A stretch of DNA of 64,000 nt from Takakia lepidozioides. Lineage: Eukaryota > Plantae > Bryophyta. The notes under the pieces are model-generated. The model searched no databases, was not told the DNA's origin, and worked only from the letters and a program-made list of their open reading frames with translations. The translations under genes and the position numbers were made by a program. This document shows, one piece after another, positions 1 through 64,000 of this stretch (positions are counted from its first letter, which is position 1; each line of letters begins with the position of its first letter). The stretch covers positions 29,450,001 through 29,514,000 of the forward strand of contig CM060733.1 in NCBI GenBank assembly GCA_030704615.1, written 5' to 3'.

Positions 1-83
1 GCTGGCTGTGGGGTTTGAACCCACGCGTGCTGAAGCACAGGCGATCTTAAGTCGCCCCCCTTAGACCACTCGGGCAAGCCAGC
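1..83 (-). tRNA. tRNA-Leu(TAA), nuclear type II tRNA; discriminator base falls just outside the window
   Basis: Reverse complement GCTGGCTTGCCCGAGTGGTCTAAGGGGGGCGAC-T-TAA-GATCGCC...GTGGGTTCAAACCCCACAGCCAGC. Acceptor stem GCTGGCT/AGCCAGC, anticodon stem GGCGA/TCGCC with loop CTTAAGA, long variable arm, T-loop GGTTCAAACC. Confidence 0.96.
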
Positions 84-454
84 CTTTGCATCGTAATACT
101 TTCCAGGGTGTTATATTTATATCTTTAAAGTTTGATGATAGAAAACACTATGTATGTATGGCAAATGTGCTTTCCCCTCGCTCGGTCAGGTCTCTCTCTC
201 TACCTCCTTACCAATCAAAACCTTAAACCCTCCATGCAAATCCACCATCCAGACCTTAATCTTATCAAAGCAATCATTGATATTGTTTCCTCTTTGCCAC
301 TACAAATCCACATACACAAAGTTCGGTCTCATACACACATAGTGGGCAATGGAATAGCGGACCAAATGGCTCAACTTGATCCACTCAACCTATTGCCAAC
401 CCATCTAATGACCATATTTATTTGGCACACATATCCATTCTAGCTGGTCTCAAC

Positions 455-1389
455 CAGTGTTGTGCGGGTCCGGGTTTTGAAGGCGGGTACCCTGGCGGGT
501 TAGGATCCAGGTTACCCGGATCAGCAACCGGACCCGTGCTATCACAAAAAACCCGGACCCTGACCCGGGTTCATTTCTAAAATGAACGAGGAACCGGACC
601 CGCCTGCTGGGTACAGAACCCCTTAAGCCCACTACCCGCGAGCCAATGTAGCGGGTCCGGTCTTAATTTTAAATTGGGCACCTGGGGTCCACCTTAGATT
701 TGGTAGGTTTTGTCATATGTGTGTGGAGGGGACCAGCAGCAATAGGCCACTGCAGCGGCCAGCCCCACCACGCTATAGCCCAGTGGTAATGCCCACACAC
801 CACCTCAAAAGCGGTTGTGGGTTCAATCCACGGAGTGGTGTCACAAAGTTGTGCCCTATGGGACCATAATTTACACCTCCCAAAGGAGGCGTCTTATATT
901 ATTATTAGGCCAGATCCCACACATCCATGCTATAGTGATCTACCCTTGAGGCATATTACTATTCTTAACATGTTTAAAGAATTGATATTGAAAAATAGAA
1001 AATGGAACTCAAACTTCTATTTTAATTCTTATTCGTGGTATACATATTCATATTCATGGTATATTTTGAAGGAATTTCTTTTAAAATAAAATTCATTATT
1101 AGGATTTAAAGTTTTTTCCAGCCAAAATAATTTTATCCCTAATTAATCTTATTTTTCTAATTTATTTAATCAATAAATTAGGACCCGGATCCGAACCCAT
1201 GAACCCGCTAATATTTCCCAATAACTACCCGGACCCTAACCCGAGTCCGTGTTGACAAATCTGGACCCGAACCCGGACCCCGATTTTCCAAATTTCAAAA
1301 ACCCGGATCCGGACCCGGACTTGGCTCCGAAAAAAACCCACACCCGGACCCGGCGGGTTCCTTAAAAAGGCAGAACCCGCACAACCCTG
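455..1389. mobile_element. Non-autonomous hAT-type element (MITE), 935 bp
   Basis: Perfect 8-bp TSD GTCTCAAC (447-454 and 1390-1397). TIRs CAGTGTTGTGCGGGT / ACCCGCACAACCCTG match 14/15. Dense subterminal ACCCGGACC repeats at both ends. Confidence 0.93.
768..900 (+). mobile_element. tRNA-derived SINE copy inside the hAT MITE
   Basis: A-box TAGCCCAGTGG and B-box GGTTCAATCC. Shares head and 3' end (ACCATAA..ACCTCC-N4-GGAGGCGTC) with the copy at about 12810-12970. Confidence 0.7.
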
Positions 1390-2373
1390 GTCTCAACTAA
1401 GGCTAGATTCCCAGATATAGTCCATATGGGATCTACGTACGTACATTGTAGGAGAAATCAAAGAACTACTAGAGGCATCCCGCACCTACACAAATTCCTA
1501 CATACCCTAGGGGGTCTCCTCCCCACACCTACTACACAACATGTTCCTCTATAGTTATCGATGCCCAAATTAGACAAACACTACGATTTCGATATGGCCA
1601 AATACATGGGTAACCAAGACGAACCATGTCCTGGCCTTTATTATACCCTAACAAACATTGTACGTTATGCCATGTCTAACCACCCAGAATAGATATATGG
1701 CCACACCTTCTTGACATAATCAAGGAGTTAACTATTGCTAAAAGTTTGTGTCACACCTTAGGTCCAGATGGTTGAACCTCATCAATGCAGAAACGTTCCA
1801 AGGAAGGCAATCAGATCCCCCTATACTCTACCATGCACATGGGTCCACCCTTGTTGCTGCCTATGAAGACTATGTCCGGATATCTTACTTTTTCATGGTC
1901 TCCCTATCATATCGGCATTACCGACAATGCCACTCTCATCCCTCACCATTCATATTATAGACTTTGCATTCGATAGTACCCAGACCAATCGATTACATAT
2001 AAACCTTACAAATACGAACTCTTCGTACCGGTCCTTCGTCAGGATGGATGGAACGTGGCCCCCTTGACTATTACCACCGCAGGTGTGGGGGGCGCACATA
2101 GCCATAATGTCCACATCCTAAAAAACAACCTCAAACTTCTTTTTAAACACACCACCTCTTTACTACGCACCATACATTTTACAACCATCACATCGCTCAC
2201 TGCTTTAATCCTAAAATGGGAAAGTAGCTAGCTGACCACTATGTGACTGGTCCCAATGCTCTATCCAGCCCTGAAAGGGACAGTACCTACAAAGGGAGGA
2301 GGCTCTTATTTACGCTAGCTCTTATTTATGCTATATATATATTACAAAATTTATTTCATTTACATTACAAAAT

Positions 2374-2950
2374 TTATTTCATTTCATATTTGACCGGTGC
2401 GACGTGTGTTGATTTCATGTAGTAAACAGATTTGTAATATGAATGTTGTTTTGGAAGCAAATTTATTTTTTGGTTGTTTACATAATTTCTTAAATGTGTT
2501 CTCATGCATGGTACAGTTGTATTTAATCTAAATGCTATGTATGTGACATAAGCAATCAGAAATACGCCACACGATAAATTGTCAATTTGTTGCATGACAT
2601 CAACATTGATGTAATTGAGTTGATTAAGTTTGTTAAATGCTTTTTTTAGTTGATAATCTTTTATTTTGCGGACATGCTCAAAACAAATACTTAACATTGA
2701 ATTTGTTTCGTTTGGATTTATCATAGTTAAAATCTAACAATGATTGTTGTTAGTGAACACGTATTGTAAATATATCTTGTTTATTTGGATTTGCACAACA
2801 GAGTTAAATACACATTCTGATAGTTGGTGGTAACCTTGTTTTCTCAATTGCTGCTCTAAAAGTATTTGCATCGCAGCTACTATATGTTGATCAGACAACC
2901 ATCTCTTATTATCTAACAAATTTGCTTATCCGTAGATGTTCCAATGATGT
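2374..2950 (-). pseudogene. Ulp1/C48-like cysteine protease fragment, probably TE cargo
   Basis: WLSDQHIVAAMQIL ... NNH(C) ... QQIDNLSCGVFLIAY ... MRTHL over two broken ORFs; matches the His and Gln-x5-Cys motifs of Ulp1 peptidases. Confidence 0.65.
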
Positions 2951-4003
2951 ATATCTGTACATTTTGTGTCAAATTTTTCTTTTCAAAATTGATTTCTATT
3001 GTATCAAGTCGTGTAGAAAATAATTGTGAGTAAAAACTTGTTCTTCAAAATCAATTATTTCTCTGGTTGTCCCGAACTAACTAATTAAAAGAATCAATCG
3101 GGACCACCAAAGCTGGTGGTCTTGGAATTTTTTTTTTAATGTTTTTAATAAATCGAGACCCATACAAAGCACCCCATATTTAAAAAACTCATCTAGACCT
3201 ACAATTCGACAAGGTAGTAAACCAATCCACCAATGTGTTTTTATTGCCATTGTATAATCTTACCAACTTTTGAGGTATGATGCATAAATTGAACCAAACG
3301 CAATGTTATACTGTTGGAATTTGTGGATGAATGGTGGTAAGTATGCACTAATACTCTTAGTGCTAGGTACCAAAAAAAGCCAAAAACTTGTTGAAAACCA
3401 CTAAGGAGATTAAGGATTAACAATATCTATATTGATGTAATTTTCCATATTCTATCTATTATATAATGTTATTTTATTTTGAAAAATAACTAAAAGACAG
3501 TGACAGAAGCCTAGAAATGCATTCAAAATGATCACGAAAAGAACAACATTGGGCCATGAAAGCTTACTAAGGAGATAACCACCCAGTCACCCTCCAATTT
3601 TGTTAGATTTTGAAGTTTAACATTTATTTCATTTTAATTATAAGTTTTTTTATTCGTTGTTTTGCAAGTTATGACGTTATGACTCTTTACTAAATTTCCT
3701 ACAAGATTCGTTTTTTGACACCTAAAAATTACTACCCATGCCATAAAATGAGGCTAAATATCTATCAATGATCATCCAAAAAAATGAACCTTACACATAG
3801 CTGCGCACCTGGTGCTTGCATGCACTCACCAATAATGAACTTGTTTCACCGTAAAATATGGGAGATTATATGGTTTTAAAGAGGATGGACTTTTTGTTTT
3901 TGTTTTTGAGAACAAAGTTTTTTAGCCTTGACCAACTAATTTAAGAGGTTTTCAAATTTTTGTGGAGTGTTTATTCCACACATTCCTAATTTGTGGTAGG
4001 AAT

Positions 4004-4583
4004 GGGTAGATGTAGGGTTGGGTGGCTCAAAAGTTGCAGATGTTGAGTCCATTGGAAGTCCATGAAATTCTATTTTGTCCATATACCAAATGATCATTCT
4101 AGATTATAGGTTTGTAGTTTGTAGGCCTTTTTAGTTAAAGATGATACCCGAAAAACCCAATATTATGGACTAGACTAAATCAACCTATTCTTTAGATGTC
4201 AAATAGTCCATAGCTCTCAATTCCTTTAGGTAACTACATATAAAAGTGGATTTGGATTGATTTCAGAAATGGCACACCTACTTTGTTTTCATTTCTATCT
4301 CATATGAGTGTAGATCCATTTTTTTAAGTCCATAAGATTTTATGCTATAACATCTGCAGTCCACAGTAATCATCTTTAAAAGTCCATAGCTCTGTAATAT
4401 TTTATTTTTTATTTTTTATTTTTTTGTAATATAACAATTAATACACATTTCTATTGTAGTTAGAAACCTTACACCAACCAAACTTACGTGAAATTTTGAT
4501 TTGTTGAAAACATATAGTTGAAATCACGGATGGAGATCATTGCAGAAACTGCCATGTTACGCAATTTCACCCTGCATCTACCT
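4004..4583. mobile_element. MITE with GGG termini and 4-bp TSD (Sola-like)
   Basis: Ends GGGTAGATGTAGGGT / ACCCTGCATCTACCT, flanked by GAAT on both sides. Interior is related to the elements at 48550 and 54520. Confidence 0.65.
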
Positions 4584-7500
4584 GAATGTCATGTCTAGAT
4601 AGAAAATGAGGGGAAAAAATCATGTTTAGCATGGGGTGCTTGAATGTGTTTTCAATACCAAGATTTCAAAAATAGGATTTTGCCCCATAAGAGGCTATGA
4701 ACAATTGCTCAAATATCAAATCCCTCTGGTGAGGGAGTGACTCCCATTACACCTACATCGTGGTCCAAATTGTGCCCACATCCAATGGGTCTGTCCGCCA
4801 ATGGCCCCCTCATTATTTGTGCAAGACATGGCCAAGCAGAGATGGCCACGTAGTATTCAACTGTGCGTGGCCCCCTCCATGCAAGAGCAATTCTGATCTC
4901 ATGGTTTTGGGAAATTTGTGGACGTGGCAGACTTACTCCAAATGGCATGCTGCCAATTCGAGATGATTTGTCATGTCCTCAGGTCTAATATTGTTGAAGA
5001 AACAAGGTAAAAATAGCTACATCTACAAAAATTACATTAAATTTTTCATGTTCTATGAAACCCGAAATGGGATTGTTAAGAGTTAATGTCATTTATACTG
5101 AGGTCTCGACGCTACAAAACAATCAGTTTTAAAATAAAATAATAAAATAAAATAAAATAGGCTTGCTTGATATATTGATGGTGTGATCACTTTACACCAA
5201 AATTATGACATTGCTTTTGTTTGGAGGCGAATACCACTTAATGGCCTTAATTGGGGCAATGTAATTTTGCGCCCAACCCTCCTCCAAACACTCAAAAATC
5301 CCCAAGCACCACACAATAAGTAACCAGTTGATTCAGTTACCTCATTTTTGTAGATGGATTGGCAATAATGGGTGACATCCAAATTACATCCACATGATTT
5401 TGAGCTGACTAATTGTAATGTGACATTGTGCCCTAAACACTGGCCTATATGTTGATACTCCAATTCAAATTAAAGCTTTGTGAACTCGCAACTTGTAGTT
5501 CAGGCAATAGAATTTGAATGTTAATTTACTATGTGAGATAGCAATCATTACTTGATTACTTCGCAAATGCTCATCTCTTTAGAGGAATGAGGTGAATCTA
5601 CCACACAATATATATAGAGGTCAATAACCTCCTAGGTTAGTTTTGGTTTTATCCAACGGCTACAATATTTAATAAATCTACACATTGAGCAAGTGGAAGC
5701 TATCTAATTTTTGAATACTAATATGATTGCATAATATATTAAATATGAGTTACTATTTCACTAAATGATTTAGCGAGAATTTGACTAGATGTTGAAACAT
5801 ATTTGGATAGTTGTTTTCCTGACATCAACACTCAAATCCCAACCTTATGTGCAATCATAATCCTGGATGTGCATAACGTAGCAAGAAGATATTGTCCATG
5901 CCCAAAAATAAATAAATAAAATACAAATCTATACTCACTAGATGATTCTTTTGTCGATTCTTTGTCATTGAACGAGTGATTTCTGAAATTTCATACACAT
6001 CTGATTAAGGATTTTAAACTATAACTATTACACACATCTTAATGAAAGGTTGTAGTTTTTGCACGAGTCTTCTCTCTCTTTTTTGCTGAAATGCAAAGGT
6101 TTTTTTTGTGCACTAACTCTTATACATATATATGGCTTACCGACAACCCCCAACCCCCAACGGGCCCAATCCAAACCTCATTTTACACCATATTGACAAA
6201 TTTCCATGCCAATCACTCAACTTCAAATAAGAAAAATATGTCGCTTGATCTTCAACGAGGCTGGTGGATCAACCCCCTCGTCGTAATCACTCCCCGAGTC
6301 CTTGGTGGCATCCACTCCCGGAGCAAAAGCTTGAGAACAATTAGCTGCCGATCTAAGCCCCTCTTCCCTACATTATCCCTTAAACGCCCATCGAGCCCAT
6401 TTTGGGCGTTTGACCTCATTTGGAGTTTAGTAACTTTTTCAAATTTTATCCGATTTTTGTGAAATCTGTGCCATTGAAAGGCCCCAGAAACTGGCCATCT
6501 GCTGCACTTTTCTGATTGAGCAGATGATGTGTTGTGAGGAAGTTGGGGTTTTGAAGTGCGATAGGATCTGCTGGGCCCCTCCCGCTGCTCTCGTTTGTTG
6601 ACCTCCCACGGTTTCCAGCTTCGTCTTTCATTCGCGCGCTTTGTGTCACGGTCGTGGGACCTTGCTTGCAGGTGTCCATTGCTGATGTGCAGGTTGCCAT
6701 TGCTGGAGTTGCATGCTTGTCTCTCAAGCGAGCTTAGTGTCTCTTGCAATTACTTGCTTGCTTGTATGTGTTATCTTGCTTTGTGTGAAACTACATAAGT
6801 GTCTGCTCTTCCATAGCTTGCACCTATTATTTGTCTTTACAAGTTCTCTTGGAGGCGACAAGGTCATCAAGGCATTGCGGCTATGTCAGTGGTCGTTTCC
6901 ATCGCCGGCGCAATCCTTCCTCTAGCTCTGTGCTGCAAGTAATGGGGTTTGGAGATTCCCCTCCCCCACCACCTGCTCATTTAGCCGCGGAGGCTGTTGT
7001 CATCGGTCACTGGGCGGAGAGCTTGGGAGCATCTGGAGAGCAGATTGCAAAGCTGCTTGGGGCTTTGAACGATGACTACCTATTGGAGATGAAAAAGGCC
7101 TGCACGGGTGTCACGGCCTTTGTTTCCTAGGCATGCTAATTTTTGCTACTTGTGGAGAAAACAAGCAGCTGAGATCTTGGGTTGGATTGAGCGAAAAGAG
7201 GAAGGCCATAAGGGTGGTTTCTCTCTTGAAGTCAATGTTGTGTTGAGGAGCAAGATCCGGCCTAACTTTGAGAATTCTGCCAGCTCCCAGTATGAGATTG
7301 AAAAGTCTGGCACGTTCTCTGGGTAAGAATGATTCTTTGCCTGCTTTTCTTTCTAATTTCTCACAAGATGATTCAATCCCTGCGTTCTCATTGCAAAGCT
7401 CACAAGTGTGTGTGGAGGATGTTGCTAGGTATAGTCAGTCAGGGTTTGATTGTGGATCTGTGGGATGTTATGTCAAGGTGGCAGTCAAGGACTTGCATGT

Positions 7501-8489
7501 GGAAGATATGTCTTCCTCGTCCAACACACATGCACCCGAATTTGTATTTGGCATTGTGTTGGAGAGAACTTGGGACATTGTGGCGGAATCCCATTTCTAC
7601 CCCTGCTTCCATGAATGATTTTTTTGGTTTGCCTGAAGAGGAGCCACTCCACGATACTGACAATGTGGGTTCCGAATTGGATGACTCCGATTTTGACTAT
7701 GACCCACATGAAGAAGCTAAGCATGATCCTGCTGCATCTGGTGACCCAGACCTGTGAGATATATTGTGTGGACACGGGCAATCCCGCTCATGAGGTGGGC
7801 CAATATTCTGAAAACTGGCAGGATTGGCCTGCAGCTGCAGACATGTTTGCTGACGATATGTAGAATTCTTCCACTAACCGTTTGGATGAGGTAGTGTGGA
7901 GAGGTCCTGAGCCAGACCCTAACTTTCAAATTCCTTTTGGTGATGATCCAACCCCTCCAGATTTTTTTAATAACTTGTTCTGGCCAGTGTCAATCATGCG
8001 GAAGATTCGACTTCAAACCAACATCTATGCTTAAACTTTGAATTGCAAAGGAAATTTGAGGGGGGGCTGGTGGTACCCTCTCACAGTAAACGAATTACAA
8101 GCGTGGCTAGCTCTGCACATTCTAATGGGCATAAAGAAATTGCCTAACACTCGTTGTTATTGGACAACCACATTCTTCAACTACACTTCCATAATGCGGA
8201 TTATGAGTCGTAACCGGTGGGAGGCCATGCTCCGGTGCCTCCACTTGTAGACAATAGCACGGTGGTGGTAGACAGTGGAGCCCCTGGATATGATAAATTA
8301 GCCAAGACCCGCTAGTTAATAGATGTTTAGAATGAGCTGTATGCAAAGTACTGGGATGCTGATCAGAACCTATTGACGAAATGATGTGAAATACAAAGGG
8401 AAGTATTCTATTTATTGCAGCAATACATGGCTAAAAAACCAGTCAAGGAAATTAACATCTGGTGGTTGGCTTGGTCTATTTCAAGGTAT

Positions 8490-9796
8490 CACTACATGAA
8501 AAATGGGGGGGGGTTTTGACGTCGCGGCCACGCCGCGGCGTCGTAAAACAGCCTTTTTCGGGCGGGGGGAAGAACCAAATTTGCGACGCTCGGACGTCGC
8601 AAGCCCGTCCCAAGGGCGTTGCCAAAAAAACGTCGCAAATTTGCGACCAATGGGGGTCGCAAAAAGGCGAAACCGCGATTTGCGACACCGACGCCCGGGT
8701 GTCGCCCAACAAAAAAAAAAACCCTACTCTGCATTGCAGAATTAGCATCGTCCGGGGGTCGCAAAGTACGACGCCCGGACGTCGCAATTTAAGGGGGTAC
8801 ATTTGAATTCGGCGGGAAAATTTGAATTTAAAAAACTTGTTGACCATTGACTCCAGTTCTATCTAATGACGATATATTCATTGTTCTACATATATCATGC
8901 AATGCATACTTGAACCTAAGACCTCCACGTTATAACATTTCTAAGCCACTATAGACTAACCAACATACCTACGTTACATATATGTGTCAAGGACGAGAAC
9001 ATGACTAAACACAAACAAGAGATCAAACTAGAGGTACAAGACTAGACAAGAAGTCAAGGTCGGCGTGGCCGAATGCATGGTGGGTAAACATGAATCAAGA
9101 TGATCTTTATAACAATGGATAAGAGTACAAGATACTGGAACTCGACTCGAATACTGGAAACTGGATTATGGTACCAGATACTGGAAACTGGACTAGAGTA
9201 CTAGAAGCTGGACTGGAGTATTGGGACTGAGAACAAGAGTAGCTTAAACTTGTATTGGCGAGACTGAAGATTGTCCAGTCTCGCCTCCTATATATACTGG
9301 CTACTAGGAGGTTCCCTAAGATGCTTCCCCAAAGGAGGTTTCTTGATGGAGAAGTTTCCTTAAACAAAAGAGGTATCTCGATGGAGAAGTTTCCCAATTT
9401 ACTCTCGGTAATTTGATAAACTCCCGGTAACTTGATAACTAATGGTAACTTATGATAGATCATGGTAGATTACGATAACTTGGTAACTTCTGATATTTAC
9501 TCCTGGTAAGTTCTTCTGGGCTATGTCCGTGACACTATGTATCACAAAAGCTATATATATATATATATATATGAAGATTTCCTTCAAGTTCCTTCTAAGG
9601 GGTCATCTTGTGACGCCTGGGAATTCATGCCACCTTGCGACGGCTGTGCGTCGCAATGGTGTCGCAGCAGGGGATTGCGACGTCGGGGTGTCGCAAAAAA
9701 TTCAGCGGGCTCAGCGCCGCGGGTTCAGCGCCGCACGAGGTGTGGGGGCGCGGCTAGCGTCGCAACCCCCCCCCCCCCTCCCCATTTGCTGTAGTG
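8490..9796. mobile_element. Non-autonomous CACTA (EnSpm) element
   Basis: Termini CACTACA... / ...TGTAGTG, 3-bp TSD TAT (8487-8489 and 9797-9799), and subterminal TTGCGAC/GTCGCAA repeats. The transposase sequence resumes after removal. Confidence 0.93.
8985..9534. mobile_element. Solo LTR inserted in the CACTA element
   Basis: TGTCAAGGAC...GTCCGTGACA ends (TG..CA with a 9/10 inverted repeat). Flanks ATATG/CTATG give a 4/5 TSD. Internal ACTGGAAACTGGA tandem repeats. Confidence 0.75.
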
Positions 9797-12700
9797 TATG
9801 TGTTCAAGACGGAGGTGTATCCTTGCAGGGAGGAAGATATGGAATTGACTTATGGCATGGGTTATTCTGTTGTAACTAGGTTGCTATCTGGACTTCAGGG
9901 GAAATGACATATTGTCACAATGGACAATTTCTTCTCGAGCCCCTTGCTTTTCTATGATCTTGCTGTCAAAGGTATCTATGCTACTGGCACTCTGAAGACA
10001 GTGCATGTGGGGTTCCCATCATGTCTTGACTTGTCGAAAAACAGGAGAGAGAGGTAGGCTGGACTACCGCATGCATATCTCTAACAATCAGCTAATTGCT
10101 TTGTCTTGGTATGATAACAAATGTGTGAACCTGCTCAGTACTATTGTGAGCCCGGTGGCTAAGAATTGTTTCATTCAAAGGTGGCACCGTGGTGCCCGCC
10201 GTCTTGTTCCCACCTCCCCCCATCATGAATCACTACCAACAACACATGAGGGGGGTTGATGTGTATGATCAGTTACGCGGTTACTACTCCGTACAAAACC
10301 GTGACCACAAGTGGTGGCAGGTTGTTCTTTCATTCGGTGAACACGACCTTGGTGAATTCCTACTTGCTGTATCAGGCCTTCATGAAACAGAAGGGTCGGA
10401 GCCCCCGATCACATCTTTTTTACAATATTTCAGTGGCCAGAGGACTGACTGTTGGGTGGCTTCGTTCAAGGAGAACAGTTCAGCCAGGGTGCTATGTCCC
10501 AAAACCTCAAGCAGTTCACTTCTCCGTAGAAGAAGGAAGTGTGTGGAGTGTGGTTGCAGGCAGAGGTACTACTGCCAGGCACGTGGAGATGTCCATGCGT
10601 GTTTGGGTGCTTGTTTTTTTGAAACGTCACAACCATGATGGACTTTGAAGTTGATGAGTTAACAGTTCTGGATTGTTTGCAACTGCAGAGATATGGCTGG
10701 TGCATGCAAGGAGGTTCCCACATCTTCCCACTTTCCTTCTTTCATTGTTTCTCTTTGTCTCATTCTGAACACACTAACTAGTTTAGGTATGGGAGCATCT
10801 ATGCTTGTCCTCGCTGTGAAGATGACATATCAGTGTCTATGCTGTCACCTTGGCAAGTAAAATCAGATTTGGTAGGACGGGTTGATGCAGGTGCTTGTGT
10901 AGTAGCTGTTGTCACCATGATGGACATGGAACTCTAAGATGCGGCATAGTAGATGTTAGCTTACAAACATTGTCAATTTGGCTAGAGCTGCAATTTTGTG
11001 GGGCTTAGTGTGGTGAAGCCCAATGTGGTTTGCTGCCCATTTTGTCTGGTTTCAGCTAGTGCATGTTTTGTAGGGCTAATGCTGCAGCTCAATGGTGCCA
11101 ATGCAGATTTTGTAGGCTATGCAGATTTTCAGTTGAATGAGACTCCAACTCAATGTTGTTGTCTGGAAATTTTGTAGGCCGACTTGTGCAGCTGAATGAA
11201 TCTACTGCATATTTGGAAGAGCTACTAGAGCTCAATGGCTAGTGTTGAAGGCATTAGCAAGGTCATAACTAGGTAAGTGTTAGTCCCCTGGCCATTCCCC
11301 CCTTTTGTTAATGCATGAGCTATCAATGGGACAATCATATGGGTTCAAATCCCACTCATGTATTTCAGCTTAGGAGGTGCAAGGGGGGATGGTGGTTTGC
11401 TATGTCAAGGTGGTACCATAGGGCAGGGCCTGTTGATTGAGAGCTTCATGCAAAATCACAAACACTAGCAGAGTAGTTGAAATGAAAAATGGACCCCCCT
11501 CACTTTGACCAAGTGTCACGTAGCCCTCATAAGTTGGCCAAATCCCTTCATTTTTCTCTTGTTGGATGAAGCATCCCAGGGGGATGCACTGGGAGCAAAT
11601 TCAGCCCAGATGGATGTCATCCCGTCACATAATCTCCCAAATTACCAGATCCAAATTAATTTATCTTACAAGGGCTTAAAAAATGGGCCCCATACTCAAC
11701 ATTGGAAAATTCGCAAGTCTAGATGGATTGCCTCCAAATTTGGCATGTAAGTGCAGGAGGTAGGTGAGATACTAATGTCCGGTCAAATTTTGGAATTTTC
11801 CATTTTCCAGCGAGATATCTCCATTTTTCGATGCTGGGGTCCGTTTTTCCCAAAAAGTCAACAAGGGGGTGTGGGTGTTTAAGGGTTATAGAGCCCACCC
11901 CCAAAAGGTGAATATATGTACCCCAAGTCATTCGAAAATAAAATCAACCAAAGCGGGGCGGACGGCTAAGAGGTTGTCGGAAGGAGGGTGGCTATTGCAT
12001 ACGGCCCCACATGGCTATTGCATGCCTTTGCAATTGCATGTGGGGCCATTTGGCGACTGCATGCAAGCGCTAATGTGACGAATGTTTTAGAATGTGATGA
12101 TGTTGTAGGGTGCGAGGGTGGGGAGTTGGAGTAGCAAAATAGAGTTAACATGAGAGAGGTGAGGAGAGAGGCATAGCCAAGAGAGAGGGCCTGCCATAGC
12201 TATGCAACAGAGGGTTTAAGGATTGCTAACCAACGGTGCTACAATGAAGAGGAAGGTATAAAGGGTCTACAACAACTACACATATATATTTATATAGGGA
12301 TTTTATGGGACACAAGTTGTATTTTTGACATGATTTTTCTGCTCCAAATTACTTCCACGATGCACTCGGGTCTGCTCGATTTCGACGTTCCATGGCTACG
12401 GATTGATATTTTCCAGATTCGAGGTGAATATGCCTCTTAGTTAGGCCATTATATACATATATAATGTATATATCTCTCAACACTTGTTGTCTAGTTCTAA
12501 GTTTAGACATTTGAGCTCTACAAGTAGAACCCAACTATTTGTAACTAAATTTAATCTTACTTTGATCTTACTCATTTAAGTGACAAAATTGTCGCCAAGC
12601 CGTCAATAAATGTGGAATTAGGACATGCCTTACTCTACGCACTCGATATATATGCCATACACACTCAACACCCCAACAAAAAAGACTACAAAACAACAAT

Positions 12701-12807
12701 GAATCATGTGCGTCGTCTCTCCACATGTCACTGTGAACTGAATTGAGTGAATAAAAACAAATATAACGTAAGGGAGGAATGAAAAAAAAGAAAAAAGAAA
12801 AAGAAAA

Positions 12808-12971
12808 GGTATGACGCCTCCGAAGGGAGGGTAACTTATGGTGTCTCTTCACCACAAGGGCTACTGCCTTCCAGCTGAAAGGTGGACACCTTCATGACAC
12901 ACCAGACCGTGGTTTGAACCCACAACCACATCCAACGTCGTATGTGCCCATTACCACTGGGCTACATGCTG
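12808..12971 (-). mobile_element. tRNA-derived SINE, same family as 768-900
   Basis: Reverse complement TAGCCCAGTGGTAATGG...GGTTGTGGGTTCAAACCACGG...ACCATAAGTTACCCTCCCTTCGGAGGCGTCATA followed by a T-rich run. Confidence 0.72.
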
Positions 12972-15900
12972 GTTGCAAGGGAGAAATGTTATTTGTTGGC
13001 TGTGTCCCTTCAGGGCAGAGATGTTGAAGTCAATGGAGAAAATGTGGTCTAGGGACCTTACACCATGTCGAGAGTATGATTGGTCTAAAAAAGCTTCTAA
13101 GTATAAACCACGTGGCAGCTTGTCAACATTGTTGCTTCAATGGACAGAGACTCTCGAGGTTTGAGCTTGTTTTGGAAGTATTTCTATAGGTGGATATTAT
13201 TTGGCATTAAAGGTCTTTTTTTTTTTGGTTGGTCACACATTTGGTGGGAATATCAACCTACCGCGAAGGAAAATATTTAAAAATACGGGTTGAGCCTGGT
13301 GTGGCGTGCAAATACAAAACACCCACTCAAATACATTATGGGTGGACGGATCGTCGTGAGAATCATGCACAAATATATAGTTTTCTTGGCAAATACTTAA
13401 CAATTAAGATTGTTGTCACGGTTCAGAGTCAGGGTTTTCAAAAAAAGAGAAAAAGCAGGGTCCTATGGGTTTTATTTTTTTTCCCTCAATAAAAGGTTTC
13501 TGTTGCTTTTTTTTTAAGAGAAGAAAAAGATCGTTATGAATTTTATATAGCAAAAGAAATATATATTTTGTTTTGGAATAAGAATGTTAATTACGGGATT
13601 CCTTTTACAGCACATCTCTCCCATGATTGCCAATAACTGAACTCCAGGTCAGGGATGTAACCCACTGATCTCATCCACTAGCCATCCAGCATTGGAACTT
13701 TCATCCACTAGTACCAAAAACCGTACGGTGGGTGGCTTCATAAATAGGTAGTTATCTACGAGTTGGTGGGATGACGTGTATATACGTATGTACGAAAGTA
13801 TTCATCCATCCACCCGGCATATCGACATCCATCTCGCGACTTACAGTCATACACAGACGACAAACTATCGTTCGTCCATCGTCGGGCCCGGCATTCCTGG
13901 GTTCCAATCCCGGGGCTGCACTTGTTATCGGAGCATCTGAAAATTATTTTGTTAGGAATGTCGTGCGTATCTGACAGCGCGGTGACAATCATTCTTGGGA
14001 TGCTTCGTGTTTACTCATTTATCCTGCATTCTGGTTGGCCCCTGGATAAACTATCTTATCCCCTCACACTGCTACCTTTTTTATTATTTTATTATTTTAT
14101 CTGAAATTCTTCCCAATCATTCAACGTATCTACGGAGAAAGTTGAGCCCAAAACACACACGATCATATTTCAGCAAAATTAAAAAATTAAAAATACAAAT
14201 ACATATAATTATGTATATTTGCTAATAAGATTGTACAACTTTGATGCAGGGCACCGTTCCCTTTCTCTTAAAAAACAAAACAATAAATAAAAAAAGTTAG
14301 GATTGAAAAAAACAAAACAAAAGACAAAAACTACGTTTGTCGATTGTTCTCACTCCGAGGAAGTCTCAGGTTTTTTTTGGGGGGTTTTTGTTTCTTGTTT
14401 TGTTTTTTACAAAATATTTAATTATTATCCATAGAAGGAAATCACGTTTATTATTATAATTGAGAAAGACACAGAAAATAAGGAAGAAAAGGAGAAAAAG
14501 GAAAGGGGGCCGTATTTGGAGAGAATATACTGAGGGTTGTGATAAATACGGAGGGCGAATCATGCCACATCGTTTTTTAAAGGTAAGGAAAAGTCCCAAA
14601 AAGGAGGAAATGAGGCATTTGCTGTACTGTGCAACACACAGCCAACGTAGTGAAGCCCAATTTCTTGGCTTAAACCCCGGGGTGGCGCTCAAGAATGCAA
14701 CAGCGTCCACCTCCGCAGCGATGTGTTCTTGATCAGATGAGCTCGCCGATCCTGGAAGAGGTCAAGGTAAGCTGGATGTGATCTGCAGGAATGGATCTGA
14801 GAGAAGAAAGCGGTTGTGGAGCTGCAAGAAGCAGAAGGTGGGGCAGTTGCAGGATGTGGGGAGGATGGAGAGGATGGGTGTTAGATTGCCAAGAGCAGTG
14901 TCGGTTGTTGGTGTGATGTTCCGGGGTGGATCTTGTTGTGGTAGATTCCGTGGGATGTGCACCTGAGAATCCGCTGCTCGACAAGATGGAAGCTTGAGTT
15001 GTGCAGCAGTAATTTGCAATTGAAAAGAGAAGCCTTGCGTGGTGACCGTGTTTAAGAACTCGTAGGATGCATCTAGAATTGCTGAATTTGGTGGTAGCGG
15101 GCTGCGGCTCGTTATTTTTAGTACTCCACGCAGATTGTGTGAGGTGAAGCGTAATTTGGTCTAATTGAGTGGATTGATCTGATGAAGGTATCGCATGCTG
15201 ATGCAGCCGGCCGAGAAGGCGCTCATGGCTGTAGGAGGATGGCGGGTATTGTGGCACCCAAAGTTTTTGTCATACTGTATGACATTGAGTATACTCACTT
15301 TGTTGCTTAGCAGCCTCTTCGTAAACGAGAGCTCCAGCCCTGGGGTAGGCCGTCATCTCTTCATTCTGTATGCTCCAAGTCGATGCTTTTCCCGGCCCTT
15401 TGTGACCGCCGATTCGTGCACACCAGGCATGTCATTGTCGTCTCAGAAATTTATAATCTTGTTGAAGAAATCTAGAGGAAATTCAGTGCGAGATGTAGCC
15501 AAGGTCAGAGATAGCCTAGCGACCATGGACGCGGGAACTCGTTTGTGAGACAGAGAGAGGCAGGGGATACGGATTGGGCGGAAGAATCTCCTGTTTTCCG
15601 TCTTCTTCGTTACAAGCTGAAGGGGCTCTCTTCAGTAGATTTTCTGAAATAAGACTCGAGGCTGAGGGGTATTCATGGATTGGTGCAGGGGTTCCTGATG
15701 CAAGCATTCTCTTCTGGTCTCTGCAGGGTATGAATTCTCTTAACCCGCTCTCCGTAAATGTCAAAATTTGCTAATGGGGTACGTCTGCACCACGTGGAAC
15801 CTGGCATAGCGCAGAGACAAGACTCCGACCGAAGCCAGCGTTAATAAGCCACCTCCCCTTGCGGGTACTGCCCCTGTCGGGAGTGGCCTCTGTACAATTA

Positions 15901-16486
15901 AGCATATCGTAGCTCTCTCTTTCTTCAAAGTCACCTAGTTCATTTTTCTCTCCTCTCTCCCTTCATAGCGCAACTTATGATGCAAGATCAGAAAACAAGT
16001 GTCAAGTCTGTATCAGATTGGGGGCTGGAGCAGCTGACCTCAAATGAATGATGTCGATACCCATATATCAACATTTATTCCTTGTAATTAGGATTGTCGT
16101 TGGTGGGGCACGATCCTGTTGGAATGTTGGGCTGACATGCCATACCTTGGTGGTGGAAAACTTCCATCTGCCTTCATAAGGATTGGTAACCATGGCCTTG
16201 TGGTTGCATCATAGGCAACCTCTGCAAGGCGGTAGTCCATATATCTGGCATTTGGTTTGGGAAATCATTTCTGATTCTCCCTTGGCCTCGTTGGTGCTTC
16301 GGGATTCCACTTGACGTACCTGTCTCTGTCTTGCGACACTTGAAGGAGAGATTTAGGTCTTATTCACTAGCAGTTTCCTTGTGTGTACGCTTTCTTCTCC
16401 CATAAGCTCTTTGGTCTTGCTGTTGACGTCATCAGGTTATTATTTTTGTTTCTCTGTTCACATTGTTTCTATCTGTGTCTCTCAGA

Positions 16487-19400
16487 ATGAGATGGAATAT
16501 ATTCTCCAGGATGTGCCCCCTGTGGCAACCCCAATGGCGAAAATGATGGACTGTGTCTTGCCAGAGGGGGAGTGTGCTGTAACAAGGGCACCATGTAGGC
16601 GGGGCGGGGAGGCTTTACCAAAAGGGATAATACAGGCTACCACGGACTTGCAGCTCAGACCCCTTAGTAACAAGTACGAGGAGCAGGTTGTCTTGATTGC
16701 ACCTATATCAATGCTACTCTCTTTTTTCTTTCAAGAATAGCTCTTTAGTAGCTAATGTTGCATGTTCCTCAAAGCATTGATGATTCTTCTGGTAGCCTGC
16801 CTTGTTATTGGTACCTTTGTATGTGCATGTACATTCTGGTTATCATCTCACAGCAGGTAACCCCTATGCTTTGGTAGTTATTTTGGCAGGCACTTCAGGT
16901 TAATGTTTGAACGCCACAAGCTAGTACTTGGGAAGCAGTGTTCTGGGCAGAGAGGAAAGAGGGGTGGAAGGGATGGTGCTGTCAAATTTATAAACGCTTC
17001 AGGAGCAGGCTCATCAGTGCCTTATTGACTGACATGTGGTATTTGGATACATCAGATTCAACAAAACATGCCAAAGAATTTGCTGGCGATGGCAGTAGGT
17101 ATCAAGCAAAAGAAGAATGTTGATAAAATTGTACAAAAGGTCCAGCCAACACACCATTTCCCATGTATTGCTGGCAATTATCTATTTAAGCTGACATTGG
17201 TGATGTGCATGGTTTTCTCAGTGTATTTTCATGCAAAAGTCTAGAACCTTGTTTGTCAATCTTTTCCTCCATCTTGCACTTGGCTTCGATCTACCGCCCT
17301 GACATGATGTGTTGGTATGTTCAGTTTCCGCTGAGCAATTTCACAATCATGCTGTTCCACTATGATGGAACAGCTGAAAAATGGAGTGATTTGCCTTGGA
17401 GTAGTCAGACCATTCATATTGTTGCCTTGGATCAAACGAAATGGTACTCACCATCCCTTCCATGTGGTCTCACCCACGGCCCTTGCACTGCTTACTCAGT
17501 GATCTCTGTTTTCATCACTTGAGCGAAGTCAGACAAAGGCAGGTTAGCTCTGTACCTATCGCAGACTCGGAGCCTTATCTCTCTGACAGTTGTCTGCGTG
17601 GAGGGTTCAGGTGGTTTGCAAAGCGATTTTTACACCCAGATGTTGTGGCACAGTATAACTTCATTTTCTTATGGGATGAGGATCTTGGAGTCCAAAACTT
17701 CAATCCAGGCAGGTATGACATCCCTGGCTCTTTTCTCCTTCTAGCCCAAGTAGACGAAAATGTCACGAGAATGTTGTGATTCCTTCCCATTTTCAATCTA
17801 CATCCCCAAGTGGGTAGCAATATATGATCAACATTGGGCCAGGAAAACTTACTGTACTTAGTTTGTTCTTTTCCTTGTCCAGCTATTTGGACATAATGGA
17901 AGAGGAAGGGCTGGAGGTTTCGCAACCTGCCCTTGACCCTGCTGAATCAGCTGAGATTCACCATGGGATCACAGTCCTTAACAAAAGAAGCAGAGTGCAC
18001 AGGCAAGCCAACCATTTCTTCTCTCAATCGTTGCACTGGCCAGCTGATGCTTCTTGGCTCTTGTAAAACCCCTTGACTGGTAGGGGCTCTTCTTGTGTGT
18101 CATACAATAGTCATGTGTCTCTCTGCTATCACCAACTTTATTCTGATTGCCCCCCGTCTTTACATGCCAAACCAAACTTTCTACTTGTTGCTGATATGCT
18201 GCATTTGTGTTGTTCTGTTGGATCAGACGATTTTACAAAAATCAGGGAGCACAGCGTTGTACAGACAACAGCACGGGACCTCCTTGTACAGGGTAAGAGT
18301 CTCCAATTTTGTTATTTATCCGTTTATTCAATGAGGTCCGTCAAACTCTCTCTCGACGAGTTCACAAACAGTTCAGCAAAGTAGAAGCACTCAGAGACAA
18401 CAGGAAGCCCATGCTTTTATAACTAACTTCAAAATCGCGAGCCACCTCTACAAGCCCAGCCTAGGGAGGCCAAAGGGCAAGAAGTGACAAAGATGACAAA
18501 GCGACCAAGGCCCTCCAAAGGCTCAAAAGATGAGTTCTCAGAATGTAAGAAGCCTGGCAAGCTTACAGAACTAAATTGAGCAGGTCTCCAGCCATCAAAA
18601 GCAGGGGTGGGGTGCATCCAAAGCCTCGATGTCATACTTGCAGCTGAACCCCGAAGATACACAAAGGAAAAATGATGAAAATAGCTTTGACATGAAGCTC
18701 CCATGATGACAAAATTTTGCCTAGAGACGAAAGATTGATGGATCTTCAATCCTTAAATGAGCACCCATGGTCACGAAGCCAGGCCAATGCAGATAGGTAT
18801 GAGCCAGCTAGACTACTGAAAGTTGGCAACGAAACTGAAAATGGTTCCCTGAAACTATCGTTCCTTTCGGGTTTGTAGCCTCCAAGATTCTTAATCATTT
18901 GTCCCATAAGCTCATTGTGCTTCATGTGGACATAGTTTTTGACTCACTCTAGCCTCTCTTCCCACAGTCCTCGAAGCCCCTTGTGGATGAAATAGAAAAT
19001 TTATTTTTCCCTGATTTGTCTCTTTGGGTTAAGGTGAGGTTTCATTTATTTGCAGGTGGGTGGAGGTGATGGCACCAGTTTTTTCAAAGTCTGCTTGGAG
19101 GTGTGTTTGGTACATGATTCAGGTAAACATAACATGCTGCTTGGAGTGTCTTTTGAACGTATTTGTACTCTTCATAGCTTAGGAAGACAGTCTTGTAGTG
19201 TGCCAGTAAATGCAGCATCAAATCCTGCTCAAGCAACAAGGGAAAGTAACTGGATATCCATTCAATGGATTTCTCATGGTCAATCTGAGAAGTTATGGTA
19301 TCTATGCCATGCATTACTACAGTGACACCAACAGCTGGTACAAACTTTTTATACATCAGAATTGGACTTCAAACCAGCTGAACCATGACATAGCATTAAT

Positions 19401-21508
19401 TTTTTCTGTCTCTTCATGCTGAGAGGCATGGAAGCTCAGCTGGCGAGACGTTGCAGATGAATTCGAGTTCAGCATATATATATGAGAAATATAGGCACTA
19501 GATTTGACAACTTCGAATGACTTTGCTAGCAGGGTGTGTTATACTAAACTTACTGGTTTATTTGTGGAAAATGTGATGGAGTAGAATGATCTCATTCATG
19601 GCTGGGGCATTGATATGAAGCTCGGCTACTGTGTCAAGGTAACTTTTCAGTACTCTTGTACAAATTATGTTTGTGGGTTGCAGAGTTTTGAAATTCTCAA
19701 TCCCTTTGGCGGTTGTGACTTGTCGTGTAGGCATGGACAGCATGCATCCACAGCCAAGTATTGTAAGATAGTAATGACGACAGGAAGTGAGCTTGTTAAC
19801 TTAATGGAAGGACTCAATTTTCTGTAGTCCTGCTCCATTTTGCTTGGACTGCCCTTTGGGGGGCTTTACGGTAAAATATGTCTGTTCTTTTTTTTTTTTC
19901 TTACAGACAAACACACCATCCATCTAGAGAAGAATCGCCAACCAAATATCTAATGGTGCAGAGAGAAGATATGCACATGCCACAATTCACCTCGATGGAC
20001 CTTTCTGGCATCTTGGAGATTACGGTACCTCCGGGTTGGACCTGGTTCTGGAAAATTTCTGTTTATGGGCCAGTACTGAATACACAGCCTGGCATACCAG
20101 GGTTTGCAGAGCGAAAAAGTGGGAGTGATCGATGCTGAATACATTGTGCATCAAGGCATTCCCTCTCTTGGGGGTCCTCGGAACAAAGTAAGTGCAGCTA
20201 TTGACAGCTAGTAACAGCTAGCGTGAACGGGTTCTTGGGGTCAGTGCATGCTGGGACTAACAGTGTCTGTCGAAGGCTCTCCGGCAACTTATACATTGAT
20301 CATCCAGACACATAGAGGTGGCCTGGATCACACTCGTCAATCAAATTCACGATTTTCCCATCTCATCACCACCACTGAACTTATGGCACTATGACGAGTT
20401 TTTGACCTTCAGGGTCTTGTTACTTGATAGTGTACTTGGAAGTATTTCCTATTGATTAAACTAAGTGCTAAGTCAATTTCTCTTATCGACATGGAATCAC
20501 TTCCTCTTGGAGCAGCTCTGCTGTTTAAGGGATCTTTATGCCCATCCTTTTACTTTGGATGCCTTCATTCAAAATCATTAGAGGGTGTTGCCATGACTAT
20601 AAACATTTCACATGGAGGAGTTTGCATCTTTATTATGGGTGTTATTCTGTTGTGCGATAGGTTTAACTTCCACTCCCCGTCCCTGGCATGCTCTAGTCCC
20701 TCGAGGGCTCGACTCTGGAACAAAAGCTTCTTGTTCTGGCTAGAGCCCCCCGGACTTTATTTTTGTTTCTCAATCCATCAAGGCTTCTTTTTCAGGTTTT
20801 GGAATTTCTAATCTACTCCGTTTCTTGTGGTGTTTGCAGAGTGTATCTAATTTGAGGACAGAGGTTAGCTCCCAAAACCCTCCTCGGCCATAGGCCCCTC
20901 CTCTCCCCTGGAAGATATAAATTGTTTCCTTCTCTCTCCTGTGTGCAAAAACCTTCCTGCCTCCGGTAGAATGATAAATGTGTTCAGGGCAGAGATTGAG
21001 AAGGAAGAAAGTCTTTTCTTTCACTGTCCTCCCTACAAGGAGATCCAGGGATGATACTTTTGCCTACTCCAGGGCAGCCAATCCCTTGCTGAGGTCTTTC
21101 ATGACAAGATGCTTGGCAGCATATCTGCACAAGGTTTTCTCTAAGATGAATAGTTGGTTTCAGGCTTCTTGTTGTTAAGGGCCCCACTTTCTTGTATCTG
21201 CTTTCTTGTGTGCCATAAGCTCTTTGAGCTTCCCTTGGATGTCAGAGTTTCTTTCTTCCCTTCTTTGTTCCTTTGGGCCTCTCTCTATTTCCACAGCAAC
21301 CTTAATGAAAGCCTTCCCCACTTCTTGCTTCCTGCCACATGACACACCACATGTGGGATGGATGCTACAGGTCCGAAAGCGTTCTGGAGTGGAATTACGT
21401 ATTTTTCTTCAGCGGTGGCGAAAAGCAGCCAAGGAGGATCGAGATTGGATTAACCCTTACCCGAAGTCGAGTTATGTTTCTATGGCAAGTAAAACTCGCC
21501 AGAGGTAA
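16487..21508 (+). CDS. DUF707 family protein (lysine ketoglutarate reductase trans-splicing-related), multi-exon; 5' exons unresolved, probably in 15195-15730
   Basis: Exons at about 16487-16686 (EALPKGIIQATTDLQLRPL), 17056-17139 (KNLLAMAVGIKQK), 17325-17443 (FTIMLFHYDG...QTKW), 17611-17711 (WFAKRFLHPDVV..Y.FIFLWDEDLGV), 17883-18002, 18227-18292 (GPPCTG), 19056-19122 (WVEVMAPVFS..AWRCVWYMIQ), 19585-19638 (NDLIHGWGID), 20101-20187 (VGVIDAEYIVH.GIPSLG), 21371-21508. Phases are compatible at the junctions I checked. Confidence 0.93.
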
Positions 21509-22921
21509 CATATAGGACTTTCAGCTAAAAGGGGCAATCTCTGGAAACCGAAAACCCCATTGAAGCTGGACTTAGGCCCTTACTTTGATCTTTCTTTGAG
21601 CTCATAAAAAGTAAAGATTGACGTCAGGTGGTGCCAGAGTTTCCATAGAAGGCGATGTTGCGTGCAAGTGTACAGGGACCAACCCTGCCACATCGTGTCA
21701 AAAGAGCAGGATCTGGGTCCTCCAATTCTTTTAACTTTGTGGTTGAGCAGAGCTCAATCTGCAATAAACTTAAATGGGCAAGACAAGAGCCCATGAAACC
21801 TCAGCAGCAAGCAAACATTTGGTTAGCTGCCTAGACTCCTCCCTCTATCCTCCTCCCTGTCGCGAGGGAGATTGTTATCGAGCTTTGCTGGGGCATGTTG
21901 TACATTCTTCCACCTGTCCTTGCTTCCATGTTATGCTTGAGATATATGAAGTCAAAGAGGTCATTCATATACGGGTGCCGGTAGGAATGAAGGAAGTGGC
22001 CTTCCGGGTTGGAGGCTAGGAGTACACCAATTCTTCCAGTGTAAAGTATCCGTGGATCAATCTATTATTATAAGAACATGTTGGTTTTGCTCTCTGTGTA
22101 TCTTTCAAACATCTTGAAGGAGAAGGTAGAATCTGCGAATTGATCTTATCATGGCGTCCATTAGGTTGTCCATGAGAATGTTAAGTTTGGGATTGTGGGT
22201 TTAAGTTTTCTAAAACATGGACTATCACCAACTGTCCTTGCAATTATATGTACCTTGGCTGGCATGAATCCAAGGGTTTCCCGCCATGTAAGTGTTCTTA
22301 TCATTGGTTCTTGCCATGGCTTAGTGTGTTTGCTTGAATAAAGAAACCTTGACTCTTTTAGTGGGAACACGAGCAGGGAGATCGTGACGGCCCCAATGCC
22401 TGTGCAACAACTGACCACAACTAGAGGGAGAGGAACTTCAAACAAAGGTACAAAACAAATTGTTAAGAAGATCAGGCACCGTCGCGGAGAAGATGTTCTA
22501 AGGGAGCATAGATCTAATACCAGACATCATGTAAGGTCTGAGACGAGGGAGAAAAGCTCCATACATTGATTTCTATTGAACTTTCTTGCCAATGGCGCTA
22601 ATTTCACGCCTTACAGAGTGCAACCACAGGGGACGATAAGTAAAATTGATCAAATTCTTCCGAAGACTAAAGGTTAGTTCACAGGTAAGTTCAGTGTTTA
22701 CCTCAATTTTGAATGCGAAGAGTCTAATTCCTCACCTAAGCCTTTTTTGCACTTTTTTAAGCAAAGGTTACCGATTTTTTTGGCAACATGCTGACCTACC
22801 CACAGGTATTGAAAGTTTGGTACAACCTCCCTGAAGGCTGGCCATAATAACAAAATGGCCATGGCATGTCAGGGGGGCATTCAGCATTGACCATTCTTCG
22901 GCTAGCACTTTTCATGGTCAA

Positions 22922-23370
22922 GTACACATTCTGGTTATCATCTCAGAGGCTACAGCAGGATATCTCTATGCTTTGGTAGTTATTTTGGCAGGCAGTTCAG
23001 GTTAATGAATTCCCCAAGCCAGAACTTGAGAAGCACTGTTCCGGGCAGAGAGGGAAGAGGGGTGGCAGGGATGGTGTTGTCTAATATTTAAAAGCTGTCA
23101 GGGCCTACATGTGGAATTTGGACATGTCGAATTCAATGAAACATGCCAAAGAATTTACTGGCAGTAGAAATCAAGCAAAAGAAGAATGTTGATGATATTG
23201 TACTAAAGGTCCAGCCAGCACACAGTTTCCCATGTATTACTGGCAATTATGGAGTAATCAGACCATTCATATTGTTGCCTTGTAGCAAAGGAAGTGGTAC
23301 ACACATGCTCCCTTCCACAGGGTCTCACAAGGTCCGCCATGTTTTAACACCCAAGGCCCTTGCACTATTC
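22922..23370 (+). pseudogene. Partial genomic duplicate of DUF707 intron and exon sequence
   Basis: Aligns by eye to about 16830-17470, including intron sequence (CATTCTGGTTATCATCTCA..TGCTTTGGTAGTTATTTTGGCAGGCA) and the MPKNLLA..IKQKKNVD exon, with an internal deletion. Confidence 0.88.
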
Positions 23371-23389
23371 CCCGCCACATCATGAATTG

Positions 23390-23646
23390 GCATATGCTTG
23401 TAGGCACAACCTAGCTTCCCTTATCCACCCAGACAATCTCTGCAGCTTAGGATTGATTTACTTGATTTGTCCACGCAATTTTTGTTCCCAAACAAACGTA
23501 TGCACCTGGTTACCTCAATGAAGCTGTGCCCTGGCAGCTTTCTGACACTGTCCAACATCCTTACTCTCACTTTTGCTGTCTTATCCTACATGTCAGCAAC
23601 AGATGTTAATTGCCAACACAGGAATTGCGGTGTGCTGTAGATCCCA
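23390..23646 (-). pseudogene. Decayed E1/E2/E+ tail downstream of the PPR stop
   Basis: Read-through gives KCLL*WDLQHTAIPVLAINI, then KTAKVRVRMLDSVRKLPGHSFIEV..VHTF (PG-box-like), with stops and frameshifts. Confidence 0.75.
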
Positions 23647-26600
23647 CTAGAGAAGACACTTTGCTGCACGTTCTGCGATCTCCAAGTTGCCGTGAATTCT
23701 GCAGGCGCCAAGCAAGGCCCCCCACACTGAAACACCAGGTTCGATTGGCATTTCGTTAACGAACGACTCTGCTTCATCCAATCGCCCAGCACGGCCAAGA
23801 AGGTCAACCATGCAGCCAAAATGCTCTGCTGTAGGAGTGAAGCCATGATCTTGACTCATTGAAAGAAAGTAGTGGCGGGCTTCTTCCACTAGACCCACAT
23901 GGCTACATGCACAGAGAACACAGGTGAAGGTGACAACGTTCGGCTGCAAGCCTTCCTCTTGCATTTGCTCAAATAGTTGGAGCGCATCCCTACCACACCC
24001 ATGCTGACCATATCCTGCGATCATCACATTCCATGAGACCGCATCTCGTTCAGCCATACTGGCAAACACTTGATGTGCATCCTTCAAATCCCCACATTTG
24101 GCATACAGGTTGACAAGGGTATTCTCCAAATTAGTGGACTGCGCAATTCCTGCTTTGATAATGTCAGCATGAATGTCTTTGCCCTTTTCCAGGGCTGCCA
24201 GGCTCGCACATGCATTGAGAACACAGATGAATGTGACCTGATCAGGCGTCACCCCTTCCCGTATCATTTGCTCATACATATTGAGAGCTTCCTTGCCACA
24301 CCCATGCTGAGCATTTCCTGCAATAATCGCATTCCATGAGACCACATCTCGTTCAACCATTTTGTCGAATACTTGGCGTGCATCCCTCATGCTTCCACAC
24401 TTGGCATACATGTCGACAAGGGAATTTTCCAGAAAGAGATCACGCACGATTCCAGCTTTCATGATCTCAACATGGATCTCTTTGCCCTTTTCCAGGGCTG
24501 TCAGGCTGGCACATGCATTGAGAACGCAAATGAATGTGACCTTATCGGGAGTCACCCCTTCTCGTATCATCTGCTCATACATACTGAAAGCCTCCCTAGC
24601 ACACCCATGACGAGCATTTCCTGCAATGATCGAATTCCATGAGACCACATCACGTTGAGCCATATTGTCAAACACTTGATGTGCTTTGTTTATGCTCCCA
24701 CACTTGGCATACATGTCAAGAAGGGCATTCTCCAGAATGATATCTGGAATAATGCCCACTTTGATGACGTGAGCATGGACCTCTGTGCCCTTCGCCAAGT
24801 CTGCAAGGCTAGCACATGCACTGAGAATGCAAACAAATGTCACCTTGCTCGGCATTACTCCCTCTCGTATCATTCGCTCATATGTATCGAAAGCCTCCCT
24901 ACCAAATCCATTCTGAGCATATCCTCCAATCATGGTGTTCCATGAAACAACATTACGTTGAGCCATATTGTCAAACACCTGGCGCGCAACCTTCATGCTC
25001 CTGCATTTTGCATACATGTCAGCAAGGGCAGTCTCCAGAATGACATCTGTCTCAATTCCAGCTTTGATGATGTCAGCATGGACCTGTACGCCCTTCTGCA
25101 GGGCTGCCAGGTTGGCACATGCCTTAAGAATGCAAATAAATGTGACTTTGTTGGGCATCACCCCTTCCTGTATCATTTGTTCATAGATCTCCAAAGCCTC
25201 CCTACCACACCCATGCTTGGCATATCCTGCTATCATTATGTTCCAGGTAAACATACCTCGTTCAGACATTTTGTCAAACACTTGACGTGCATCCACTACA
25301 CTTCCGCACTTGGCATACATGTTCATAAGAGTGTCAAGGAGAAAGATGTTGGGTTTGAATCCAGTTTGGATGATGTGGGTGTGCACCTGCTTTCCCTCTG
25401 CTAGACGCTGCATTTTGATGCACCCCTGCAGGAGACACACATAGGTATCCAAGTCTGCCGAAATGCCTCGTCGGTTCACAATGTGCAGAGCCTCTTTCAA
25501 TCGGCCTGCCATACATAGTGGCCTCACATCACCACATTCTGCTTGACCCTGTACCATGGCACCTAGCTTTGCTTTCACCCAAGGAGGGTTAGACCAACTG
25601 TCAATCCAAAGCACCTCCTTTGTGCGCTTATGTCTGAAGTCTGGTGATCTTGGACTTCTCTGTGAAAACCACCTGTTGGGAGATGAGCAGCAATAGATCA
25701 ACAACAGCGTCACATAGACCAGGTTACAATGGGTCACATAGACCAGGTTACAATGGCAGGATACTTTCTTACGACCTAGCGAAAAGGGGCACTTTTGCTG
25801 TGAAATTGGCATCTAATTTAATCAGCTGGAGACAACAAAGCATAAAGCATGCCAGCTTGAGTCACAAGCGCTACATCAAAGTCAATTTCATGTCCTAAAT
25901 AAGATAGCCTCACCTTATCAAACCGGTTATCCCACCACTCTGAAGGATCTGAGAAGAATTCTTGCCATAGTAGTTCGTTGCACATCGTTTCACCTGCGTG
26001 CACAAACTCCAAGACCATCATATCTCCAGATTTCGATTGTCCCCGCCTCTACTGAGAGAGCCAGTGCCTGAATTTAAATCTTCACCCCTATTAGGGTCAG
26101 TGCAAGCTTCCCCCAAAATCTCTCTTCCCCTCTCCCTCACCCCCTGCACCTCTGTTTACCAACTTTGAAAATCTTGACGCCCTGTTGGGGTCTAATTGCT
26201 GGGCAGATCACACACATCAGGATGATGCCTGTGTGAAGGGCTATGTAGAGCATATCTGTAATGCCCGAACTATTTGTCTTTACCAAGGTAAGTCACACTA
26301 CCGGAGTGAGCCCCTGACAAAGGTAGTTTCCCTTTAGTTCCGCCCAAACTGGGCGCGGGGTCTATGGCCACCAGGCTATGGCAAACAACGTCTTACGAGT
26401 ACATTCTCTATGTCTCGCTCCCTCTCACACACACGCTATTGGTGCTAGTTGCTGTCAAGGAATCGAGTCGAGAACTGGGCTACTAGCCGCATTGTCATTC
26501 ACTATGAACAAGCTTATGCAGGTCAACTGCCATACCAAGTGGGTAGATCCTAGGCCACTACGCCCTCGAGAGTTGAATCAGTTTTATCAGAGCGAAACTT

Positions 26601-26803
26601 GTGAGCAACATGTCTGTACCTTCCTTCGGCATCCCTGCAGCCTGTCCAGGCGTCACAGCCACCACTCGCAAGGGTCCGGGGCCGGCAATTCCCAAACTGG
26701 ATACCCACTTCCGCTTCACTGCCCGACCCATTACTCTCCTGCATGATCTGACGCAATCCCCTTCTGCCCCTGCACTGAGAATGGCAGCGGCGTCCGCTGC
26801 CAT
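23647..26803 (-). CDS. PDF-motif (OSB-like) plus PLS-class PPR protein, about 758 aa, ending within E1
   Basis: Model: exon 1 26803-26620 (phase 1, transit-peptide-like), exon 2 25993-25914, exon 3 25659-23647; all GT-AG and in frame. Splicing rebuilds LWQEFFSDPSEWWDNRFDK|RSPRSPDFRHKRTKEVLWIDSWSNPPWV. Then L-S-(PLS)x4-P2-L2-S2-E1(partial). Exon 1 is less certain. Confidence 0.9.
26143..26412 (+). mobile_element. 3' fragment of the RTE-like LINE family seen at 61.4-64 kb, antisense within PPR intron 1
   Basis: PLFTNFENL..LLG..WA.HT.Q.DAC.KG and 3' UTR GACAAAGGTAGTTT..CCCTTT..TTCCGC.CAAACTGGGCGC..AACAACGTCT match the reverse complement of 61400-61690. Confidence 0.85.
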
Positions 26804-28186
26804 CCTTGGTGTGTGTGAGAATCTAGTATCCAGGAATGGTTGTGAGATTTCAATTTAGTCTTGCACAACAGGTTCGCGTCTTGGACTCTACAGGCTGGGC
26901 CCCATCCGTCCTTTCTTTCTGCAGTTAAGGCCTCAGCTTGGTCATGGACATGGAAAGAAAAACCCATGTCAAAGGGCCATGAGCCCAGCTAACATCAAAG
27001 ATTGGTAACACCTAAGCCGCCAAGCATGGGCAAGCTTGAGAACTAGCAAGGATCAGTGAGAAGAACACAAGTTGAGACCAAGGTGCTGAAGGCCTCGCTT
27101 CGTGGCTCTTGGAGGTTATTTTTTCCTCCCTTTCTTAACAAGCGGCTCCTCTTTGTGAATAGTGAATCTTCTTTCATCCATAATAAGCTTGAAATTTCAT
27201 CCATTTATACTTGAGAGATGTTACCTGAGGGAGGTATTACCTGGAGGGACTTCATGAAGTGGTCACGAAGTAGTGTCAGCCTCCATGGCACCCTCCTCAC
27301 GTTATTTTTTCCTCTTTTGTACCCGGTGGACGTTTTTGTCCCCCTTCTTTATAAAGTTCAAGGGTGGCCACTACTTTTTCTTCAGGAACAAAAAAAAAAA
27401 AAATCAACAAAGGAGATGAGGTGACACCTGGGGAAGGCACCACAGGGGCTTAGGGATTTTTGACACTGATGCGTAGTCTCCTCTTTACCAATTTATATAT
27501 ATATATATGCAACATGCAAGACCAAGAGGGTGGGTTTTGTTATGAAAGTGCTCTCTTTGCTGCTTCTGCCCATCCCATTGTTGCGCCTTTGGCGAGTGGT
27601 TGTGGCTTTTCTTCCCAGCAGATCCACATATATATATCCGGGTTGGGATCCGCCAGGGGTTTGAGGGTGAATCAAACATCCGTGCAACATTGGTAGGCAC
27701 CTTATGTGCGGTCAAATTTGGCAAATTTATTTCTTTTTCAGGTAGTTATTCTGATTTTTCACCTTGGGGGTCATTTTTTTGCAAGAAATTCAAATTTACC
27801 CACTGTGCGCCTAGGGGGTTAACGAGAGAAGGAAGCCCATGCAAATGTACGACTCATGTGGACTGGCATACATGAGGCAAGAACCGTTAAGTTATATATA
27901 CATTACCCGAGACCTCATATCCAAGTCTTCACTCCCTTTCTAGTGTTTGCACTAAGAGCTCTACTCTCACAAGCCCAACTTGCATCTCTTTGCGTTGAGA
28001 CGGTATGTGGGCAATGCTTTGAGGTTTGCGAGATATTATGGTGACTACCGACAACGTTTGTCAATTGTCAGGAGGTCTTGTTTATGTATAGCTGAGATTC
28101 TAGCTGATATATAGCATGTCAGCAGGTCTACAATATTCGAGCTGATAACATGCCCACATTTTCTTGCAGGTGCATTTAAAACGATC

Positions 28187-28947
28187 ATGGCACTACCGAG
28201 AGTTGCTTTGATCAATTTTGGTGTCTATCTGTTGTTTCTTGTGGCTACTGGTTTGAATCCCCTCCACACATATATTCTATATTTCTAGCTCATTTCTACT
28301 ACTTTTGCAAGTCTCATTATGGCTGCTCCGATTTCAATTGGCATGAAATTAGGTCCTTTGTCACCTCATGTTGGCTATTGATTTGGATGTATGTCGCTTA
28401 CTGAAATGAGTCATGCTTGTGTTTGTTTGTTTGTTTGCACCTAAACTGCTTAATGATATTAATATGTTTTACACATCACAGATTGGGGGGATTACTTGTT
28501 CCGGCCATGAGAAAAGAGTCAAAGATTTGGTCCCGATATCCAAGGTTATTCAGTCTTGGTTGAAACCACATCACACCCATCCCACCAACTTTCTTATCTA
28601 GGACATGTTCATAGTTGAAGTATCGCCTCTGCGTTTGTGCGCGGGTCGTGGTTGTATCAGGATCAGCAGAGTTTCAGCCTGTCTGTGAAACTTCTGGAGC
28701 TAGCCCGGTGACTGCAGACTGCGCGGCAATAATTTCTTATTTCGCGAATCTTGGCGGAAGTTGTTGTAACAATAATCGCTTCGCAAGCCTATGCACCACC
28801 CAAATTGATACTAACAATTGCGCCGTTGGGATTTGTGGAGGTTTTGATTGTCAACCCTGCAGGCTAGTAGCCGACTATGTGGCTGCCATAATGGGCCAAG
28901 CGCAGTCAATCGATGGGCATTACATTCTGGTGGCTATGAATATATGA
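28187..28947 (+). CDS. Small secreted cysteine-rich protein (2 coding exons), resembling fungal Ecp2/Hce2- or KP4-type proteins
   Basis: Exon 1 28187-28250 encodes signal peptide MALPRVALINFGVYLLFLVATG. Phase-1 GT-AG intron. Exon 2 28661-28947 encodes SAEFQPVCETSGASPVTADC...CC...C...C...C...C..C. A 5'UTR intron (about 28003-28169) and a TATA-like element at about 27892 are also present. Family assignment is tentative. Confidence 0.75.
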
Positions 28948-30339
28948 ACGAGAATTCGGGTCTGAAGATCATACTTTTCTAAAGCTAAGTTGTATCAATG
29001 AGAGTCACTTCGGAAGGAACTATGTGGAATCACAACCGTGAGTTATATATATATATATATATATGATGCCAACCTGAGTTAGCATAAATAAGAGTCTCTT
29101 CCCCTTGCAGGTACCACCTCTTTATACAAACTAAATATACTACGTCGTGAATAAATCGTCGCCCGATAGGCGAGAGATGATATGACGTCAATGACTTTCT
29201 ACCCAAGTTAGGGCCGTGTTGAACAATCAAACTCTTGTCGATTGACGGGACTACTTGGGGGCAGTTTGGAACAAGGCCAGTGCAAGGAGGAGAGAATCGA
29301 GCTCTCTGAACGATCATGCCTGTTGTTGCTCCCATGGCTGCGTGCGTACGTCACTTTGGAGTTGTATTGGTTTTCTGAGCGACATTAATGTCTTTGAATA
29401 AAAAGAGATGCCATAACTTATCATGATAACATGTTTGGCCTTGCCAATTAATACTATGGATTTGATTTGTCTTTATTCTGTTTAATTTTTTGGGACTATA
29501 TATTAAAATAATCTTCAACATAATGTTGGGTTGGTCCCTTAAGGATACATATTCCTCATGTGATATTTGTGTGTTCCTGCATCTATGATGAATTGTGTGA
29601 TTGTAGGTGGACGTACAACTCCGGTGTTTTTAATGAATGCAAATATAAATGAAAACCACCATGTGCTCAACATTATTGTTGGTGTCCAGGGGAGTAGTGT
29701 ATAAATCTATAAATCTTATTCGTTCAATTAATCCCTAAGCGTGGGGGGCGGTTGGCGGGCCACCCCCAAACAGGACGTAATGTCAAGGATGAGGCTGTAT
29801 ATATATGTCAGCAAACATTCATCCACGTAAATGAACCTTACCAACATGTAGTGGGCCTACCATATCTACCTACTCACGAATTTGTGGATGAATTGACCTT
29901 AGAATTGGCATATCATCATAAAAATCAACGATATATTTTCCAACTTCACACAAATGTAGTAGATAGTCTATACTACACACCATCAATTTCCTTTGGATTG
30001 TCTTGAAATGTGAGTTGCAGATGACCTTTGGAAGTAAACTTAATGGCCAAATGCAATTCCTTTTGATCCTAGAGGGTATTTGCACTACAGTCAAACATGG
30101 ATAAATGTTACCTCTTTTTTTGTTATATCATCCTAAATGTTATGGTTTTCTTACTCTGTAAAAATATACACTAAGAATGACAAAAAGAGTGTTATTTGTT
30201 ATTTGTTATTGAATACCTACTCTCCTCTTTGTTAAGACACCTTTGTAATTGTTACATTCAATAAAATAATAATAATGGTACTAGTATTCGAATTCAAATT
30301 CACTATTGAAATGGACGTTTGAACTATCGAGATGGGCAT

Positions 30340-31365
30340 TTGTACTATTGAAAATACTGAAGGGGCATTGGCTGAAGTAATATGCTAGTCCAAAGTTGAG
30401 ATTACAATTGGGCAGCTATTAGCTGTGGCACCCCACTGTAGACACAGACTATATCAAGCAATCAATCAGATTGCTCATGTGACAGAAAATACAGACCTGA
30501 ACAGCAAGGTGATAAGCTATAATGTGAAGCCTGAAGGGCGAGAAACTATCATGGACTTTGATGATTCCATGCCAGTAATCCAATTGAGGATTGGGAGCAC
30601 AGACCTGACTGATGTACTGATAGATGGAGGCTCGGAGTGAATATCATGACAGACCAATTGACGCAGAAGCTTGGTCTGAGTAACATGAAACCAGTCCCAT
30701 TCACAGTAACAATGGCAGATCAAAGAAGTATACAACCATTGCGCTTGATATGTTGTGGTGTAGTAACAGCAACACCAATAGAGGGGGAAGGAAACAGTTA
30801 CCCATCACATTTCTATGAAGAAAGAGAGGGAGAAATAGAAATCCTAGAGGAACCAGCCACCATTAGTTTGCAGGATGAAATAGTGGCCGGATGGACAATC
30901 ACAGCTGAAGAGCAGGTGAGAGAAGTGAATTTGGGAACTGAGGAAGAACCAAGAATGGTTAAAATAGGAGTAGACTTGGAACCTGAATTCTTTGAGGAAG
31001 CCAAAAGTTTGTTCATAAAATACAAGAATGTATTTGCATGGAGTTATGAAGACTTGAAAGGGATACCGCCTGAGATTTGCTAACACAAGATTGAGTTGGA
31101 ACCTGATGTTGTACCCGTTAAGCAAGCACGGTATAGAATGAATCCCAATTATGCACAGAAGGTGGGAGAGGAGATCAAGAAACTGGCTGATGCTAGGTTC
31201 ATATACCCAATAGAGTACACAACGTGGCTATCACCCATTATGATAGTACCAAAGAAGAATGGCAAACTGAGAGTTTGTGTTAACTACAAGAAACTGAATG
31301 ACTACACAAAGAAGGATCCATTTCCTTTGCCATTCACATAAGCTGTACTAGATACTGTGGCCAGG
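30340..31365 (+). mobile_element. Ty3/Gypsy pol fragment (protease and start of RT), degenerate
   Basis: VLIDGGS(G)VNIM protease motif; VFAWSYEDLKGI..HKIEL..PVKQARYRMNP..WLSPIMIVPKKNGKLRVCV.Y.KLN..T.KDPFPLP. Confidence 0.92.
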
Positions 31366-34194
31366 AGAACCCTAACCGACGCTTATTAGGGTTTGGGGGG
31401 CCTCCAGGGAACTCGAGAATCTCGTGGTAGGGTACTGCGAATGTTTACGAGAACATAACAGTAGGTTAAGCACTATGTGATGACACCTTCAGTGCTACTG
31501 AGATACTATGAGCGTATGTCTGAAGAAGAGAGGAAGCATCGGTGCTACCATTGTACGTGTCGGCATGTCTTGTTATGCGGTGGATCGAGAATCCAACAAG
31601 AAGCTGCGTTTGTAGATTAAATGTGAGGTTCCACATTGGTCTAGATTTTGCCTTGAGAGCAAATGTTTCAAAGTGCTCTTTCAAAGTGTTTATCCATGGA
31701 GAAGGAATTACATCTTGCATTAGACGTATGCGATTGGAGCTTGGTTTCTTGAAGTAGTATAATGTGGGGGGGATTCGATTCTCGAAGTATAAGTGATAGG
31801 GTGGGGACACTAGAGGCGATGGAGCCAACATTCCATGTAAAACATATTAGTGGTTGATCTAGTAGGTAGTCTTGTGGGGTATGAAGGGGAAGATAGTTGG
31901 AGGGAGGGGGATGGTTGGTGGTGAGATTGGTGTGATAGCATCAAGGCTAAACGACGGGGCTGGTTGTGGTGCATGTTTGCCGGATGTGCAAAAACCAGGT
32001 ACGTATGTAAGGATTTTTAGTGTGGCAGAGAGGATCTCCGGCGAGAGAGGTGCAAAGTTTGTGTTCGTCAAACATAGGTCGAGATCTTAGTTTGAGAATT
32101 TTCTTTTATAATATAATGATGAGCGATGGCTGCACATTTGGTTGTTCAACACCGTTAACACCGGTTGTATAGATGTAGGATACCAAGTATTGAGCATATC
32201 TGTATGAGGGTAGGGGTAATGACAACTGTGACCATGAGCCACGACTTGACCTAAATTTCTGAGGCAATTAGATTAATTGGTCGTTCAACCCTATACTAGG
32301 GGTAGCTTGTGTCGTTGGCCCAAGTGTCTAGTGTTATCTATGTCCAATTGCAACCCATATGTATCCGGAAACCCCACTGTTTGGGAGATCTAGGATAGCG
32401 GCCTGTACCATTGGCCCATGTGTGAAGAATTGAAATCTAAGCCCAAGTGCAATCTCGTATTCTTGTATCCAAGTGCATCTCCCATGTAAAGGCTCAAGTG
32501 TCCAGTGCCATCTAAGCCCAAGTGCAATATCCTATGTATCCAAATACGTCTCCCATGTTAAGGCTAAAAAAAAAAAAAATCTATGAATTTATATTACAAA
32601 TTCTCCCATATAAATATCTAAACATTCATTCATTTTAGGAATTTACATCCAGTCAGGAAGTTGACATACTAAGATGTAGACAAAACCACATAGGGTCGAA
32701 CGCCAGACCCCACTATATGTGCGGTCACCATGACATAATCTTTAAAACACCATTTTAAGTAAATATGGACAAAAGGATGAAATCTGGACATCTGTTAAAT
32801 AATTATAAATATGGAAAATATTATATTCAGTATTAACAATGCATTAAAGCTTACAATTTTGGATTTTCCAGGATTGGTCCGAAAAGTAGCATCGTCATTT
32901 GCAAAATAAATGACAAGCAAGACACTATGTTGAATTTGAGGAGATCGCTCGTGAGTATATTCATGGAGGGAAGATCTCCCGTGCACTCGATAGGTAGTTT
33001 CTCGCAACTTACGCGAAACGAATCATTTGATTATTACATGTCAATGGTGAGAGAAGATGAGAGGAGCTTTCCCGTGAAAACGTAACAAATGCATGTCAAT
33101 ATCATATATGAAACAAAGTAAGAGCTTTAAAACCACAATGGGTCGTGACTCAAAATTATTGGTAGAAACATTGGAATAATGTTTTTGAATTATTGAAACT
33201 TAAGGGATAGAAAAATCTTTGTCACATTGAGGACATGAATTAACAAACGAAATGCATTGAACCGACAAATACAAGGTCAGATACCATGTCAAATACAATT
33301 TCAAGTACAATGTCAGCTTGCTGCAGGTGCTTTGAGACCTCCTCCCGCCAGGGGAGATCTCCCGTGCTCAATACGAGAAGCGTCGAGCCGTCAAATCAAA
33401 AGAAAATAAAGATCTAGAAACATCCACGTGAACTGGTCATCCAGAAATTAAAACTGTCCGGTAAGACAACAGTTATTTGTCACCCTCCGAATACCAAATA
33501 AGAATGCAGGAAATGCCTAACAGACGTCGAGACATAGCAGGGGAAGACCTCCCGTGCTACAACTGAAAGGGAAGATATGAAGGTTTTGGACCAGACAAAA
33601 TCCTCATCATCTTCAGAAAATGAAAACATTTGCGAATCCTTACTATATTCGACAATGAGCTCTAAGAAAAATATAATAATCATGATCGGAAATAGTCAAA
33701 TCACTGTAGCACGAGACATCTCCCGAGCATTATGTGTAAGGGAGAAAACCATCAACCACCATGGGAAATCGGCAGTCCGACATACGAAATGCGTGGAACC
33801 GTCAGACGGAAACAAATAAAAATGTACAACCATTCACATCCACTGGCCATTCTAAAATTCAAAATTTTGGAGATCAGAACAAAAGCTATTTGTTCGTGGA
33901 TTAAAAAAAATCCAATAAGTAACACAATTTTAAGTAAATCTGGACTAAAGTTTGGTCCAGAAATAAGGAGAAATATCTGAATATTTTTTTTAAATCATTT
34001 AAATGAATTTAAATGGATCATTTTAAATATAAATATAAAGATATAAGTAATTGTTTGTCTATTGATATATGATATGAGCAATAAAGAAACATTATGTATA
34101 AATTTCACGAGAAAAAACAGTTTTTATTTGGTTCATAAAGCAAGTTCCACTATTCACTCAACATTTAGTACGAGTTGAATGAAATACCAACAGT

Positions 34195-34420
34195 CAGTAG
34201 CTCAATTGGTGAAGTGCACTAAGTGCCACCCAGATGATTATAGGGTCAAATCTTGCTATTTGACGAGTGTGGTATGTTCCTGGGTGGTGTCCCATTCCAA
34301 CGCCACATGGCGGGGTTATTGTGAAAGAGGTTATTTTCTCCTCTCACTATTAAGGGGGCATGATTTGTGAGCTGTCACTCCCAGGTGTTTCCATTACATT
34401 AAAAAATAAATTAAAAAAAT
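34195..34420 (+). mobile_element. Degenerate tRNA-derived SINE-like element
   Basis: A-box TAGCTCAATTGG, B-box-like GGTCAAATC, A-rich tail; no complete cloverleaf. Confidence 0.45.
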
Positions 34421-36183
34421 GGGTGCCGGGTGATAACTCGCTTCACGATCCGCGGCCTGATGGATGATTGGAGCACCTTATGCCTTAGTCATATTCGTAA
34501 CCGCGACTGAGCTTATGAAGGCCGTTACTATATAATATACAAGGCAAATCAATCAAATATGTGAGCAAAACATGGCACAATGACACAATACCATGACATG
34601 AAATGAAAGACAATGGGGAGACATTGATGATAAACAACCAGGTTAAATTATTTCAGAACCATGTCAATTTGAGTAAGTTTTGTCATGCGGCATAGACCAA
34701 TACAAATAACGTAAACCATGTCAATGAGAGTATCAACTTCTAGAAAGAGGGTTGAACTCCGGTAACACAAGACGATGTCGGCCGACGTACTTTTGATGAA
34801 AATATTTTGAGGAAAGTCATTTCCGAAAATCACGATATTTTGACAAGGTTAAACAGACCATTTTCAAATCTGTATTCTTCCATTGTTCCGAAGGTTTTTG
34901 TCAGCAGAAGATGGAAGAAGTCCTTGAAATGCTGTCTCGGGTATCGTGGATATGGTGATGACTTCACAAAAAATATCCTCCAATATTACGCCAACCAACA
35001 ATGTCTTGTGCGATCGAAGTTCAGCTGTACTTCTCGAAGAATTGGTGGTCTTGCAGACTTCCAGTGAATCGTGAAGATGATGAATTACTCGTATGCTCTT
35101 CAAAACATAATGTCCAAGTAACCGACCCTAGAGTAAGATGTTGAAAGTATCCAATTATGAAGTAAGTATGCTGCTCGTATGCTTCTGGATAGTGGCTCAG
35201 TGGCGAGTACGTTGACATGCAAAGTGTGACGTTTTCTACGAGATCTTCAAGGAAATACTGTTAAGTGACTAGTCAAGGTTCATCTGTGACGAGCTGTGGT
35301 ACTTCTGACGATTTACTGTAAAGCACTCGTAAACTGTTCCGCAACTAAATAATCTCCAACTGAATAACCACCAACTAATTGATTGGAGCTGTCACAAACA
35401 ATGTTAAAAATCCTATTTATTGCTAGGTGTTTGATGCTATTGTTGTTCCTGTAACTGAATTGTATAGTAGTCGTTTTGCTATTCACATGCGAACAGTATC
35501 AGGTCCCCATAGACTGTCATATTCAGACTCCCGGATCAGCCACGGCCCACCATCATTGACCAATATAAAACCATCAGCTGCATGTCAGCTGAAAACTACA
35601 TCTTCAATTCATTGTATGCGACTCCAGAGAAACACCCTAGCCACAAGTAGTTGGCCAACAGCTTGAGATATTTCTCCGGGCTGTGATAGAATGAACTGGA
35701 GATTTCATTCTTAGCTGATGGTTTCATGTAGGTGTTGCCTGATTCCGATTTCGGAATATGACAGTCTCAGTGGACCTGATGTTGTTGGAATGGGAATAAC
35801 AAAAAGACTCATATAAAAATCAGCTACATGAACATATGCAATATCAAACATCTTGAAGTACATATGATTGTTGAGATTGTTTGCGACGGTGTTCCTCCTT
35901 TGGCGTCCAGTCCACATGAAAACGACGAGAATGACGCTGGAGATTGACGGTCAATTGCTGACATTCTGCCTCATCGTAACACCATTTTGATGTGCAATGA
36001 TGGACATCAGAACAGGTCAGCTATTAGAAAAACACGCGTGATCGCGTGATGGTAATTGTTGGTGTTCCTCAAAAGAATAATGAATCTCCAAACGAAGGAT
36101 ATAGGAACCAAAAAATACACCACGAGGATGCTGTCAATCGTTGGAGATCGGATTATACAAGCATGGAAAATGACTTCAAATAA

Positions 36184-36937
36184 CACTACAACAGATCGCG
36201 ATAATTATGACTGTCAAACCGTGGTAGTCATGGTTTTCTTGACTTTGACCATGACTGCACCATGTTTTTATATGAAATTGACATCCCGCAGTCTGTATGA
36301 CTACATGGCTCCGGAATGGGTGGAAGGCTGGTCAATGGCAATTGACCAGATTTAGCTCACCACTGATAGTCATTTCCATGACTACAGTGTACATGGATGA
36401 GGTTACATAGTCATGATGACTACTGGGGATTTTGTAATTTGGTGTGTATAATACAATTAAAACACCATATGATTACATGAATGACTAATGGGTGTATTGG
36501 TTAGTAGGTAGTGAATTATAACTCTTATAGTAAAGAGGTTGGAGGTTCAAATTCCTATAAGTACAATCAAATAGATAAGATGGCATTAGGGTTAGTAGGG
36601 TGGTACCTTATATGGACTGCCACGTGGTTTTTATTATTATTATAAAATACATTATGCCACATGGCACAACGCGGTACGACGCGGCGTCTGAAATATATAT
36701 ATATTAATCAATTGCGCCTCGACATGTGGCGCGGCATCGGCGACTACAGTATGGTATATATGACTGCAGTGAGTGATATCACTTGGTTTATCTGACTATA
36801 GTCATCCGGACCGTACCGTCCTGTACTCATTGTATTCACTTGGTTTGCACGACTTACAATCATAGAAGTCATATGTACCGTTTATGACTGCAAAATAGTC
36901 ATATATACAGTCATAAATACCGCGATATGTTGTAGTG
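36184..36937. mobile_element. Non-autonomous CACTA element
   Basis: TIRs CACTACAACAGATCGCG / CGCGATATGTTGTAGTG match 16/17. Flanks TAA/CAA. Subterminal ATGACT/AGTCAT repeats. Confidence 0.88.
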
Positions 36938-37972
36938 CAACTTAAAGACTAGGATTTTAAAATACTTGAACAATCCGCCAAGGAACAAGTGACACCATCA
37001 GCTCGGATGATTTGAGTGCGTGTTTTGAAACACATCAATGAATCATCCAGGACGATGGTGTGAAATATTCCGGGACAGATTATCCGAATACCTTGAGTTC
37101 CTTCGCTGTAACTGACCTAAAGTAACTCACTATGCCTGCAGAATCTTCACAACTTCAAATGACAACATTTTCGTTGTTAATTGCGTGAGCATATAAAAAG
37201 CATCATTCCGACCAATGACAAGTGACACTGTTGAGGTAATATAACACTTTGGTAGTCGGCTGGAGAACCAGGACGATGCTGAAGTCCGCTTTTCGATCGC
37301 GCGACAGATCTTTGTTTCTACCACCATTGAGAACCACAACGCCGAGTGCATCCAGATTTCAATCAACCACGATGGTGCCCTCAGTTCATCAGGGAAGAAA
37401 TTTCGAAGCCGCCAAAATTACTTCAATCCATTTGAAGAGAGATTTTAACAGAGCTTCACAATCCGCTCAGAAACACATGAGACGACCATCGTGGGTGCAA
37501 CGATGCAATGGCGTGAGCGCGCGAGCGTGCACCCACGTTGACGTGACGTGAGCATGATGTCAGCAGGCTGATATGGCGACAAATGCTGATGTGGCACTGC
37601 GCCGTCATCTGTCACGTCAGCATGAACATGCGCCGCCTATAACCGAGGATGGTCCTATGACCGTGGGATTAATGCAGTGAATCCTTGGCTGAATACAATG
37701 AAGACTACCATGGGGCCTACAATTGTAACATCCAACATTGTGCAATTACAAATGTTTCGAAATGTGCAATGATGCATGTGCTTTTAAAAGTTGTCACTCA
37801 GAGTTCACTTAGTATAGTTGAAAGCATAATGGAGGGATAAGGGACGCCATATCATTGCACCGCCGACGATGTTGCAAACGAATTGATTTGAATTGAATTT
37901 CCATGACAATGTTGCAAATTGCACATTTCATAGCATGGTCGTCCATATACCACATTGCATAGCAGATGCTAC

Positions 37973-39090
37973 CTATGTGTTGTATCCCGCTGCAATAGAG
38001 TATCGACCTCGTTGAAACTTAAAGTGGTCTGATGAACGAAGTTGTCACGTTTGGGATCGCAAACCATCCTCTTCAAAAATATGAAATACAAATGTTTGCA
38101 GGGTATGAATTTACCTCTCTTGCCCAAACTGGTTGATAGCATATTCACAAAATCAGGACATGTGCAATTGGGGAATTGGAAATCGTGATGCCGTAGGCCC
38201 TGTCATGAACAACAGATGTCGAAGTGATCATTGTGTATACCCGATCATATCCTGGATCGGGAACTTCCGTGGTGCTTGCAACACGAGCTTGGAGCATTCT
38301 TGCGGACTCCACTATGCCGAAGTGTTCAGCGGTTGGAGGGAAACGCCGAACCAGCTTTCCATCTCGTTTGGTTGGCCATAAGTGAGGATTTGGCGGAGGA
38401 ACCCAAGAGGATGCAGAAGTAGAAGCACATGCATGCAGTTGGGGTTGTCTTGTAAGGGAAAAGTTTGCCTCCTCCAGCATTGCAATCTCCTGACTCGTGA
38501 GATGTGTTCTCACCTTGACGGGCCAAACGGTTGGAGAAGCTGGCTTCATCACCACGGAAGGACGCGCAGTTCCATGCACATATCTACTACAATCGTCTGC
38601 GCAGAACCAGAACTTGTGGTTTTTGGCTTCTAGTTGGCCGTATGGACACATCACACTCGTGAAAGTCGGAGTATGAGTCCGAGCACCACCTCTGGATATA
38701 GATGAAGTGCACTTTTCAAAATTAGTTGCCCTGATCGTTGTACATTTAACACGAGACCCTGCACTTGGGCGTTTTATGTGTCAAACGTGGTCAGGGCATG
38801 TGGACTCCAACACATCAAGGGGGTAGTTTCTCTCCTGCATCATTTCAGTGGGGCACTGTTTGATGCTGGAGCCTGCCGTCGTGTCGGAGGTTCCTACAGA
38901 ATGGAGGTTCCGGACAACGATCTGTCATGTAGGGGAACATGAGGCTTCGAGAAGTTATCACAGTTTGTCCTGTGCGAATCGGAATCCGAGCCAGGTGGGG
39001 TGTTCAATTTCCTCTTACAGGAGCCGAATCTCTCCTCCCCTTCAAGATGTGGAATTCTAGAAACAAATGGCGTTCCATGAGCATATAACA
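37973..39090 (-). pseudogene. C-terminal part of a SWIM zinc-finger protein, probably a Mutator-like transposase
   Basis: GTPFVSRIPHLEGEERFGSCKRK..DSHR; FWFCADD..R.V.G..WPVK..T.LT..EI..LE.A.F; SWIM motif PNCTCPDF...IPCKHLYFIF...VHQTTLSFNEV. Frameshifted, and 5'-truncated at the tandem array. Confidence 0.72.
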
Positions 39091-39114
39091 AAAATAAAAA
39101 CAAAACCAAAAAAA

Positions 39115-39490
39115 CAGAAGTGATGATTGGCGGCACCGACAGAAGTTATGGTCGGCACCGACCATCGCATCCACCCTAATGCCAAATGTCAAAAGCCACC
39201 TTAAATTTATTTACAAATAAATAAATAAAATCGGAAAGTGATGATCGGCGGCACCGACAGAAGTGATGGTTGGCACTGACCATCACATCCACCCAAATAC
39301 CAAATGTCAAAAGCCAAAAAAAAAAAAAAAACATAAAGTGATGATCGGCGATATTGACAGAAGCGATGGTTGGCACCGACCATCGCATCCGCCCTAATGC
39401 CGAATGTCAAAAGCCAAAAAAAAAGATCGGCGGCACTGACAGAAGTGATGGTCGGCACCGACCATCACATCCACCCAAATGCCAAATGTG

Positions 39491-39521
<31 letters not shown>

Positions 39522-40320
39522 ATAAAGTGATGATCGGCGATATTGACAGAAGTGATGGTCGGCACCGACCATCGCATCCGCCCTAATGCCGAATGTCAAA
39601 AGCCAAAAAAAAGGATCGGCGGCACTGACAGAAGTGATGGTCGGCACCGACCATCACATCCACCCAAATGCCGAATGTCAAAGCAAAAAAAAAAAAAAAA
39701 AAAAAAAAAAACACGGAGAGTGGTGATCGGTAACTGAAGTGATGGTCGGCACCGATCATCACATCCACCTACATGCTGAATGTCAAAAAAAAATAAAAAA
39801 TAACGGAAAGTGATGATCGACGGCACCGACAGAAATGATTGTCAGCACCGACCATCGCATCCACCCAAATGCCGAATGTCCAAAAATAAATAAATAAATA
39901 AATAAATATATATATATATATATAAAATCGGCGGCACTGGCAGAAGTGATGGTCGGCACCGACCATCGCATCCGCCCAAATGCCGAATGTCAAAAAGCCA
40001 ATTTAAATTTAAATTTAAAATAAAATAAAAAATAAAAAATAGAAAGTGATGATCAGCGGCACCGATAGAAGTGATGGTCGGTGCTGACCATCACATCCAC
40101 CCAAATGCCGAATGTCCCAAAAATAATAAATAATAAATAATAAATAAATAATGATCGGCGGCACCAACAGATGTGATGGTCGGCACCCAAATGCCGAATG
40201 AAAAAAAATTATTTAAAATTTATAAAAAAAAAGAAAAATCGGCTGCACCGACAGAAGTGATGGCCGGCACCGATCATCACATCCACCCAAATGCCAAATA
40301 TCAAAAGCAAAACAAAACCG
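39115..40320. repeat. Tandem array of about 12 copies of a ~65-bp unit separated by variable A-rich linkers
   Basis: Core GATCGGCGGCACCGACAGAAGTGATGGTCGGCACCGACCATCGCATCCACCCAAATGCCGAATGTC, with internal hairpin GATGGTCGG-CA-CCGACCATC. Linkers are poly(A), (AAAT)n and (AT)n. Confidence 0.95.
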
Positions 40321-42019
40321 GAAAATAAAATAAAAATAAAATAAAAATAAAAAAAATCTACGGTTACCAATTCCACGGCTATAGGCCCCTTTCTCCCTGT
40401 TCTGTCCGCGGTCATAGGTACGCCCGTGGAAATGACATGGCGAGGCGTGACGTGGCGTCAACCACGCTGGCGAAGACTGCTGACGTGGCGTTGGACCCTT
40501 GAGCCAATGTGGCGAGAACCGGTGACGTGGCGTGAGCTTGGCCGCGCTCACGTGGAGGCATCCCCTTCGTGGGTGCTTGAATTACGTATTAGGAACCCGA
40601 ATTCAGTCATAGACGATGATCGTGTCATTTGTTCCCCATCGTAATATGCAAACATCGGAAAATTCATTCTCCTCCAACCTCCTCTAGCCTCTAGCCTGAT
40701 CTGTTATTGCCTCCACTGACAATGAAGTCAACTTGTTTTGATAACATTTGATGGCACTGCTGATCCATGGTAGCTCCAGAAGAAGAGATATGAAAGAACC
40801 ACACGCGATTGCGCGTGATTTCTCTTAAACTTCGATGACTAACATTAAGGCCGAGAGGATCTGGCATAACATTGACAGTGTTAAATAACGAATGTGTGTA
40901 ATGAACATGCGATCATTAGTTTAATTCATCAATAACACAGAGTTGCTTCCCAAACGGCTCACATTCAACGCATATGTTCGAGATCGCCGTCGGTTACCAC
41001 TGATGGCGGAATTCTGTGCTCCCGAGGAGATGGATACAGTCGGAGATTGATGTAAGATATAACCAGACACCTCACTAGTAGCTATACTTGATGACCTTGA
41101 CAAACGTAAAGCCTCGCGGTCCCTACGCTCAGCTTTTCGCTGTCGTTCCTCTTTCTTCTCCTGTCGAATTTGATTCTGAACTTGACAGTGGAATATAACT
41201 GTGTGGAGGCAGCACAATAGGAAATTGTTAAAGAAAATACAAAGATCATTGAAATATCATTGATCTCACAAAAGTCATGTGAAGTCAACATACGTATAAG
41301 TACAAATGGAGGTTGAAGTAAAACTGATTTTTTGGATTGATTCCAGGGTTACAGAGGTAGGATGGTCGATAGAAGGATTGGGAATTGTGGAAGATTTCGG
41401 GATATGTACGCTCTTTTTTAGGAACGACTCTGGATTCGAGACATCAGGAATTTTGATTTCTTAAGGTTCGTAGGTACAACTGGCAACTGTTTAGGTTTTG
41501 CAGCCTATGGTGTAGGCCTCAGTATAGGTACCATAACACAGTCCATTCACGCGCGATCATGCGTGAACTCATTTTACTATATACAGTTCTGGATACCGAA
41601 CTGTGTTTTTGGCTTGATTCGGTTATCTACTTTATTTCCAAGATCTGCATTACGTGCCTCTCGAAATAGGCATTCATAGTAATTTAGTAAACCGTATAGA
41701 AACCTCGCGCGATCGCCCGTGTTTATTTCAATGATAGTATTGCGAAACATGGTTTAGTTAGGTCTTGGAGCGAGGTCAATAATCACTTTCAGCAAGGGAA
41801 TGGTTTGAAGAAGCACGCGCGATCGCGCGTGCTTCATTCGGTACAAGTCGTCACATATATGAGTATTAACAAACAGTAGCTAATACCGAACTGTACAGGG
41901 TCGAAGAAATCATTCATTAGTAGGACAATAAACTCAGCGTTTTCCATTTTCAGGATTATGCAATTATTGAACCTTGAGCAATCGCGCGAATTTGACTCCG
42001 TAGTTTACTGCATTGGATG

Positions 42020-44090
42020 AGAAATTGAAGATGTGATGCGAAAGAATGCCCTAAAGAAGCACGCGCGATCGTGCGTGCTTCATTTGGTACTTGTGTTCTA
42101 GAGACCAACAACAATACCGTTAAGATACCCAGATGATTAAAAGACACATATGAGGACATGTCTGAGTGCATACTCAAAACTATAAAGTGTTTCGGAAGAC
42201 ATTAGTTCACATTATACAATGTCAACTAAAATCTTTTGGCGCACTTTATCAGTCTTGTCATGCACACAGAGTATGATAATTCTTGTATATGGTGGCATGG
42301 TCACTCTTATGTATGATGGGTGGAGGTGTTCAGTGTGGACCCAATAGTATACAATAATATCCGAATATCAATCCAAAAGTCCAGAGCAGATTGAAATATT
42401 ACTTGTCGTCAACATCGATTAGGTTGTTCATCGATTATGTCGACTACTGTTTCAGATTAGACAGTGAAGATGTGATGTGAAAGAATGGTGTAAAGAAGCG
42501 CGCGATCGCGCGTGCTTCATTTGGTAATTCTATTCGTGGGACCAAAATCAACACTATTGATACCCAGATGATTAGCTAGACACATATGAGGACATCATCA
42601 AAACTGTAAAGTGAGACGCAAGACATTAGTTCACATCATACAATGTCAACTAAGATCTTCCGTCGCACTTTCTCAGTCTTGCCTTGGAGTATGATAATTC
42701 CTGTATGTGCTGCTGACATTGTCACTCTTATGTATGATGGAAGGAGGTGTTCAGTGTGGTCCACAAGACAATACAATACTAGTCGAGTCACGAACCAAAC
42801 GTTTGGATCAGTGTGTAATATTACTTGACGTCAACATCGATTATGTTGTTCATTGATTATGTCTTTTAATGTTTGAGATTAGACACTAAAGATGTGATGC
42901 AAATGAAAGAATTGTCTGAAGAAGCACGTGCAATCGCGTGTGCTTCATTTGATACTTCTATTCGTGGGACCATCATCAACACTCTTGATACCCAGATGAT
43001 TAGCTAAACACATATGATGACATCTCAGAGTGCATCCTCAAAACTGTAAAGTGATACGCAAGACATTAGTTGACATCATACAATGTCAACTAAAATCTTG
43101 CATCGCACTTTATTAGTCTTGCCATGCACACAGAGTATTGTAGTTCCTGTATGTGGTGGCATGGTTAATCTTATGTATGATGGGATGAGGTGTTCAGGGT
43201 GGACCACAAGACTAGCCTTTGCACAGTAAGTAAGTTATTATATGTTTGCTCTAGCTTTATCATTTTTTTTTATCAAAAACAAGTGGAAGTTATCAAAATG
43301 ATTGTGCATTCTTTACATATATTCATCATAATATGGATGTTTTAGAAACAAATGAACATCGCGCAATCGCGCGTGTTTCTATTCCTACATTAATAAGGCC
43401 ACTACTAAGTAAAGCCACAAAAACCCAAATGTTTAACCACTTTCTGACTTCCCACAATAGTTAGTAATATTTCTTGTCGACAACATCGATTAGGTTGCTC
43501 ATCGATTGTGTCGTTTAATTTATGAGATTATTTAGAGAAGAATGGATGGAAGAATGGATATGTGAAAGAATGGAAAGAAGAAGCACGCGCGATCACGCGT
43601 GCTTCATTTGGTTCTTCTATTTGTGGGTCCAACAACATCACTATTGATACCCAGATGATTAGCTAGACACAAATGATGACATCTATGAGTGCATCCTTAA
43701 AACTGTAAAGTGATTTGCAAGACATTAGTTCACATCATACAATGTCAACTAAAATCTTACGACGCATTTTATCAGTCTTGTCATGCACACATAGTATGAT
43801 AATTCTTGAATGTGCTGCTGACATGGTCACTCTTATGTATGATGGGAGGAGGTGTTCAGTGTGGACCACAAGACAATACAATACTAGCCGAGTATCGATC
43901 CAAAGGTCTGGGTCAGTGTGTAATATTACTTGATTAGGTTGTTCATCGATTATGTCGTTTAATGTCTAAGATGAGACAGTGGAGATGTGATGTGATGTGA
44001 AAGGTCTGAAGAAGCACGCACGATCGCGCGCGCTTCATTTGGTACTTCTATTCGTGGGACCAACACTATTGATACCCAGATGATTAGCAA
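42020..44090. repeat. ~430-bp tandem repeat (about 4.5 copies), each unit carrying the GAAGCACGCGCGATCGCGCGTGCTTC palindrome
   Basis: Palindrome copies at about 42056, 42495, 42921, 43580 and 44011 (spacings about 439, 426 and 431), with an interruption at about 43215-43460. Shared blocks such as GATACCCAGATGATTAG and CAATGTCAACTAA. Confidence 0.93.
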
Positions 44091-44094
44091 GACA

Positions 44095-44222
44095 CACCCG
44101 TATCCCCAGAGTACACTCCCTCAACCCCAGAATACACTCCGGAATCCCCAGAGTACACTCCCTCATCGCCAACGTATACACCCTCATCGCCAGGGTACTC
44201 CGGGATCCCCAGAGTACTCACC
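44095..44222 (+). repeat. Short tandem repeat, about 20-bp unit CCCCAGAGTACACTCCCTCA
   Basis: About 6 degenerate copies; reads as PQSTLP in one frame. Confidence 0.75.
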
Positions 44223-44698
44223 AATAGAATACTTTAGCCACCTCAGACCCGGGTCGGCTGCATTGGCCTCATTTTTGGCACAATTCACACCTACGTCAAC
44301 TGTAAGTTCCGACCATTCGGAATGATCAAAAATGTAAATATTCTACACGGGCACACCAGAGTATACTTCCAGCAGTTCATAATCTCCATGTGGTTCCACC
44401 GAATACCCATAATAATCAGTAAGATAACTATCAGGGTACCCAATAAGCTTTCAAGAGATTCACGGAGGGTATGCTGAATCACCATGATATAGTCCTTCAT
44501 CTCAGTTTTAGGTAATCATATATGATAGTACATTTAACCGCCAACGATGATTCCGTTTTCGTTCTTCACTGTTGAATAATAAAGTATTCTTGATTTTTTG
44601 GAAACCAATTAAATGATCTGCAGCTTTTGAGATTTCCAGCTTAATTGTGACTTTCATTTAGTCCATTCCATTTATTCCATGTTGCAGTCACAATTTAA

Positions 44699-45441
44699 CC
44701 CTTAAGTTCCCAAGCCCTTTTTTGACTTTTTACCAATTTTGGTTACCCAGCTGCAGTAAATTGCCCCTAGAAAAATCATCCGCAGATTCCAGCCTTATAG
44801 CAATGGGCCCAGCTCATTTATGCATGACATACCAAAAAATGAGCCAAGTCCACCGTGGAAAGAAATAGGTTTGACCAAATCAAAACCTAGCTTTATCCAA
44901 TTTTGCTTGCCCCAAGACCCACCATTTCCAAATCAATAGTGGAGTGGCCATGACCCCACTAAACTGCAGGTCCAAATGATTTTTTCACCTATGCTTGCTA
45001 TTCATGCAATTACATGGGGGTTGAAATCTCAAAATTGACAACAGAAAATGTGCCTCCAAATGAAGTATTTTTTTTTCTACAATTTTTTTAAAAGCTAATG
45101 GTGGATGTGTGTATGTAATGCTCACACACCACAAGGTGAAGTGTTTTTTCCAAAATTGCTAATTTTCTGCCAAAAATGGCCTTTGGAGTGCAATCTGTTT
45201 TGGGCTCACATCAGCGGTCAACAGCCCATTTCACGCCCCAAAATGTAAATTAAAGGTCTAAGATATTTTTTGTAAGTCGCAACTTTTGTTTTTTTTGAAT
45301 TTTGTTTTTTGCATCATACTCGAGACAAATCCCTTGTCATTAAAGCTTAAGGAGTGGGCCCCATCAGATTAGATCTGCAAAAATTAGGTCGACCCTGCAG
45401 ATTCAAAGTGACCCAATTCAAGTCGCTTGGGAACTTAAGGG
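44699..45441. mobile_element. piggyBac-type MITE, 743 bp
   Basis: Perfect 17-bp TIRs CCCTTAAGTTCCCAAGC / GCTTGGGAACTTAAGGG with TTAA TSD (44695-44698 and 45442-45445). Confidence 0.95.
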
Positions 45442-45637
45442 TTAATGTCCCTTATTCCAGCTTAATTGTAAGTTAGTTTTTTTCAATTCCATTTATTCCA
45501 AGTGGGATTAAAATTTGTATGTTGGTCTGATATCCATTACATTATGTTTTGTTTCAAATTTGGGCCTTTCCTCTCAATCTTGAAATAATGCCATGAGATA
45601 TCTAATCCCGATAATATAATGTTGTGTTTCATGTTCA

Positions 45638-48600
45638 GTGGTCAGTCCAACATATCTCCGGATTGTCTGGTTGGTGTATGCAAGGAGATATGTGGGGAAT
45701 TCATCTCACCAAACTTCAGCATAGACCACGTAGCTTTGTATATTCTTAACCAGACGATCTCCGAGTGGGGAATAAATCATGTGGGTGTACCCCCTGATCA
45801 CCAATTGAAGTTTTCCTTCAAGATTGGAGCAGAGGTGAAGGAGCTTAATTATGGCTACATTAAAGATGTTGAGCCGGAGTCCGACGTGGAGAATCCAATG
45901 ATGGTGGTTTTCATATTGAAGGATAGTAGAGCGAAAAAGACGTTTGGCTTTTCTCTGGAATCTCGTCGCATTCGCAAGGCAATGATGAAACCAGTTGTAA
46001 AGATGGGATTCACTTTCCCAAAAGGTGGTGCAGCCCCGACTGCTCAGGGATTCGTAAGAGCTTGAAGCATTTTCCAAGATGTACTCCATGCGCAGGGAAA
46101 CATCAACAGAAAACAACGAGATGATGCGGCAGCGAAGGGGGCAAAGGGTAAAGGGAAACGGAAGTCAACGGTGGGATCCTCTCAAACTGAGAATGAGGAG
46201 GAGCAGCCTGCCGGGAAAATAAAAAAGAAAGAAGAGCTCGATATTGTATTTATGAATGACAATAAGAAGCCAAAAGCTGGCGAGATTTTTGACAAGGTGA
46301 AGTGCGAGGCGATGAATCAAAGTCTGCAGAATGACCACCAAGACATGTTCCCTTTTGGATTCAACCACATAATGTCAATTGACATCTCAAGGATGGAACT
46401 TGCTCCAAGAAGTATGGTGTATCGTCCGTTGAATATTAATCACAAGGATGAAGTAAAAGCCCGTGTATACCAATTGCGAGTTCTAGATACGAAACATCAT
46501 GTCTATCTGGCGCCGAGGAACGAACAGGTGCAACCCAAGTGTCTGCGATGAAACCAAGACATCAGAAGAAATCTTTAGCAGTCGATTATTGCTATTTGCC
46601 AGAGGATAATCGATGGCCATTCGGCGTAGTAGTCCCTCTGCTCCCGGTCAGTAATCTCCTCCACAAGTTCCTGATTTGGAAAGTGTTATATCAGCATGGA
46701 ATTGAACTAGAAAGGAGCACGCACGATCGCGCGTGCTTGCTTATCATGCTATGCATCTCTTAAACAAGTCGACGATGAATCTAATCATCTAGTAGAAGCA
46801 CGCGCGATCGCGCGAGAATGATAATGAGACCACGCAAAGAAATATCCGAAAGAGAAGATTCTCATTGAAGTAGAGAAGAATATAAAAGCACGCGCGATCG
46901 CGCAAGGTAAACGTTGATGTACTATACCTTTGCAGCCATAATTGTGTGCTGGCCTCCAATGACGAAGAATTTTGAATTGTTCCTGAACGACCCAAATAAA
47001 GCCCAAAAATTCGACACAACATTCCCGGAGAAAGTTGCTCATGCCAGGATGTACTATGAGTTGAGGGGGAAGCCCAGGAAATTCAACGATAACGTTTCCA
47101 AATCTGAAACCGTTCAGTGGAAGGTAATCATTCGGACTTCCATTTTTGTTTTATGTCCCTTGACCACTTACATTCACCAGAATTGCGTGTACTCGTTGTG
47201 TGTTGGGTTGACATGCTGTTCCTGTTGACCAGGAATTTTTGCAAGCCTCACAACTTATATTGGAGATGCTTAGCGTTAAGGAGGCCATGATCTTGGTCCT
47301 TTGCGATGACGATGTTTGGGAGAAGTGGCAGGAGGTTTTCAGAGAGTGGAGAAGGAACCTCCTGGACATTAATGGAAAGAAGCACAAGGGTGTACAATCG
47401 CAGCTGACAAAATCTGCAGTCTGCAAACTCCAAGGATTGAACCCCCTCCAAATGAAGAAGGTTGCACAGAAGATTTTGGACTTGAAGATCTGCGTTCGTG
47501 GTCTTTACAAGGGAAAAGACCCCAAGATTCTCTGCCTGTCCGATTACATCGATCGAATAAAGGACATGCGGTTTATCATCGATGATGTCATGGTGGTATT
47601 GGGATTTGATGCCAGGAGCAAGCAGTATCCAGAGCCGTACACAAAAACACAATGACTCGAAGTGAAGAAAATGTACAAGTTCAACAAGTCGGAGTTCGTG
47701 ACATTCCAATCAAAACTGGGGGCCAAATACATGAAAAACAAAGTGAACATGAATATGAAGACCGAGAAAGTGAGTGACACTTTCATCAAATACGTGCTTT
47801 CATGCAAGAAAAGGGTTGAAGACATGGAGAAGGAAATGGGTAACCTCAAGGATACCTTCAAGTCACATTACCAGTGCATAGGAGGGAAGCGGAGGTTCAC
47901 GGACACCAAAACTCAGTTGAAAATTGTGATAAAGAGGGATTTCGATAGCATCGCAATGGTGTTCGTCAACACAGTCTGTGACGATGACTCAGTTGTTTTC
48001 ATGCAAAGAAATTACAAGAATATTTTTGATACGTTCTTCGAACAGCAGCTGAGCCCTAATGCATTTGTCTTCTTCTCGACGCAGAGGTCCTCTTCCAATT
48101 TGGTTTCGTACATAAGGTTTGGCGAGGGTTGGGACAAGTATATTCTACTTCAGGGGTTGTATGTTCGACAATCCTTACAAGAGCCGGTCAAAGTCATTTT
48201 CAAAGCCACTCATGTGCCTTGATTACGTATTTCCTGCAACCAGATTGAGAACCACGAGGAGCACCTGTAGGGAATCTTGATGTTCAGCCCTTTTAAACCA
48301 GTGATTAAGGCTCCGGACACTGAGCTCACGGAACACGAGAAAGAATGTGCCGCTTATGAACACGAATTGCGGGCAGAGTCGAGCGACTACATTGCGTCCT
48401 TGTTCTGTGGCGAAGGAATGACGGCTGTCAATCTCTTTGGAGGAGTAATGTTAACATTGGCTCTCCACGTAAACATTTCCATTTCCATTTACAATTCGAT
48501 TTCCTTTTCCTTTTCCATTTCCATTTTCGAAACACAACTTTGGAACCTCGGGGTAGTTGCAGGGTTGAGTGGACCAAAAACGGCAAATCTTGCTCCATGA

Positions 48601-50535
48601 AAGTCCATGACCAAAAAAAAAATTTGAGGATATTATCCAAAAAAAAACATTTAGTGATAGATAATGGTATATTGAATATATTTAGTAAAGAGTCCTATCC
48701 CAAATATTAAATAAATAATTTATTACATATTTTAGTTTATTATTTAGAGAAATTATGAAAACAAAAAATTAGAGTTTAAGAAAAAAATTCAATATGCTAC
48801 CTAGCCATTGAATATTATAGGTTTTTATAGTTCTAGAAAACAAATGACACCCAAAATCCAAAAAACAAGATGAGCTATGGACTTTTCAAAAAACGCCTAT
48901 TTTTTTGACATATATTAGTCCATATGAGTCAAATGACAAATGATTTTGCTACTTCAAATCCATACCTATGATGTGGACCAAAATGGCCACCTTATGTCCA
49001 AATTTCAATGGAATTCACCAATGGCACATATGAGAACTTGAGTCAATTGTAATTCCATTCACTGCGGTAATAGTCCACAATGACGATGTTCAAAAGTCCA
49101 TAGTGGAGTCATTTCTTATCGGATTCATGATTGGAGAGTTGCTATGGGTGCGTATTGAAGCTAGGAATCCAATGATATATATATTTTCTGGTTTTAATGA
49201 TTAAATTCAAATTCAATTGATGACACTATCAATTGCAGTCATCTAAAACTGTGCCGGTAACGTCTATTTTGGTCCAGTCAACCCTGCATTCACCCCTCGC
49301 ACGATCACTCGTTCATCCTTTTTACTCACTGGTTAGTATCTTTTGCAGGCTAGGAATGTCCGAGTCCTTGATATAAACCACAACCTGAAAAATAATTTCT
49401 GCCCGAATAAGGTTGTCGCAAACTACACACTACTCCACACGGAGAATGAGGACTGAACCGAGGTTGGTGATGATATAGGGGGAGGGCAGGAGACCCACAG
49501 GCACAATGGCGAAGGAAATGACGATGACGATGACGATGAAGATGACGAACAAAGAGATCTGGAGATAGAGAAAAACTAGGAAGAAGGTGACGGAAACGAA
49601 ACGTTGGACAAAAATGAAGAATTTGAGGGAGATGATGAAGACAAATGCGACTACCAACACGATGATGCCGTCAACAATTTCTTGCAAGAGGAGACAGAAC
49701 AAATTGAGCAAGGCAGAAATCCACCAGATGAACAAGCAGGGAGGGTTTTACCCGAAGAAGGCCACCATCCACAGGCCCTGACAAATACCGGTGAAGGAGA
49801 CAATCCCGAGACAACTGTGCTGTCTTCCTCCACTGACGAAGTGGGGGGAGACAATGTACAGGATAACGCTGATTCTAGAGACGTCTTCGATAAGGAGATT
49901 TCAGAAATTGACTCAAGGGTGGGATTCAGGCCTGTGGAGAGGATATGCCATTACAGATGTCACCATATCAAGGTTTAGGCCAAAGAGTTAGAGACATCGT
50001 TGATGGTCAGGCATCTAGGGCATTGGTTGGTGATCAAAATTCTGTTGATGTGAGTATTGTAGATTATAAGTTGTCCTGACGCTTGTAAAACAAAATTTAC
50101 AAAGTTTATATAACATAAGAATCTTTTACAAATGGAACTAATAACCTATTGCTCTGTGATAGTCTCGTAAAACAATCGAAACTTATACGGAAGTCTAATC
50201 ACCAACTTTTTCTGTAGATCCGTGAGTCAAATACGGAGGAAGTGACACAAACCAGTTAAAACGACACACAACAACGTACAATGAAGAAACAATACGACTT
50301 GAGAGTGAGGATATCGTCGCCCAAGGTGACAGCTTCAGAAACCGTGGGTGATCGTGCGAGGTTACTTATGGGAGGGGTCGACAAAAACATACCGGACGAC
50401 GAAAGACCCGTCTCCGGGGGAGATGGCGATGAAACCTCATCCGGCTTGGAGCAAGTGCCGCCAAAGCTGGTACTTCAATCTCCGCCTTCTGCTTTCCTTC
50501 CTGCTTTCCATTGCGAAAAACTTCCAATGAATTAA
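45638..50535 (+). pseudogene. Large decayed spliced gene: ParB-like N-terminal segment, helical region, degenerate DNA-methyltransferase-like Rossmann segment and acidic tail
   Basis: Long same-frame blocks 45619-46527 and 47233-48468 broken by isolated stops, several of them TGA where Trp would fit. Exon about 46936-47123. IDISRMELAP...YRPLNINH..EVK. ELR...YIASLFCGEGMTAVNLFGG..LTLALH spliced to ARNVRVLD (about 49349). D/E-rich region 49500-49900. Domain identities are inferred. Confidence 0.6.
48550..49295. mobile_element. MITE with ~29-bp TIRs (Sola- or Harbinger-like) in an intron
   Basis: GGGTAGTTGCAGGGTTGAGTGGACCAAAA versus the reverse complement of the right end, GGGTGAATGCAGGGTTGACTGGACCAAAA. 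Flanks share CTC(G), giving a 3-4 bp TSD. Confidence 0.85.
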
Positions 50536-50562
50536 TAATTATTTCATAATGGGCATGATGAT

Positions 50563-51372
50563 ATGATCTATCCACCGCATGACTATTCCCAAGCTGTCAA
50601 TCCTGCGGATTTCTTTGCTCTTCCAATGGATCCAAATGGATGTCAGCACGGATATTATGTCCTGGATGTCGGGTTCCTATGTGAGGTCTACCTCCAGAAT
50701 GGGCCAAAAACCCCTCCCGCAACGCAGCCTTGTATCTTGGCTGGACGATTTAAGTTAGGAATGCGACATGAGGTGGGAGTCCTCAAATGGGTCGTGAAGT
50801 AGTTTTGGGTCATCTTATGGAACACTGACAAAGAAGAAACTGTCGTGGATTTCAAATCAGCCTGGTTCGGGAGGAACGCACACAAGGTCATGCATTACAG
50901 TTCCGACCAATGTGTGGAACATAGACTTACTTTCAACGCATATTGGCCTACGCTACCTAAGGCCCCAATTTACTTCAAACGACTTTACGACTTGTTCGTA
51001 GACCCCGACTCTAAAGCCTACAAGTCTAACACCCTGCTTATAGACGTCGTTGGGAGCATGTACAAGTCTTTCCTCAATCCTCTGAGCCTGGTCATCTTCC
51101 TATCTAAATACGAAGCAGTTATATCATACAAGGATGATTTTTTGATGGGTCATCTGAAGCCCCACCTGAAGAAGTTGAGGCATTAAAAAATTGACACTTG
51201 GGCCTTCAATGAGCAGAACCCTTTTGGTATACCTAAGGATATCTACTTTTAGGATGCTAGAGTGAAATTCATTAATCGCTGGGACTTTCCATGGCCTAAG
51301 AACAAGGAGGAATGGGATGCACATCTAAAATACCTAGAGGCCCTTGAATTGGAACATGGGATATTAAAGTGA
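50563..51372 (+). pseudogene. FCP1/NIF (HAD-family) domain, copy 1, degenerate
   Basis: YVLDVGFLC...FWVILWN...SDQC...YFKRL..LF...SNTLLIDV...KSFLNP, with an internal stop. Confidence 0.6.
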
Positions 51373-51494
51373 CTAATTTTGAGAATGAACTGGGATTTGG
51401 AGGTCATTGAGTTTCTTATCTGTTCATGGGATTCTTCTTTTCTCCACTCTATTCAGCTTTGATTTACTTAAGTGTCTTTATCACTCCTTCACAG

Positions 51495-52191
51495 ATCCGA
51501 CAGCCTGGATCTCCACCTGCGAGTGGACCCCGCTTGATAATTTTTGACGTTAATGGAGTGTTGTGCAAAATAATGAAGCGTCAGAGCACAGGCCCTGTTC
51601 CACATTTTTCGGAATCTGATTACAAAATTCATGTTATTGTAGGGTATCGACAAATCTTTAGAAGGGAGATGTATTGGGAAGTTTGACAAGAGTTACACAA
51701 GCACTTTCATTTTAGGTATCTGGAGCTGCATGATGCTTAAAAACTTAAATGCCGTTCTAGATTTGCTCCTACGTGGTCTTCCACAGCCAGCGTTCATCAT
51801 GTCGCAGGAGGATTGTATCATTTGCCCAAGCAATCTGCACCCAAATTACCGAACGGGACAAGAACAACCTCATGTGTTCCTGAAACCACTCCTTAAAGTA
51901 TGGCAGAGTTCTAAGGGTTATTACAATCGGAGTAACACTCTGCTGATTGATGATATGGCTTTGAAGTGCTTGCTGAACCCTCCTGAATCTTGTCTTCTTC
52001 TCAAGTCTTTTGAGAACATCGACGTCGACGATTTCTTCCTTCGCAAACTTAGACATTTTTTGTTTGGCTTCTTGAAATTTGAGAACGTTTCGAGCTTCTT
52101 GAAAGCAAAGAGAATAGACTTTCCACCTTTCAAAATTAATGATCCACAGTTCAGGCCTCTTCTTGACTATAGACAATTCACAATATCGTGA
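51495..52191 (+). pseudogene. FCP1/NIF (HAD-family) domain, copy 2
   Basis: LIIFDVNGVLC ... GIWSC ... FIMSQEDC ... FLKPLLKVW ... NTLLIDD..LKC.LNP; frameshifted near 51660-51720. Confidence 0.8.
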
Positions 52192-53756
52192 ATTCCGAGT
52201 AAATGATAGTAAATATTCGCGACCTACTGTGGACACAGTTTACTACTTAATATTGATTGTGAAGACCATGGAATTTCAGTCTTCTTCTGATATTCTTCTG
52301 CATTGCATGGAAATTGTTATATTGCCAATCCATATGCAATTGTCAATGGATTCATTGTTCCTTTATGTCTGTCGATTTTTTTCAGAACCACGCGTGATCA
52401 CGCGTTTTTTCAACTCAAATTTCTTACTTTGTTGACATATATTTCATTTGCAGGTATGCCCATATCAATATGTTCTCCACGCCACAAATACATCTCCAAT
52501 TGGCGAAACATGTTCGTCTGATATTGTTGACGATGTAGAAATGATCAGGCCAGAAGCTTTCCAAGGACCGGACAACTTGTTGTCTACTCAGACATCCATT
52601 GTTGTTATGGAGAGTGATCCCATCAGTGTTCCGGATATTGTTTCGAGGCTCAAAATGTCAAAAGGTGAATCCACAGTTAGCAGGGTCGATGATTTAACTG
52701 GGGTTGGCTGCATAGTGGAAAACGACTCTCAATATCTTGGGGAATCCTCTTTGGAGCCGTCCTTATCCCAACAATTTCCACCAGATGCTGTCACGGGGCA
52801 TCTACATGAGTCTACCGAATAACAGGTTCCATTGGTTGCAACTGTCGCTGAACTGCCTCCTTATCATGTCGTAATTCCAAGCGGGTCACCGGATCACGAG
52901 GGCTGGACACCTCAGCTGCTGAGAAGTCAGGTGATTTAATTCTATTTCATCCATGCGTTTTTTTGTTACCGTGTTTCTGTTCATCCTCCAATTTTCTTTC
53001 ATTACTCAAGGCTAGGAAAGCTGTAACGTATGACCTTCTTGTGAAGCGACAACTTCTGTGGGGTTGTATTCTAAGGTAATCATTTTTTTTCCGTTTGAAT
53101 TCGGTTCAGTATGTGCAGAAAGAAAGAAACCGAATTCCATTGTCAAACGTCAACGAGAAGGTTATTGAACTCACTCATTCGCCGACTGAGGTCAGCACAC
53201 CGACGAGACCGGCAAATACTTCTGCACATCTCCAACCCCCCATAATTTCGGATGGTCCTATGTCAAGGAAACGTTACAGATCACAGCAGTCAGCGGTGGT
53301 CGTGTCCGACGATGAAAAAACGGCATCTGGCGTTCTGTTATCCCTTCAACATTCGCTTGCCTCCAGTGGTAACCCGCCTCAGAATCGAAGGATAAATCTA
53401 GCAAAAGTAATAAGTATCTCCTTCACTTGGTCCTCTGTCTTATTGATTCTGGCTTTCCAGTAATCTTTACATATATCATTTACATTGTTGACACAACTTG
53501 ACACAAAAGAACCTCGCGCGATCGCGCGTGGTTGCAGGAAACTCAGAGACTCCTGATTGTGCTTGTTTGTCTCAAGTTACAATTGGGTGTCGTAATGCTG
53601 AGTTAGGACCTCATTCACAAAATATTACATTTGAATATCAGGGTATAAAAACTAGGTAAACCACAAAACGCAAGTATGTCGTAGCATTTTTTGAGTTGCA
53701 AGATATACTGGAAATACTTAATTTTTGGGTCAGATAACAGAAACTAATGGGTTTTT

Positions 53757-54515
53757 TTGGATGGTTCAGAACGTTGTTACTCAAGAACTGTGTGGTGTCG
53801 GAAACACAAGCACATGTTGTTGGTACTGAGTGTCAATGGACTTCTTTGCTACATGCCACCTCGTACCGGAGGTGAGTTGTTTAAACAAAGGTTCCACTTG
53901 AGGAAAGTAACAATTCGGGTGCCCGCAAGACCATTTGTGGTTCTAAGACCTGGAGTGCTGGAGTTTCTTCGACTTACATTGACTCATTTTCATGTAGTGA
54001 TTTGGTCTTGTTTTGAGAGGGATACTGTATTCAAGATGTTGGAGTGTTTCGTTTCTTCGGAAATTATGAAACAATTTCGTTTCATATGGTCTGCCGAGCA
54101 TTGCACAGATACAGCTGAACATATTAAGCCTGGAATGAAATATCTTATTAAAGATATTAAGAGTATTCTCGTAAAATTTAGTAGGAAAGAATTTGCTAGG
54201 CAGGGGCAAATTCTACTGGTCGACGATGACCCATCCAAGGCACTTCGAAACTCAGTGAATACTGGAGTCTTCCCGATCACATTCAAGGAATCTAGCAATT
54301 TGGAGGATTTGGTTGACCTCAGCAAAACATTGTGGCCTTTTCTCTCGGGCTTGATTGGAGCCCAGTCCGTTGTTGATTATGTCGGCAAGAATTCCTGCAT
54401 ATCTTCAGGCCCACCGATAGATCGAAATCACGTCTACTGGTCCTGGTTTGGAAGATTTATTGATGCTTCTGTTTGGCACCCACCTCAAAAAGATTCTGAT
54501 TATCTGGGTATGTAG
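53757..54515 (+). CDS. FCP1/NIF (HAD-family) domain, copy 3; open 252-aa frame with the first catalytic Asp replaced
   Basis: LLVLSVNGLLC ... LRPGVLEFL....FHVVIWS ... FIWSAEHC ... IKDIK ... ILLVDDDPSKALRN...VFP.TF. Confidence 0.8.
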   Translation: MDGSERCYSRTVWCRKHKHMLLVLSVNGLLCYMPPRTGGELFKQRFHLRKVTIRVPARPFVVLRPGVLEFLRLTLTHFHVVIWSCFERDTVFKMLECFVSSEIMKQFRFIWSAEHCTDTAEHIKPGMKYLIKDIKSILVKFSRKEFARQGQILLVDDDPSKALRNSVNTGVFPITFKESSNLEDLVDLSKTLWPFLSGLIGAQSVVDYVGKNSCISSGPPIDRNHVYWSWFGRFIDASVWHPPQKDSDYLGM

Positions 54516-54519
54516 TTTA

Positions 54520-55210
54520 GGGTATTTGCAGGATTGGGTGTCTCAGTTTTTGAGTAACATGGCAGTTTTTGCAGTGACCTCCCTCCATGGTTTTACCCAT
54601 AGTTGTCCAACAACTCAATATTTCATCTAAATTTATATGGTGTAGGGTTTCTAACTACAATAGGTATGTGTACCAATTGTTAGATTGCAAAAACAATCAT
54701 GTACCAGAAAGCCATGGACTTTTAAAGTTGATTACTACAAGTGCAGATGTTACACATAAAATCTTATGGACTGAAAAAATATCATGTACACTCATACAAT
54801 GCCACAAAGGAAAACACGCTAGGGGTGCCATTTTTAAATCCAACCCAAATCCACTTTTATATGGACTAGTTATCTTAGGAATTGAGAGCTATGGATTATT
54901 TTATACCTAAAAACAGGTTGATTTGCTCTAGTCCATAGCATCTTATATTTTGGATTTTTGAGGTGTCGTTTTTTACTAAAAAGACATACAAACCTATACT
55001 CTAGAGATGCCAGATGGTATATGGACAAGTAGTTATAAACTCTAGATTTTGACGTCTAAATATTTTTTTTAATTAAAGATTAAAATATCTAATAAAGAAT
55101 GTTTTTAATATTTGAGGAAGGACGCTTTACTAAAAATGTTATATATGCTACTATCTATTTTTTTTTTAAAATAAACTGAAAGCAATAGACTCAAAAAAAT
55201 AAAATTCCAT
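54520..55210. mobile_element. Partial copy of the GGG-ended MITE family (left end only)
   Basis: Starts GGGTATTTGCAGG. Interior is inversely similar to 48620-48890 and 4120-4220. Right TIR not found. Confidence 0.55.
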
Positions 55211-57119
55211 GTACTTCCAATGGAACAAGCAATCAAAACAATCAAAACAAGCAATCATTCGCTCAAACAAGCAAACAATCAAGCAAGCAATCAATCAAGC
55301 ATGCAACTTCTACCTTCCTGCAATCTCTGCAGCCCATGGAGGAATCCCTCATTGCATGCACGAAGAAGACGGGAAATTTTTTTACCTGCTTGATGCCATT
55401 TCAGGCAAGGATCCTCCCTTCAGGGCTGGATGAGCTCTCTCACTCGGGTGCGCACAACAGCTTCCGGGATAACGTACTCTCTTGCTTTGCCCTCCTTTCA
55501 CTCCGTCACACTCCCCCACACACGGTGAATCGCTCAAACCCACTCATACTCACTCCAATTCACGCTCCCTCAATCTTTCACTCTCTCGCTTCCTCGATCT
55601 CCACCTCTCTGCCTCCCTCGCTCTGTCGTTCTCTCTCGCACCTCTTCCCTAAGTCCAAAATTGAGCAGGGCTTCCGCTGTCTCAAATGAATGCAAAAAGA
55701 GTCTCCTTTCGGTCACTCCTCCTTATATGCCTTACCACCTCTGATCTCAACCGTCGGCGTTATGTCGTATCCGACGGTTTGTGGCCGCGATGCATGGATG
55801 AATGAAAAGGCGGGATGTTTGTCCCACCGGTTTGCTGAGGATCCCAGGTTATGCAGGTACAATCAATGACTGTCAGTAATGAATGGACTCCACTAGTTTG
55901 TCCAGAGCGATACGGCGCGACAATCCGACGTCTTTATAAAGTGAACTCCCTGGAATGATTGCGGGTTCCCGTAACGGCGCTCATCCATGAGGGGAGTTGA
56001 ATCATCCACTAGGGCAGTCATCTCATCCAGTATACGTCTGTTTCATCCGCGTATGCTCTTATTTCATCCAATGATAAATTATTTTTCATAGGTTCAATAA
56101 TGAGGTGTCGGGACGTGCATCTGGGATTTGATCATTCTCACGTTTTCTACCTACAGCTCATCTACGGCCCCACATTCATTGCGGCTACTTAATGTCATCC
56201 TGGCATAGATGGCCGCCGGCTAATCACAATGGCCTTAAGAGGCGGCCACTTTCGTCGCCGACTATTCCTTCTCTTGCATCATTAATTCAATATTGGATTT
56301 GTTGCTTCTCTGGTGCTTTGGATGTCAGATTCCAGAACTCGAATCGGTTAGTTATTCGCAGTGGCCGCAATAACTTATGGACCCCTTAATGTTCGGAGGA
56401 TTTCCTACTTGAATTTCTGCTCAAGAGGACACAAAATAGCCACTAGATTACACGAAAGAGCATATCAAGGGCGACATGTGTCGATCCATGACACTCCAAA
56501 CACACCTCTGTAATGTGAACACGTCGACCTCAGACTGTTTGACAATCCGTATAAGAGCTTGCCCTGTGCACGCATGCCATTTTTTTCCCTCTCAGTTGCT
56601 CTGGCTCGCTGATCTTCAGGACTGTCTGTCTTATATTCATTATTCCCTTCGTACTCCTGTCAATATTGAGAGCCTCTACACTTCATCTGGGTTTCTCTTC
56701 TGTCTCTCTGCTCTTCTGTTTCCATCCACTGTCCGCAAAGATCTTACCTACATACCCGACCATTTTATGTACTTCGAATGATCACTCGCACAACAGCTGT
56801 TTCGTTCATCCATGTTTTCATTTATTCATCCATTTTCTTAGTTGTCATCCAAAACTCGTTTACCATTATTCATCTGTCCTTCATTTCATCCATCTGAACC
56901 ACGTGCGAACGCCCGTCGATATAGTTCTATTTCTGTTATGGAGTCGTAGATAATGTTGTACATTCGGGTCGTAGCTTTAGCAGATCATTTTAATTTTTAC
57001 AAATTTTTATTTCGACCAATACAGACCTACATTCTACATTCTAGTACATAATCTGAGAGTCCGAGTTCTATTTTCAATTCCTAAATCATTATAACTCTAA
57101 ACGCGGGCGATCGCGCGAG

Positions 57120-57350
57120 CACTACAACAAATGGGGGGGTTTTGCGACGCCAGCCGCGCCCCCACGCCCCGCGCGGCACTAATCCCGCGACGTTTTTTTG
57201 CGACGCCCCGACGTCGCAACCTCCCGCTGCGACACCATTACGACGCCCAGCCGTCGCAAGGTGGCATGAAGGGGGAAAGAGGGCCCTCGCTGCGACGGAT
57301 TTTTCTTTCTTGTGACGCCCTGACGTCGCAAATCAAAAAAAATAAAATGG
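57120..57350. mobile_element. Truncated CACTA terminus, same family as 8490-9796
   Basis: CACTACAACAAATGGGGGGG followed by TGCGAC/GTCGCA subterminal repeats; no partner end found in the window. Confidence 0.85.
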
Positions 57351-57791
57351 ACGTAAGGTTGTACAAATTTGGAGGTCACAAGTGCTATTACTCTTTAGGT
57401 ACCTTTATTTTTTTTCTTTTTCTTTGAGTACCTTCTATTCTGACCAAATAGGGATATGATGGTTAGTCATTCTTCTTTGGGTAAGGTTATTGTTGCACCC
57501 AGAAAAATTGATTTGACACCTCTAAAAACCGTGGCGGTATATGTGTGCACCACAAATGGGTAATGTACCACAATCATAGGGAGCTTTTACAATGTGCAAT
57601 TACAGTGCTTTTGAGAAAAACATGTAATCCTTCTGGGGGAATTCATATTTGGAAGCCCTGCTGATGCTAACAAAGCCACAAAATAACCAGGTCTTTACAT
57701 GACTCATAGAGCTCGTCAACTCTTAAATGCACACATCTGGTTAGAAATACTCGAGATGAATCTTTGTCTCATCTTGTCGATTCTTGATGCA

Positions 57792-58237
57792 GGATATTAT
57801 TACGGGGGGCACTTCAACACATCAGCAACAATCATAGAATGGGCGCTCACACATCTCTTGCGACATCCCAATGCAATGAAGATAGTTCAAGAAGAATTGG
57901 ATGACGTGATTGGGTGTGATAGGTTGGTGGATGAAGCCGACATTCCTCGGCTCCCTTACTTCAGGCAGTTGTGAAGGAGATCCTACATATCAGCCCTACA
58001 ACTCCTTTAATACCGTGTGAGAGCATTAAAGCTTGTCAAATAGCAGGATACCATATTCCTCTGAAGACACTGACGATGATAAATGTATGGGCTATTCATC
58101 ACAACGCATCTGCTTTGGCAGTGCTGGGCAGAAGCCTCATGAATTCATTCCGGAGAGGTTTGATAACAATAATATGGATGTGAAAGGCCAAGACTTCGAG
58201 CTCTTGCCATTTGGATCAGGCCGACGAGGTTGCCCCT
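57792..58237 (+). pseudogene. Cytochrome P450 (CYP71-clan-like) last-exon fragment
   Basis: I-helix region ..TSATIIEWAL..LLRHP, KEILH (decayed ExxR), NVWAI, FIPERF and heme motif [10 protein letters not shown]. Frameshifts; truncated right after the heme Cys. Confidence 0.9.
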
Positions 58238-58257
58238 CCAAAGTGGATTGGACTGTA

Positions 58258-58365
58258 CAATGGACCCTCCAACGGACTTTGCAGCATGGATGGACCCTCC
58301 GACAGACTCTCTAGAACAGACTAGACTATCCTATGGACCCTCCGGCGGACCTGGTGGATGGACGC
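58258..58365. repeat. Short ATGGACCCTCC repeats at the point where the P450 is truncated
   Basis: Three copies at about 58260, 58290 and 58333. Confidence 0.55.
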
Positions 58366-59076
58366 CGGGCTTATGAGGGCTTATGAGGTGACCCCATGGG
58401 CCATACTAGCGGCCCAGAGGCGCATTGAAGACGCTATTATCTTAAAATAAGAGGCATTTTCAGCTCAATGATCTTGTTTTAATTCTCATAGAAGCGTTTA
58501 ACAGTCTGAAATCTATGACGGTTAACTTTTTAACCACATCCGGTCCAGATACAACTCCACCCATAATGGTTGTTCGGACTGTCAACCCTCTATGTTTTCC
58601 AGCATGTAACACTACAATGGTGGCTGTGCGGAAAAAGAGATCAACATACACGTCAGCTAGAAGTAAACACAGATACAATTACCATTCTTTGATGGCGCTT
58701 CAACTAGCTTCGCAATAGCACTTGCGGCAAAGGAAGTGATGGGATCACTGAGAATGGCAAGTCTGCAGGTTATATGAGTTTTCTACAAGTTTCCAGATCA
58801 GTCGAGGTAACTCCTGAAGCTACATTCCAGGATTCACAAGTTGTCTTGACAAATTGAAGTACAATCAACTAGAACTACCACCACACTGTAAATTTAGGAT
58901 TTGACTTATAAAGCACGTAACTACAATAATATATGATCAGTGGCAGCTGAGTGCAGGGTGTCGACGGTATCTCGTCGAGATCATACTGTTGCTCCCATGC
59001 TCGCCCATACTGTGATTTGCGACTAAGATTTGCGACCCATCCTTCACGACTCTCCACAGCTCGAGCGTGCAGGAGG

Positions 59077-59589
59077 TTACGGTAGGGGACGAGGATTCCA
59101 CCTGAGTGAATAGTAATCAGCAGCAGGCACGACGCACACTAGAGCAAGTTCAGAACCTTCATCTTTCCAAAACTGCAGTTCCATATAAGTACCAGGAATT
59201 GTACAGTCGCCGTTTCCTACTAACTGAGGATCCGGATGCGTCTTTCTCCAGGTCGCTTCATCAGTGTGACTGGCCCACAGCGGCTTATTATCTCCACCAT
59301 ACACCACCAAGTTTCCATCCTCTTGGAGCGTCAGACGGCAATTGGAACTTCTGGACGCAGTCCCAGCTTTCCAGAGGATTTCCTCTCCATATAGATCAGT
59401 GTAAGTTAGAACGAAATCGCAATCCGTACTCATCCCCGCCAGGTAGTCGATATCATTGTTCGGCGTTATGTAATCTCCCTCGTAAAGGGACTCTCCCACA
59501 TGCAACCAATGACCCAAACCTACAACCAACGCTGGAAGCGTGCAGAATGCCATCAACAGGACCACTGCAAACAACCCAGCTTTGCCCAT
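59077..59589 (-). CDS. Secreted bulb-type (GNA-like) mannose-binding lectin, 170 aa, intronless
   Basis: Signal peptide MGKAGLFAVVLLMAFCTLPALVVG; L.VGESL..G; ILW.AGT..C.LTLQEDGNLVVY...PLWASHT (QxDxNxVxY motif). Confidence 0.88.
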   Translation of the reverse strand: MGKAGLFAVVLLMAFCTLPALVVGLGHWLHVGESLYEGDYITPNNDIDYLAGMSTDCDFVLTYTDLYGEEILWKAGTASRSSNCRLTLQEDGNLVVYGGDNKPLWASHTDEATWRKTHPDPQLVGNGDCTIPGTYMELQFWKDEGSELALVCVVPAADYYSLRWNPRPLP

Positions 59590-59749
59590 CTCTCTGATCT
59601 TTCGGTGGCTTCAAGCCTAGGATAAGTGGAAAAAGCCCGCTCGAACTAGAAGAAACATGTACTTGGATCTCCATTGCCTAGCTGAAGGTTAAATACAGGG
59701 CACGCAACATTGACTTCCGCCCATCTCGAGGGGGACCGTCAAATCTAAT

Positions 59750-61095
59750 GGAGGGTGCGTGGAGTGCACAATCAAACGTTCCTCTTTTGAAACCGTAGGT
59801 TTGCCAACATCAGAAAAACTCAAGACAATCTGGTGTATGCTTTCGGATGGCAGGTGGATGTTCCTCTTATAGATTCCCATTGGCACGGGTAAGACAAACA
59901 GATGAATCACTAGTAAAACCGACTCCATTATGGCTCTGTAACCAATTTTAGTTTGTTGCCGCTCTCTTAAAACTCTCTTCTGCCGTTTGAACTTTTGGCT
60001 GATCTTGGGGATGCTTCCGGTAAACATCTGTCACCCATCCATGGATGTAAGGCTACTGTTGTGGTGATTTTTTCCAAGAGTCTGTGGGGCGCCTATGATT
60101 CGATGTAGCTCCTTATTCCTCGTTGACGAATGTGCAGGAGAGTGAGGGAGGAGGGAACTGAGGTTGGATGGAGATAATATTAGCTTAGGATTTTGTCTTA
60201 CTAGAGGGCGCACTACCACCTGAGCCTCTCTTCTTCTATAAGGGTTTAACCGGTTCACGCTGTTTCTACCCTGGTATCTAGGTCGTGGAAATCAAGATGA
60301 CGTTGTTGTCTTGGGCTGCAATTTGCATATACGAACACTACATTATCATTTGACAGTTGGGTCGGGGAATGACGAATTGCCACATGGGATTTCAGACCAG
60401 ACATGGATGAGTGCACTTTACAAGTTTTCCATTTCCTTGACAAGATTTTTGAGGCATCATCTTTCAGGTGCGGGGTTAGAGCCCCTGTGAAATACTCTCC
60501 AAGTCAGCTGTCCGTCTGCAAAAGTTTGATTTCCCATGAGCTGGAAAAATGACCTTGGCCCCATGCCTAGTTTTGGATGTTCTTACAAATTAGACACGGT
60601 GTTTGTTGCCCATGGGAAACCTGAAGTGGTTGCCCTTTAGCCCGAGATGCCACCAAGCGCTTGTGTCACATGATCTTCACCGGTGTCTACTGCAAAGAAG
60701 GATTAATGTGATGCCTCAAGGTGGGAATGGAAGGTGGCGTAAACAATGGACAAGCTTGGTATCAGTTCCTGTTCAAGAATCAAGTATCGATAGGGGGTTA
60801 GGCGCATCGACACCTGGCCGAAATGCTTTCCATAAAACTTGTGTGCAATCTCAATGTTCAAATGAAGTAACGGTGTTGAAGGGACAGTCAAATGGCCAGG
60901 AATTGAAGTGGGCGCCAGCTAGAAACTTCAGGACTCATGCTTGCGGTCTGAGGTCTTCCATAGCTCTTGTACGCGATGCTAGTGATGGGAAAGCGCGGGG
61001 AATCTCCGAGGAACTTGAAGCGCACCAGCTGATTCGTGAAAGTGCAGAGAGAGACAGAGGTTCTCTTCCCTTTCACAAGGATTCAAACTCTTTTA
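59750..61095 (-). mobile_element. Highly degenerate L1-like RT remnant
   Basis: Weak motifs only (SSWRPL; LDFHDL..RV). Confidence 0.35.
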
Positions 61096-61389
61096 AGTGC
61101 TAAGCGAAAAAAAATCCCTTCTGAATCAGAGCCTGACTGCAAAGTTGGACATTGAAAACATTTGTTTCAAGTTGTGGGTAATGTATGTCCTGCATAATGG
61201 TCAGGTAGGTTACTGCTTGGAGACCCTTTTTTTGTGTCAGTAGGGAGTAGGTACTGATTGATTGTACCCTGCGAGTGTTAGCCAAGACATACCCTTGGGG
61301 GCACAGTCTCCTTCGGAGACTGACTCTGCCAGAGCCCATTGGAGTTGAGGGTAGTAAACTCAACCTAATAAAGAGCCAATATAGATGCA

Positions 61390-61985
61390 TAGTAGAAAGA
61401 AGGTACTCTTGAGACGTTGTTAGCCCTTGCCTTGGGGCCATTGACCCAGCGCCCAGTTTGAGCGGAACACAAAGGGACAGAAACTACCTTTGTCCTTTGT
61501 CGGGCTGACGCCTGTAGTATGTATGACTTACCTTGAAACAGACAATTGATCCAAGTTTTCCAGATATCCTGTAGAATCTCTTCACAAAAACATCAATCTG
61601 CTGCGTGTGATTTGCCCAATAAATAGACCCCAAAAGGGCCTGGACTTTCGGCTCAGCCTCGAGATTTTCAAAGTTGGTAAACAGAGGTACAGGAACAATT
61701 CCCTTGATGGATTTGAAGGGGGTGTCTCTCTGGTGAGAGTACCCAGGACAATGAATCAGAAAGTGAGATTGTCTTCAGGTTGCCCACACAACGGGCATTT
61801 GCAATCCCCTTTCCTCTCTGCGTCCGTTTGCTGTTCAATGGTAGGCTTCCCGCCCCGAGTTTAAATTTCAGTCTAGTGCCGAGAGTTGGTAAACCCTTGA
61901 GGTCATCCATGATGGCCTCACCCATGTCACAGACTAGAAAGAAGTTCAGGGAAGTTTTCGGCCTAACTTCCATTTCATGCATAGT
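61390..61985 (-). mobile_element. Second, tandem 3'-end copy of the RTE-like LINE
   Basis: Similar to 62000-62540 (GEAIMDDLKGLPT.GTRLKFKLGAGSLPLNSKR and the 3' UTR). Confidence 0.88.
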
Positions 61986-61994
61986 ACAAAGAGA

Positions 61995-64000
61995 CAATTT
62001 ACTCATAAGACGTTATTAGCGGTAGCCTTATGGCCATTGACCCCGTGCCCAGTTGAAGCAGAACAAAAAGGGACATAATCTACCTTTGTCAGGGGCTAAT
62101 GCCGGTAGTATGACTTCTCTTGGAACAGACAATTGATCTGAGTTTTCCAGATATCCTCTAGAAGTCCCTTTCCACAAGCATCAATCTGCTGTGTGTGATT
62201 TGCCCAATAACTAGGCCCCAAAAGGGCCTGAGCTTTTGGCTCAGCCTCAAGATTTTCAAAGTTGGTAAACAGAGGTACAGGCACAAATCCCTTAATGGAT
62301 TTGAAGAGGGTGTCACTCTGGTGAGAGTACCCAGGACAATGAATCAGGAAATGAATATTGTCTTCAGGTTGTCTTTCCTCTTTGCTTCCGTTTGCTGTTC
62401 AAAGGTAGGCTTCCCGCTCCGAGTTTAAATTTCAGTCTAGTGCCGAAAGTGGGTAAACCCTTGAGGTCATCCATGATGGCCTTCCCCATGCCACAGACTG
62501 GAAACAAGTTCAGGGAAGTTTTCTGCGTAACTTCATTTTCATTAGATTCAGATCCTTGAGAATCTCTTCCCCTCTTCCGCCAGGACTTAGCTTGTTTGGC
62601 AGGGCGATCCTGCTTCCAAGATATAGAGCCGATTAACTTAGGATATCTGATATTAGTCATACATTGCAGCTGACCCCACCATCTGACTTTGAATTCATCT
62701 CGTCGGGAGCTTAAGGGAGGGATGCCAAACTCACCCCGAACAGCCAGATTGGCTGTTTTGGAGCATTCTGACATGTACTCCTTAAGCACCCCCACTTGAA
62801 TGGATTCTAGAGACTTAGCCTCGTTGGAATTATCAACCCACACTCCAGATGCGTACTCCAAGGCAGGCCTAATAATGCTTTTCTGACTTCAGAGTTGATC
62901 CCTCTGCAGTGGAAAAATTTAGTGAGACCCAATGCTTTGCGCTTGCCAGATTGAACAACTTTATGAATATGTGCATCCCAATTACAGTTGGAGGAAAACT
63001 CAACGCCAAGGTATGTGGTAGGAAGGGAGGACCGGATCTCGCTTCCCCACTGCCACTTGAGATCGCCTCTGCCCTTCCCTCGGTTGTTGAATGCCACCTC
63101 TGCGCATTTACTGACATTAGCCTCTAGCCCGCAAAGGTCAAAGTATCTCTTCGCACAATCAATCAACTCCTGAAATTTGGGTGGAGTCTCCCCGCAACAT
63201 AAGGGCTGGTATGGTGGCATCACCCACCCCTAACCCAAATCCCTCACTTTCCACATCCTCGAGGAGTTGATTGCTGAAAACATTGAAGAGCAGAGGTGGA
63301 AGAGGGTACATCCTTGAGCTACACCTTGGACTATGTCAAAGAAGTTGGACTTCTGTCCATTAACGGTCTGAGTATACAAGTTATGGACCACTCTCCACAT
63401 CTTCCCCTTGATCCCCGATGACCAGAGCCGGAGACCATCTCTCCACACTGTGTCATAAGCCTTTTTGACATCCAAGAGAGACAAAAGTGGTTTGCCCTTC
63501 AACCTCTAGACTCAAGATCAACCTCGAGACGAGTACTTATAACTCTGCAAAATATCTTGACAACTGCATGGAGAAGCGTGATGCCTCGATAGTTCCCCAG
63601 CTCTTTTCTGTCACCTTTCTTGTATAGATTGACAATGGCCCCTGTCATTTCAGTCCTCCAGATAAGGTTAAAGAGAAGTACAAGGGCCTCTATCATGGGG
63701 TTGTCTCCGTGCTTGATAAGCTCATTGACTATGCCATCAGGTCCACCAGCTCTGTATCCATTTAAATGCTCAATTTCTTCCATAATCTCAGAAGAACTAA
63801 TGGGAGCGTTGTAACCCTTTGAAATATACTCCAGTTCATCAGGGCTGTCTTGAATCATAGGAACAATTTTTTCAACTGTGTCCTTCCATTCTTCAGATGA
63901 CCCTTCACTGTTAGACCTACAATTTCTGCCAAGGATACTGTAGTGGGTTTCAAAGGTTTTGACAATGTCAACCATTGAAGTCACCTCTGCACCCTTAGTA
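61995..64000 (-). mobile_element. APE-type LINE (RTE/RTEX-like) reverse-transcriptase region, degenerate, continuing beyond the window
   Basis: AGGPDGIVNELIK; LYKKGD...GNYRGITLL; LDVKKAYDTVWRDGL; QGVAQGCTL; YLGVEF...WDAHI; EYASGVW; TAN.AVRGEFG. Confidence 0.92.

Follow-up and report, generated by a model that had tools for sequence, protein, structure and literature searches.

Introduction

OSB proteins (AtOSB1-4) combine an SSB-like OB fold with one to three C-terminal PDF motifs of 50–60 residues. The PDF motif of AtOSB1 has been reported to be sufficient for ssDNA binding in a passage of one review (PMC6963530), and OSBs are said to favour ssDNA over RNA in a passage of another (PMC4166229). 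In the passages concerned, both reviews describe the PDF motif solely in OSB proteins. The gene described here, from the moss Takakia lepidozioides, encodes this same PDF motif. It differs from OSB genes in that it lacks the OB fold and carries its PDF motif at the N-terminus, with a PLS-class pentatricopeptide repeat (PPR) array following the motif.

PLS-class DYW editors, such as Physcomitrium PPR56 and PPR45, have PLS triplets that end in P2-L2-S2-E1. This gene shares that organization and retains remnants of E2, the PG box and E+, but its product ends in E1, has no deaminase and possesses a PDF motif. The relevant section of a Physcomitrium study attributes editing in that moss to DYW-type proteins only, and PDF is missing from the additional domains that it tabulates (PMC9459714). 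E domains are reported to be essential for editing in the section of a further paper that deals with them, which also gives E-type CRR4 with DYW1 as a case of DYW acting in trans (PMC5295000).

PLS proteins without E2 or DYW, as here, include PpPPR_9, PpPPR_31, PDM1/SEL1 and PGL12, and they are the best functional model for this gene. PpPPR_9 and PpPPR_31 are splicing factors, according to the part of the Physcomitrium study that covers them (PMC9459714). All four end in the array, whereas the gene described here lost its tail recently enough for the remnant to be readable, and contains a PDF motif. Truncated PLS and E proteins are described as numerous in lycophytes, and MORF proteins as confined to seed plants, in the main text of a 2026 survey of editing-factor fusions (PMC13386178). 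The same text presents RRM-PPR (PPR4), PPR-SMR and MORF-P as accessory nucleic-acid-binding domains combined with PPR arrays, and contains no match to either PDF or OSB. PDF fusions differ from these architectures in being PLS-class and in being named from seedless plants only. A search of the open-licence literature found no description of PDF-PPR fusions. The PDF motif and PLS-PPR proteins are each known, and it is their combination that seems undescribed.

Gene structure and splicing

The window is the whole 64,000-nucleotide stretch of DNA that was analysed. An open frame on its minus strand runs from 25812 to 23647, and a three-exon model built around it (Table 1), in which exon 3 is a single open frame from 25659 to 23647, encodes 758 residues with zero internal stops. 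Intron 2 has the donor AAG/GTGAGG at 25913 and the acceptor TTTTCACAG/ at 25660, and none of the other AGs near this acceptor (25674, 25659 and 25656) is in frame. The intron also contains a perfect 24-nt tandem duplication at 25709-25756. The initial annotation had proposed that removing intron 2 restores a complete PDF motif, and this is borne out by an OSB-only profile, for which 18 OSB-type proteins supplied 43 PDF copies. The spliced motif reaches 80.3 bits across profile positions 5-57 of 59, and the unspliced halves alone score 30.6 and 48.5 bits.

Table 1. Features of the PDF-PPR gene and the adjoining sequence (positions in the window)
Feature	Position	Strand	Evidence and remarks
Exon 1, coding	26620..26803	-	ATG at 26803; 61 codons + 1 base; open frame, AG/GTACAG donor; phase as in homologue L001/L053
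Intron 1	25994..26619	-	626 nt, phase 1, GT-AG; contains high-copy repeat (about 26123-26556)
Exon 2	25914..25993	-	80 nt; encodes PDF N-terminal half (25976-25914); profile match
Intron 2	25660..25913	-	254 nt, phase 0, GT-AG; interrupts PDF motif
PDF C-terminal half, start of exon 3	25561..25659	-	profile match; 224 OSB-type and PPR-fused proteins at E<=0.001
Linker and partial first PPR helix	25453..25560	-	aligns with N-terminal helix of Diphasiastrum fusions
17 PLS repeats	23734..25452	-	L1-S1-(P1-L1-S1)x4-P2-L2-S2; zero stops or frameshifts; Pfam PPR_2 E 2.7e-101
E1, partial	23647..23733	-	28 residues, then TAG (23649-23647); stop unchanged in RNA contigs from two studies
Decayed remainder of E1, E2, PG box and E+	23413..23646	-	now 3' untranslated; 2 further stops, 2 frameshifts; frameshift-aware alignment
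Partial genomic duplicate of the neighbouring DUF707 gene, decayed	22926..23366	+	source 16831-17489, including intron sequence; occupies the expected DYW place; blastn

The three-exon model is supported by an 80-nt exon 2 in homologues, by a spliced form of one homologue (locus L001) and by paralogous RNA contigs joined across the same 254 nt. The middle exon is likewise 80 nt long, with identical phases, in the metagenome loci L052, L053 and L055, which resemble the Sphagnum protein P0133; these three loci made up the comparison, since a fourth such locus, L056, lacks the search strings. L001 is 98% identical to L053 across the first 257 bases and 92% identical across exon 3, and both introns are absent from it exactly at the two intron positions of the PPR gene; L001 may be a transcript or a retrocopy. 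Paralogous RNA contigs from the species of the window bridge the identical 254 nt (25653 to 25914; 25661 to 25926). Support from RNA for the model consists of these paralogous joins and of RNA over the 3' end; among the RNA contigs, none with the gene's own letters spans intron 1 or intron 2, which graph breaks at paralogues could account for and which therefore counts neither for nor against the model.

The position of intron 2 seems, on sequence comparison, to be common to OSB genes and the PDF-PPR gene. Gene calls on genomic DNA include 91 PDF halves without a matching N-terminal half, and 27 of them start at Q, the reading of a CAG acceptor in frame, six residues ahead of the PDF signature, versus 1 of 179 complete motifs; the count uses a crude pattern, and the 91 halves include long-loop variants. 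Some of the Q-start halves resemble OSB C-termini. The end of intron 2 itself resembles a PDF N-terminal half, which at the codon level looks like chance.

The product of exon 1 is a possible organelle targeting leader. Its first 40 residues include seven basic and three acidic ones, an ambiguous composition with no clear transit peptide.

The PDF motif

The spliced motif carries the register W, P, W-D-R-K, P-D-F, K, L-W and P-W-V within about 50 residues. At 16 columns of the motif, 80% or more of the OSB copies agree; 15 of these columns are identical here, and the sixteenth has changed from K to R. The predicted structure of a PDF motif from an OSB-type locus (L022) consists of a helix, short strands and a helix with a mean pLDDT of 93, and the motif is accordingly predicted to fold alone. 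A sequence search of solved structures returned no matches to PDF, and structural comparison gave best values of E 2.7 (Foldseek) and Z 2.7 (VIA); such missing matches do not establish a new fold. No Pfam model matched the motif at this locus.

Pfam detects no OSB-like SSB/OB fold in any of the three exon frames, and only 62 residues lie ahead of the motif in exon 2. Pfam SSB is present in 11 of the scanned OSB-type matches.

One paralogous RNA contig from the same species contains several tandem PDF motifs (joints 25654-25570 and 25958-25540) and derives from either an OSB or a multi-PDF PPR gene.

The PPR array

In exon 3 the frame of the second PDF half continues into 17 PLS repeats, as had been claimed for the locus, and the P, L and S motifs (35, 35 and 31 residues) follow one another in register. 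Motif names were set by length and by convention. A few residues in the array are non-consensus. Internal dN/dS of the array motifs is 0.18-0.47, a signal that mostly predates the loss of the tail. The closest proteins are 49-54% identical across about 700 residues including the PDF motif (Diphasiastrum, about 53%), and the Atlas returned generic PPR clusters only.

The P and S motifs carry mostly N/D, N/N and N/S code pairs, with one T/N. Under the PPR code as given in the relevant part of the source (PMC5295000), these pairs predict a pyrimidine-rich RNA site of low information.

A family of PDF-PLS fusions

Word-index searches with either PDF half gave no matches, and a full HMMER scan succeeded. 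With the C-terminal half as the query, 13 of the 150 matches listed, out of 224 proteins, also contain PLS repeats. Eleven of these 13 were looked up; they include five from Diphasiastrum complanatum and one each from Sphagnum, Adiantum, Ceratopteris and Riccia sorocarpa. A second search, with a profile built on nine fused motifs, matched 372 proteins, and 86 PDF-PPR fusions are found among the 120 matches listed, 81 of them gene models of a single species, Diphasiastrum, some of which are isoforms or possibly have mis-annotated ends. The fusions carry one to three PDF copies, as OSBs do, and the PDF is N-terminal in 85 of the 86 listed. The gene described here has the same arrangement, with an N-terminal PDF motif in frame with a PLS array, and the exon structure of L053/L001. 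No PPR repeats occur in the seed-plant matches among the 120 listed of 372, in a search whose query was biased. The fusion is not a single case; it belongs to a family that is represented in a clubmoss and in peat mosses, ferns and the liverwort Riccia.

The C-terminal ends of the 86 listed fusions vary: 26 have a complete DYW, 13 end in E+ or DYW, 39 in E2, four in S2 or E1, and four earlier. A complete DYW is thus absent from 60 of the 86, and tail loss is the commoner state. Downstream PPR repeats are present at 51 of 80 metagenome loci, which form 18 groups. Two groups are intact, seven stay open through S2 with breaks only beyond it, seven are broken in the array, one is mixed and one is cut by a contig end. 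Because the PDF motif also occurs on complete DYW editors, on the sequence evidence it predates the loss of the tail, and the proportion of tail-less fusions together with the locus groups indicates that tail loss is habitual in the family. The proposal that the PDF motif arrived with the repurposing of this gene does not hold, given the 26 listed fusions with a complete DYW. A PDF tree (60 columns, 44 motifs; alignment A2, which includes intron-derived N-termini, was left out) is mostly unresolved, and a single fusion clade is not rejected (p-AU 0.19).

The Riccia sorocarpa PDF-PLS protein, a single gene model, is tail-less. Riccia belongs to the Marchantiales, and complex thalloid liverworts are reported to be without editing in a passage that does not name Riccia itself (PMC5295000). 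The tail-less Riccia protein suggests a job independent of editing.

Several other PDF-containing sequences were encountered. Proteins P0001, P0002, P0004, P0010, P0013 and P0197 have 7-13 matched PDF stretches, mostly without another Pfam domain. P0064 combines PDF motifs with a kinesin domain and is perhaps a mis-joined model. A partial PDF motif lies 3' of the stop at two PDF-PPR loci (L001:2607-2807 and L021:3072-3272).

The decayed editing tail

The frame ends within E1, as first described, at the TAG after 28 E1 residues. Frameshift-aware alignment to 27 DYW-complete relatives places stops at 23649, 23588 and 23460 and frameshifts near 23601 and 23513. The initial annotation was right that a decayed E2 and PG box lie downstream, but the remnant is longer than it stated, as it also contains E+ and extends to about 23413, and the two peptides quoted for it lie in two different frames. 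Identity to the tail consensus is 56% ahead of the first stop and 38% beyond it; in three of three DYW-complete loci from outside, identity rises across the same point, from 44-50% to 51-60%. No Pfam family matched any of the tail's three read-through frames; the profile of the 27 DYW-complete relatives did match the tail. These profile matches stop at position 168 of 260, and a search with the profile found no DYW remnant down to 22000. The product thus falls outside the DYW subgroup, having no E1-E2-DYW with HxE and CxxC in frame, and outside the E/E+ subgroup, its E2 and PG box being out of frame and beyond a stop.

Aligned to its source over 414 columns, the decayed duplicate of the DUF707 gene shows 52 mismatches and 6 indels; the divergence is 0.137 changes per site. 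What looked like further E+ sequence below 23370 was discounted, as it falls in this duplicate. The DUF707 gene itself (window 16485-22075, plus strand; DUF707 by Pfam) is expressed, has at least 11 exons and one GC-AG intron (18003-18226), and is convergent with the PPR gene.

Transcription and constraint

Ten introns of the DUF707 gene are skipped, with 0-1 differences, in sequencing runs X1 and X2, which therefore hold RNA of the source species. Constant depth ratios had raised the suspicion that the runs were DNA; the skipped introns rule this out. Contigs from the two studies cover the broken tail at 23355-23724 (1 difference) and 23363-23654 (3 differences) with zero gaps. Because both runs contain the broken tail, assembly error is ruled out as the source of its lesions, and transcription extends over the 3' end; the contigs carry no strand or level information. 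The ends of the two tail contigs lie within 8 bases of each other, which faintly suggests where the transcript may end. The intron 1 repeat (window 26123-26556) reaches a summed contig depth of up to 21,000 at 85% likeness in both RNA runs and is possibly a small transposon.

All five lesions lie within the last ~240 nt of the region, and none in the 2274 coding nt. Had the gene died at its first lesion, the probability that the four others all fall in 236 of 2510 bases would be 7.8e-5, a figure weakened because this locus was selected, out of what are probably hundreds of paralogues, for having a long frame. A neutral frame at half of 0.137 changes per site would accumulate a mean of 5.4 stops (3 of 500 simulations were stop-free) and about 11 frameshifts, on the assumption, built into dating by the duplicate, that the DUF707 duplication removed DYW. 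At 0.02 changes per site, a fifth of the neutral simulations were stop-free. This distribution, with every lesion in the tail and none in the coding bases, speaks more for a truncated protein under selection than for a pseudogene. The description of a former editing factor whose PPR frame remains intact fits these results: the PDF motif and array are open behind a dead tail, and there is RNA from the locus.

Proposed function and alternatives

The PPR gene is a C-terminally truncated member of the PDF-PLS family, with a dead tail and RNA over its 3' end, and we put the probability that it makes a live, non-catalytic organellar RNA binder at roughly 0.55. The order of events, organelle import, translation and every binding step in the following scheme are inferred. 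An OSB-derived PDF motif would have joined a PLS-DYW editor long ago. DYW would then have been lost at this locus, possibly via local duplication of DUF707 sequence, and the tail would have eroded back to E1 while selection preserved the PDF motif and the array. The protein would be imported into mitochondria or plastids, where its 17 repeats may read a pyrimidine-rich RNA sequence and the inherited N-terminal PDF motif may add a sequence-independent grip on adjacent single-stranded nucleic acid. Lacking E2 and DYW, it would act by occupying or unfolding RNA, in splicing or stabilization, and not by editing; the tail-less splicing factors PpPPR_9 and PpPPR_31 are the model for this role.

The grip of the PDF motif might instead be on DNA, in which case the protein would be a dual RNA/ssDNA tether, with PDF bound to the ssDNA of nucleoids, of transcription bubbles or of R-loops and keeping the array near nascent RNA. 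Such a tether would serve co-transcriptional editing in DYW-bearing relatives and transcript tethering or protection here. The ssDNA, nucleoid or R-loop role is drawn entirely from OSB proteins, from the reported sufficiency of the AtOSB1 motif and the reported preference of OSBs for ssDNA; consistent with it, the motif here is as OSB-like as the OSB copies, is predicted to fold alone, and occurs in one to three copies on fusions and OSBs alike. The protein has no OB fold, however; one PDF motif in what is probably a monomer may bind weakly, and a motif tied to an RNA-bound array has RNA as its nearest single strand. It could equally grip RNA beside the PPR site, and the tether is considered unlikely.

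A live RNA binder must also be weighed against a transcribed pseudogene, one decaying copy of an over-expanded PPR family whose open frame reflects luck, recency or gene conversion. Paralogues are very many, some positions being covered by as many as about 100 contigs, the array is broken in 7 of the 18 related locus groups and has its few non-consensus residues here, and the gene's own splice joins are not seen in RNA contigs. An array that is dead could stay free of lesions through gene conversion from paralogues. Against this stand the clustering of the lesions, the neutral expectation of about 16 of them, the intact splice sites and PDF motif, and the presence of the same lesions in three samples, which together make a pseudogene decidedly improbable.

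A continuing part in editing, with the truncated protein marking a site for DYW in trans or competing with editors and so damping off-target editing, has the CRR4 and DYW1 precedent, the 39 of 86 listed fusions that end in E2 and the abundance of truncated lycophyte proteins in its favour, but is very unlikely for a protein that stops inside E1, and so lacks the E domain reported as essential, in view of the restriction of editing to DYW-type proteins in Physcomitrium.

Implications

More broadly, it is possible, though doubtful, that seedless plants, which are without MORF, possess a large and so far overlooked class of PLS proteins into which an OSB-derived module for single-strand binding is built, a module that links the sequence-specific recognition of RNA to organellar ssDNA or unfolds RNA. 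The PDF-PLS part would then have its own function, separate from editing, and would for that reason survive repeated DYW loss, as at this locus, in clubmoss and moss copies and in a presumably editing-free Riccia. If true, this would account for the persistence of 'truncated' PLS genes in their hundreds and would mean that editing factors have another, more ancient task. As PDF matched no Pfam model or solved structure in the searches made here, PPR surveys would miss it, though dozens of seedless-plant editing-type proteins have it.

Should PDF help PLS arrays to bind or find their targets, it would be a candidate stand-in for MORF and a 55-residue part for designer PPR editors. The MORF comparison is a guess from the named range of PDF-PPR proteins, which complements that of MORF. 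The locus would represent tail loss caught midway, with the deaminase gone, the remnant readable and datable, and the binding part open, so that the role of truncated PLS proteins becomes directly testable here.

Other features of the window

Four further features were noted elsewhere in the window. A bulb-type lectin ORF lies at 59077-59610 on the minus strand (Pfam B_lectin E 2.9e-6, under the cut-off). Two intronless NIF/FCP1-like phosphatase ORFs (51643-52191 and 53748-54515, plus strand) are located amid repeat-like DNA. A small cysteine-rich ORF at 28615-28947 (plus strand) has a weak Pfam Hce2 match (E 0.0018, under the cut-off), and a piggyBac/IS4-like transposase remnant with a weak Pfam DDE_Tnp_1_7 match is found at 10150-10638 (plus strand).
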